DNA of 63,082 nucleotides, counting the filler, from Globobulimina sp. (lineage: Eukaryota): the NCBI GenBank assembly GCA_003354225.1. It is 23 parts of 23 records of this genome, joined end to end, with 100 filler letters (N's around TTAATTAATTAA, not from the genome) between each part and the next. Parts side by side here need not be neighbours in the genome. Positions count along the whole stretch, not along the records: positions 2,750 to 5,398 come from PIVH01005532.1; 22 more parts are not named here. One strand, 5' to 3'. Below, in pieces: positions 1 through 63,082 of this stretch. The notes beneath the pieces are model-generated. The model saw nothing but the letters and a program-made list of their open reading frames with translations, was not told the origin of the DNA and ran no database searches. The first letter of the stretch is position 1. Each line of letters opens with the position of its first letter. A program made the position numbers and the translations under genes.

Positions 1-2
1 AC

Positions 3-2270
3 CTTGAAAATAAACTTGTCAAACTTGCCATCCACAGCTGGTACTGTGAAAGATCGAAAATTATGAATAACTTGATGGTTTTAAATTCTTTTCTTGAGCA
101 AATTACGAATGCTAACGACTATAAAGTGATAATGCGACTAGCTGAGAATCAGTACCAAAGAAGCAAGAAGGAGACAAAAGAAGTACAACTCAAAAAGTTC
201 GATCGACTCCAAAAAGAAAAAGACAACTCAAAGCCGAAATTATGGCCAAATAAACAAATTAGAGACTCATTTATATGCAATTTGTCCGCAGAAAATTTCT
301 CAGATCATCAATTGGACATTCTTGCCCTGGGAGAGAAATTTGCTGTGACCCCTAAAGCAATTCCAACCTTGGACTTTATTACTCCAATCGAGAATTTGAC
401 AAAATCTACAATAACATCTGAAGATGGTAATACAAAATGTGGTGGACCATTGGAAAATGTCAGAGATATAGTATGCCCACAAGTGACCAAAATTATCAAG
501 GAAGCGAAAATCATACCAAATTTGTCAACTGAACATTACAAAGCCATGAAATCGATTCAAACAATGGTGAAGGAAAGAAAGTTAAGAGTTACGAAAGCTG
601 ACAAGGGATCAAAAACTGTAGTTATGGAAACAGCTATGTATGAAGAAAAATGTATCACAATGTTGACAAATGGAAATACGTACAAAAAACAAGCATGGCC
701 AAAAATCCACACATTCAGAAAGGAACTGTATCAAGTACTAAAAGAAGCCACAGATATTGGAGAAATATCAGAAAAAGAAATGTACCATCTTTTACCTACT
801 GTAGACAAGGTGAATCAGTCCTATTTTTATGGCCTCCCAAAGCTACATAAAATGTGTGGGAAATGCATACCGAAATGTGTTGACTGTATCCCTTTACGTC
901 CAGTGGTGAGTATTTATGGCTCTTTAAACCACAAACTTTCAAAACATTTGACCAAAATCCTTAGTCCCTTAGTTGGAATGACATCATATCATTTGAGAGA
1001 TTCATCCCAGTTGGTCAATGACTTAAGCCAACTTTCTATTGATTGGAATACAGTGACAATGGCTTCATTCGATGTTGAAAGTCTGTTCACCAATGTAGAT
1101 GTAGAAAAGGCGATTGAAATTTTAGCTCAAAAAATGGATGAAAATATAAAATGGATGGCTAAAACGAAATTGAGCAAAACAAGAATATTGCAACTGTGCA
1201 AAATGTGTATTCAGTCCAATCATTTTGTCTTCCAAAAACAAAACTATAGTCAAGAATTCGGGTTAGCCATGGGCAGTTCTCTGTCCCCTCTACTAGCTAA
1301 CCTTTATATGGAATATATTGAAGAGAAAGTCCACAGTAAAGGCAAAAATCTCGCCTTATTCTATAGAAGATATGTTGATGATTGCCTAGTGATTGCCAAG
1401 ACACATGAGGATCTTTATTCAATTCTTGCTCTTTTCAACACATTGGACCCTAATGAGAAAATCAGACTGACAATTGAGAAAGAAGTAGACCACAAATTGC
1501 CATTTCTAGACTGTCTATTAAATCGAGAAAATGGAACACTACAACTTTCAGTATACAGGAAGCCTACCAACAGCGGACGAGTAGTTCATTTTCAATCAGC
1601 TCAACCTACCTCACAAAAATCTGGCATGATTGACAGCCTTGCAAGAAGGTGTCATCAAATTTCATCATCACATGAAGTCCTATTAAAAGAAAAGCTGTAT
1701 CTGAAAAACTCATTTTCTGCCTGTGGTTTCCCAAAGAAATTTGTAGAGAAGCATTTAGACCCAATCAGAGCTGCCAGGAAACGAGAAAAACCAAAAGTTA
1801 TGACTGTAATTCCATTTATTAGTGGTATTTCGGATAAAATCAAAGGCCTCCTAAAACAATTCGGAGTTGAAGTTTACTTCAGAAAATACCAAACTATTGG
1901 ACAAATTTTATGCAAGAACAGTCCTACATATACCAAAGAACAACAAAGAAACTTAGTCTATGAAATTCCCTGTAATGACTGTGAAAGCTGCTATGTTGGA
2001 ATGACTCAAAGGAAAGTTGGTGTTAGAATAAAAGAACATAAGAAAGCAGTTAAAATGAAGGATAAAAGATCAGCATTGGCAAAACATTCATTTGAAAAGA
2101 GACATACAATAAACTGCGATAATTTTACCATTCGTTCATTTGGGGACCAGTCCAGAGATCTCCTCATGTCAAGGGAGGCGTTAATTATCCAATCAACTCA
2201 GAATACTGTAAACAAGATTGAGAACACGCCGCATGAAAGTTTCATACGCCATTTGAAAAAACAAAAATGA
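3..2270 (+). CDS. PLE polyprotein: reverse transcriptase + GIY-YIG endonuclease (5' truncated)
   Basis: Frame is open from position 3. Motifs KADKG, FYGLPKLHK..PLRPVVS, SFDVESLFTNV, GLAMGSSLSP, RRYVDD, LPFLD, VYRKPT. GIY-YIG: LVYEIPCNDCESCYVGMT..R.KEH with downstream His residues and catalytic-type REA. Confidence 0.96.
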   Translation, partial: LENKLVKLAIHSWYCERSKIMNNLMVLNSFLEQITNANDYKVIMRLAENQYQRSKKETKEVQLKKFDRLQKEKDNSKPKLWPNKQIRDSFICNLSAENFSDHQLDILALGEKFAVTPKAIPTLDFITPIENLTKSTITSEDGNTKCGGPLENVRDIVCPQVTKIIKEAKIIPNLSTEHYKAMKSIQTMVKERKLRVTKADKGSKTVVMETAMYEEKCITMLTNGNTYKKQAWPKIHTFRKELYQVLKEATDIGEISEKEMYHLLPTVDKVNQSYFYGLPKLHKMCGKCIPKCVDCIPLRPVVSIYGSLNHKLSKHLTKILSPLVGMTSYHLRDSSQLVNDLSQLSIDWNTVTMASFDVESLFTNVDVEKAIEILAQKMDENIKWMAKTKLSKTRILQLCKMCIQSNHFVFQKQNYSQEFGLAMGSSLSPLLANLYMEYIEEKVHSKGKNLALFYRRYVDDCLVIAKTHEDLYSILALFNTLDPNEKIRLTIEKEVDHKLPFLDCLLNRENGTLQLSVYRKPTNSGRVVHFQSAQPTSQKSGMIDSLARRCHQISSSHEVLLKEKLYLKNSFSACGFPKKFVEKHLDPIRAARKREKPKVMTVIPFISGISDKIKGLLKQFGVEVYFRKYQTIGQILCKNSPTYTKEQQRNLVYEIPCNDCESCYVGMTQRKVGVRIKEHKKAVKMKDKRSALAKHSFEKRHTINCDNFTIRSFGDQSRDLLMSREALIIQSTQNTVNKIENTPHESFIRHLKKQK

Positions 2271-2356
2271 TTTTATGATATTTTATTGTTTTATGACAAA
2301 TTTTATTTGATATTATTAGATTATGCTACATTTTTCTATATATTCTTTGTTTTTAG

Positions 2357-2398
2357 TGCCCTGTTGAAGTTTACTGAATGATAAACGAAACGTTGGCA
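2357..2398 (+). ncRNA. Minimal type I hammerhead ribozyme motif (PLE-associated), variant core
   Basis: TGCC-CTGTTGA-A-GTTTA(ctgaatga)TAAAC-GAAA-CGTT-GGCA: stem I TGCC/GGCA, stem II GTTTA/TAAAC, palindromic ACGT stem III. Core is CUGUUGA instead of CUGANGA. Confidence 0.8.
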
Positions 2399-2465
2399 AT
2401 TGTTATTCTTTGATTTTATTTAAAAAGCGGCTGGATTCCGTAAAGTTTTATTCCTGTTATAAACA

Positions 2466-2649
2466 ATGACGCCGCAAAGTGGTTTTATCAATTATCTAAC
2501 CTCGCGATACGGACCTCAAGTTGGGAGGAAATCGCGGTTGTACTCAAAAGAACATGGGATTTTGGCAAAATGTAGCAATCACATTGTTTTCCTAAGAAGG
2601 TGTGTTAAAGAAAAATTAGTTCAACATGGACTCAGAATCAAACGTGATC
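2466..2649 (+). CDS. N-terminus of the next PLE ORF copy (3' truncated)
   Basis: MTPQSGFINYLTSRYG...NHIVFLRRCVKEKLVQHGLRIK resembles the H.xFL..C...L.P.GL.IK N-terminal motif of Penelope-type ORFs. Confidence 0.8.
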
Positions 2650-2749
2650 NNNNNNNNNNNNNNNNNNNNNNNNNNNNNNNNNNNNNNNNNNNNTTAATTA
2701 ATTAANNNNNNNNNNNNNNNNNNNNNNNNNNNNNNNNNNNNNNNNNNNN
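2650..2749. other. Artificial contig linker (first of 22)
   Basis: 44 N + TTAATTAATTAA (stops in all six frames) + 44 N. Same linker at 5399-5498, 8148-8247, 10897-10996, 13645-13744, 16393-16492, 19141-19240, 21889-21988, 24637-24736, 27385-27484, 30132-30231, 32879-32978, 35626-35725, 38372-38471, 41118-41217, 43864-43963, 46610-46709, 49356-49455, 52102-52201, 54848-54947, 57593-57692, 60338-60437. Contig lengths decrease monotonically from 2649 to 2645. Confidence 0.99.
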
Positions 2750-3232
2750 ACAGATACATGCAATACCTTCAACAAATGCTTCCAGTATGAACCCAATATG
2801 AGCTGATAATTTTTTCATCAAAAATTGATTAAATTCCGATTGATTGGAATGACTAAATTTTAATGTATCGTCAGTCAAATTAAACGTCTCATCAATCACA
2901 GTATGTTTCATCATTTGACTGCAGCACGTCTTTGGATGATGGAATAAATATAATATTAAGCTGATAAGAGGTGAAAATGGCAGAGCGCAGCAACAGCAAC
3001 ATACAAATTGTGACAATCCTCCAAATTGCTTCATACATCGCAATGCAAATGTTATACAATATGATATTTGAGCCATACAAATTATAAGTAAACTAATGTT
3101 AAAAAATATGTCATGTCCAAGCACATAATATTCATAAGTTACCAGTATATCTGTCGTAATATCAGCAAGCGAAATTACAATCGCTAATGTATCATACATA
3201 TATCCCAATATCGCATTATCTTTCAAACCCAT
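2750..3232 (-). CDS. XK-related-like multipass membrane protein, 3' truncated
   Basis: ADITTDILVTYEYY and FILEAFVE motifs with hydrophobic helices, resembling the DxxxD and ExxPQ motifs of the XK family. Confidence 0.6.
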
Positions 3233-3279
3233 TGTTACTCACTTTACTTTAGTATTTTCATCAAAACAACAATAATTGC

Positions 3280-5075
3280 ATGGGCTTGTGTACCTCAAAA
3301 AAAAATCAAAATTTTGGTCGTTTAGGTTCCAACCGTTCTGCTACTACTGCCGATCTAAAAGACTTTCGATTTGCAACTTCCAATGACTTTAAAATAGATT
3401 TATTGAAGAAAAATTGTAAACCACCGCCAAATATAAAATCACCATATCCTATCAATGAAATAGATCAATATTTGAATGATGTGATCGAATCGCCTCAAAA
3501 TACGAAAAAGCAAAATGGAATCATCAACGATCATTTTACAAATCTTGGTGTGAAGATTTCTTTTCTTCGTTTATTAAATGTTATCATTCAAATATTTCAT
3601 TCTTAGCAAACGGCACAATAAAAATGGAAATATTAATTTGCGGATATATTCGACACTTATTACATGAATGTAACAAAACAAAATTGATTCCATATATTAT
3701 ATTGACGACTGTCAAGAAAACCTATTTCCCTCAATATGTAGCAATAGAAATCGGTGCCTCAAACGAGTCATTTTATTCAACATTCAGAATGTCGCATTTA
3801 TTATCATCATCGGCTGCCATTCATTATAATGGTGCGCATGATGTGTGTCATGTGTCTACTATTAATGATAAAGTATATTGCACAGATCAGGAACCGCGCT
3901 CCTTTCAATGTATTGACTTTTTCACTCAACTTAAAAAGCAAAATGAAAAACAGTTTATTGATATTATTTCATACGGTATCTCAAATAAACATCTTTTTAT
4001 TTCTACCATTGACCCAAATACATGCGAACAGCACATCTTCTGTTGTGGCACAAACACTTTTGGTCAATGTGCCACCGGCGATGACAAATCGGTTTCTCAA
4101 TGGACAAAAATAAAAGATTTTTGGTCGACTAATGCCTCAAATTCAATATTAAATGTACACACTGAAAAACAGAGGATAAAAGACATAAAATGTGGGCTGT
4201 ATCATACTATTTTCCTCGGTTCGAATGGTTGTGTTTGGAGTTGTGGCCAAAATTGGGTTGGACAGTTAGGATTAGGTGAGGATATAAGGAAGGTTTGGCG
4301 GCCACAATCTGTTAAATTCCAGCAAAAAGATTTAACAACGATAACACCGATGAGTTCAGCAACAAACTTATCCACGGCGGCTGCCACAAACTTAAATAAA
4401 TCCTTTGTTGGCGATTGCAAAATGCTTTTGTTTGAAGAGTCTGTGCGAATAAAGAGTATATCCTGCGGCGATGCACATAATTTGTGTTTGGATGAGAATG
4501 GCGAGCTGTGGGTGTTTGGCCACATGGCCATAGAGAATAATATGAAGCAACACATATTTGAAGCAATAAAACATCCGTGGTTTGTGGAGAGGAAAAGAGC
4601 TCGGGAGAAAGAAGAGGATATTGGCCATGTCATAACAAAAATAAACTGCGGTTCTGATCATTCTGTTTGTTGTGATTCAAATGGATTTTGTTATTTATTT
4701 GGAACCAATGATAAAGGACAGATTGGCCATAAATATTTCTCTGTGCAATATGAGCCATATATCTTTCAACAATCAACAGACAAAGATAATAAAAATAAAT
4801 ATGTTTTTGAAAATATAAAAATTATTGATGTGGAAGCTGGACAATGTCACACTGTTTTATTAACATCAACTAATGATTTAATTACGTTTGGTTCCAATTA
4901 TTATAAACAATGTTCAACGGTGATTAAGAATAATATTGTGTGTTTTGGCCATATTTTAATGAGACATCAGGAAATTGGTATTACTTCGGATACATATATT
5001 GAACGAATTATTGCGTCTGCGAATTCAACCATTCTTATTGTTAATATGGCTAAAAAATTAAAAATTATACGTTGA
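3280..5075 (+). CDS. RCC1-repeat protein with N-terminal acylation signal (2 exons; intron 3548-3606)
   Basis: GT..AG intron joins ORFs 3280 and 3624 in frame. MGLCTS start. Repeated CGxxH...G.V..GxNxxGQ(L/C)G RCC1 motifs. Confidence 0.85.
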
Positions 5076-5498
5076 TATTGTTTGTTATTATAATATTAAT
5101 ATGTCATATGTGTTTATTATAATTTAAAATGTTATTAATATAATACCTTTTTATCCACCGCTTTTTCAACATCTCATGCACAGCTATAATAGCAGGGTCG
5201 TCGTGCAATGTGCAGTGCATTTGTTAAACGCTTTTAATTCGCAGTGATTAAATGTGTTGTTTCATTTCGTTGATCATGAATTGTACAAGCTATGAAAAGA
5301 AAAAACAAGTTTATTAAAATTAAATCCACAAACAAATGCACAAAAAAAAAGCAAGTTTAACTCAATCTTCGTAAATTATAAAAACAAACGATTGGTTTNN
5401 NNNNNNNNNNNNNNNNNNNNNNNNNNNNNNNNNNNNNNNNNNTTAATTAATTAANNNNNNNNNNNNNNNNNNNNNNNNNNNNNNNNNNNNNNNNNNNN

Positions 5499-5961
5499 AT
5501 TTTTTTGAATCAAATTGAAGCCATATATTGCTATCATTGCAATAATCACTAAATGATGCTTTATATTTATTATCTCTTTGCATCCCCATCCCTTTGAAAA
5601 CAAATTGTTTTTGTCCACTGATACCATGGCAATATTTTAAGCCATCAAAGGCTGTCTTATCAAAATTATCACACTTTGCTGATACAACTCCTATAAATGA
5701 TACCCGATTATTTTTTTGAGACAATGTATATTTGAATTTAATCAGAGATACTCCATTTGCTGGGAATGGAGAATTACATTTTGTGGAACATGATCCGTTT
5801 CCACTCAACACCACTTTGTGCGCATCCAATAATTTCATTTTTTTAATATTCATGTATCTTTTTGAAAATGTTGGTGTATATTCCACAAAATCATTTGCAT
5901 TCTTTTCTTTTTGTTTTTCTTCCTTCTCATCCTCATTCTCTTTTTGGTTTACTTCAGCCAT
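5499..5961 (-). CDS. SPRY/B30.2-like domain protein, 3' truncated
   Basis: FKY...FIGVVS...YCHGISG...IWLQFD beta-strand pattern after a charged N-terminus. Confidence 0.5.
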
Positions 5962-6103
5962 GTACGTGATGTCTATTTATAAATCAACACTGCTGCAGTT
6001 TTTAGCTTGAACGTTTTTTTTGACCATTCTTCTTTGACACTACTTCATTAAAATCTGTATATACTCCACTGTCACAACCATAGTCCCAATCTTTAAATAA
6101 AAA

Positions 6104-7142
6104 ATGTGTGCTGCAGAACATAAACATAATGATAAATCAGCGTATGAGATAAAAAATAAATTAAGAAAACCGAAACAATTTGAAATTGGTAAATATATAT
6201 TTGAATGGCAATGTGATACATTTAATAAAACATTGCGCATCACAGCGACCGAAACAATCACAAAAGATAAATTTTCAAGCCATTATACCATGAAACAATT
6301 AAAAGAAATGAAATTTTTCAAATCAGACACCAATGATATTAAGAATTTCATTGAAAAAGTAATGTTCAACCATACAAACGAAATGTTCCACCAAATTGCA
6401 TTTGTTCCCTATGCCACGCAAATGGAAGGAGACGGCCTCGCATTGTCACAAACAAATGAATACACTGCAAATGACAAAATGTTAATAATATTAAACTATC
6501 AAAATGAATGGATCTCAAATAAATGGGAATTAACTCTGCATTATGTCCCACAAAAAGCTCCTATCAAATTAGAATCAATCATCAGAGACTTACAATTTCA
6601 AAATAGAACACTTACTCAAAAAATCGAATCAATGCAACACAATCTCGTTCCGAAAGGTATGTGTTACTGTTACGGACCAATCACAACACAACACAACAAA
6701 TACGATTCTCTACACCGGCACAGGAACAATAGTTATGTGGAACGGCAGCATACATAACATACCAAATGGTTGGAGGTTATGCGACGGTGGGAATAATACA
6801 CCTGACCTGAGGGATAAATTTGTGTTAGGTGCAGGTGGACAGCATGACTGTGGGAAAAATGGTGGAAACAAATCACACTCTCATAACGTGGCTGTGCATG
6901 GTACAAAGTTGCACATTAAACATATGCCACAACACCAACATAACGTAAAAAGGCAATATTGGGACATCCAAAGTGGTGGCGGCGGTAATAAATATCGAGT
7001 ATTATGTGCAAATTCCGAAGGCGATAGGTCTCTGTGGACAAATTATGTCGGTGGTGGAGAATCGCACGGACACTCATCATTTTGCACACATTCGGAGAGT
7101 ATGCCACCGTATATTACGTTGGGATATATTATGAAAGTATAA
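6104..7142 (+). CDS. Coiled-coil + phage tail-collar domain protein (2 exons; intron 6657-6723)
   Basis: Splicing restores LVPKGTIVMWNGSIHNIPNGWRLCDGGNNTPDLRDKFVLGA. HSH/HQH/HGH motifs and a terminal MPPYITLGYIMKV are typical of tail-collar/microcystin-dependent proteins. Confidence 0.88.
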
Positions 7143-7363
7143 GTGATATTGGAATATGCGTTTTCAATGTTTAACTATCCAACAAGAATTATAGAAGAAC
7201 AACAATACACACATACAAGTTTCTAGTTGCGATATGAACAAAACATTGGGAAAATGTGTATAGATCGAGATGCAAATATGTGCATAGTTTTTATTTACTG
7301 TTTTTTTTTGATATAAAAATTCAATAAAGTATTTTTATAAACATCAAAGCGGTGAAATGAATA

Positions 7364-8059
7364 TCAACCCAATAAATCTATAACGTCCTTAGACGCGTTA
7401 TTTTGTACAGCAATTTGCTTTGCAGTAAAGCCAGCTTTATTTTTCAGTGCTTTATCTACATTGTCACACTCACAAATCCATTCCAATATGTTCCTCTTCC
7501 CACCATTTAACACCTGTACTAACGCCATGTGAATAGCAGCTTCACCTTCTGGACCTATGCAATTTATACATTCCGTGCTCATGTTTTGCAATAAAGCTTG
7601 AATATATTCATTCTTTTGCCAGAATATAACTTTATGCAATGCACTCCAACCAAACATGTCCTTGCCATCATTGTCAATGTCGTCATCACCTAACCACTGT
7701 TCCAATTGTTTGAGTGTCTTTGGTGACACACCATATTCGAATCGCGAGGCCAATTTATATTCATACGCTTTCTGCATTTTCCCTGCAGGCACATCGTTGT
7801 CCATTTGGCCAGGCTTATTCACATATTTTCTGTCCACTACTTTGCCACCAACATCAAAGGCATGTTTTTCTTTCAATTTCTCCAAAGATAACGACTGCGC
7901 AAGTTTTTTCTGCATATTTTGCATTTCATTCATAAATTCCTGCATCATTTCGTTATTCCTTATTGGCCGATTTTGTTTGTCCTTATTTGCAGCCTCAACG
8001 TCTTTGCCTAATTTCAACCGAGCTTCTTCCACTTTTTTTGCATCTTCAATGACCTTCAA
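7364..8059 (-). CDS. Ankyrin-repeat protein, 3' exon (5' part missing)
   Basis: DMFGWSALHK, GEAAIHMA, KNKAGFTAKQIA ankyrin-like motifs. Confidence 0.75.
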   Translation of the reverse strand: MKVIEDAKKVEEARLKLGKDVEAANKDKQNRPIRNNEMMQEFMNEMQNMQKKLAQSLSLEKLKEKHAFDVGGKVVDRKYVNKPGQMDNDVPAGKMQKAYEYKLASRFEYGVSPKTLKQLEQWLGDDDIDNDGKDMFGWSALHKVIFWQKNEYIQALLQNMSTECINCIGPEGEAAIHMALVQVLNGGKRNILEWICECDNVDKALKNKAGFTAKQIAVQNNASKDVIDLLG

Positions 8060-8247
8060 AAATATAAATGCTCCATTTAAGCTGTTTTAACATACATTTT
8101 GTGTCAAGTTAACTTGTTCAGAGCAGTACTGAGTTAATGTATTAATANNNNNNNNNNNNNNNNNNNNNNNNNNNNNNNNNNNNNNNNNNNNTTAATTAAT
8201 TAANNNNNNNNNNNNNNNNNNNNNNNNNNNNNNNNNNNNNNNNNNNN

Positions 8248-8557
8248 CAACACCGGCTTCACCAATTTTTCTATATTTTACTGCACTTCCTTTGAAACCT
8301 AATGATTGTCCACGTGTTTCAAGGCTATTTGCATCATAATCTGTTTTTGATGCAATATTTGTCGTTGAAGATTCATCCACTTGCATCAATAAGTTATCAT
8401 ATCTTATTTTACCTCGCATGATATCATGCAATCTTGCTCTTAATGCATTTAATTCTGATTCAGTCAATGTTTTACCAATTTTAACAAATCCATTTGCCCA
8501 AAATTCTTTCCATTGTGATTCGCTTAAATCTTGGATAATTCCCGTTGAATCTGCCAT
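8248..8557 (-). CDS. Phytanoyl-CoA dioxygenase (PhyH) family protein, N-terminal part
   Basis: LSESQWKEFWANGFVKIGKTLTESELNALR is the typical PhyH-family N-terminus. Confidence 0.7.
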
Positions 8558-8700
8558 TGTGTTAAGTGGACTCGAGCTTTTTGGATTTATAGGGGATCAA
8601 GATTTTAATTCTGTGGATAAATAAAAATTAATAATGTCATGAAATGCAAGTATACAATATGCAACAAGCAAACTAGAAAATTAAACACACTCAAAAAGCA

Positions 8701-10833
8701 TTATACATTATGTTTAACATCATCATCATCGAATGCATCATCGTCAAATTCATCATCAATCTCCATATTATTATTTCCATTATCTCCATTATCAAATGAC
8801 TTGACACTCTCCGTGACCCAATTTGACGAAATCCATTCAATTTCAAATCTCTTCTTTGCAGACGAAATAGCTAATTTATAGGACACAGATGACGGAAGAC
8901 ACAGCGCGGCCCCTTTTATCACGCGCTTCTCCTCATTTTTATAAAAAGTCAATGCCACCACAACATCATCCTCATTCCCTTTCAAATCGTCACTCTCCTT
9001 CTTGGCATACAACATTTTAAATTGTCTCCGTTCCATCCATTCAATACACACAGTCACAAAATCCTTATGTTTGATCGGCTTCATTGCGCGGATCCACTCC
9101 TTCTCACTGCCCCGATATATCTTACCATTGCCGGCAAACAGGCCATAGCCACACGAATACATATTAAATGCACGCGGCAACACTTGATTTGGTGGCATTT
9201 TATCCACATTCACCACTCCGATGATAACATCCATGTATTCAATCTCAAAGCTTTCCTTTTTGATTTCCACTTCTTTTTTATGCGCATCGCTCTCCTCATT
9301 TGCAGCCGCATTCACATCCGTTTCCAATTCAATTTGTTTCCGGTCCAATAGTCGCAATCTCCACTCATATTTCCGTGGATATTTATCGCGCAAAATGTCA
9401 AAAACAACAGGTTTTATACCATACATATTCTTCCACACAGCGTTGTCTTTGGCGCTGCGTTTGATAGTAATCAGATCGTTTCTTTTCGAGGTCCAACAGG
9501 AACGAAAACAATCCCAATCCCACCGATCAAATATCGCGTAATATAAGTTAAAAAAATCAAAAAATTTGCGTGGTAAAAAAATATTGCTCCGCCCGCTGCG
9601 AATGTAACCGATGATTAATAGGTTGCGTAGGTTGTTTTCTTTGGTTTTGTCGTAGGGTTTGGTGTCGCGGTTACGTTTGCGGCGCATTCCACCGCCAAAA
9701 CTATGACCGCTGTGCGTATGGACCGCCCCCATATTGCCCCGCATGCCCATTCCACCCATACCGCCCATATCATGTCCACGCATGCTTAGTATACACATAT
9801 TTAGCAGTGGACAAAGGGTGTATTTACGTATATGATACATACCCAAACATGCCACCTAACATTTGCTCCATACCACCGCCCATCATTCCCCTCCGACCCA
9901 TGCCATGTTGCATATCCATGCCACCCATACCACCCATACCTTGTTGTTGTGACCACGACGCACCGCCACCATGGCCATGCTGATGCTGATGATGTTGCTG
10001 TTGGTGTTGTTGCATGTCATCATCAGAGTCGTCACCTTTCATGAATGCATAGTTGCCATTGGTCTCATCATCCGATTGTTTTATATATTCGTCGTTGTCT
10101 TGCTGACAAGCGTCGCATTCATTGGTCCCGATGGGATTATGCAATGTACAGCGCTGACATTCCCAGAAGTCATTGCTTGGCTCGTCCCACAGAGTGCTAT
10201 CAAATATCTTGACGCTCATTGTATACGTATCCTGTTTGCACATACAACATTTCATTGCAAATTTGGTCAATGTCCATGATAATTCTATGTGTTTTACCAT
10301 TTTTCAGTTTCAAACTGGAAAAAATAACACTGCAACACTCAAAAATGGATTTCAGTTTGAAATGGTAAATCTTTTCAGTTTCAAACTGAAAAAAAAAGTG
10401 TGTGGTTTGATACATTTTGAGTGAAAATGTGAATTATTTTTGTTAATGTGCATGCGCTTAGTTCTTAACTGTTTGTTGCTTCACAATTAGAACATGTCCA
10501 ACATTGAATATCCACAGATTTTTGTCGTGACATAGTTGCTTTTGGTGAGACAATATTGCCATCTTTATCCAATTCATATTCATCAGAATCTTCTAATTTC
10601 TCTTGTATAGGGATTCGATACTGATGGTCTGTCACATCAACATCGTCATCATCGCCCCATCCATTCCCACCATCATCAAAGCCGTCGTTATCGCCAAAAT
10701 CTGCATCTTCAAAGTCTTCATCAGCTTCATCGGCAAAATCTCCATCTGCGTCATCTTCGAAACCTGCATTGTCGTCCTCATCGTAGGAATTATCGGTGTA
10801 TTCATCTTCGTATTGTTCCTCGTCATCCGCCAT
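8701..10833 (-). CDS. Acidic N-terminus / two RanBP2-like Zn fingers / Gly-Met-His low-complexity / SPRY-like protein (3 exons; introns 10285-10469 and 9785-9842)
   Basis: Splicing joins three ORF-track entries. It restores WTCSNC..N..KCCMC and FG-MRGHD. Also contains WECQRCTLHN...CDAC and a SPRY-like IIGVV...YGLFAGNGKIY...LTFYKN. Confidence 0.72.
10293..10423. repeat. Palindrome/inverted-repeat cluster (MITE-like) inside an intron
   Basis: Two copies of the hairpin TTTTCAGTTTCAAACTG(G)AAAA. Inverted pair CACTCAAAA(A)TG at 10336 and CATTTTGAGTG ending at 10423. Confidence 0.55.
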
Positions 10834-11054
10834 CTTTGTGTTGTTTGTGTGCTGTTTTCCGAAGGACTTAGCTTACTTCAAGAAAACTCTTATTTANNNN
10901 NNNNNNNNNNNNNNNNNNNNNNNNNNNNNNNNNNNNNNNNTTAATTAATTAANNNNNNNNNNNNNNNNNNNNNNNNNNNNNNNNNNNNNNNNNNNNGAGA
11001 TTTTTTTATATATTTAATTTGATTTGCGACTATATAGTTATATGTTTTTTGTAG

Positions 11055-11827
11055 GTGGTAAGAATGCAGTCATTATTGATGACACTGCTGATTTGGATTT
11101 GGCTGCGAAACAGGTTCTGAATGCCAGGGTAATTAACTGTGGCCAACAATGTATATCGCCGGATTATGTACTTTGTTATGAAAGTGTGGTGGATGAATTC
11201 ATTGATAAATGTATAAAATATGCGCGTAAATGGTATAAAATGGGTGCTGATTTGACTGAGGATTTAGGTTTGAATCAAGGTAAAATGATAAATGGTAAAC
11301 AGTTAGAAAGAGTAAAAAAAATGTTAGAATCAACCAATGGAAATATAGTTTTTGGTGGGAAATCTGATGAAAAAACATTAATGTTTGAACCGACTATCGT
11401 TAAATTGAAAAATATAAATTATATCCAACACGAAGCAACAATGAAATCCGAAACATTTGGCCCGATATTATGGATTGTGCCAATTAATAACAATATTAAA
11501 GAGGCAGTAAATTATATTAATGGAAATCAAGCAAAATCATTAACATTGTATTTATTTTCAAAAAGTAAGAAAAATCAGAGTTATGTGGTGCATAATACCT
11601 CATCAGGCGGATTACAAATAAATGGCACATTGACATATGGTGCACATAGTCATGCAAGATTTGGAGGGATTGGCAAAAGTGGAATGGGATGTTATCACGG
11701 AAAATATTCATTTGATGCGTTTACGCATAAAAAAGCAGTCATACAATCATATTTTGAAAGTGGTGCAACGTATCCACCATATACTAGTGTCTGGAAATCG
11801 AAATTACTCAAACGTGCTATCCTTTGA
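11055..11827 (+). CDS. Aldehyde dehydrogenase (ALDH3-like), 3' exon
   Basis: GKNAVII after an AG acceptor, NCGQQCISPDY catalytic Cys, ETFGPIL, FGGIGKSGMGCYHGKYSFDAFTH. Confidence 0.92.
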
Positions 11828-11916
11828 CACCATAATTTGAGTAAAAAATTAACATAATTTAACATAGTTTTAATTACTATAATATGTGCGACTAAAAGTT
11901 CTACTACAAACTAACA

Positions 11917-13377
11917 ATGGCATCAAAGGTGTATAATAAAGAATATATTAAAGGAATTGAATTGTTAAACAGAAATTGGAATGTTGGAGATGAAATTGTG
12001 TTCAATTCAGATCCCGAAGATATTGGTAACGAATACCTGCATTTAAATTATGGTAAAATAAGAAATATCATTCTGAAGAATTGCAATAAAAATAAAGAAA
12101 TGATACATATCCATTTACCATATGGCAAAATAAGCATACCTTTGAACAGCATAACGCTACAATTCATTCCTAAAACTACTAATAACAAACATGACGATGA
12201 TGACATTGACATTGATCTCTTTAAAATCAAAAGATTTTTTGTTTATGGCACATTACGTGACGACAACGTAAATAATATGTCAATTTACACTAAAAATTGG
12301 ATCACAAAATGTAAAGCAGAAAGCGGCCGATTATATAAATTTAAATTGTTCAAAGAACGTTATGAAGATTATCCATTTGCTGTGAAAACAGGAAATAACA
12401 ATGATTACATCAATGGGCGTATAATATCGTTTGCGTATAATATTAATCACAATCTCTTTGCAACAAAGCTAGAAATTGCGGATCGAATGGAAGGATTTAT
12501 CAATGGCAAAATAGATAATTTATATGTACGCGATATTGTCGATGTGTTGAATGATTCCGGCGATATGATTCCAGCCATTGCATATTATAAAAACGTATCT
12601 ATTGAAGACATAATTCACTGTAAGCTGTATGATGAAATACCGTTTGGTGATTGGTTGAAACGGGACAGATCCAGAGATTTAAGCGAATATAACCCATCAG
12701 CTCCAATGTTACAAATGTTATCGGAAATGATGCGGAAATCCAAAGTGAATGACGAATTGATTGATTCTTTACCGTTACCACCGGAAGAATTGGAGGAGAA
12801 AAAAAGTGATCATGACACGAGTACTGATGATGAGCTCGAGATGGAATGGGAATATTTTAGGATAAGTGGTGATAATATTGCAATTATGAATGATTGTACA
12901 ACGATTAAAAAGTTTAGAAGTGGCATACATACTGCTTATGGCAAGTATATTATACGCTGTCCGAATAATTATTTATATAAATGGACATTTAAAATTATAA
13001 ATCAGCATGGAAATATTCAAAAAAAATGCCATGGTGTGTTAGCCATAGGAATTGCTTCCAAAATAATCATGCATTTAAATCAATGTTTTTATCAATATGA
13101 AGAATTTGAGAATTATGCGTATAATGTGTTTAATGGATATAAAGTGAGTCAAAATATGTTTGAACAATATGCGATTCGATCTAAAATAAATGATGTTATT
13201 GAAATGGAATTGAATATGAAAAAATGTACTTTGAGTTATTATGTTAATGGGACATATCAAGGTGTTGCTTTTGATGATGTTATAAACAATAAAAATATAA
13301 GCTATCAAATGGCAGTTTCATTGGAGAAACATAAGGATGAGATTAGTTTGCTAAATTTTGAAATAATACAACAATGA
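11917..13377 (+). CDS. Gamma-glutamylcyclotransferase (AIG2-like) + SPRY-like domain protein
   Basis: FFVYGTLR, ADRMEG, LYVR and GDWLKR mark the GGCT domain. YKWTFKI..IGIA..DVIEMELN..TLSYYVNG..GVAF marks the SPRY domain. Confidence 0.8.
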   Translation: MASKVYNKEYIKGIELLNRNWNVGDEIVFNSDPEDIGNEYLHLNYGKIRNIILKNCNKNKEMIHIHLPYGKISIPLNSITLQFIPKTTNNKHDDDDIDIDLFKIKRFFVYGTLRDDNVNNMSIYTKNWITKCKAESGRLYKFKLFKERYEDYPFAVKTGNNNDYINGRIISFAYNINHNLFATKLEIADRMEGFINGKIDNLYVRDIVDVLNDSGDMIPAIAYYKNVSIEDIIHCKLYDEIPFGDWLKRDRSRDLSEYNPSAPMLQMLSEMMRKSKVNDELIDSLPLPPEELEEKKSDHDTSTDDELEMEWEYFRISGDNIAIMNDCTTIKKFRSGIHTAYGKYIIRCPNNYLYKWTFKIINQHGNIQKKCHGVLAIGIASKIIMHLNQCFYQYEEFENYAYNVFNGYKVSQNMFEQYAIRSKINDVIEMELNMKKCTLSYYVNGTYQGVAFDDVINNKNISYQMAVSLEKHKDEISLLNFEIIQQ

Positions 13378-13744
13378 CTAGCTCGCGAGACATATTGTTT
13401 GCTGGTTCAATGGTTTTGTTTGTGCACCGCCCTTTTATGTAAACGATTTGTTCGAATTCCTGCAGATAACTCACAGAAGTCATCACAAAATAAATATGGA
13501 ATGTAAAATGACAAAATATTCAACAATGAATGAAAAAGAATTTCATGTGATATCAATCAAACAATTTCGACTCAATTTTACAAGATTTATAGTCGGTTCG
13601 TAATTTTAACCATTGTTTTAATTCATTTTTGGGAATTTTCTACANNNNNNNNNNNNNNNNNNNNNNNNNNNNNNNNNNNNNNNNNNNNTTAATTAATTAA
13701 NNNNNNNNNNNNNNNNNNNNNNNNNNNNNNNNNNNNNNNNNNNN

Positions 13745-14138
13745 GCCATATTTATAGCAATAATTGCAAATACGAAATATTTCTAATGAGCGTTCTTCTT
13801 CATTATCAATTTCGGGATAAAGTGGAAAATTGTCATCAAAATCAGATAATGTGAAATCTATATTTGTACTCAACCTGTTATTTATAGTCAACGTGTTATA
13901 GATGTTATAGACGTACAGTACCTGCTGCATCGGAGGTCATCTCTGCATTTAAGTCATCTTCATCCATTCCTATAGATTTATAGATTGTGAGTACCGGCAT
14001 GATTTTTCACGATATAAACATGAAATACGTTGGTCACATACCGCTATCTTCAAGCACTACACTGAATGTATTGTCATATTTCTGTTTAAATGTGGCGTAA
14101 TATATTTTTAATCCTTTTTCGAGCTTAAGAAGTGACAT
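13745..14138 (-). CDS. Uncharacterised acidic-domain protein (3 exons; introns 13970-14041 and 13858-13921), 3' truncated
   Basis: Spliced product MSLLKLEKGLKIYY...FSVVLEDSGMDEDDLNAEM...DFDDNFP...EIFRICNYCYKYG aligns with the ORF at 54381. Confidence 0.72.
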
Positions 14139-14198
14139 TGAAAAGCCTGCCTTATCGCAGTTTTCTAGTGAACATGGAATTAAAGGACATTTAAATAT

Positions 14199-14684
14199 TC
14201 AGTCACGGAGACAGTCAAGAATAGGAACATTATTTACCTTCAAAGCTTGTGTCGCAATTTCTAAATCAATATCGGCATTTAATGCTCCAGTTACGACAAA
14301 TATAACTTTTTGTCCATCCACTTTACAAACCACAGCTCCTTTCGCGGGCAGACCTGCTCTACAACACAGCCATGGAATTAAATGGCAACATAATATCTTG
14401 AGGACGTTCGAAGTCGTGTTTGAATTTGAATTATGTTTGTATACTGCGGTCGCTTTTCCTTCAGCTGTACGTTTCAATAAAGCAGGACTTCCTGGAATCT
14501 CATCAAAGCAAATCATCTTTGCTTCTTCATCAAAGAAAACAAATCTCATCTTCTTCTCCTTTTTTGCCTTTGCCATTAGTTTTGCAGTTTGAAAAACTTT
14601 GTACATTTCTACAATTATTAATGGTTGCATGCACTTGAAAAGCAGTAATTCGCAAAAATAGCAATTATGACAGTTATGAGACAA
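14199..14684 (-). CDS. GlcG/HbpS-like (haem-binding) domain protein; start uncertain
   Basis: AEGKATA and LPAKGAVVCKVDGQKVIFVVTGALNADIDLEIATQAL resemble the A..KA.TA and GG.P...DG...GVSG..D...A motifs. Confidence 0.55.
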   Translation of the reverse strand: MSHNCHNCYFCELLLFKCMQPLIIVEMYKVFQTAKLMAKAKKEKKMRFVFFDEEAKMICFDEIPGSPALLKRTAEGKATAVYKHNSNSNTTSNVLKILCCHLIPWLCCRAGLPAKGAVVCKVDGQKVIFVVTGALNADIDLEIATQALKVNNVPILDCLRD

Positions 14685-14752
14685 ATATACTTATTTATAA
14701 ATATAGCTTGACAAAAATAGAGAAAAGTGCAGACAATCCAAAATCTTGAAGA

Positions 14753-16246
14753 ATGTCGCAGCACAACGGTATCTTTGTGGAGTGTTTAGCAAAAAATGCA
14801 AAAGCACAGTGGGGATTAAATCAATTATTGTACTATCCGAGAGAAAATTGTTTATTATTTATCAACGAAGCGTTTGGACACAAAAGTGAATTCCATAACG
14901 CATGGATCTATAAATATGATTTAGAAACAAAAATATTTGGAGTGTTTATGGTATATCCATCGGCATCACAACAAGTCAAAGGAACTGGCTTTCAAAGTGC
15001 AATAAATTTAGAAACCGATGAATTATACGTTGTTGGCCCAGAATCATTTGTAATAAATTTAAGACAGAAACAGATGGTTTTGGATCTCCGGAATGATAAT
15101 GAATTTTTTATTCGTTATCCTCAAGTAATATGGATGCAGTCCATCAACAAAATCCAAGCAACCGCAACGGGATCGGTTCACTATCAATCTGGCGATGGAT
15201 CCATTGCTTATACAACCAATCACATTGAATTTGATGCAGAACGAGGTGCTTTTTTTCCAATTGGCGCAGTAAATGGAGCAAATGCGTCATCCTTAATTTT
15301 TATTGAAACAATGAGCAAATTGTTTTTATTTGGTGGGAATAGATCCGATTCAGTATGGAGCTGTGATGTAATTGAAGATAAGCCGTACATTTGGACGCTA
15401 TTAAACCTTAAATTGCCGACACCTGATGACTTCAACAAAATGTTTGTAAATGTGTTTGATACAGTTATTATTTGTAAAAGTGAGGATGACTCGACAAACA
15501 AGATTAGAATTTGGATATTAGATTTGTTAGACGCTGGTAATGGTTGGTATGAATGTGTGAATACGCACATATATAGCAATGGGTGGGGTAGCATGGTTGT
15601 AGCTGCTGACGGTTTTTTATATTTTGCAGTGAACTACAAAAGTTTCTCGCAGTTTTATAGGCTCAATGTTTATGATATTGTGCCGAAACCAATGTATGAG
15701 AAATACAAAAAAATGTATGTGAGTTTACTGGATGGTTATTACAGACAGGTTTATGATGATAATGATAAAGCACTGGCAACATCAGACATGTTATTGCCAC
15801 AAAGTGTGTCTACATTTGTAATACGACTCACATTTGGATTTATTATCAGTGAGGCCAATGATAAAAGAAATAATAAGAGACATATTATTAATCCACCAAT
15901 AAAAAAGCCAGCAGCTGGAGATGCTCAAATCACTCCATTTACAGCACCGGCACCATTGCCAATGTCACCAACTGCGCCCTATGCCGCTTTTGGTGTTAAT
16001 TCATTGATACTAACTCCTGGTTATCTGGATTGGTATCAAGGGCAAATAGTACAATTAAACGTGTTATTACAACGACAACAATTGGAACGTAATTTATTTT
16101 ATCAACAAGAATTATTGCAAGCGATGCATCATCAACAATTGCAACAAAAATTATTACCACCAAATGAACCAATTACAAATTCAAGCACCACAACAATTGC
16201 AACAACAACAACAACCACAACAAAGCAAAGCAAAAACGACATGTAA
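14753..16246 (+). CDS. Kelch-like beta-propeller protein with Pro/Gln/Thr-rich tail
   Basis: LFLFGG..SDSVW, IWILDL..W and YKYD..T repeats. Low-complexity C-terminus. Confidence 0.65.
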   Translation: MSQHNGIFVECLAKNAKAQWGLNQLLYYPRENCLLFINEAFGHKSEFHNAWIYKYDLETKIFGVFMVYPSASQQVKGTGFQSAINLETDELYVVGPESFVINLRQKQMVLDLRNDNEFFIRYPQVIWMQSINKIQATATGSVHYQSGDGSIAYTTNHIEFDAERGAFFPIGAVNGANASSLIFIETMSKLFLFGGNRSDSVWSCDVIEDKPYIWTLLNLKLPTPDDFNKMFVNVFDTVIICKSEDDSTNKIRIWILDLLDAGNGWYECVNTHIYSNGWGSMVVAADGFLYFAVNYKSFSQFYRLNVYDIVPKPMYEKYKKMYVSLLDGYYRQVYDDNDKALATSDMLLPQSVSTFVIRLTFGFIISEANDKRNNKRHIINPPIKKPAAGDAQITPFTAPAPLPMSPTAPYAAFGVNSLILTPGYLDWYQGQIVQLNVLLQRQQLERNLFYQQELLQAMHHQQLQQKLLPPNEPITNSSTTTIATTTTTTTKQSKNDM

Positions 16247-16492
16247 GAAATATTTGTTGATATCATATGCCTCTGCATAAAATTCAGAGTGCCTGGCTTT
16301 TTTGTTGATACTGATTGGTTGACTATTGTACAGAAATGTTTTTGATTTTTTTATTATTTGCGTTCAATCCATCTGTTGTTCCATAACTTTCANNNNNNNN
16401 NNNNNNNNNNNNNNNNNNNNNNNNNNNNNNNNNNNNTTAATTAATTAANNNNNNNNNNNNNNNNNNNNNNNNNNNNNNNNNNNNNNNNNNNN

Positions 16493-16760
16493 TGGCGCTT
16501 TAAAAGGATATTCTGCGGGCAATATAAACTTGCCATGGTATTTGCCACCTAAATTATAATTATGTCGTCATTGGTATACTGAGTGATGTGTATAAAAGTT
16601 GCATACCTTCAAACTCTGTTTTATCTGCACCTTTAATGGTAAAATGCCATTCAAATAGATTGTCTTCCAATGGTGCTGCTATAATAAAATTAGATGGGTT
16701 TTTCCTCAAGTCTTTGCATTCCTGCATGATACGTTTAATGGCTGGGCTGGACGCTGACAT
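16493..16760 (-). CDS. UBE2J1: Ubiquitin-conjugating enzyme E2 J1-type, 5' part (intron 16549-16606)
   Basis: SPAIKRIMQE..APLEDNLFEWHFTIKG..TEFEG|GKYHGKFILPAEYPFKAP. Confidence 0.9.
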
Positions 16761-17050
16761 GGTGGAACAGTTTAAATTAAGGTTTTTTCCGTCGGTATTT
16801 TTAGCATTTTTATATATTTGTCGACGAAAATAATGGTAGCTGCTATTCATAATTATATTCAAATATAACATCAAATTGGGATGAGAAAAAGTACCAATTT
16901 CCTTTATATTTAGTTAAAAAAAACTCGGTAAAAACTTTTTGTCTGTTGTGGTTGAAATCATTCTCTGTTTCTCGTTTAAGTAAAATAGATTGAATTATAA
17001 ATGGACTCTAATAGAAGATATGGATGGAAAACTCATAATTTTGTCGTTTA

Positions 17051-18847
17051 GTGTTCTATTTGACACAGCAGTACATAACAAACGCGATGTACACACAGTT
17101 CGATAACAATCTAAATAAATACGTCGAGAAACAATCACAACATCGAACAAACAGATTTGTTGACTTTAATACTGCGCCAGTCAATAACAACGTATATTCC
17201 TCCTCTCGTAATACAGAATGTATTGCTGTTGGAAACCATGTAAATAAACACCAACAGAATCGGCCTGTATCACAACCAAAAATTGTAAAACATAAAGCAA
17301 TTCAAAACAAAGATAAAAGGCGACGGGCAAAGAAAAAGGCAAAATCGAAACCACTCACAGTCTCAATGCATCAAAATAATAAATTAAATAATTCCACTCT
17401 AAACATACAAGTTCCATCGCACAATGAATATATTATATTAACCCACCATTATATCACACTTATTTTATGTAATTGGCACAGAATATACAAATATAAACCA
17501 AGTGCATCGGTTATGTCCTATTTAATGACATATACAATTAAAAGTTAATTTGCTGCTTTCACAAAAACAGAAACATAATATATATACATAGGATTTGAAT
17601 TTGATGAATTTCATCCATTAATACAAACGTGGCTTAATTATAATATGGATGATGATATATCGATGGACAGTACACAAACAACACCAAAAACGCCTATACA
17701 ACAAAAACATATTTCCGCATCGATGCCAATCCAATTAATAAAATCACAAACAAGCGACAATGACGTAGACGAAGTACAATGTTTATCTGAAGACTCGTTA
17801 TCTATTTCAACCAATGATGTACCATTTATACCCTATGCATTGTTAACACCCTCTGTATCTGCATCTGTCTCTGTCTCCGTATCAGTGTCAGCTGCACAGT
17901 CTGAAGCAGCACCCGTTTGCATGCCAAAAATGTCAAAACATCATAATAATTACCAATGTACGGCTTCACTCCCAAATGTTAAATGGAGCACAATCTTCTT
18001 TGGACCTATTCTTAATTCAAATTTGTTGCATAAAAATACCTATGTTTGCAATGTAAAAATTAATAAATTAGGCTATGGCTTCGGATTTGCATTCTTTGGT
18101 CATAATGATGGGCAGAATGATAATGATAATGACATATATTATAATGGCAGCAAATTAAATACAATGATACAAGATAAATACCAGGGATATCCGGATAAAA
18201 TTGAGAATTGTTTTGTTGTTTATGATGACGGGGAATTTTGCGACTGGGACAATACACAAAATAATAATAATAAGCACAATGTCAATGATTTGCCGGATGG
18301 ATATGCAAATAATTCGGCTGCGGTTAAATTAATATCAAAATTAAGCAAAGTTGAATTGAAAACAACCAAATCCAAACAATTTTCATTGTCACCGTCCATT
18401 ACACCAACCACCAATTTAGCAGTTCGTAGCGATGAGGAAAATAATAAAACAAAATCAAGCAAGAAAGTGCTGACTCGTTCGAAATCAAAAAAAGATTTTT
18501 ATGCAAACGCAAAACAGAAACGAGTGCCGCTTCCACGGTCAAAATCCGATGCCGATCGTTTCGCGAATATTACAAATACATCGCATACAAGAAAAAAATA
18601 TAATAATTTGTATGGGAGACGACCCAAAAATAGATCCAAAGCAAAACGTATAACTGAAAAATTTGGGTTTGATGAAAAAACAGATATTATACAGATATCA
18701 CTTGATTTATACCATAAAAAAATATCAATTCATAACATTAATAATCATCGATGCATTGTGATAAAAAATTTTAATTATGACTTAATGCGCATGGCCTTTG
18801 TTTTACGATATTCAAATATCACTGTCATTGATCAGAAATGGGTCTAA
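17051..18847 (+). CDS. Hypothetical multi-exon protein with low-complexity regions and a split SPRY-like C-terminal domain
   Basis: Two long ORFs on the same strand. YVCNVKI..FGFAF...DIIQISLDL...RMAFVL pattern. Exon boundaries not resolved. Confidence 0.45.
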
Positions 18848-19240
18848 CAAAATATTTTAATAATTTAGTAATAGTTTATATTGTTAATGTGTATTTGTAT
18901 TTTTTTCGATAGCATATTTACGTATTCTTTCAGTCACATTTTGTGTGTATATTTTTTGTGTGATTCGCGATTTTTGTGTGTTTGCCAATTTGTGGACACT
19001 CTTTGTTTTGTTTTGTAGTGTTTGAGTCGACATAAATGGGCATATGTTCATAAATGTAACTCTGTCCCGATGATGATAATTAAGTAATAATTTTTTTATC
19101 TTCATTCGTATTTTTTCTTTTTTCTGAATCTTTTTTTAAANNNNNNNNNNNNNNNNNNNNNNNNNNNNNNNNNNNNNNNNNNNNTTAATTAATTAANNNN
19201 NNNNNNNNNNNNNNNNNNNNNNNNNNNNNNNNNNNNNNNN

Positions 19241-19655
19241 TGCAGAGTGTGACTTGGGATGATGTCGTGGTTGAGTCGCTGTGTTGGGGCTGGATCGATG
19301 GCATAAAGAAGTCAATCGATGACAAAGCCTATTTGCAACGGATCACACCGAGAAAACAACAAAGCAATTGGTCGAAACGTAATAGAGAACATGTGGAGCG
19401 TTTAATAGATGAGGGCCGGATGACAGAGTCAGGACTTGTGCATGTTCATGCTGCTAAAGCTGACGGCCGGTGGGAGAATGCCTATTCAGCAAGTGAAATG
19501 AAAGTACCAGAGGATTTCCTCGCTGCACTGGATAGCAAGCCTAAGGCGAAACTGTTTTTTGAAACACTCACTAAATCGAGTCGTTATGTCATCGCACATG
19601 GACTGATTAGTGCTAAGAAACCCGAAACCAGACTCAGACGATTTACAAAGTACAT
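19241..19655 (+). CDS. Bacterial YdeI/OmpD-associated family protein fragment
   Basis: VVESLCWGWIDG, RITPRK..SNWSKRN, GRMTESGL, DGRWENAY, VPEDF, AKKPETRLRR. Higher GC than the flanks and no introns. Confidence 0.9.
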
Positions 19656-19820
19656 GGGGAAAATCCATGGGAATGTGATGAATGCGAAGCAAAATTTAGA
19701 TTGAAAAGAATGTTAAAAAAACATAAAGAATCAATTCATCAAAATAACTCTGATGTAAACATGTCGAGCGATCCAGATAAAGACTCAAATGAAGATAAAG
19801 ATACACTCAACTGGGAATAA
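19653..19820 (+). CDS. 3' end of a eukaryotic C2H2 zinc-finger gene (not in ORF track)
   Basis: Alternative frame reads HGENPWECDECEAKFRLKRMLKKHKESIHQ...NWE*. Confidence 0.8.
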   Translation, partial: HGENPWECDECEAKFRLKRMLKKHKESIHQNNSDVNMSSDPDKDSNEDKDTLNWE

Positions 19821-19966
19821 AATAATTTCGTGCATTCACATTCTATTTATTGTATCAAATTTCTGTCTATAATTATATTTAAAGTTCGTGTTAAGGCTAA
19901 AATCGCAAATAAGCATTCTGTGCAGTGTAGCGAGTGTGCAAAATATTAAATTAAATATTATCGAAG

Positions 19967-21124
19967 CTACAAACGAGGATTATACAAAGATGTAGTACGA
20001 ATACAATTCGATACGGTAGAATATGCAGTGTTTCTCGTTTGTGCATCATTCGAATCATCATCATCCCCTTCTTCATCTGTAGAAAACATCATGTTGTCAT
20101 TGTTGTGAATATGTTTATTTATAATTATATTATTTCTTGATTCAATATCAATTATTTCGAACTCAGTTAACAATTCATTGATATTTGAATGACTCACCAC
20201 AATTAAATCTGTTCTCAAATTGTTCAACTCAGTTTTGATGCTCTTCAACATCCCAACCAGACAATACATTGAAATGTATTTATATTTGCTTTCAGGTAAT
20301 GATATATTTGTATTTTGATGCAAATCGTTTATAATTAATGGTTGCTGGCCCTTGTTATACAACCAATTTACAAATAATTCAGAATTTAAACACAATCGAT
20401 TTGATAAATTTTGCATAGAATATAATTCAGGGACAGAATGAAATAATTTCTGTAACAACGAACGAATAAATATCAACGTTTCTTTTTCCGATCGACTAAA
20501 TTCTAAATAATTTGGATTTTGCGATGAATCATTTTCTGGATTTGTATCCATATAAACATTATGTTTTGCAGTCGATTTGTGTGTTTTTGAAGTTGACGAT
20601 GTTTTGCATTTTGTTGTTTTTACATGTTTTCTTAATTCCGAGTTGTATTGAAATTTCTCATTACAGCATCTACATTGATATGGAAATCCGTTATGTGCAT
20701 CACGAACATGAGCATGTAAGAATCTTTTTATTTTGAATGCTTTGTTGCATTCATTACATTGGAATGGTTTCATATGGCTATGTATCTGAATGAGGTGGTC
20801 TTTTAATCTTGATTTCGTCACACAATCTTTGTTGCAAATATTACATTTTGATGACTTGTTTGTAGATAGTTTTTGCATACTTTCTTGTTGTAAATATTTC
20901 TCACATTTTAGCAGATATTCAGCCTCCAATGCATTGATTGTTAATGAATACCCAGTGCATAACGCGCGTATTTTATTGTGTATGGATGCATTTGCATTGT
21001 TTGAATTTGAGTGTACCATTTGACTCATTGACGATGTTACATCTGATTGAAATTGTTGACATTTTGCATTCAAAATATTTGATTTCTCTTTTAATAATTG
21101 CAATAACGAGCCATTTGCATCCAT
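19967..21124 (-). CDS. C2H2 zinc-finger protein
   Basis: CNICNK..LKDHLIQIH, KPFQCNECNKAF..HAHVRDAH, PYQCRCCNEKF..LRKH. Confidence 0.88.
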   Translation of the reverse strand: MDANGSLLQLLKEKSNILNAKCQQFQSDVTSSMSQMVHSNSNNANASIHNKIRALCTGYSLTINALEAEYLLKCEKYLQQESMQKLSTNKSSKCNICNKDCVTKSRLKDHLIQIHSHMKPFQCNECNKAFKIKRFLHAHVRDAHNGFPYQCRCCNEKFQYNSELRKHVKTTKCKTSSTSKTHKSTAKHNVYMDTNPENDSSQNPNYLEFSRSEKETLIFIRSLLQKLFHSVPELYSMQNLSNRLCLNSELFVNWLYNKGQQPLIINDLHQNTNISLPESKYKYISMYCLVGMLKSIKTELNNLRTDLIVVSHSNINELLTEFEIIDIESRNNIIINKHIHNNDNMMFSTDEEGDDDDSNDAQTRNTAYSTVSNCIRTTSLYNPRL

Positions 21125-21170
21125 GATTCTTTTTTCCTCGGTTTTTTATATAAACCCACTCTTAGAAACA

Positions 21171-21888
21171 ATGTTGAGATTTGTTAGCAGCAGCTTTGGT
21201 CATCTAATCAATTTGAAACGTTGCGCGCACACTGATATGGGGAAATACTTCCCGTCGACTATACAGCCGGTACTATTCTACAGTTGGCTTTCCAGCATAC
21301 TCAAAGGTGCCATACGAACGGGTATATTCGAAGCTATCCCAGAGGAAGAAACACAGTCAAAATCAATTGATGCAATTGTTGAAGAATGCAAATTAGACAA
21401 AGATATGACTTATTCTGCGTTAAGATTCATGTCAAGTATGGGTTTTACAAAAGAAATAGAAAAGGTGTGTTTACTCATACTGAACAATCAAAAGATTTAC
21501 GCCAAGATGGCAAAGCTTATCACACATTCATGTTGAATTTATTTGTCGATAAAGGTGTCGCAAAAATACATCTCAATATGGAGGATGCGTTGCGATTTGG
21601 TGGTGATTCATTTTACAGAGTGAATGGGCAAAAATTCTTTGAATATTTGAATGAAAATGAAGAAATAAGGAGCAATTTGTTTGGTGCAATGAAAGAACTG
21701 AGCTCAAATGCAGACGAACCTGAATTAATAAATGAAACACATTTCGATTTATCAGATTATAACTTGATGGTTGATATTGGAGGCGGTCGCGGTGATATTG
21801 TATTCGATGCGATTTCAAAACATAAACAGTTAAAAGGCATAGTTTTTGAACAAGAGACAGTAATTAATGATGCAAAACAATATTGGAC
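21171..21888 (+). CDS. O-methyltransferase (ASMT/Methyltransf_2 type) with a 1-nt frameshift near 21460-21463; 3' truncated
   Basis: Dimerisation-like N-terminus continues as GVFTHTEQSKDLR in another frame. SAM-binding motif MVDIGGGRG..GIVFE. Confidence 0.85.
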
Positions 21889-21993
21889 NNNNNNNNNNNN
21901 NNNNNNNNNNNNNNNNNNNNNNNNNNNNNNNNTTAATTAATTAANNNNNNNNNNNNNNNNNNNNNNNNNNNNNNNNNNNNNNNNNNNNACACA

Positions 21994-24636
21994 ATGAATT
22001 ATAATATAACTAACCGAAATATGATTGATTCGAATACTGCATATCACGAAGACACCTCATCCGATGAGATAGACGATTTGGATGCACGTATAGCTCGATA
22101 TGCCAATCTTAAAGGAAAACCAATTGGTGACTTCACAGATGACTCCGGTTCTGGTTCTGATTCAGATGATGACTCTAAAGAGGAGGATCAAGATGAAGAT
22201 GAAAGTGAATCCTCCAATGAATCTGAAGAAGAAGAAGAGGAAGAAATAGAATCACAAACCGAATCATTCAACGTATCCGTACGCGTTCGACCATTATTCT
22301 CGAAAGAAAAAATGTTAAAATATAAGAGTATAATCAGCGTAAAAGATGACAAATATGTCGTACTCAAAAACCCGGAAGTTTCCAATAAAAATGATTACCT
22401 CTCGTATGTACTAAAAATTATATAATATATCTCCGATATCCTGGCACTGTTTTGATGAATAACAGCATGAAACGAGACCGTCAGAAAAGGTTCCAATTTG
22501 ATAACGTTTTTGACAGTAAAATTCCAACAGAGGCTGTGTACAAAAAAACTGTGCGCAGACTGATTAAATCCATATTGGAGGGCTACAATGGCACAGTATT
22601 TGCGTACGGCGCCACCGGATCGGGCAAAACCTACACAATGCTCGGCAGTGATAACGAGCCCGGTGTCATGATCCATACTTTAAGGGACTTATTCAAATTA
22701 AAAGAGAAACAATCGGACAAATATACATTCAGAATCGTGATATCATTCTTAGAAATTTATAACGAAAACATAGCTGATTTATTAGTCAAAAAAATCGGTA
22801 AAAAAGGAAAGCGAAAATATTTAGACCTACGAGAAACGCCACAAAAAGGGGTAATTATCGCGGGCATTACGTTCAAACCGGCGGACAATGTGAGTGAAGT
22901 GATGCGATTATTAAATATGGGCAATAAAAGGCGTACCACTGAGTCCACGGCGGCCAATGCAGTCTCGTCGCGCTCTCACGCCGTGCTGCAGATTTATGTG
23001 GAGAGGAAGTCCAAAGATTTGCTCAATGACAGGGATATCCGCTGCGGCAAACTAAATCTCATTGATTTGGCCGGCAGCGAGAAAGGCAGCGTAGTTAAAA
23101 GTGGCAATAGGTCGGGAATGCGAGAAGGGGCAAATATCAATAAGTCGTTGTTAGCCTTATCAAAATGTATAAATTCATTGGTGGATAAAAAAAAAGTTAA
23201 TATGTTTTCTGTTTTCTATACGAAAAAACGTTTATATTTTCGGATTTGTGTATATATGAAAACAGTTTATTCCGTATAGAGATAGTAAATTAACCCGTTT
23301 ATTGCAAGATGCATTGGGCGGGAATTGCAAAACTGTGATGATTTGTAATATTTCGCCGAGTTCCAATACCTGGGATGATACACATAATACGTTAAAATAC
23401 GCGGACAGAGCCAAGAATATTCGCATCAAAAAAGCAGAGATAAACAAAATGAAAAATGATAATAAAAACGACCTAAATGAGGTAATAAATCACTTAAAAG
23501 TGGAAGTCAATAACTTAAGATTGAATTTACTCAAAACCCAAAAAGAAAAGAAAGTGTTAAAAAGGAAATCAAAGTTAATCATTAAAGAGAGTCAATTGCA
23601 ACAACAACAACAACAACAACAGCAACATGCAAATAAAAGTTCATTGGGTTTACTAAGTGAGAAAGATTTGCAATTATTGACTATGGCGAGGGATAAATTG
23701 AAAAATAAGATGATAAATTTAGACAATTTACATCTGAAATTGAATAATTTGAACGATGAACAGACCCATTTATTGTCGCAAGAACTTGCCATGAAACAAA
23801 TGTTGGCTTACAATCATGGGAATAATTATGAATTACAAGAGAAATATAACAGTATAATGAACAAAATAAGCAATATAAAGTTGCAGAAACTGGAAATTGA
23901 GCAAGAGATTGAATTTATTGTAAATAACACCAACTCTGCGGTCAACACCTTAGTAAAACAGCACTCAGACTCCAAACATTTGCATAGTATGATTGAGAAA
24001 GAAAATGAATTATTTTTAGCCCAAGTCAACAAGAAAACGACTGACTTAAATATGAGTTTCATACAAAATAAATATCAAAATCAAGAGACCCAAATCAAGA
24101 AAATCACCGAAGAAAACCAAAAGAAACACGATATTTTGGTGCAGCAAAACGAAGAATTCGAGCGAATCCGAAGTCAATTAAAGGAGTTAAAACAATCACA
24201 GATCGAAACTCAGCAACACGAACAAAATGAGCTGCAAAAACAATTAACGTTTTTTAAGCAGAAATACCAAGAAGAAGCCAAGGAAAATGAGTTAAAGTTA
24301 CAAGCGGAATTAGATGAATTGAAGCAGTTAAAAGAAGAGCAAATGGCGCTCATCGAAGAGAACAATAAACCGAAACGAAAAGCAAATATCAAGCCAGCGG
24401 ATCTTCCGTATACACGGTGGGATAAATCGGATGTATATTATTGGCTATGTGACGAACTGTGCATTGATGAGTCCTTTGCGATGCTTGTGTACCAAGAGGG
24501 CTTTGATGGCGATGGCATCGGCGGCATAAAAGAAGACGATTTGAAGGAGATTGGTATCACTGCCATGGGAGTGAGGAAAAAAATTGTCAAAAATATTGAC
24601 TTATTGCAGCAGAAATTAAATCAGGCAAATATGTCC
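21994..24636 (+). CDS. Kinesin-8-like motor (KIF18/19-like) with coiled coil and C-terminal SAM domain (introns 22404-22465 and 23196-23265)
   Basis: [81 protein letters not shown]. Confidence 0.9.
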
Positions 24637-24736
24637 NNNNNNNNNNNNNNNNNNNNNNNNNNNNNNNNNNNNNNNNNNNNTTAATTAATTAANNNNNNNN
24701 NNNNNNNNNNNNNNNNNNNNNNNNNNNNNNNNNNNN

Positions 24737-25439
24737 AAATGATAACATTTATATTAAGAAATGTGGAGTGTATACATTTAAAATGAAATATTTCAATAAA
24801 AAAGTATGGTCAACATATTCAAGTATTAAATCAATTAAAATTAATGGTATTATTCCAAATATTAATTCCAAGATATTGCATTTAAATGAAGCACAAACAT
24901 TGGTTCAATGGATGAATGAGAATTTATTAAGAAATCATGCAAAAAATAAAAGGATAAAATATGTGCTTCTTTATCGTATGAGTCGAGATGGAAAAGATTC
25001 GAAATATTTTCATCAAAAATGCGATAATAATGGAGCAACAATAACAATATTACATTCTAAAGATTATAATCATGTTTTTGGTGGATATGCTACAGTTCCA
25101 TGGACATCACCATTCAATGCCGAGTGGAAAAATGATCGAAGCAGTTTTATTTTTTTATTGAGATCACAATTCGGACATAATCCAACTATGTATGCTACAC
25201 AACAATACCCGGAGTATGGAGTATATCATCATGAAGGATCTGGCCCTGCATTTGGATATGGAGCGGCACTGCGTGTGAGCATTAACAATAAAAGGGATGG
25301 TTATTGTACTGCTGAACAGATGTATGATTTCAAAGGGAATTCCTTGTGTGGAGGTCAACGCTATGACGCCATGACAGCGCGTTTTTCTTTTTATTTAATG
25401 GAGTATGAAGTGTTCCAAGTGATTGTAGAAGATGTATGA
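24737..25439 (+). CDS. TLDc domain protein, 3' part
   Basis: LLYRMSRDG..FHQKCDN.GATITI, VFGGY, SFIFLL, GPAFG, EYEVFQV. Confidence 0.9.
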
Positions 25440-25763
25440 TCCAAAATATTTTTTGATAGGTTTTAGGTTTAATTTCAGGTTTTTTAGCTTCGAGGTTTCA
25501 ATGTTCCAGCAAAACAAGTTTATTCAATGTTCCAATGTTTGTAGGTATGACAAAATCCTATTATGTTTCTTTCATTACTGCTGATCTGTACTGAAAATAT
25601 TGGTCAAACCTACAAAAACATGAAACCTAAAACATCTGCGATAAATGCAGTTCTTTCAATTATATAGTTTGGTTGGATAATTTATGGAAACATACATATT
25701 ATATATTTTAAATATTATAAAACAAACCACACAAATCACATAATTTGACGGATCCGATCTTGA

Positions 25764-27384
25764 TTAAAATCCTTGTAACCACGAAGCATTTGGCCTCTTT
25801 GGTTTTCCATGTTTTCTTTGATGTAAATCCGGATTCTGATCAAAATATTTCATGTCATAATCATTTTTTAGTTTTGGTCTGTATGGCGATAATAATTGAC
25901 CTCGACCCAATTTATTCCAATCAAAATCGCAGAACCATTTATGATTTTTTATTCGTAAATCAACATCGATCACAGAATATCCATATCTTCGATCTGGCCT
26001 TTTCTTTAATAAACCTTTCAAAAGATCAACAATATGCGGTGCATTGGCAAGACGTTTTAGTTTATAATTTGGCTGTTCATTAATAATTGCATTCGTTGTA
26101 TTGCTTAAATTTTTGCGTTCAAACGGCGCAAATCCAGTCACCATTTCATATAAAAATATGCCCGAAGTCCACCAATCCACCGGAAACGAATGGCCTTTAC
26201 CAATAATCACTTCTGGAGCTAAGTAAACTGGCGTACCGCAGACAGTGTATGTTTTTTGCAACGGATTTAATCGTTTTCCAAATCCGAAATCACATAATTT
26301 CAAATAACCACGAAAATCAAATACTAAATTCTCGGGTTTCAGGTCTCGATATACGATACCACGTAAATGTAAATATTCGAATGCTAAAACAACACAACCC
26401 ATAAAAAATCTGGCTTTTTCTTGGCTTAATCTTCTTCGACTTGCCATGTAAGTAAACATATCACCGCCCAAACCTAAGTCTAATACCATATAAACATTTA
26501 ATTCATCCTGAAACGTGCAAAATAATTTGATTATAAACATACAGTTAAGTGAAGAAAGAATTTTCCTCTCATTTGATACATGCATTTGTTGCTGCGTCTC
26601 TTCAATGCCTCTCTTACTCATTCTTTTCAAAGCAAATGTTTGTTTGTTGAATCTATCCATAACCAACGATACCGTGGCAAATGAACCTTCTCCGATTCCA
26701 CGAATTATTTTATAATCGCTTAATGATCGTTGCATTCTGCGATTATTTTGCTGATTATTCTGACTATTCATGGAATATGTTTCTCGTTTGCTATGTTTTG
26801 ATAACTGAGTTACTATCTTTTCATAGTTTTTCAAGATAATAAATTTGGACAGTGATAACACATAAAATTCACAATCTGTGACTGCTTTAAATGTACAAGT
26901 TCTTGGCTCATTTGTAAGTAATGCTCGTTCTCCAAAATATTCTTTTGATGCATACTGTTTCACGACCAGTTGTCTGCCATTTATGTTTTTATAGGCGACG
27001 ACTTTTCCTTTTTTGACCATATACAATTTTGAGTCAGCAGTGCATTCATCACCTTCTGCAATTATTATCTCTTTTTGTTTACACGTAATCACATTAATAC
27101 ATTCTGCAATGTTACACCTTTCTGAATCACACAATATTTTTAAAACTGGCACGCAATTTAAAAATTCAATTATTGCTTGCCTTTCGTTGCTTAATTCTTT
27201 TTCAGCTTCTCTTCGCAATGTAATTTTGAAATCGTTTCTGTCAATACACCATAATTTGCAATCTGTCATAGTTTTGCATGTGGCAGCACGCGGACTGTCA
27301 AACATTAGCGCCAGTTCACCCACACAGTCCCCTCTTGTCATGGTGGCAACCGGCTGAGGATTGTTATCAACAAAGACGTGAATA
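25764..27384 (-). CDS. PKG: cGMP-dependent protein kinase-like (cNMP-binding domains + AGC kinase), 5' truncated
   Basis: GELAL..PRAAT and FGERALL..EPRT cNMP domains. Kinase motifs GEGSFA, YRDLKPEN, DFG, TVCGTPVYLAPE. Confidence 0.9.
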
Positions 27385-28458
27385 NNNNNNNNNNNNNNNN
27401 NNNNNNNNNNNNNNNNNNNNNNNNNNNNTTAATTAATTAANNNNNNNNNNNNNNNNNNNNNNNNNNNNNNNNNNNNNNNNNNNNACAAAAAGAAATTTTA
27501 AAACTTAAATAAAACTGAAGTAAGACTAGAAAACAGAATATAAATAATCAGATATTATGTCACCAATCAAAACCCTTGTTCAACAAATAGAACATAGTGT
27601 TTGCTTGGGCAAATTCATATTTTTCCATATTTGCAAATTGTTTAAATCAATTTATTGATAAAGATGATGTGATAAATATTATAAATAAACATATTCCATT
27701 AAAGGATATTACATATGCTCCGATTAATGTATTACATGATGATGATTATGGATTTAATCCACAAAACTGCACATCATATATTGATTAAAAATAAAGAACT
27801 TGTAGCTGTTCATTTGTAGACATGCCAACTTGAAGACTGTGAATAACAAATCTGACGGTGTGCATGTTGGGACAACTACTTACTATAAATTTTAAATTAT
27901 TATTTGCGTGTATTTGTATCAATCAGATAGGGTCTAAAAGGAAAGACTTCAATCTTGTTTTATTATTAGAAATTGCAGAATTTTAATTTTTTTCAAAAGT
28001 TTCGATCTTGTTTGTTTTGAGATTAAAATACAATATTTAGCTGACTTGTGCGAGAACAAAAGGTTTGAAGCAGTTTCAAACAGTTTTATTATGCAAAATA
28101 TTTCCTGAAGTCAACGCTGGCATGGTCTTTGGTCTCTGTTTGGTTTCATCTTACAATATATTGTATACATCAAGCGATCATTGTGAATTGAAAACTAATA
28201 ATAAGAGATTAATCAACAAGGATAGATTTACGGCTAAGGTTACGGAATGGATTGAATCCGAATTACTATCTGTTTCAGAGTTTTTCGCTTCTTTTATTTC
28301 CGGCGCGGCTGTGTCAAATGCATTCTTTGTTAATGAAACCTTTTCGGAATGTGCAGTAGCACTGTCACCGGTACCTGTTAAAGCGGACATGATGAGTTGG
28401 TATGGTTGGGTTGAATTTGAAGCAGGTTTTTTTTTTCGCAAAAGTTGGCAGTATAATA

Positions 28459-30131
28459 ATGAAAACAACCAGCAAACTGATTCGATCTATAATAATATTA
28501 GCAATTGTCGTTATTTTATACGCACTGTTTCAACTCACTCAACATGGTTATGATGTTCCTCTACAAAATGAACATCTAATTGTTGATATACATCACGGTA
28601 TTTATCCCTGTCATTTCGCCATTCCCTGCCATCTGCCATCCATTATTCTTATATATAATAATAGGTCCTTCGCTGTTTGATCCCCACCAAAGATTTATTC
28701 CATCAGAGTTTGTGCACAATAATAAAACTGACGATAAAAAAAGAAATACCAGTCGACAAATATGGATGACACGACTGCAATCTTCCAAATATACCAATTA
28801 CAGGATTCACGTATCAACTAATTATATAACAGAGTACTGGAATGAATCGCTATTAGCATCCGTCGGGATAACAACATCAAAAATGAAAGATATTTGTCGC
28901 AACACATATTTTAATACAATAGAAACAACTGTTAACATTTTGAAAGATGAAGGAACAGTATTTATTATAACTGGGGATATAAAAGATATGTGGTATGAAA
29001 CTATGAATATATATATTCATTGAACCGTTTTTATTTATATGTTGTAACAGGATCCGTGATTCAACGGAACAGATAATGCAATATGAACCTTTATTGAGTT
29101 CGTATCGGATATCTTCCGCTGTAAGTTTTAAAATAAAGTATTTATTTTGCGGTTTAATATTAAAACAAGCGCAATATATCATACATGATCCATATGCTAA
29201 TTCATATCGATTGCGACCCTCTTGTTACAATCATCGACATCAAAAATTAACAAATAAACTGTATGGATTTGTGGCAACCAGAGATTTTGAATTGGATAAT
29301 GGAGCATATTTTGTTAAATTATTATATATTGCTTTTAAATATGAAATGTATGATATTCTAAAAGAAAATATTGTAATTAAATGTGTCAAACTTTTATTTG
29401 CTTTATGGAAAAAAGAACAAAATCATAATCTCAAATCACAATATAAACCGCATATTATTGATATGCAGAAAGCAGGTAAGTCGGCACAGAAACATGTTAG
29501 CAAAATATATAGGAACAGGAAACGATATAATATGTTCCTTTTAATATTTAGCAAACATATTTTTCTCTGATTTTTAAGGTGCGGAAGAACAGCTAGCTAT
29601 CAGTAATTACACTGGAATGATATACACAGCGCGTCGCCCCTCTGATGATAGGGTAAAATACGGATATCATATACCTGATAATCTATTCATTCATCATATA
29701 TTAAAATATTTGATTGAAATAAATAATATAGTTTGGGAAAAGGTTATATTTGTATTTGATAATAAAGACGCAGTCAACTTACGGACTGAAATATGGCAAT
29801 CTGTGCATAAATACGGTGTATATAATGATAGTGATTTTGGTTTAATTTATTGTTATGAAACAGACGGATTTGGTAATTGCAATATGATGGATGATGCAAA
29901 TGTTCCCAGTTTATTGGCAATTCCATATTTTGCACAGCATGAATATGACAAAAATATATTTGAAAACACAATAAGATTTATTTTAAGTGTCAAGAATAAA
30001 TATTATTTTACGGGTAAATATGCAAAAGGAATGGGATCGAGACATACACGAAACAATTATGTGTGGCCAATTGGATTGACCTCGCAAATGGCTCTATTGA
30101 ATGAAGATAAATATGAAATATTGCGCATGAT
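28459..30131 (+). CDS. Glycoside hydrolase family 125 (exo-alpha-1,6-mannosidase-like) with N-terminal TM anchor; introns 28598-28664, 28993-29050, ~29476-29578; 3' truncated
   Basis: ITGDI.DMW|IRDS, FELD, TGMI..RRPSDD, YETDGFGN..MDDANVPSLLAIPY, GSRHT..YVWPI. Confidence 0.88.
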
Positions 30132-30368
30132 NNNNNNNNNNNNNNNNNNNNNNNNNNNNNNNNNNNNNNNNNNNNTTAATTAATTAANNNNNNNNNNNNN
30201 NNNNNNNNNNNNNNNNNNNNNNNNNNNNNNNCAAAAATAGATATTTAATTTCATAATTCCGCAAAATTAGGCTCTAAAAATGTACTTTACTTCGGCAAGT
30301 CTCGACGTCAGCAAATAGCTAAAGACAATTACCCACATCTAACAACACACAAGTTAAAGACATAAAAA

Positions 30369-31030
30369 ATGTCTGACGTCTTCAAACAATTCACTGAGTA
30401 CACTCCTGAAAAACACGAGTTACAATTTCTCGAGATTGCTTTCTTCGCGTCAATCCCATGGGCAACATTAATTTCGTTGCTGTTCAGCTCACATTTCAGA
30501 AGACGCACTCTTCGTGGACACTGGAAAATATTTTTCTTCGATTTTGCTTACGGTATTCTTCACATGATGGGACATTCCAAGTATTCAGTTAACTCAACGC
30601 AAACAACACTTTTGTATTTTTTCCTGGGTCTATATTTATTACAAATCAGAGGTGCAATGGGAGCACCAAATGGTTGGGGGGGGGACTGTTTGATTTAGTT
30701 TGTTTATTTACGTGGCCAATTAAAGGATCAGCATGGACGTTCAACCTTCAATTTGTCAAAACATTTTATGCTGCTTGGCAAGTATTTCATCAAGTGACAA
30801 TACAACAACGAAAGTCTGACATTTTGTCTGGTTTTGCAGTGCTGGTGGTAATATCACTGCTCTTTGGAGTCGAAGTTGTATTTTTTGGAAAGAAAAGCGA
30901 AGTAAGTGCTTATGAACCGTTCAGATATGCTGCGGATGGTGGTTATGAACCAGGTGATATGATTCATGCTTTACAAACTGTGATGCTTGAGGGATTGAAG
31001 GTGCATTTTTATTTGCGAATCCTTAATTAA
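30369..31030 (+). CDS. Multipass membrane protein of unknown function, frameshifted at G9 run 30676-30684
   Basis: Two adjacent hydrophobic ORFs overlap exactly at a G homopolymer. Confidence 0.55.
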
Positions 31031-31349
31031 CCAGTATGATTGCAGTCTCAATAAGTGATTGTTTATTATGGTCATACATGCGTGATTCATATCGCTGTTC
31101 TCTTTTATAATTGTTCAGATTGCTGTTGATACAATTGATGACTTATGATTGGTTTAAATTATACAGTTCCCATTCGCAAATAAACGACACTGCAATTTCA
31201 CTTTTCATGAATGCTACTCTTGTTTGCGTAGTGGTCATTAATTTGTGTTGTAAATTGCGGTCTTGATATTAATAAATATTAACAAACGAAGACAACCAAA
31301 ACTGTTTAATTTATTTTAATTTAATTTAGTTTTTACAGCTTATTTTGTT

Positions 31350-32760
31350 GGGTCATTTTTATAATCTGGATATTTCATATTTCTTATTTGGATTCCGCTA
31401 ATTATAATTTTACATCTGGATATTTTAAAACACAAACATTTAATATGAATTTCTTGGCTCATTTATTGCGGATCTGCAATGTGGTGCTTTTGGTATGTTT
31501 TGCGGAACCAGCTTGTAGGTGCAGTCACTCAAATTGGCAGTGGTTTGGCGGCGCAGTTTTCAAACAGCAGATCCGCATAGTGGAGCAAGTATACACTTGT
31601 TCCGCAACACTTCAAAGACGAACAAATATAAAATAAATAATTAAATAAAATCTGTTTTAATGGTGCAAGGAAAAAATACACACAAACGAAAAAATACACA
31701 CAAATCAAACAAGTAAAATGCTATGCCACTCTCTAATAATGCTTTCCCACTTTACACTTTCTCTCATAATGTCATAATATGCGGCATCGATTGATCGGCG
31801 CCATGCCACCTCATAAAATCATAAAATACCGCATCGATCGATGCGTTCCCACTCTATTTCTCTCGTATAATATCATAATATGTGGCATCAAGGTCAGATG
31901 CCATGGCACTTTTTCTCCCTCAATAAATTCCATATAATACGGCGCCGTGTTTGGTGCTGTGGCACCTCACTAAATTCCATGAATAAGGCAATAAAATTGG
32001 ATTGAGATTGCATTTGTAATTCACAATCATCCAATGACTGACTTTGTGGTTCGCCTTCAGTTTCAGGGCACTATTTTTGCGGAACATAGTTGCGGAGTTT
32101 TTGCTATGTTTTATGGAACAATCATTGCGGAAAAGTCAAAGTGCAAAGTCGTGATGTTGCGGAACAGTTTTTACAAGTGCGGAAACACAATGCGGATAAT
32201 ATAACAGCTCCGCAAAATGTTTTTTCAAGTTGGTCAGGCCGTTTCTTTTACTGTTCCTTGTCATTTTGCCGTTGGTGACCCACACGTGGTGACCCAGTTG
32301 CTTTTGCGTTGGTGATGATAACACTGTGTTGGACCGTGGTGGTTCAACTGTACCAAATAGCGGAACCGATGTTGGCTACATGCTCGACATTGGGCATTTA
32401 ATGTCGGGCATTTAATTTTACCATACAGACAGTTTTGCGGAAAAGTTTTTAGACTGCCGCAAATCTGTTTCACAACTACAAAAGCTCCACACTTATGTTC
32501 CGCAAAAAATGTGCCTAGTTTCAGACGAAAGAGAGCATGACAGCATGCTGGACATTACAGAGGTAAAGTTTTTAATGTCGGGCATTTAATGTTAAACATG
32601 AAAACGCTTGGAGGCGCAGTTCGAAAACCTCCACAAAGCTGTTCCACAACACCAAAAGCTCAACATTGCAGATCCGCAATAAATGACCCAAAAAGATTAG
32701 AAAGAAGGCAATTAATTATTGCGGACTTGGAAGAAGAAAGGCCAGATAATAATAATAAAA
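31350..32760. mobile_element. Non-coding foldback element with long imperfect inverted repeats
   Basis: Perfect 24-bp inverted match between 31459-31482 and 32663-32686, within longer imperfect arms. Many TGCGGA/TCCGCA motifs and no credible ORF. Confidence 0.6.
31720..31990. repeat. Degenerate ~55-65 bp tandem repeat (about 5 units)
   Basis: Recurring CATAA(T/A)A..GGCATC / GATGCC..CCAC.CTC units, each with small palindromes such as GCATCGATCGATGC. Confidence 0.55.
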
Positions 32761-32774
32761 GAGCAAAGACTTTC

Positions 32775-32878
32775 AACCACAAACACCAACCCACACAAAA
32801 AACAACAAAGCCACCAACCACCAACCCCCAACAACCAACCCAACAAAACCCACAAACCACCACCAAACCCCCGAACAT
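32775..32878. repeat. C/A-rich low-complexity tract at contig end
   Basis: Irregular CCA/CAA/ACC run, possibly a low-quality read tail. Confidence 0.6.
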
Positions 32879-33068
32879 NNNNNNNNNNNNNNNNNNNNNN
32901 NNNNNNNNNNNNNNNNNNNNNNTTAATTAATTAANNNNNNNNNNNNNNNNNNNNNNNNNNNNNNNNNNNNNNNNNNNNAAAACTCCAAAACATGTATAAA
33001 ACATTGAATCACCAAACGGTAAAAACATATAACACATCAGACCGTTTACTATATCTAGCATTGGAATT

Positions 33069-33884
33069 TCATTCCACCAATATACAGATGAGATAGACAG
33101 AGAAAATATAATTATTGCTGATGTTCTGATTATTAACGCAACAAACCATAAAATACAATACCTTATGATATCCTCTATGAGCTGCTTTCCATTGTGGTGG
33201 TTTCAATAAATTGATATCCTCTATGAGCGTGGTTTCAATAAATTTTTCCATTGTGATTTCTTTGTAAAATCCAATAGATTTTATTTTTCTCAATGTTTGT
33301 ACAACAAGCGATATAAAGCTCGTTATCGTAGTCAGGAATATTATTAGTGGCAACCGACTGAAACTAGGTTGACCATCTATTAGTGTGCTGACACAAATAA
33401 ATTGATCTTTTCTCCCTTTCAATGATCTACTCTGGAATGAATACTCCCTGTTAACAGATGCAATTGTTCCTATTAACAGGACTATTATCCAGATTTGCAA
33501 CCATTTAATTGTACAACTTTTATAACATATTTTGGATAACTCCACAAGAAACAGGCAGAACAATGCGTCTTGTACGGATCGGACAGAATACATCATTTTC
33601 CCTCCAATATCACATCTCAAACAGGATCCGGAGCCACCTTCACATTCTGTGGAAAACGGAATAATGAAATTACTCGCCACAGTCAGATAGATGAGTTCTT
33701 TTATTATGATTGCTGACCATATTAATACAACAATCTTGATTGCTTGCATTTTGCTTTTTATTCTTATGGATACGTTTCGGTTCAATAAGATGTGACACGT
33801 TATCACATATACAATACAACTGAGCACAGATATTGTGATAATTGATGAGATGTTTGATGTTAACATCATCGGATATGTCGGCAT
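33069..33884 (-). CDS. Multipass membrane protein (7TM/GPCR-like), 3' part uncertain
   Basis: Five or more hydrophobic segments, with a Cys before TM3 and another in the following extracellular loop. Confidence 0.55.
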   Translation of the reverse strand: MPTYPMMLTSNISSIITISVLSCIVYVITCHILLNRNVSIRIKSKMQAIKIVVLIWSAIIIKELIYLTVASNFIIPFSTECEGGSGSCLRCDIGGKMMYSVRSVQDALFCLFLVELSKICYKSCTIKWLQIWIIVLLIGTIASVNREYSFQSRSLKGRKDQFICVSTLIDGQPSFSRLPLIIFLTTITSFISLVVQTLRKIKSIGFYKEITMEKFIETTLIEDINLLKPPQWKAAHRGYHKVLYFMVCCVNNQNISNNYIFSVYLICILVE

Positions 33885-34098
33885 TTGTTGCGTATCTTTT
33901 TATGTTTTGAATTAACGATGCAAAAATAGGGCTTAATGACTATTTATGCATTAATTTGATATCATAATTGTTGTTCAGCTACACCTATACTACAACCATA
34001 ATTATTATGTGAAGCATAGACAGTTTTTTCTGTCGCTTTTCATCAAACAAAACACACCTTTTTATTTTGACATTCTTTCTGCATTTCTTTCTCATTTA

Positions 34099-35284
34099 AT
34101 GGATCAGGATATTGTAAATCAATTAAGAGAGTCAAGTTTAAGATTATTAAAATTAGAGAATGCATTAGACGTTGAAAGAGACAATCTAATAAACCATCCT
34201 TCCAATAATGCAAACCTCCCCAGCAACGCCACTTATTTTCCGTATTTATCTGTAATTGATAAATATACAGGATACGAATATAATAATTGAATTGTTGATA
34301 TTTAAATATTTATTACAAAAAACTGTAAATCTTCAACAAATTAGTTCAAATTCATCAGCTACAAATAATGAAATTACATCAAATTATTTACCAACAAATA
34401 TTGTGTCAGATTATAAATATAATGCGCCATCGATATCAATTGATTCAGTTTCATCAAATCGTGAATTACCAGTTCCTGATAAGAAAGCATCACAATTAAT
34501 TTTACCAAAAATCCAACCGGTGCCTGTAGCACAACAACCTCTTCAATCTCAACAATGTCAACCATTCATAGTATACAACCCAACAAAACAGAAAACGTTG
34601 AAAGCCAAGGTATTGAATAGAGTGAGTTATAAATATGAAGGACGAGGATTTGATGTATGGAAAAGAAATGGTGGCAAACCTATTCATAGCAGCACAGAAT
34701 TGTATTGTGCTAAAACATTTGGTGAAGATTGTGCTGGCATTGCAAAATTAAAAACATATTTAATTAAAAGAGGCGGATTTAAAGCAACTTGTATTGGAAA
34801 TATACAAATATTAAAAGATTCAGTAAATCAGAAACGGTTTGGTTTGATTGCAGTTCGAGATTCGCAAATTAATATTTTAAATAATATGAATAAAATGAAT
34901 GGTAAAAAAGGGAATGTCATTAGTCTTTATAGACGAAGATATAATCGATCCATGTTCTGGCTAAGACAAAATAAAACATTGCATGTCAAGAACTTTGATA
35001 TTTTGAGTGGTGCGGATCATAGAAAAATGACGGATTTATTTTTAAGATTTGGTGATTTAGAAAAGGATATTTTTATAAATAAAGATAGATTGGGGAATGT
35101 TTATGCATTTGTACAGTTTATAGATATTGAAGATGCGATTGCTTGTGAAAAGAATCAAAATGTGGTCGGAAGACATAATAATCCGTTGTCATTTAATGGA
35201 AGAAAGTTACGAATTGAATATGCAAATGATACACAAAAAAACAAAAAGAATGGAAAATCAAGAAATAATAAATCAAGAAGATAA
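34099..35284 (+). CDS. RRM-domain protein (junction between the two ORFs unresolved)
   Basis: TLHVKNF (RNP2), LFLRFGDL, YAFVQF (RNP1), FNGRKLRIEYA. Confidence 0.75.
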
Positions 35285-35957
35285 AAAAAAGAATTGCTGT
35301 GAATTTATGAATTTGTTATTTGAATGTGTTTGACTCAAAATCAAATGATGTTCATTGTAATTTTAACAATAATTTTTTTGTTATTTTTTGTTATTCTGCC
35401 ACAACAATACCAAGCATAAGCTTCAATAAATCTTTTTGCACACAAACAATCTTAAAGATCTCGATTTATTTCCGTTCAAAACTTTTAATTTCTTTATTTC
35501 GCACTCCGAATAATGGCAGGTATCGTTTACACAAATTATTCCCAATTACACAATCAACATATAATATAATTTATACACTCATATAGCCCAATTTGTAACA
35601 TCAGACAGTGAACATGACTCAGAAGNNNNNNNNNNNNNNNNNNNNNNNNNNNNNNNNNNNNNNNNNNNNTTAATTAATTAANNNNNNNNNNNNNNNNNNN
35701 NNNNNNNNNNNNNNNNNNNNNNNNNTTTGTTTATTATTTTTAAGCTTGTTTTATTTTTGATGAAAAGGGTGGTCGATAAGTTGTATACATTTGATTCAAT
35801 TATCTGAGAAACGCTTTGCAAATCCTGAACAAAGTCAGAACAAATTGATAATTGAATTTTCGGTATACAAAGGGGTGGGGGTTATCTTTTGGAATATATC
35901 GTTGAGAGTCAATTTTAAATAATATAAATATTCAACACAAGTTAAGATGTCACTCAT

Positions 35958-38168
35958 TCATTCATCATACAAACTGGGATCAGTCTGTTGGTAGTAATGC
36001 TGAGTGGTTCTCTGTGGCAAATCCAATTGTAATTGTATAGTATTTTGATATCTATATCTTGCATTTTCATTTTGTAGCAAGACACATTGGATTCTATTCC
36101 ATTCCGTCACTGCTTTTATTCTCTTAATATGTTTGCAGGACATTGGCCTCTTTACGGTGTTGCTTATTTGCTGCAAATCCAATTTCTTTATTTTATATAT
36201 TTTCTCGATGTCATCGTCGCCGTCATTCTCCTCGTTGTCGGTGAGTACGATTCTGTTGCTTTCATATAATTGTTGCAATTGGTTTGGATGAATGAAGTAT
36301 TCAATGATTGTATTTTTAAGTTGCATTTTTCTGTTCAAAATCCTAATAATATTCAAATATTCTTCTCTTTTGCTTTGAAATGAAGACTGTACATTTTCGA
36401 TGTTATGTGACAATGCTTTATATTTTCCGTACAATTTTATTAATTTCTTTTTTTTATCTTTCAATTCCTCCGAATGCGAATTATATTTCTTTTTCAGCGA
36501 CACATGTTTTTCATGCTTTTCTTGATAATCTTTTCGTAGCTTTTCTTCTTTATTTTTGATTTCAAACAACTTTTGTTTTTTTGATATTAATTCTTCTTCT
36601 TGTTTTTGAGCATAATTTATCATTTTTTCTCCATCCACTAATTTCTGCTCAATGTCCAACAATTTCTTTTTGATATTTTCTTTTTTCATTTGTTTTTTCA
36701 ATAAAATTTCCTGTTGAATATATTTCAATTTCTTTTCTGTTTTCATTTTCTTTGTCAAATAGCATTTTGTTTCTTTTTTCCATTCTCGTTTTTCTTTTTC
36801 ATACTTTTTCTTCAATTTCTCCTCTTCTTTTTCCTGCAACGCAGACATTCTGCGCACCCTTTCTTTGCTAATTCCGATTTTGTGGATTTTTTGTATAATG
36901 ATTTTGGGGATAACCTGTTCGTTCTCATCATCCATCCTTTCATTTGTGCTCTGTTTGTTTGCTAATCGTTTCCTTAATTCCTCAATTTGGAACTTATATT
37001 GTTGCAGTAATTCATCTTTCGGATCCTGATTAATATGCGGTTTGTTCTTAATATCTTTGGCTCGATTCGCAAACCGCAGAGTACTTAATGTCTCTTCATA
37101 ATTATAATCGGAACAGCAGATATTTGCAATCATCACAGTTTTGCTGTTCCCACCCAAGGAATCCTGCAATATTCGCGTCAATTTACTGTCTCGGTATGGA
37201 ATATGCATCGACTTATTGGAGGTCAATGAATTGATAACATTGCCCAATGCGGACAGACTCAAATTTATATTTATTGCTTCCGTGAATCTCAGGCCCTTTG
37301 CATGTGTTTTACTTTGTCGTTCAGAGCCAGCCAGATCGACTAAATGCAATTTGCCAACACGAATATTCTCTTTTGCTGCGGCAGAATCACTGCCATTCGC
37401 ATCGCAAAAAACACTCTCAATAATTATGGTGAATACAGAGTGCGATCGGGATGAGTCTCTATTCATTGCTGTTTCTGCCACATGGCGCAAATTATTGCCC
37501 CGCAAAAAATATGTTTCTAGCTCTTGCTCTGTTTTTGCTTCCTTGTGACTCAGATCTTTAACATATACTCCTTTTTTTGGGTGTTCTCGCAATTCTAATT
37601 CTGGTAAATTGCCATTGCCACTGTTTGCAGATAATAAGTCCTTAATGGAATCGTTGTATATTTCAATGAAAGTGCAGCAAACCAAAAAACTATCTGCTGT
37701 TTTATCGCTGTTATCTATTTCATTGAAAATGTGTTTGAATGCTCTGGGAATAATTCCTTGTTTGATGGCATCGTCATACATTCCAACCATAGTGTATGTT
37801 TTGCCAGTTCCTGTCTGTCCGTAGGCGAATATTGTGCCATTATACCCATTCATTACACTGTTCACAATGTCTCTGGCGGTTTGCTCGTATATTGTTTCTT
37901 GCATTGACTGTTCACCAAATGCCTTGTCGAAAGTAAACATTTTCGAGGCATATTGGCCGGTTTCTTGTTTCTTTGAAGCTGAATAAAATGATGCTGCTTC
38001 ATCGTGGGACTGTGTGTCGCTGTTATTTTTGCAATCCGTATTTCCGATTATAATTTCGCCAGAAGCGTCGTTTACACTCACTACCTTTTGACAACCTCTC
38101 TTGATTTCCTTTTCATTCAACGGTCTGCAACGAACAACAACTTGGACACACTCAACAGAATCAGTCAT
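35958..38168 (-). CDS. KIF3: Kinesin-2 motor subunit (KIF3-like)
   Basis: ECVQVVVRCRP, GYNGTIFAYGQTGTGKTYTM, SSRSHS, IRVGKLHLVDLAGSERQSKT, INLSLSALGNVI, NQDPKD, and tail RYRYQNTIQLQLDLPQRTT. Confidence 0.93.
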   Translation of the reverse strand: MTDSVECVQVVVRCRPLNEKEIKRGCQKVVSVNDASGEIIIGNTDCKNNSDTQSHDEAASFYSASKKQETGQYASKMFTFDKAFGEQSMQETIYEQTARDIVNSVMNGYNGTIFAYGQTGTGKTYTMVGMYDDAIKQGIIPRAFKHIFNEIDNSDKTADSFLVCCTFIEIYNDSIKDLLSANSGNGNLPELELREHPKKGVYVKDLSHKEAKTEQELETYFLRGNNLRHVAETAMNRDSSRSHSVFTIIIESVFCDANGSDSAAAKENIRVGKLHLVDLAGSERQSKTHAKGLRFTEAININLSLSALGNVINSLTSNKSMHIPYRDSKLTRILQDSLGGNSKTVMIANICCSDYNYEETLSTLRFANRAKDIKNKPHINQDPKDELLQQYKFQIEELRKRLANKQSTNERMDDENEQVIPKIIIQKIHKIGISKERVRRMSALQEKEEEKLKKKYEKEKREWKKETKCYLTKKMKTEKKLKYIQQEILLKKQMKKENIKKKLLDIEQKLVDGEKMINYAQKQEEELISKKQKLFEIKNKEEKLRKDYQEKHEKHVSLKKKYNSHSEELKDKKKKLIKLYGKYKALSHNIENVQSSFQSKREEYLNIIRILNRKMQLKNTIIEYFIHPNQLQQLYESNRIVLTDNEENDGDDDIEKIYKIKKLDLQQISNTVKRPMSCKHIKRIKAVTEWNRIQCVLLQNENARYRYQNTIQLQLDLPQRTTQHYYQQTDPSLYDE

Positions 38169-38980
38169 AACTGATGACTCAAAGTTAAAGTTAGTTTTTT
38201 ATTGTTACTGTTTAGATTTTTAAAACTTGTTACTGTTTACTTATGTCTAAGAGGATTGCTTGCCAGCAGCGTGGATTAATAAATAGTCCTCACTCTGTTG
38301 CCTCTACTCTCTCGCTATATGGTTTATAATTCATTTGAAAAATAAACCTCCACATAGGAATTCGAAATGGTNNNNNNNNNNNNNNNNNNNNNNNNNNNNN
38401 NNNNNNNNNNNNNNNTTAATTAATTAANNNNNNNNNNNNNNNNNNNNNNNNNNNNNNNNNNNNNNNNNNNNCGATCTGACACCACAATGAAAATTAGCTC
38501 AATACTCAATAGTTGTGACTGCAGTGTTGGTATTATTATATTGAAAATTTAACTGCACCCATTCATATGTGGGGGCGCTTTATATGTCAATTTGGAAAAT
38601 GTCTAATTTTGGTATCAAGGTTTGCAGAATCATCGGGTTGTTTTGATTGTTTGTGTGGTATCTATCAATTTAAAAATAAACATGCAGAGTGTATATAATA
38701 TAATATAAGCAACCAATCAAGTTTATAGCCATTATTTTTTGGATGATTTGAATGTCAAAAATAAAAATCCACATTTCTAAAAACAAAATAAAATTAAAAA
38801 CAATTGTTATATTTTGTCAAAACAAAACAATGATCAATCTATGTTCGAAAAAGGATAAAAAATAAAAAACTTTTTTTAAAAGATTAAAGATATTATGTAT
38901 TGAATATCTCCAAATCAATTTATAGAACACATAAAATAAAAAAGAATAAAAAACAAAAGAAAGTCGAGTCGAGTCCAAAG

Positions 38981-41117
38981 TTAGTTTTGTGAGATTTGTT
39001 TAAAAGCATTTTGCGCCGAATGAGCCAATTCTTGATTGGTTTGATTTTGCGCAGCTTTTTGCAAAATGGTAGAAATCCATTGCGTCCGCAACTCGTTTTT
39101 GGTCGGACCATGGCAATAATCCGCAGCCTCCGATAACAATTTAATGCACGATTCCAACACTTTTTCATTAATCCGATCCAGATCGCTGCAAATGGCTTGA
39201 AAAAACGAGTTAATATTTGGAATATATTTATTGAAATCGCTGATCTTCTGCGCATGCGCCAATTCCGCCAAACAAGAACGCGTCGTATCGATGATCGAGC
39301 ACCGGATCTCATTGAATGTGCTCAACATATCCTCGTCGCAGTTCTCCGGCGGTATCAAGCAGCCGATAGTCAAACATTTATCCAATATGTCGGCAGAATA
39401 GCGATACGCGTACTGGCCATGCGATATTAATATATCTGTCAATGCGTCCACAATATGCGATTTTAACTCAATTCCAATGTTATTATTGATCAAAATGGTC
39501 AACAACTCTGACACAATCCGGTCGCTATACGCCTGCAATTTGTGTCTGTCCGAGTCGGAGGAACATATATACTCCGTACAGTGTGTAAACACGTCGCCAA
39601 TCACTCCCACGCCAATCCGGCAAATGGAGGTCTCGTTACGTGGCGGCAAGCCGCAACGGATGGATTTGATTAAGATTTCCTGGATATTGGCCTCAGATAA
39701 GTACACATGGAAATTGTTACCGATGCAACGCGCGATGTGAGTGATCAGACCGAGTGCTTCCTCGTACACCAAATTGTTGTCCCGCTGCAAGAAGCCCACC
39801 ACGCAATGCATCATTTTGTTGGTGATGCCGGAGTCCAGACAGCCCGGACCCAATTTGTCCACAATCACTTGGATCGACGACAATAAACCCGCCATTTTAT
39901 AGTCTCGCTTATCATCGCCGCTGTTGCCGTCGCACTTGTCATTGTTCACCATTTGCTGCACCAATTCGGGCAATAACGATTTTAACATGTTTTGATTGGC
40001 AGACGAAGCTTCCAAATAATAGATGATGCTGTTCATGGCTTCGTGCGTCGCAATGATGATGGTATTGGTCGAGTCGTTGCGGGCGCCGCGGCCCAATAAC
40101 TCTTTGATTAAATTGAAGGCGTTGTTGCCGCCATAAATGCAAAGGTGCTGGCCTTTGGTCAGTGAGGCGATGCTCCAACACGCTTTGTTGGAGATGGTAT
40201 TGTTGTCGTTTAAGGAGCGGACGATGGCAGATAGGATATTCTCAGCGGGGATGTTGGTATTTTTCAGCGCCGACGGTATTATCTCGCAAATGCGCCCAAA
40301 CGTCCACGATGCAGTGGTCCGGACTTGAATATGTGGGTCGGACATCAATTTGAGGACAGGGCCCAAGATTTGCGTCACCAAACCACTCAATGTATCGCGA
40401 GAGGGTCCATCCAATATACAGCCAAACGAACATAAGGCAGACGGTCTATTGTGCCAATCCTATGTATAATGTATCAGAAATACGCAAAATCGCAGGCATT
40501 GTCATTGTGTGCAAGGATCAGATAAATAGAACAGGCAATGTACATACGGATAAAGCAATGTTTTGTTCCACAAAAGACAGTACATATTTCAATATGTTAT
40601 CTTTGGCCACATTGGCAAATAATTCTAACGAACAGGCCGCTGCTTTACGCACAGTCCACTCATCTTCATCAACGTCGTCTTTTTGTTTCAAGAGCGCGGA
40701 TAAATAAATGGGCACTAACAACTCCAACGATTTATTGACGAAACCAAAGCTCTGTTCCTCGAACATCTCCATCTCCGCCGTGGTGCTCCACACTTCGATG
40801 GCTTGTTTGGTGATATCTGTGTTGGCATTGTTCTCCTCGATGCATTGTTTACTGATTTGGAACACAGATTGCATGAATTTGCACGTATCGCACAATTTGT
40901 AATAACACTCAATAATCCGTGCGATGCACTGAAACGAATGTATTCGTAATTGGTCATTTGGCCCCGCAGAGGCTCCACATAATACCATTTGGAATATAAT
41001 CCTCCGCTCTTTGTCAATGTCCATGTTGGTTTTGATTAACTCCACAATCTCACACAAACATTGCATAGCTTCCGATTGAATCTCATAGGAACCGGGACCT
41101 GAATAGGACATTCCATT
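38981..41117 (-). CDS. KPNB1: Importin subunit beta-1, 5' truncated (intron 40460-40547)
   Basis: QAIEVWST.AE.E, acidic loop KQKDDVDEDEW..KAAA.SL, FGCILDGP, VRTTASWTFGRICE, NKACWSI HEAT repeats. Confidence 0.9.
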
Positions 41118-41471
41118 NNNNNNNNNNNNNNNNNNNNNNNNNNNNNNNNNNNNNNNNNNNNTTAATTAATTAANNNNNNNNNNNNNNNNNNNNNNNNNNN
41201 NNNNNNNNNNNNNNNNNTGATGTCTGATTGGTTGCATTGTATAAAATTTTTTATTACGCGATAAAAATTATTGAAAAGTATATTTTTATCCACACCACAT
41301 ATGGAACTGTATGTACTTAGTTAAAATTAAAAAAGTGGTTAAGTTTTATTAAAAGTTATATTATTTGATTGGTTTTGTTTTGTATCAGTTTTGTATGTGA
41401 TATTTGCATTTAATGTTTGTATGTTTATGTACCTTTTTATTTTGTATTGTTATTTTGTTTAAAAAGGAGAA

Positions 41472-42683
41472 ATGTTAAATGATAGAATTAATAAAAATGA
41501 TGGAATAAATTTATTGAAACAAACAGAGTTAAAAATAGCGCTCAAAGAGTATATACATTTTTTAATATATGGTTATGGCGATCTTTTTTATTTGATTAAG
41601 TTTATGTGGGTTCATAACTGGAAAATTCATTTAAATTGGGGAGCAAATATTAAATTAGCATTAAAGAAATTTATTTGTACAAAAATTACTTTTTATACGC
41701 TATGGTCGACGATTACGTTAAGGGCAATTGATACATTATTATCATTCTCCGAAAAGAATATGAAATATAATAAATTATATTCATTAGTTATTAGGAATAT
41801 AAATGAAATGAGAGTCTTTGTAAAGACTCAAGTATTTCCTATGATTAATGATAAAGGGATAACGCCAACGAAATTTTGGCAATTAACATCCATTGCTTTT
41901 TATGTAAACAAATGGAGAGACTATGAAAATGAAGGTATTATTAGTTGGAAATCATCCGAATTCTCACATTCGTGGAATCTATATAGTAATTCGGAAGATA
42001 AGTTGTTATACGCGATTGAAAACTTACCGGATGAATGTAAATTGTTATATGTTGGTATGGAAAGAGGTTGGTTAGATATGAAAGAGAGAGATATAATCAT
42101 GAAAAATGTTGGAAATAGTGTTGGAGATAAGAATGGAAATGGTGATGGGGGAAAAAATAGGTCAGATGGTTTAAAATGTTATAACTGTCAGGGACCACAT
42201 TTCATAAGAAATTGCCCAAAAAATATTAAGAAACATAATAAGAATTTGGTGAGGAATAATAAAAAATTGAAAAAGAGATTGAGACAACAGAATGAGAGGA
42301 ACCATTATGAGTCGCCACCAAATCAAACTCCATATGATAGAACGCCATATTTTTCACCATCGAAAAGACCCAGATTTGATTCCAATAAGAAAGGGAATTA
42401 TAATCAGAACAAAGGTGGTTTTGGAGCACAGCGTAACACGGAGCCAAAGAGAGGTGAAAAATTATATGATTTGAATGATGGAAGCTATTTTATTAAAAAG
42501 TGTTATTATGGAGATCCAGCGTGTTATTATTGGAAAGAAAGACATCAAAGATGCAATTTTAGGCATAACTTTTTATTATGCGGTTATCCACATTATTGTG
42601 AAAGGTGTGGCTTAGCAAACGAACATACCGCATATGAGTGCCCTAATGCGCAGTTAAAACGTTTTGCAGGTCGAGGCCATTAA
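41472..42683 (+). CDS. Gag-like protein with CCHC knuckle and C-terminal Cys/His fingers
   Basis: CYNCQGPHFIRNC, CYYWKERHQRCNFRH, CERCGLANEHTAYEC. Confidence 0.75.
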   Translation: MLNDRINKNDGINLLKQTELKIALKEYIHFLIYGYGDLFYLIKFMWVHNWKIHLNWGANIKLALKKFICTKITFYTLWSTITLRAIDTLLSFSEKNMKYNKLYSLVIRNINEMRVFVKTQVFPMINDKGITPTKFWQLTSIAFYVNKWRDYENEGIISWKSSEFSHSWNLYSNSEDKLLYAIENLPDECKLLYVGMERGWLDMKERDIIMKNVGNSVGDKNGNGDGGKNRSDGLKCYNCQGPHFIRNCPKNIKKHNKNLVRNNKKLKKRLRQQNERNHYESPPNQTPYDRTPYFSPSKRPRFDSNKKGNYNQNKGGFGAQRNTEPKRGEKLYDLNDGSYFIKKCYYGDPACYYWKERHQRCNFRHNFLLCGYPHYCERCGLANEHTAYECPNAQLKRFAGRGH

Positions 42684-43258
42684 TGGTGGATAAAGATAAA
42701 ATATTTTTGTTTAATACAATTAATGTTAATATTATTATTAATATATTGAAAATTGATACATTTGCATATATTATGATTATTATTGATTTTTAGGTGATTG
42801 TTTATATATAATAATGATAAATTATGTTAATATATTATTTGTTTGTATTTGTAATAAATTTAATAATAAATGTAATAAAGTTTTAATAAATTAATGTGAT
42901 GATCTATATATAAATAAATATTTTAAATAAATAGAGGGTATTTTGAAAAAAAGTTTAATTTTATTTCTGCAGTAAACTAAAACTCCGTTGTATTTATTGT
43001 ATTGAATACATTGAGTTACACATAAAAATTGTGTTTGTTTATCTTGCCACTCTTCTTTTAGTCGTATTGTTTATTAAGAAGTTATTTTGTGTTTAAAAAG
43101 GAAGGAAAAGTGGCTTGATTGCAAAAAAGATTTAAAATTGGTTAGGTTGCAAAATACGGGATGTATTTTAAAGAATTATGGCGATAATTCTATTTGAAAC
43201 AGTTGTAACATATGTGGTGCCAAAATAAATCTTTATTTTTATTTTTGTTGTCATTTAT

Positions 43259-43863
43259 TTGTACATAGCAAATGAAGAAATAGTAATGGAATTATTTAGA
43301 ATGGCATATAAAAATTCAAAATATAAAGTTTCAGACTTATATAAAAAGAGATGGTATTGGTATAAAGATATTCTTCCTTTTATTGAAAGCTGCGACAATG
43401 AAGAAATTATATATCGTTTTAAATGTATAATTATGAAAAATAATTTAGAATATGGATGGAAAATAGGTATTGAGAATACTGAGAATAGGAAATTGAACCA
43501 AGAAACGTATACAGAAATAACAATGGATCGAAAAAGTAGAATGGAGATTGCATTGGATTTGACACGAAATATGAATATAGGAAAAGCAGTCGGTTGGTTA
43601 GGAGAACCAAATGGTATCGTTCCATTATTTACGAGAGAAAAAGTAGTTGATCCTGTCACCGGAGAGGTATACGAATATAGGATTATTAGAGATGGAACAA
43701 AAGGGTCAGAATCATTTCCTTCATTAAATATGTTGACACCCGATCACAAAGCAAATATAAAATTGATTTATATATTGGATATTTGCAAATATTGTTATAT
43801 AATGTATTTAATATGGGGTCCAGGGTTCAAATTGGCCAAAACAGATTTGGCGACTGCTTTTAG
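43259..43863 (+). CDS. Reverse transcriptase N-terminal fragment (DIRS/Ngaro type)
   Basis: YRIIRD..GS..SLN and WGPGFKLAKTDLATAF match the R.I.D.S...SVN / G.G..MAK.D.K.AF pattern of this RT clade. Confidence 0.75.
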
Positions 43864-44555
43864 NNNNNNNNNNNNNNNNNNNNNNNNNNNNNNNNNNNNN
43901 NNNNNNNTTAATTAATTAANNNNNNNNNNNNNNNNNNNNNNNNNNNNNNNNNNNNNNNNNNNNATGCATTGATATGATGAATAAAATGCCACATTCAATA
44001 TTTACTCGATTAGATATTATTAAACCAAAGGATTCTATCAATCATTTTATTGCAAAAAATGCAAAAATATTTGTAGAAAAAGGATGGGAATTAAAACAAT
44101 TTGATTATGTTCATGAAAAGAAACAAATTGGATGTAAAGAAGCATTGGTAATTCAAAAAATATAAAAAAACTATACTATATACATTTAATTTTTGTTGTG
44201 TTTTAATTCTTTTTGCGATGTACGTTGTACTGATAACACACTGTGTGATATCGGGTAATGTGATCACGAGATCACTGTTCTTGGTAATACAGTGTTTCTG
44301 CATAGCAAACCAAGCTAGTCATCCTAAAAAAAGTAAATCATTTGTTATTTACATTATTTATAACAGGAATGAACAATTAAACGTCAACATTATAGTGCAA
44401 TGTTAACGATTTATTGTGCACAAAATGTTTGTTCTAATGATTTTTTTAATACCCTTTATTTAACGCAATATGTAGACGAAGGTGGTTGGTATCACAACTC
44501 ATCATTCACGCAAACAATAAAAAACATCTGACTAAAACATTCCCACACACAAGCA

Positions 44556-46269
44556 ATGTCAACCCACAAAGAAACTATTCAAAACACAGAAACAATTGTC
44601 GCAGTATCTCTAGCATCACTAAGTTGTTGCTTATCTATATTCGGTTCATTGTTAATACTCGGCACTTATTACTTTTATCCACAAATACGAAAACCTGCAC
44701 GAAATCTATTATTCTGGCTCTCTGTCACTGATTTAGGCACAGCGTTATCATATGGAGCGACATTTATTCAGTGCGGCGGTACATGCGAGTGCCGGCCCCA
44801 TGGCTCCCAATATCAGTCATATTATCAGGAACTATATACTTTACTAGGAATTTATTTTCCTGTTTCCTCATTCTTATGGACAGATTGTATCGGCCTATAC
44901 ATCTATGCTGGTATCAAAAAAACTGCATTTCATGCATATATATATACAGTTCTAAATTTGCCATATGATGCAATAATTTTATGTTGCTCTCGACACTCAA
45001 ACTCTATCATATAGCAAATGTAGAACTGACTGACAACAATTATCAAAATATGTGAATACAGCCACTTACCAAAAAACGTGGATGGCTCCAAGAGAGCGAC
45101 TATTCCGCATTTTCCATCTAATTTGTTGGGGCTTGCCAATGTCTATCATTTTGTCAATAATTGTCGTGAAAGCAATGGATGCCGAATCCATTCAATTTAC
45201 TGGCTCGGCCACCGGCGGTTGGTGTTGGATACAACAATGGCAATATGACCTATTGGGCGGCAAAGTGATTGAAATATTCAGTTATGTCTTTTTGATGGTT
45301 GTGTACGTATTGACATGGAAAGAATTGAAGCGAATCAATTACCAACGTTCCAACGATGGCGGTTCCACAAGTTATCAGCAACAGAAAAATTCTCCGACAC
45401 CCGGAACCTATATAAATCCAACCCCTCCGTCAGCGCATCCGTCGCATCCGTCGCATGTCTCAGCCTCAATAACCAACAGCAAACACGCTATTTGCACCTC
45501 GATGTTAAGAGATTCGCGGGCTGAGGATATGCGGAAACAGTTGCAACACAAATCTGAAGCTGTGAATCGCTTATTATTTATACCGGTGGTCTTCTTTTTT
45601 TTGAGGATTTGGGGAACTATCCACATGTTTATGGATGTCAGCCATACTGGAAATGTGTTGGATGTCATGGATCAGACTTTAGCTTTCTTCCAAGCACTAT
45701 GTTAAGTGTACAGTTGTATTCATTGTATATTTGAGCATGTGCAGTGTTGCTAAAATGAATATTGTTTGATGTGAAAAGGCGATCCATTGCAGGGCTTTTG
45801 TAATGGAATATTATTTGTTGTGTTTGTTAGCGAAGTGCGACAACATTTGTTTGCCACATTGAGTGAGCACATTGATTATAAATGGTTGGATTGCTGTGGT
45901 TTATTATGTTGTTGTCATTATTGTTTCTCGTGCTGTTGTCATAAATGTCATGAATGTTTCGAATGCTGTTTGGTGACTAATCAACAATATTACAGTCATA
46001 AGACGGATAATGTAATGATACGGAATGTAAACAGTTTTAATAATCAAATATTTAATAATCAGCTCGCAAATGGTGGCGCTGATCAGCTCCCAAATACTTC
46101 ACCATTGAATACAGATTATTTTGCGGCAAAATATCAATTTTTACCTCCAGCGAGAAATAAAAAGTCAGATCTTACGAGCCCATCAAAATCGAGATCATTA
46201 ATATGCAAAGAAGTGAATGAAAATGCTACACATCCAACTATTGAAAGTCCATCAATATCCGGTAAATGA
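44556..46269 (+). CDS. cAMP-receptor-like/GCR1-like GPCR (3 exons; introns ~44911-45061 and ~45701-45778)
   Basis: LSIFGSLLIL, RNLLFWLSVTD, SSFLWT, FHLICWGLP, GGWCWI, RLLFIPVVFFFLRIWGTI, DPLQGFCNGILF. Confidence 0.88.
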
Positions 46270-46709
46270 TAATAATTGCATCAATTATAAAGCATATATA
46301 AATAGTTGTACATACTACATTGTAATAATTTGTAATTCTTTGACATTCTAGTTCATAATTTTAGACTCTGTTAGATTATAAGACAGCTTTTTGTGCCTAA
46401 TATTAATTACGCTTTTCGAAAGGTTACCGATTCGGATTCTGACGAATTGCAGAGGAAAGAAGTTTGTTCTGTGTTTGTTAGGACGCCGTAACTTTCAAGT
46501 ATTGTTGAAGTAGTTTTTTCATCTTCGTTGTTTTCTTCTTAGTTGAAGTCGTCTATGCTTAATCATGGGTACATGTGTTCAAGGTATAACGCACAAACAC
46601 CAACAAATTNNNNNNNNNNNNNNNNNNNNNNNNNNNNNNNNNNNNNNNNNNNNTTAATTAATTAANNNNNNNNNNNNNNNNNNNNNNNNNNNNNNNNNNN
46701 NNNNNNNNN

Positions 46710-48346
46710 TCAAAACAATTTAAACTTAATGCTGCGAGATGAAAGATTCTATTTTTTAAATTATTCTGACAACATATAGCTACCACAGAATATATTTTAT
46801 AATTTATATCATTATTCCCTCCAAAATATGCAATTGGAATTTCTGAAAATACCAAATCTCCCCAACTTTTGGATGAATAACCACGGCATTGTTCACATAA
46901 TGTTTCATCAAAATAATCCCTTCGAATCGATTCAAATCCTCGTTTCATAAAATCTTTCCCAGTTTGTACAATTCCATTAATTCCACCATTTGACCATTTC
47001 TTCAGTTTATGACACAAAGAAATGGTATTCGCGCCGAATTTCGTTGTATGTCTCGTATTGAAAGTTACAAATAAATTACTGTTCTTTTTCCAATATCTGA
47101 CAGATCCATTTAACTGCGACAAAGATTTATGCTTAATTTCATTATAAACTTTCTGTGCATTGCATAATATTTGAAATCCAATGCCAAGCATTGTCTGATA
47201 AATAAATATTTGCTCAGTTCTGTTCAAACTCAATTTTGATTTGTCGTGATTCATTTTTTTCATTTCATGAACATGCAACATTGCATTTATTAGATAGGAC
47301 ATAGTGGAAAATTTGCATTTTTTACGTCGTGTATATTTAGCTGATTTCTGATGAATGCTCCCAACGACACCTCCACTTTTTTTGCCGCCAATGGCTCGCG
47401 ATTTGTATGGTTGAATACGAGGATTATATAAATCCAACCATTCGTCAAATTTTCTCGACCATCCACGATAATGAATTCTGACTTGATCCGAACTACGATC
47501 GATTACAATTATCCGTGCGGTGTACCATCGACTCACAGCGTCCAAAGCGTCCACTTTCGAATCGACACACAATTCCTCCCTCCATTTAATTGGTTGCCGC
47601 GTTTTCATTTTCATTTTAATTGTTTTCTTTTTAATATTGGTTCGTTTGTAATTGAAATCGAACACTTTCAAATCATGCCAAACATGTTCAGGTCTGTCCA
47701 AACATGCATCGCGATAAAAATTAAGAAAGCCATCCAAAGATAATCTGTCTTTGTACGAACCAAATCTAGTGAATATGCCATATATTCTTGTTTTTGTGTC
47801 ACAAGTTTCTGCAACGCCGCATTTGAGGAAATATCTTTTCAAATCATTATAATTCATGCTTTTATCACTTTTATCATTGTTTGATGTATTGGCAAAGTTA
47901 TTGAATATGTCCGTTAGTGCCTTCTTTACGGATTTGAGTAAACAGAAAGAATATGTTCCTGTTCTTGTTAATAACGGATTTTTCTTTTTGTATTTTGATT
48001 TTGATAGTTTGCTTCGGTTAGGTTTGTATGCATTTATTTTTAATCTCATATTAATTCCAAAGTGATCCAATAAAAATTGTGCTTTCTCAATAAACGTGGA
48101 TTGTAATAATCGATTTATAGCCGGCATATTGAGCATTATTTGTAAATCACGTATGTTTGTATGAAATTGCTGTCTTGTTTCAATGAAATTATCTGCTATG
48201 AATATTGGATGAATATGAAATATGCCACTCTCTGTACTTCCTATATTACAGCTTATTATGTCATCATTTGTAAGGTATGTTTCATAGTATGACACCAAAC
48301 GAGATAATTTGGCGATAGTATGCAATTGCAGTTGCATGTCTGACAT
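46710..48346 (-). CDS. Hypothetical protein with EF-hand-like pair and Tudor/MBT-like domain, 3' truncated
   Basis: LSLDGFLNFY..C..RPEHVWHDL and WREEL..KVDALD..WYTARII...IHYRGWSRKFDEW. Confidence 0.6.
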
Positions 48347-48417
48347 TATTGTCAGATGAAGTCAATGTTTTTTTGAAGTTTTAACAGTAGTGTTAGATTA
48401 TTATGTTGCTTATTTAC

Positions 48418-49317
48418 TTATAGTTTTGATGTTGTTGTTGCACTTTCTATATTCCATAATGGTTTTTGTGGTGCCATGTATGGACTGAAAATACTAAGAC
48501 CACCATCAACCTTCAAACAAGTTCCCATAATATATGATGCTGATGGCGATAATAAAAAAACAACAGCATTGCTTACCTCCTCACATTCACCAGGTCTATA
48601 CGCATAAATATGTTTTATACCTCCTTTAATATGTTTATCATATAATTCCTTTGAATATGTATCAAAACTATCAATTCCCGATGAATTTATTAATCCAGGG
48701 GCCACACTATTTATTCTTATCCCATATTTGCTCCAATTTTGTTGCATTGTAACAGTTAAATTTTCGACACCAGCTCTTGCTGCGCCGCTGTGTGACATTA
48801 ATGGCATTCCTGGGGCACTAATGGCAGTAATATTAATTATTACTTTTTCAGAATTATCATTTTTATCTCGGTTTTTCCATAACTTATTAAATACATATTG
48901 TGATAATAAAAATGTTCCATTTAAATTTAAATCAATCACTGCTTTCCACCCTTTTTCTGAAATGTTATGTATTAACGATGGATATTGACCGCCTGCATTA
49001 TTTATTAAATAATCAATTGAAGATATATTATATTCATTTGATAATATGTTAAAAAATTCCTTTATTGAAGACGATAAACGAATATTTAATTTAATTGGAA
49101 TACATTTATTTTTCATATTTTTTGATGTCAACATATCGTTTATTTTATCTGACGATGCTTTTAAATTTTCAAATTTTCTACTTCCGATAATTACGGTGCA
49201 TCCTAAATACGCCAATTCCCTGCTAATTGCAAATCCAATTCCAGTTCCACCACCTGTGACAATGGCTATTTTATTGGTAAACAATCCTTGTTTGAACACT
49301 GTCGGAAAAGTTGCCAT
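48418..49317 (-). CDS. PECR: Peroxisomal trans-2-enoyl-CoA reductase (SDR)
   Basis: VTGGGTGIG, LINNAGGQY, KGWKAVIDLNL.GT, HSGAARAGV, and C-terminal PTS1 SKL. Confidence 0.9.
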   Translation of the reverse strand: MATFPTVFKQGLFTNKIAIVTGGGTGIGFAISRELAYLGCTVIIGSRKFENLKASSDKINDMLTSKNMKNKCIPIKLNIRLSSSIKEFFNILSNEYNISSIDYLINNAGGQYPSLIHNISEKGWKAVIDLNLNGTFLLSQYVFNKLWKNRDKNDNSEKVIINITAISAPGMPLMSHSGAARAGVENLTVTMQQNWSKYGIRINSVAPGLINSSGIDSFDTYSKELYDKHIKGGIKHIYAYRPGECEEVSNAVVFLLSPSASYIMGTCLKVDGGLSIFSPYMAPQKPLWNIESATTTSKL

Positions 49318-49455
49318 GTGATGTTTTGTGAGTATTTTTTTTTGAATATGTAATTNNNNNNNNNNNNNNNNNNNNNNNNNNNNNNNNNNNNNNNNNNNNT
49401 TAATTAATTAANNNNNNNNNNNNNNNNNNNNNNNNNNNNNNNNNNNNNNNNNNNN

Positions 49456-50437
49456 CCACCATTCAGAGACTGCAGTACTTCCCATTGATATTTATTTTTT
49501 GTTGGTTTTGGGAGATATTATCCATTTCTTACAATCACTGGTCGAGCGACGATTTATTTATCATTAAGATATTACAGGTATCCTTTACAAATTTGTACGG
49601 CTTATTCAATGCGTTGCTGTTCTTGTATGTGATTTATAATTATTCTTCGAATCATGTCAGTCATCGCAATCCGAAAACAATCGGACAGAAAAAAAGTAAA
49701 CAAAGCAAGACAACAAAGAAAAAAAATAAGAGCAAAAGGAAAAATAAGTCCAGACAAAGCGCACAGAACACGGAGGATGACGGCGGTGTCGCTGTCACGG
49801 TGACCACCACAAATATGTACCATGTCATTATTAAAGCAAATAAAAAAGGCGATGAGAATGTGGATGATATCTCCGGTAACACCGTGTCTTTAGGTATGTC
49901 GATAATGTTTGTCTACAAATGGCAGTATACATATATTGGTGTATAGGGGTCGGGAACATATCGGTGGTGTCACCCACCTCCGTATCGACGCGTGATGGCG
50001 TTGCAAATGCAAAGGTGAATGATGAGTATTTTGAAGAAAAGAATCTGATTCGACTGACTGACGATGATGAGGAGGATGCGGACGATTGCAATGCGTATGA
50101 AATAACAGAGGATAATTATAAGGATGGGCAGTACCATAATGTGACCATTGGATATAATGAAGATGAATCGGATTATTTTTATTCTGGTGAGGATACGAAA
50201 TCTGATAGATACGGAAATATTGGACTGATTGAGGAGGATGGAAGCGATCATGATCGCAGTCCGAAAGTGCCGGACACTGTGAAAACGTTAACAGACCGGA
50301 CTGGTTTCAGTTTGCTGCGGAATGAGTCGAATTTGAGGAGTGAGGATCTTAAATTGGAGTTGCAATATCCTTTCAATCACGATAATGATACCACATGTTT
50401 GCATGTCATAAATGACGCAAACGATGCGTATATATAA
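49456..50437 (+). CDS. GPCR-like protein, C-terminal part (TM6-TM7 + acidic tail; intron ~49894-49947)
   Basis: RLQYFPLIFIFCW and LYGLFNALLF are cAMP-receptor-like TM6/TM7 motifs. Confidence 0.7.
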
Positions 50438-50733
50438 AAAATCGTCACCTTTTTTCTCTACTGCATACAATATATGAATGTGAAGCGATATTTTCTAAAT
50501 TAAATTTTACAAACTGTTCCATTCAGTGACTACAGGATCGACTAGCTGGCACAAAACGGGGTGAATGCTTCATATTTAATAATCATAAAACTAAATTTAC
50601 GTTACATATAAAATCGCGTAACAAACAAGCAAATGAAAAGCATACATTTTTTATCTCAAAAACACAATCCAAAAAAAATAAGTCAGAAAGATAAAAAAAA
50701 ATATATCAGAAAGAGGACAGAAACATATAAACA

Positions 50734-51920
50734 TTATTGTGGTGGTGGTGAATATGGTGCAAGACTTGTAATATCCGTGGGACCAAATGATGGCTCCCTA
50801 TTAAATCCAACAGTTGACTCACCGATAGATATTCGAGGTTGCATCTCATTCATCTCTGCTTTGGGAGATGGCAAAACATGAGATCCGTTATTCTGGTTTG
50901 CATTGTTAATAATCGTTGTTAACGTGTCTACAACTTGAGGATTTTGAGCATTTTGAACATTTCTGACACTTTGAAAATTGGTAGTGCTCACTCCAAATTC
51001 TGTTTGATATTCTGAACTGCTCTCCTCGCTACTTTCTGCACTTTGTGCACTTTGTTGTGCATCAAAATTGTTATTATTGATATTGTGATCAGTGCCGGAT
51101 GCAATTTGTAGCATTTTTGCCTGGTTATTGGGAACAGATTGTGGGTATTGGTATTGATTGTAATTCGCAAACTGATTGTAATTATTATAGGTTGGCATAT
51201 TTGGATGTGCGGCCATGCCCATATTCTGCATTGTATTTGGCATTGATTGTGGTGCCTGGGGATAATTAGGGAAACTTACTGCATGCTGCGTATGCTCCGC
51301 ATGAAATGTTACTGGAGCTGGAGGTGGTGGCGGTGTTGGAGTAGATGCAGGTTTTTGTACATGTGCAAGTTTCGGTGGTGATGTGACGTTAACGTATTGT
51401 GAGTACATTTCGTTTGGGTCATTGGCTATTTGATTTGTAAATGGTTTGTGTGCTGCATTGTTATTACTTTCCTGATCAATGCTATTTCGATCTGGTGCAT
51501 ATGATTCTGATTTTAATTGTGTAGCGCCCATTGATCGTCCTTTTACAGTGTATTTCCAATCCAATGCCATGCCATTGGCCATTTCAACTGGTGCTGATTT
51601 TTCGTTTTTGCTGTGTTTTGGTTGATTTCTCTTTTTCGTAGATTTGCAACCTTTGCAGCATAGCACTATTATGCAACAGGTCAGCGCTGCTATGCAAACT
51701 AACACAATACCACCGATAATTAAATATACGATTTCAATGCCAAGCACTGACCCTAAATCATAAAATGGTTTGGTTGTTGGATTTGGAACACTTGTTGTTA
51801 CTGTAAAGGATCAACAAAAATATATGATGATTTAGTGAATTTCGAAATTTCCAGATCCAATAGTCACAGATGAATTACTTAACATGTACTGTTCGGTGAT
51901 GTAGCAATAAACGGCGCCAT
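50734..51920 (-). CDS. Single-pass membrane protein with Pro/Gln/Asn-rich cytoplasmic tail (5' exons approximate)
   Basis: Hydrophobic helix followed by a Cys cluster and basic residues. Low-complexity tail ending APYSPPPQ. Confidence 0.55.
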
Positions 51921-52284
51921 TATTTAAAAACAATGTAAAAAACACTTTTTTTTTTGTGTATTTTCGTTAGTAATAAGTATTAAAGGCTCGATTTTGTTAC
52001 AAGAGGGTTCCTACTATAATTCGGCGAATTATAACTGAATTAATTCTTCGCTAGACTGATTCTAAAATATGTCCGAGGCTACCACCTTGCCAATTTCATA
52101 ANNNNNNNNNNNNNNNNNNNNNNNNNNNNNNNNNNNNNNNNNNNNTTAATTAATTAANNNNNNNNNNNNNNNNNNNNNNNNNNNNNNNNNNNNNNNNNNN
52201 NAGTGTTTTTCATTATCGGCGTGCGGATTGAGTACAAAATTCTTGACAAAATAAAAAACAGTAAAGCGCTCATATTGATCAAAC

Positions 52285-53789
52285 ATGAATGGAACACCGC
52301 CACCACAACTTCCAATCCCAATGCCTTCATTTCTCGAAGGCAACCCATACTTCCAAGCAGGTTTTGGTTTAGCAATTATGGGATTTGGATTGCAAATAAT
52401 TCGGAGAGGTGGTATTGGCTTACAAATATTTGCAAAACGCCAATTTTTAACCTCGTTAGAGATAACAAATCGTGATGCTTCCTTCCCGTGGATCACGCAG
52501 TGGTTACAATCAACCACAAAAGGCAAACTGCGTCGTGTCACCGTTGAAACTGTTAAACGTCAAACACAGTCTGGCAAATCAATTACATCATACTCTATGG
52601 TACCATCCCAAGGTAAACATTTCATCAATTACAAAGTCAGTTAAGTTCAGCCAAAAACACTTTACACATTCTGAAATTTCTTGAAAATAAATGAAAAACA
52701 CTCCGTTCTGTTCTATTCTGTACATACACATTCAAGGGAACTTATTTAATGGTCGAACGAGATCGCGAATTGCGCGCAAAGGGCGGTAACGGTGATACAA
52801 ACGTATGGGAATCAATCAAATTCACCACCATTGGTCGCGAGCCATCTATATTCGAATCGATCTGCAACGAAGCACAGCAATTAGCAACCAATAAAGATTT
52901 GGATTATACCACAATATACACCTCGTGGGGCCATAGCGGGTGGAAACCATTCGGTAATCCTCGGAGAAAAAGACAAATCCACAGTGTTATCTTAGACAAT
53001 AACATAACGCAAACAATCACAAATGACATATACGAATTTTTAACGTGTAAACAGTGGTATTACGAACGTGGTATACCATACAGACGCGGCTATTTATTAT
53101 ATGGCGAGCCGGGCAGTGGAAAGTCATCATTCGTGACTGCCGTTGCTGGACACATTGGATATGATATTTGTGTCATGTCATTGGCTCAGCCGGGTTTGAC
53201 TGACGATCACTTAGCTATATCGCTGATAAATGTGCCTGAAAAGTCATTGATTCTATTCGAAGATGTTGATTGTTTGTTTTTTGATCGCGATGATGATGTT
53301 TCTGTTCGCGAAAACAAGCACAATTATATGAGTTTTAGTGGTTTTTTGAATGCTTTGGACGGTGTGAATGCGGGGGAAGAAAGGATAGTATTTATGACTA
53401 CCAATTATGTGAAACAATTGGACTCTGCGTTGATAAGACCGGGGAGGATTGACATGATGCAATATTTTGGGAATGCGACGGAGTATCAAATTAAACAAAT
53501 GTTTTACAGGTTTTATCCGGAAATAAATGAGAAACAGGATATTGATATGGACATTGAGGGTTTTGTGAAGGTATTGGATGGGAACGGAATATCCATGGCG
53601 GAGTTACAGGAATATTTTTTATTGCATAAGAACAATGTGGACAATGCATTGCATGACGCACAAATGTTTGTGGATACATTGTTAAACTCACCAAGACGCA
53701 AAAATAATAATACGCTTAATTTGAAAGAGAATGTGTTGGATGGAATTGAAATACTGAAAACAGATCAAAGTTCATTCAAAAACGTGTAA
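52285..53789 (+). CDS. BCS1: Mitochondrial chaperone BCS1 (intron 52636-52736)
   Basis: NPYFQAGFGL, WKPFGNPRRKR..SVIL, WYYERGIPYRRGYLLYGEPGSGKSS, FSGFLNALDGV, ALIRPGRID. Confidence 0.96.
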
Positions 53790-53899
53790 CTTGCAATATG
53801 AGCAATGTGAGGAACATACAACTGTCTCACGCATGATATGTGTGACAATCTTTTGCGCGAAGTGGTGAGCTGACTGCTTGTTTTTGTAAATTAGTAACA

Positions 53900-54847
53900 A
53901 TGAGACATACAAAGCATGATAGTCTATCAGATGATGGTGATGATATGGATATTGATGAAAATGAAGATGACGACCTTAACTATGAATATAACAACAATAA
54001 AAATCGAAATAACTTGAAATCACAATCTAAATGTATCAGTAAAAGAAAAAGACAAAGAGATTTACGTCATTTTGATGACGAACCAAAGAAAAAACGACCA
54101 AAATATTCAAGCACAAATCCATTAGATTCTAACAAAGGTTTAGAACAATCAAATCAAATATGTTAAGAATTAATTATATGCAGTAAATACTCTCTAACTA
54201 AGTGATAAATATAGCTGTTGCAAACGAGAAAAAGACAACATCCGATAAAGTGGAAAAAGAACAGGATTTAAATGACAGTTAAATAAAAATTATAGCCACA
54301 AATATTTGTAGAATATATACCATTATTTCCTTCATCTGGCATTTCATAAACATATTGTTATTTTTTTTTGCTAAACAGCTGTGATTGAAGGCATTGATAA
54401 AGCATTGGGTGCATATTATGAAAGTATGAGAGGCGAAGATTCAAATTACTATCGGGATGGCAATGAAGCAGAGAATGGATTATTTGCCGAATGGTGTGAC
54501 GAGAATGGTTATGATGATGATGGAGTTGCAGACGAATTGGGAATAAATGCAGATCCGTTGGAGTGTGCGGTGACAGATTTTACCGAAGATTTCCCATTTA
54601 ATACAAAGATTATTTTGAATAAAGAACAAGAAAAGTTGGAAATGTTTAAAATTTTACAACATTGTTATAAATTTGGATTTGATGCACGAATAAAATATGG
54701 GAATGACGCATTGGCGCATTTATCAGTGACAAATATATTTTTAAAGAAGTATTTGTATCAAGATAAGGAATTTGAAATTGATTATGATTTAAGTCAAAAT
54801 GATTTGGATCAGACACAAAGAATATATATGTCGCAATGTGATGGAGT
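53900..54847 (+). CDS. Uncharacterised multi-exon acidic-domain protein, 3' truncated
   Basis: Exon from ~54379 reads IDKALGAYY...FAEWCDENGYDDD...DFTEDFP...MFKILQHCYKFG, homologous to 13745-14138. Linkage to the 53900 exon is inferred. Confidence 0.6.
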
Positions 54848-55076
54848 NNNNNNNNNNNNNNNNNNNNNNNNNNNNNNNNNNNNNNNNNNNNTTAATTAAT
54901 TAANNNNNNNNNNNNNNNNNNNNNNNNNNNNNNNNNNNNNNNNNNNNTTTTTTTATCGCAAATGGATTTTTAAAGTAGATATTCGGAATGGACAAGGAAA
55001 AACAAGATTGGTGGTATTTTTTTTTTTTGAAATCAAGTCAATATTCGTGAAATTATCACCATATTACAATTGCACC

Positions 55077-56600
55077 TTAAACTGCATTTTTTTTGAAAAA
55101 AATTGCACTGTGCAACGTTTGTTCAAAAATATCAAAGTATTTCAATGCTATCAAAATACATTTGGGATTGGGGTTATTGGGCGCAGAAAATGTTTTAACC
55201 TTTCTGTTGTCTAAAACAATAAAACTGCGTTTTTTCAATACCAAATCACCAATTCGGTCATGGATACTATTCACATATTTTTGGGTTGGTACAGTCTCAC
55301 AACATTCACTCTCGCTTTTGCTCTCTTCATTCATATCTAACTCAATATATCGATTGGGGCGATAGGTTTTGTTTTTCCGTTCTGTAAAGTGATAAATCAA
55401 TACATTTTGTAATGGAATATTGGTTCGTATCGACCACTGTTCATATATTTCTTTGAATGTTTTGTTTCTGTAAATGATTTGCTCCTTTAACCATGAATAT
55501 TTCCCTCCCAAATCTAAAGTGTTGTGTGGGCACATTTCGATAATATCGTGCCCATTCAGCATGTATATTTGACATTTTTCATCGTTTTCTCTGACATCAT
55601 ATTTGGCCGAAAAATAACACTCCATTGCATTGATGTGTGATGGTATTTTATTGTTTCAATGTGCAAAATCATCGAAATTGATGTGATTGGGAGCAATGTT
55701 ATATTCATAATTTTTGCAAACATCACTGATGAAGTGCCTCAGCAGCCCATACGTAACATTCTGCTCCACAGATACAGAAAAGGAGGGCAACAAATTCATT
55801 TCATCTGAATTTTGCGGGAAAATCTCCAAATCCCTCAAATAAGTTTTGCTTTCGGTGAAGAGCAATGAATCATCAAACCATTGATAGCCATCGTATTCGT
55901 GAGCATGTTTGATGCGCGAATAAGTGTCAGTCTCGTTTATAGTATCTGCTCTAATTTGAAATGTAATATGTGAAAAACGGTCGATATCATCACATGCACC
56001 CAAAGTGTCGCTTGTCATGCTTTGTTTATTGAATATCAGATCTGAGTCAGTGTTGGTATAAAAGAGTAATTTCTCAATAAAATCTGTGGATTTGACATTC
56101 CTAAATTCAGCTTTTGAATGGTGCGAACAGTGACACAATATATTCAATGAATTGTTTCACAGAAACTGTTGCATTTAACAATAACCATTTGGCATAAACT
56201 TTTTGAGTAAAAATGTCAAAATATTTGATGAATAATAATAAACCAAAGTCTTCTTGGATGAATGTCTCATTTATGCTTGGGCATATCATAAATGTTTTAT
56301 CGCTCATGTTCGTCGTTATTTTATTGTTACATTTGCTGTTGTTTAACATTAGTTTGGTACAATTCACAGTGGGAGCGGTTCCAAATTGCATTTCATAAAT
56401 TGCGCAATGATTTAAATCAATTTTATATTCGTTTGTCTCATGCATCGATTCGCTAATAAATCTTTCAAATAATGTTTTGGTTTTCATACCCAAGGGTACT
56501 CTCAAATGAATCGAATGTCGCGGTTTTTCAAATGCATAATTATTTTTGCATTTCAGTTCGTATTTGTATTGCAATTCATGCATGGTAACGATGTATAAAT
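55077..56600 (-). pseudogene. Disrupted USP7 C-terminal ubiquitin-like-repeat homologue
   Basis: Twice (L/I)KYFDIF.Q, plus HFTERKNKTYRPN. In-frame TGA at 55656-55658, frameshift near 56112-56115, and further stops at both ends. Confidence 0.6.
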
Positions 56601-56770
56601 GACAGAAAATAATTTGCAGACATTTTTAAACGATTGTTTTATTTCCATTAGCGATAGAAACGAGCTAATATGACGGAGAAGATCGATGTCAAATTCAATA
56701 CTTAGAAGTGACATGATGCCAAAAGTGACTTAAATTAATAAGTGAAAACTTTAGTGCAAGGATGAATCTT

Positions 56771-57046
56771 TCACTTTCGCTTTCGGAAATTATAAGTTGT
56801 ATATGCAGCTAAACACACCATTCCCATAACCATCAACGGAATAATTTTCTTAAACCCAGATCGCCTTTCTTTCAACAACAGTTCGAATTCATTGTTCTTA
56901 GTTTTGTCGATCACTCTCTCTTTTATTATTTTAACGATCATATCCAACTGTTTCTGTTGCTTGCTCAAACTGGTTTGTATTTTGTCCAATGTCAACTCCT
57001 CTCTGTCATACGCCACACTCACCAATCTCTCTATCACATTCAGCAC
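56771..57046 (-). CDS. 3' fragment of a coiled-coil, tail-anchored protein
   Basis: Coiled-coil, C-terminal hydrophobic helix and RKRK. The frame breaks at the bacterial junction. Confidence 0.5.
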   Translation of the reverse strand: MLNVIERLVSVAYDREELTLDKIQTSLSKQQKQLDMIVKIIKERVIDKTKNNEFELLLKERRSGFKKIIPLMVMGMVCLAAYTTYNFRKRK

Positions 57047-57049
57047 ATG

Positions 57050-57460
57050 CTCTGTTTAATAGAGTTGGCTGAGGCCATTAGAGAACAGGGCATGAGCAAC
57101 ACCAAAGCAATAAATCTGGGTAGCGAAAAGATCAACGAGCGTGACACCTACAAAGTGGAGGTTAGATACAAAGAATCCGCTGATCCCCAGATTGACTTGT
57201 CAACCGTTGTCACCACTTTCTGGATCGATCAAGAGACCTCGCTACCGCAAAAACTTGAAATTAGCGTTGATTATGGGGGCATTGTTGGTAAGGGGGTTAT
57301 TGTGTTACAGGGTGAGATCAAACAGGATGTGATTGACAACGATTTGTTCACAGATTTCCCGGAAAATGAGACTGAACTTTTAGTAATAAATCTCGATGAG
57401 TTCCGACCCGTTGAACTCCCGTCCATCGATGAGGCAATACTCCAACCCAAGACTGAATAG
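57050..57460 (+). CDS. Bacterial LolA-like/DUF2092-type protein, 3' fragment
   Basis: LGSEKINERDTYKVEV...TFWIDQETSLPQKLEI...DLF.F. Higher GC, and a Shine-Dalgarno-like AAAGGAG at ~57578-57584 before the contig end. Confidence 0.6.
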   Translation, partial: LCLIELAEAIREQGMSNTKAINLGSEKINERDTYKVEVRYKESADPQIDLSTVVTTFWIDQETSLPQKLEISVDYGGIVGKGVIVLQGEIKQDVIDNDLFTDFPENETELLVINLDEFRPVELPSIDEAILQPKTE

Positions 57461-57692
57461 CTTTTGCTTTTCAAACAAACCAGCTTGCTTATCCACGATA
57501 TAAGGGGGTAGCGCTGCCAAATCTATAATTTAGAACTATATCAAAATGATCTGATACAAACCTAATTTACAAGATATAAAAGGAGATGATTTNNNNNNNN
57601 NNNNNNNNNNNNNNNNNNNNNNNNNNNNNNNNNNNNTTAATTAATTAANNNNNNNNNNNNNNNNNNNNNNNNNNNNNNNNNNNNNNNNNNNN

Positions 57693-58298
57693 AGAGACAA
57701 ATTACCTGCGAGGCGTGGCCTTGAAAGGAACCAATACATTTCTGATGTTGCCTATTGGTGACATTCCAGACATTGATATTATTGGAGGCAACCATTAAAT
57801 ACTTTTGTTTCTTCTTCTTATTCTTCCGCGAAACAAACGGATGAGTCACAGTCAAACAAGACGGCTCATCATCGCCCACAGACAACGAATTTAATAATTT
57901 GCCATTCAAATCCCAGCGGCATAATTTCTTATCATTCGAACAGCTGACGAGCTCAATAAAGAATTCATTATTCTCACTCAAAAGTGTATCAAATTTGAGG
58001 CCATTAATGCTCGAATAATGGCCGCCTTCCACGTGTTTAAAATCTTTGGAGACGTCTTGAGTCTGCTGCGATATCTCAAGTATTTTGCGAGCGGTGGTGA
58101 TGTTAAATAATACAATACGGCCCACAGAGTCGCCCAATGCAAGTAGGCAATGGTTCATATCGTCCAAAATGGCAATGGCGGTGTAGTGGATTTTTAGATA
58201 GTTTGGTTCGGATAATTCGGTGAATAATTTGCCGACTTCATTTTTTGAGTGCGACACTGATTCCAATTTCCATACTTTAATGCGACTATTGGCAGTGG
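57693..58298 (-). CDS. WD40 protein (WDR43/Utp5-like) internal exon
   Basis: NSRIKVWKL, LALGDSVGRIVLFN, GGHYSSIN, SCSNDKKLCRWD, INVWN..FQGHAS. Confidence 0.7.
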
Positions 58299-59274
58299 TC
58301 TTTTTTTAGTTTTTTTGTGATTTATATTTGAGGAGTCAGAGAAACACAAAAACGCGGATAAATTTCTTATAAATTCAAACATAAATATGGTGTCTAAGCA
58401 AAATTAAATGTATATTCATTGGGTGATACGCCACAAAGTATGACATTGACTTTGTGCGCGATTGTCGCGAATGAATAAGTGCCGGTTTTGTATTGGCATG
58501 CTTTTGATAATAATGCATTACAAATAAACAAATGCACAATCTTCGATATACATGCCGTATTTTGTTTTGTTTTGTAGTTAATATTTGTGGATAAATAACT
58601 AAACTGTGACGTAATAATTTGGCGAGGATTTGCGTAGAGTGCGCCGGGACATTCTTTGTGGTCGAATGTTGATTGGTTTATCTGATTAGAGTGTGAATAA
58701 AATGCGGTTTAGTTTGGAGGTTCGATGTGGATCAAATTGGATATTTTTTTTGTGTGTTGTCAGTCAAATATTGTGGTTCATCACGAGGATAAAGCCAACA
58801 AAGCTTTGTCAGACGGGGCAAGAAATTGCTATTATAGTATCATCATTATGTGTATAGGAAAGTGAGGGTGCTACTTACCTGGAAGGAATGATGTAAAGTA
58901 GGAAGAGTGTTTTTCGTTTATTTTCGATTTTCTCAATAGCACCAACTCAATAGCAATATTCTCAATCAGATATCAAATATCTCAAGAAATGTTAACATTG
59001 CAGACTGGCAACCTTTTAAATGCAATTAATACAGACTAGCGCCATGCATACATAGTAAAAATGAATGTCAACGAAGCACAAAAAAAAATGATTTGTTTTG
59101 CACCAATCGTAGTGTTGATAGGTGGAAAGAACGCTCATTTCAGACATTTCTGGATTTGCAAAGCGTTTCTGGTTAATTGAATAAAATGTATAATCGATAA
59201 TATCGTTAAATGTGTACGGAAAGGACTATCTGCAACCAGCCGATGGAAGAAGCCAAACTTTAAAAAATGATGCA

Positions 59275-60156
59275 TTAAATTAAATGCGGAGGCATTGCTA
59301 CTCCAAATACTCGACAATCATTGTTATTGTTATTGCTTTGTATATCATCCTCGATATCGTTGTCATTATTATTATTTTTCAACTTAGTCACTGTCTTTGC
59401 AATGCTTATTTTTACCTTTTTTGAGGGTGGTTCACAGCCATTTGATTCCTTATTAATATTATCATTTCTTTGTAATTTTCGTTTCTTGTTTTTAGATCCA
59501 GAGATTGTGCAATTATTATCATCTTTGACTAGCACTTTTTTGTTATGTTTAATATCCTCATCATTGTTTTCGTTCTTTTCAAAGTTTTGTTGAAATTTAA
59601 TTAATTGCCTCAAGAAATTTGCTTTTGGTTTGACTTTCGGTCGAATTGTTTTTAAATGCGTATAGGCGCTGGTTAGGTTCCATTGGTCCAAACTTATCAT
59701 ATATGCCAATGTTACGGTAACACTTCGACTCTGACCCTATAATTATAATAATTAGAAACAAAACCGTCTCAATTCAATATGAGAGATGTTTTAATATCTT
59801 AATATTTCCATTGCAACAAATTAGCGCAAGGATAAACATACCAACTGACAGTGGACCAACACAGAATGTCCTTTGTTTCGTGCATTGTTAATGAAATCAA
59901 TGCATTTTTCAAAATAGGGAGAAATATCTTCAACGTCGGAATCAACGCAGGGACATCGTAAATACTTAAACCTCTCATCGGTTTCAAAAAAATTGTGCAC
60001 TCCACCTTGGCTGCGTGGTGTAGTTACATTGATAATATCTGTGATTCCTAATTTTTCCAGTAATGATTTTGATTTTGCTGCTTTTTTGTCACCCAAAAAC
60101 AGATAATCCATTACTTTCACGCAACAATCAGCGTGTTCTTTTGGTAGGGTTTCCAT
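59275..60156 (-). CDS. Dual-specificity protein phosphatase (intron 59737-59841)
   Basis: YLFLGD, ITDIINVT, spliced HCQL|GQSRS catalytic loop, AYMI, PKANFLRQL. Confidence 0.93.
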
Positions 60157-60437
60157 ATACTTGTAAAAAAAATAAAAGTGTACTTGAAAAAACCAAATAA
60201 AAAAAAATATTTTGTACTGCAGCAGAAATGTCAACAGGTTTTGTTTAGAACTCAGTGACTAATATCGGAATTATAGTAATATGTATGTTTCCATAAATAG
60301 TCGTTCATTTCATGTATACCATAATTTCAAATAACACNNNNNNNNNNNNNNNNNNNNNNNNNNNNNNNNNNNNNNNNNNNNTTAATTAATTAANNNNNNN
60401 NNNNNNNNNNNNNNNNNNNNNNNNNNNNNNNNNNNNN

Positions 60438-62523
60438 CTATGGAGCTACCTTCGGCTATGCCTGTCAGAATGTCATTATTAACTCGAATGACGCAACATA
60501 TCTGAAAGTGAACTGCACAAATTATAGAGATTGCTTATATGCAACAATAAACTGTGGCGATTCTGCAAATTGTGATGTGTATTGTAGAGGGTATGCGTAT
60601 GGATATAATTGTGATACTGTCACATTAAATTGTGGCACTTCAAAATGCAGTGTTACTTGTCATGATGATTCCAGTTGCTTTGATATTAATGTTATTTCTT
60701 CTCTTGGTACGTATTTTATAACCATACATTGTATTTAATATAAATTATATAAGCAACAAAATTATTATTCATATACAAATTATACAGCACTTTCCTTTAA
60801 ATGTATTGGCTCCTCCACCGCGTGCAGTGCAGCACCACCACCATTTTCATCGCCAACGCAAAATCCAGCAACTCCTTCACCAACACCGTCGCCAACTGCT
60901 GCGCCATCAACACTGTCACCAATTGCTACGCCAACGTGGCCACCAACATCTAATCCAACCACTAATATACCCACAACCACTCCACCTACAACATCTCAAC
61001 CAACGTCGCAGCCAACTCCCCAACCAACAACATTCCAACCAACCACATTCCAACCTTCCTTTGCGCCACAAACACATCGCCCCACGTCCAACGCACCAAC
61101 AACATTACAACCTACATTCGCACCGCAAACACATGGTCCCACCACTAATAAACCAACAACATCCAGGCCGACAACGTATGTTCCAACCTCCAGTCCAACA
61201 TTGAGGCCAACGATTGGATCAAATACGAATAATCCGTCGCATTCCGCCAGCAAAGCCACAGAAATACAATCTAGTGAATCTACAGCATCACCGACTCGAT
61301 TTGATGAATCACCAAAATCCCAAAATGGTGTATATTTTCAGGAAATCCAACTTGTATTAATCTGTACATTTTGTGTCATAATTCTCGCCTCTTACATCGA
61401 TGCCAAATATGTGAGAAATAATGATTTTTATGTTTTTGGTGCATTGGTAACGGCTTCTGTTCAGACTTTGGATCTCATCTCGGACATATTTTTCAGCCTT
61501 CATATCAATGTCAATGTCAATGTCAATCAGCCTTCATATCAATTAACAGTTATTTTGCTAATCTCAATTATTTGTATTTTGTTGCCTGCGCTGATGAGTT
61601 TGGTTCAGCTCCATTTTGAGATTAAGCAATGGCTTCAAAAAGGAAATGATTCCTTAAATGAATGGATCAGAGAGAATGTGCAAATCTTATTTGTTGTTTC
61701 AGCAATTTGTGGCAGCGCATTTACAGGAATCGAGTTGGCATATTGCAATGCGTTTGGTTTGCGCCAATTTGATATTCCACTCTCAAAAATACAGTTAACC
61801 TCATTCCAAAGCAAACGAATTTATTCCACGGTTTTGTTGGAGAACATACCTCAATTAATGGTACAGATTTGGTTTGTCATTATCTGCGGAAATGAAACGA
61901 ATGTTATCGTCTATTCTTCCATCATATTCTCCATTTTATCCATCATCACATCGATAATGTCCATCATCACACAGCGAAGAATAATGAGAGAGAGACATTT
62001 TGTGTCTGTCCGCTTTGATGTGATGGGACAAAGAATTGTGATGAAGGCACACAAACTTCGTAATTGTATTAAAAGCATAAAGCGGCAAATCGCGGCCTTG
62101 CTGGGTTTGGATATTCATATTTTGGAGATCTTGCGGCCAAATCCAACCCGAAACGGATTGCATATTCATATAAATATTTACATCAATCATACTCAAGCAA
62201 TAGACGGCAATATTAAAGCGACGATGAAAGAGGCCAAAAATGTTGGATTGTTGGCTCGCATTTTTAAGGAAGGCTGGAAATTAAAATGTGTTCCGATTAT
62301 CAGAAATGTAAAATATTGCATTCACGAATCAAAAGAACGGCGCGATAATACGGTTTTTATCAAAGCAGACAATGCATTTAATTATATTCCATTGATTGAG
62401 ATCAAACAAAATAAAAATAAAGGAATTCGGAATGCATTTAAGGAAGGAAATATAACACAATATTTTGAACGAGATGATGTTAGCAGTGATTCTGAAGAAT
62501 ATACAACCACTAAATATAAATAG
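60438..62523 (+). CDS. Cys-rich ectodomain + Pro/Thr stalk + XK-like multipass membrane protein (intron 60707-60787), 5' truncated
   Basis: C..C.(I/V).C repeats and PT repeats in frame with ORF 61201. DLISDIFF and LLENIPQL motifs in the TM region. Confidence 0.8.
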
Positions 62524-62610
62524 AAACTTGTTAAATGAGTAGATTGTATAAAAAGTGTTTCTGTTTCGAGAGAAAAAGGAGTTGATCAGAACTATCAATC
62601 TTAATTACAA

Positions 62611-62654
62611 CGTCTAACGTTTCGACTCATAAAGGACGTCTTCTTCAGGGAGCT
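62611..62654 (-). ncRNA. Orphan PLE-type minimal hammerhead motif
   Basis: Minus strand reads CC-CTGAAGA-A-GAC(gtcctttatga)GTC-GAAA-CGTT: canonical core, stem II GAC/GTC, palindromic ACGT. Stem I is weak. Confidence 0.7.
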
Positions 62655-63082
62655 AAAATTGAATTAAAACTGTTAAATGATTATATTGGATTTTGAGCAT
62701 GGCATCCTTTGTTGAGCAAAAGCAAAAAGATGATGGAAAAAAGCAATCGATTGATGTTGAAGAAGAGTCCGGTTATTTTGTGGAATCACCTGTCTTCAAT
62801 GCAGGTATTGTTTATGCGCCATTCATTTCGTTTTTTTTATATTTGTTGTGAAAAGACAATAGAAGCAGTCTTGAAAAATTATTATACGATCATTATATTT
62901 CCAAAAATATCAAAAAATATGAATCCTTTCCATCAAAAACATCAAAAGAAACTTTATTCAAAATATGGAAACATTTCAAAAACGAAAAGCTGGAAAATCA
63001 AAATGCAGCAAATATTAACGATTTGTTTGAATTAATATATGATAAAACTGATTCATTGCTGGCATTGAACACAAATGACAAA

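What the first reader, a model, noticed from the sequence alone, without database searches (positions are those of the whole stretch)
3624..3730. Recurrent 'LxxGY(I/Y)R...(I/L)P' box on three unrelated substrate-binding folds: candidate lineage-specific E3 adaptor system
Seen on three independent contigs: LICGYIR..LIPYIILTTVKKTYF before an RCC1 propeller (here); LIIGYIR..FLPRKFFDFFNLYY before a SPRY-like domain (~9538-9627, minus); LLDGYYR..LLPQSVSTFVIRLTF after a Kelch-like propeller (~15722-15840). Known: F-box and SOCS/BC-box adaptors combine a short helical box with LP-containing motifs and exactly these folds. Inference: a modular, probably much expanded cullin-adaptor-like family, given 3 hits in 23 random contigs.
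Basis: partly seen in the sequence, partly recalled or inferred. Interest (0 to 1): 0.72.

Follow-up and report, generated by a model that had tools for sequence, protein, structure and literature searches.

The report
Foraminiferal two-helix tag, probable Skp1 dock
A short two-helix tag is grafted onto roughly a thousand unrelated proteins of a foraminiferan, and the same organisms carry altered copies of the ubiquitin-ligase adaptor Skp1 that are often fused to the tag, so the tag may be their own version of the F-box, though binding has not been tested.

Summary
The motif is real: LL[VI]xGYIR, a spacer of about 4-19 residues, then IPx[DE]Ixx[LI]CxxFY. Two of the three window copies score clearly (box-RCC1, box-SPRY). 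The third is degenerate, and its Kelch call is unconfirmed. An unselected sample gives about 1,000 copies in this assembly (range 280-2,600). All 9 named box proteins among 15 looked up are foraminiferal. It is not a Pfam F-box or SOCS box: the second helix resembles F-box helix 1, but F-box helix 3 and the BC-box consensus are absent. New here: foraminifera carry a separate Skp1 clade that keeps helices 5-7 but has lost canonical helix 8 and the Cul1-contact PxPN motif. The box sits directly before such a Skp1 domain in a conserved set of fusions (2-3 origins). Best reading (0.5): an F-box-like receptor tag read by Skp1-family adaptors. Against it, the box is also grafted onto kinases, motors and GTPases, so the Skp1 fusions may be one more graft, and the enrichment vanishes if they count as one event. 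The scan noted this module before on at least seven other pieces of this genome; none of the notes shown mentions the Skp1 fusions.

The parts
3280..3547 (+). Gene 1, exon 1. It starts MGLCTSK, a likely acylation (membrane-targeting) start; that reading is inferred from recalled motifs.
   Evidence: Open frame and similarity to the N-terminus of paralog L002; covered by spliced contigs
3548..3606 (+). Gene 1, 59-base GT..AG intron
   Evidence: Predicted; skipped in contigs of runs X1, X3 and X4, retained in X5
3607..5075 (+). Gene 1, exon 2: box followed by RCC1 propeller (578 aa in all)
3624..3728 (+). Box copy 1 (clear)
   Evidence: 23.2 bits on the two-block score; this copy was also in the training set; paralog L002 78% identical over the box
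4020..4934 (+). RCC1 repeats of gene 1
   Evidence: Pfam RCC1, RCC1_2 and WD40_RLD, E down to 2e-42
8704..9855 (-). Gene 2 open frame: Gly/Met-rich N-terminus, box, SPRY-like domain
9538..9621 (-). Box copy 2 (clear)
   Evidence: 15.5 bits; not among the loci used to train that score
8818..9525 (-). SPRY-like body of gene 2, with an insertion
   Evidence: hhalign probability 96.8, E 2.9e-10 against alignment A10; no Pfam hit
14750..16243 (+). Gene 3 open frame: possible beta-propeller, degenerate box, Q/P/T-rich tail
   Evidence: propeller type unconfirmed
15722..15835 (+). Box copy 3 (degenerate, probable)
   Evidence: 4.0 bits only; collinear with the canonical box of L028, E 0.003

Best explanation
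The box is a foraminiferal receptor tag that works like a shortened F-box. Its second helix (IPx[DE]Ixx[LI]CxxFY) docks in the helix 5-7 groove of a Skp1-family adaptor as F-box helix 1 does, and its GYIR helix takes the place of F-box helices 2-3. The likeliest reader is the foraminiferal Skp1 clade that has lost canonical helix 8. The attached domain (SPRY, Kelch, RCC1, or a copy of an enzyme or motor used as bait) brings a target to a cullin-RING ligase. Box-Skp1 fusions would be single-chain versions. Shown: the motif, its size and mobility, the helix-1 likeness, the altered Skp1 clade and the fusions. Inferred: the binding, the site, the cullin and the ubiquitination.
For: (1) Block 2 aligns with helix 1 of 30 F-boxes of the same assembly: score 16.8 against at most 7.4 in 40 column shuffles; the position two after Pro is acidic in 120 of 202 boxes. 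(2) Partner folds: 17 of 64 ORFs and 23 of 126 outside proteins carry SPRY, Kelch, RCC1, MATH, TLDc, TPR or WD40. (3) A Skp1 clade is separated from canonical Skp1 at 100/100 support. It keeps helices 5-7 and replaces or lacks the tail that forms helix 8. PMC12101541 (passages read) calls helices 5-7 the sufficient core F-box interface and helix 8 a dispensable variable one. 8 of 10 looked-up homologs of the class-B protein L094 are named, all foraminifera. (4) 3 of 9 Skp1-family loci of the assembly carry a scored box before the Skp1 domain, against 4 of 163 long ORFs in unselected contigs (Fisher p 0.003). 11 of 29 longer Skp1 homologs carry one by eye, 4 of 29 by score. The fusion label needs 3 changes on the tree, at least 2 forced. 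Fusions occur in Rosalina and Bolivina. (5) A box or variant also follows cullin N-terminal fragments in L112 (scored; broken gene) and L111 (by eye). (6) Shortened F-boxes can bind Skp1: poxvirus PRANC (PMC3185573, passages read).
Against: The three scored fusions of this assembly fall in one weakly supported clade (80/81); counted as one event the enrichment is gone (p 0.19). The canonical-type fusion L118 is a by-eye variant that scores -11.9. The box is also grafted onto kinases, PP2C, myosin, kinesin, Arf, EF-Tu and RasGEF, so Skp1 may be just another grafted body. In the AlphaFold model of fusion L121 the box is the least confident folded part (pLDDT 64-76 against 95 or more for Skp1). 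Most boxes in the fusions have lost the Pro. The divergent Skp1 clade also lacks the PxPN motif that PMC1257465 ties to Cul1 binding, so its place in a ligase is itself unproven. Block 1 has no match in F-boxes. Block 2 fits the Cul2-box consensus equally well, and a D/D helix somewhat less well. Ordinary F-boxes (106 matches, about 40 over the cut-off) and canonical Skp1 are present, so no new tag is needed for an SCF.
Confidence: 0.5

Rival explanations
1. The box docks on one shared partner that is not a Skp1 protein (a scaffold, a chaperone, a membrane or cytoskeletal receptor, or a cullin directly). The Skp1 fusions are one more graft onto a housekeeping paralog.
For: Wide range of enzyme and motor partners. 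The invariant GYIR block has no counterpart in known cullin-receptor boxes. The enrichment in Skp1 loci is not significant as a single event.
Against: It does not explain why a Skp1 clade altered at the F-box surface exists in the same organisms, or why fusions were kept in both class B and class C.
Confidence: 0.2
2. The box is a self-association module of the RIIa dimerisation/docking or Dpy-30 type (or LisH-like). It dimerises its host protein or links box proteins to box-Skp1 fusions through box-box pairing.
For: Helix-loop-helix with no tertiary packing alone (pTM 0.37). The genuine RIIa and Dpy-30 copies of this assembly show an L-x-x-G in helix 1 and a P-x-D-led helix 2 at a spacing like the shortest boxes (by eye). 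Block 2 aligns in register at score 13.2 against at most 11.6 in 40 shuffles. The N-terminal part of the fusion model aligns with the N-terminal extension of long-form, dimeric BTB domains, though which helix does so is not shown. One member hits LisH_TPL at E 0.035.
Against: Box profiles find no D/D chain in the PDB at E up to 10, whereas a 5-sequence foraminiferal D/D profile finds dozens. Only block 2 aligns. Five-sequence F-box subsets score higher in 27 of 30 draws (median about 15.7). The residue before Pro is hydrophobic in the box (Ile 81%) and polar in the D/D copies seen.
Confidence: 0.15
3. The box is a diverged VHL/SOCS-type box: block 1 is a changed BC box that binds a foraminiferal Elongin C, and block 2 is a Cul2-type cullin box.
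For: Same two-part layout. Block 2 meets the Cul2-box consensus given in PMC4878042 (47 of 76). An Elongin A match over the cut-off exists in the assembly. Some boxes are C-terminal.
Against: The BC-box consensus is found in 1 of 202 boxes, the background rate. No SOCS-box match over the cut-off. None of the 5 Skp1_POZ matches looks like Elongin C, though that search is a lower bound. L094 matches Skp1 chains and no Elongin C chain.
Confidence: 0.12
4. The three window strings are chance or convergent amphipathic helices.
For: Copy 3 scores at noise level; about 80 of the 216 strict pattern hits are expected by chance.
Against: Two-block linkage 47 of 76 against 1.3%; 526 representatives at E 0.001 or better; no hits in reversed controls.
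Confidence: 0.02

Closest known systems
F-box (Pfam F-box-like PF12937) of SCF receptors
   Same: A hydrophobic-Pro-x-acidic helix like F-box helix 1; a short mobile tag mostly near the N-terminus (132 of 150 start within 60 residues); SPRY, Kelch, RCC1 and WD40 partners. That these occur in FBXO45, FBXO24 and plant Kelch F-boxes is recalled.
   Different: No helix 2-3 signature (1 of 180 against 19 of 30); an extra invariant GYIR helix before helix 1; no Pfam F-box hit in 46 members; also C-terminal or internal.
Poxvirus PRANC (truncated F-box)
   Same: Shows that a shortened F-box, down to 13 residues in one case, is linked to Skp1 binding (PMC3185573, passages read).
   Different: PRANC is C-terminal to ankyrin repeats and uses canonical host Skp1; the box has an upstream GYIR helix and no ankyrin partner was seen.
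VHL box and SOCS box (BC box plus cullin box)
   Same: Helix, variable spacer, then Phi-P-x-x-Phi-x-x-x-Phi (consensus from PMC4878042).
   Different: BC-box consensus absent (1 of 202); no SOCS-box match over the cut-off in the assembly.
RIIa D/D domain (PF02197) and Dpy-30 motif (PF05186)
   Same: Short helix-loop-helix on many enzymes; helix 2 led by P-x-D.
   Different: No profile match to solved D/D chains (against 90); spacer length varies from 4 to 19; invariant YIR.
Skp1 (for the proposed partner)
   Same: Skp1 fold (Z 14.6, rmsd 1.5 over 117 residues to 1ldk_D; E 1e-12); helices 5-7 kept.
   Different: Separate clade. Class B has a long acidic helix 7, class C ends after helix 7. PxPN is replaced. 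Some members are fused to the box and to SAM, PH, PX, Rpn13-like or (by eye) UBA domains.

Membership tests
F-box | Match to the Pfam F-box models | tested here: not met
   0 of 46 members and 0 of 16 short-spacer members, E up to 10 with HMMER filters on
F-box | Helix 1 of the hydrophobic-Pro-x-acidic type | tested here: met
   hhalign score 16.8, probability 56%, against at most 7.4 in 40 shuffles; a weak match to one helix
F-box | Helices 2-3 with the Cys..Trp signature after helix 1 | tested here: not met
   1 of 180 boxes against 19 of 30 canonical F-boxes of the assembly
F-box | Binds Skp1 | not testable with these tools
F-box | Joined to substrate-binding domains | tested here: met
   17 of 64 and 23 of 126; enzymes and motors also occur
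VHL/SOCS box | BC-box consensus (S,T,P)LxxxC/S/AxxxPhi (PMC4878042) | tested here: not met
   1 of 202 boxes; background 1.1%
VHL/SOCS box | Cul2-box consensus Phi-P-x-x-Phi-x-x-x-Phi (PMC4878042) | tested here: met
   47 of 76 against 1.3%; this consensus also fits F-box helix 1
VHL/SOCS box | Elongin C present and bound | tested here: inconclusive
   No Elongin C-like protein among 5 matches from 9 candidates, a lower bound; Elongin A present; binding not tested
RIIa D/D / Dpy-30 | Profile match to known D/D sequences | tested here: not met
   No D/D chain found by box profiles; control profile finds them; pairwise profile match weak and limited to block 2
RIIa D/D / Dpy-30 | Homodimeric four-helix bundle | not testable with these tools
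   Complex prediction not available
LisH | Match to LisH models | tested here: inconclusive
   One member of 46 at E 0.035; helix order differs (recalled)
Skp1 (class B/C paralogs) | Skp1 fold with helices 5-7 | tested here: met
Skp1 (class B/C paralogs) | Canonical helix 8 (variable F-box interface, PMC12101541) | tested here: not met
   Alignment: tail replaced (class B) or absent (class C); present in L119 and L118
Skp1 (class B/C paralogs) | PxPN motif in strand B3 (Cul1 contact, PMC1257465) | tested here: not met
   Present in canonical L095; replaced in classes B and C

The most novel reading that the evidence does not exclude
Foraminifera run a second, parallel SCF-like system. About a thousand GYIR-box receptors are read by a dedicated Skp1 clade that has changed both its F-box surface and its cullin surface, alongside the ordinary F-box/Skp1/Cul1 system. 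Single-chain box-Skp1 fusions act like BTB-type receptors.
Probability: 0.35. Interest if true: 0.85.

Novelty: new variant of a known kind. Interest (0 to 1): 0.68.

Why it matters
A tag on perhaps 1-3% of genes of a major marine protist group is unannotated in Pfam, and I found no description of it in the papers searched. If it is read by the altered Skp1 clade, it would be a lineage's own receptor-adaptor code for cullin ligases, beside F-box/Skp1, BC-box/Elongin C, BTB and DCAF/DDB1, and an example of tag and adaptor changing together. The candidates are small (a 35-40 residue peptide and a 150-residue domain), so one pull-down or one complex prediction can decide it.

Tried and rejected
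Fold searches with the box-only model were uninformative: best Z 3.1 in the wide search, no Foldseek match. The ESM Atlas gave no hit at 0.9 or above for either query. The word-indexed homolog search with the box alignment found nothing among 7,118 candidates, so the taxonomic range rests on 15 looked-up proteins of 526. The viral-contig scan could not be run with the alignment. PDB sequence searches with box profiles gave only chance-level hits. A circular permutation of the F-box (block 1 = helix 3) got no support. UBA likeness was rejected: the spacer can be too short, although a UBA-like ORF (by eye) gave a false hit under the relaxed score. The family-matched control (how often actin or Arf paralogs carry the box) was not done: the searches listed matches but no DNA could be cut out. 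Cullin classes could not be assigned: L098 is closest to Cul4 and Cul3 chains and the L115 fragment had no hit. A metagenome scan for more Dpy-30 sequences gave one locus, so the D/D profile stayed at 5 rows. No RNA holder on record was listed for gene 1. A local HMM lost sensitivity on the variable spacer and was replaced by a two-block score.

Full report
What the window is. It joins 23 separate contigs of about 2.65 kb from a 70-Mb assembly of 48,370 contigs. All named relatives of the proteins studied are foraminifera, so I treat the organism as a foraminiferan.

The observation. Gene 1 starts at 3280, not 3624. It has a 59-base GT..AG intron that is skipped in contigs of 3 of 4 public runs laid and retained in the fourth, giving 578 residues with the box at about 96-131 and RCC1 repeats behind it. 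Gene 2 is box plus SPRY-like (probability 96.8 over 198 columns, box included; no Pfam hit). Gene 3 has a degenerate box (4.0 bits) at the same position as the canonical box of L028 (E 0.003); its Kelch call is unconfirmed.

The family. The strict DNA pattern has 216 hits against 80 for its reverse. I held DNA for 91 of the 100 places listed; in the 92 loci then held there were 94 pattern hits. 47 of the 76 hits with room downstream carry the second block, against 1.3% of control positions. A profile of 46 boxes finds 526 representatives at E 0.001 or better; in the best 150, 132 matches start within 60 residues of the N-terminus. Column frequencies from 202 of 224 training sequences give LL[VI]xGYIR, a spacer of 4-19 (mode 9-10) and IPx[DE]Ixx[LI]CxxFY. 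The near-invariance of GYIR and Pro is partly my own selection. In 40 contigs chosen without regard to the motif (274 kb), 4 boxes score 15 bits or more and none in the reversed control. That scales to about 1,000 copies, 95% range 280-2,600. These are long contigs, and alleles may inflate the count. AlphaFold predicts helices 2-20 and 29-41 without tertiary packing (pTM 0.37).

Partners. Of 64 ORFs of at least 110 residues, 5 have SPRY, 7 Kelch, 2 RCC1 and one each MATH, TLDc and TPR. Nine have kinase, PP2C, TBC, myosin, Arf, EF-Tu, DnaJ zinc-finger or poly(A)-polymerase matches, 3 ubiquitin-like or UBA, 2 weak others, 2 look like chance pattern hits, and 31 have no Pfam match. Of 126 of the 150 outside proteins, 23 have SPRY, Kelch, RCC1, TLDc or WD40; 11 have RasGEF, kinesin, kinase, DnaJ, E2, AAA, BACK or TIP120; 3 are weak or spurious; 89 have none. 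So the box favours binding folds but is not confined to them.

Not an F-box or SOCS box. No member hits those Pfam models. Block 2 aligns with helix 1 of 30 F-boxes from the same assembly (score 16.8 against at most 7.4 shuffled), but the helix-3 signature follows in 1 of 180 boxes against 19 of 30 F-boxes, and the BC-box consensus occurs in 1 of 202. Block 2 also meets the Cul2-box consensus of PMC4878042. The assembly has canonical Skp1, ordinary F-boxes (106 matches, about 40 over the cut-off), many cullin matches, an Elongin A match and no SOCS box over the cut-off.

The Skp1 link. Two family searches gave 9 distinct Skp1-family loci (a tenth match is a BTB protein). Besides canonical Skp1 there is a clade separated at 100/100 (tree of 51 rows). 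Class B (L094; 80-95% identical homologs in Ammonia, Bolivina, Nonionella and Elphidium) has a long acidic helix 7. Class C (L120 and others) stops after helix 7. Both keep helices 5-7, which PMC12101541 calls the sufficient core F-box interface, and lack canonical helix 8. Both also lack the PxPN motif that PMC1257465 ties to Cul1. The box lies just before the Skp1 domain in L121, L123 and L122 (the last in a neighbouring frame; the splice is not shown), and a by-eye variant is inserted in the canonical-type L118. Outside this assembly it is in P0264 (1 of 120 near-length homologs) and in 11 of 29 longer homologs by eye, 4 by score; two of the 11 are near copies. The fusion label needs 3 changes on the tree (bootstrap 3-5, at least 2 forced). 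An upstream element shared by class-B and class-C fusions hints at fewer independent origins. Enrichment is p 0.003 by locus but p 0.19 if the three count once. The AlphaFold model of L121 is confident overall (pLDDT 89.6, pTM 0.84), less so in the box (64-76), and has the Skp1 fold (Z 14.6); the outputs do not show where the box packs.

Mechanism. I put 0.5 on an F-box-like tag read by Skp1-family adaptors, most likely the altered clade. The loss of helix 8 is what one would expect if the partner had helix 1 but not helices 2-3; that step rests on recalled Skp1-Skp2 geometry. Rivals: another shared partner (0.2), a D/D-like self-association module (0.15) and a diverged Elongin C box (0.12). 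No binding evidence exists.

Literature. Ten searches of the held library, among them foraminifera with F-box, Skp1 or cullin, Skp1-like with Rhizaria, and GYIR as a word, listed no paper on this motif or this Skp1 clade; I judged this from listings and abstract starts. I read passages only, by term search, of PMC9485057, PMC3779351, PMC1257465, PMC11570480, PMC12101541, PMC4878042, PMC3185573 and bioRxiv 10.64898/2026.10.21.760831 (no mention of Skp1, F-box or cullin). No supplements were read; foraminiferal genome papers outside the library or their tables could mention the expansion. Earlier notes of this scan describe what appears to be the same module on at least seven other pieces of this assembly (8 of 115 fitting notes were shown). 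None of those shown mentions the Skp1 fusions, and a word search for them found nothing in foraminifera. They are unchecked notes, not support.

Verdict. A real, large, apparently undescribed module. It is not a member of the F-box or SOCS families and probably works like one. New variant of a known kind; interest 0.68.

Noticed in passing
L094 (G000:C37101), L120, L093, L096; P0151-P0270: A conserved foraminiferal Skp1 clade, separate from canonical Skp1, without canonical helix 8 and PxPN. Worth study even if the box link fails.
   Followed up: partly
P0223, P0261: Mosaic Skp1 proteins: class-B front with canonical tail, and class-C front with class-B tail. Assembly chimeras or gene conversion.
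   Followed up: no
P0225, P0229: Class-B Skp1 copies from Nonionella with a hydrophobic, signal-peptide-like N-terminus.
   Followed up: no
L112:238-1178 (-) and L111:955-1938 (-): Cullin N-terminal fragments followed by a box. L112 is broken by a frameshift and a stop; the L111 box is a by-eye variant in an intact frame.
   Followed up: partly
window 3280-3300; L002, L015, L022, L057, L064, L066, L075: Several box proteins start with MG..C or MGxxxS, a likely acylation signal (7 ORFs), which suggests membrane-targeted receptors.
   Followed up: partly
window 3-2267 (+): 755-residue open frame that looks by eye like a reverse transcriptase with a C-terminal GIY-YIG-like nuclease (Penelope-type retroelement); not searched.
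   Followed up: no
window 11917-13374 (+): Gamma-glutamyl cyclotransferase (AIG2-like) domain fused to SPRY, without a credible box.
   Followed up: partly
window 41463-43861 (+): Low-GC contig with a zinc-knuckle, gag-like frame followed by a frame that may be polymerase-like; by eye only.
   Followed up: no
G000: 115 actin-family matches, many divergent; pieces and alleles not resolved.
   Followed up: no
L098, L116, L117, L112 versus L115: At least two sets of cullins with different N-terminal helix-2 sequences; a candidate partner set for the altered Skp1 clade, class not assigned.
   Followed up: partly
L034 (G000:C1579), L013/L076/L082: Near-identical repeats of box segments within a contig and across contigs; recent duplication or allelic copies that inflate counts.
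   Followed up: no
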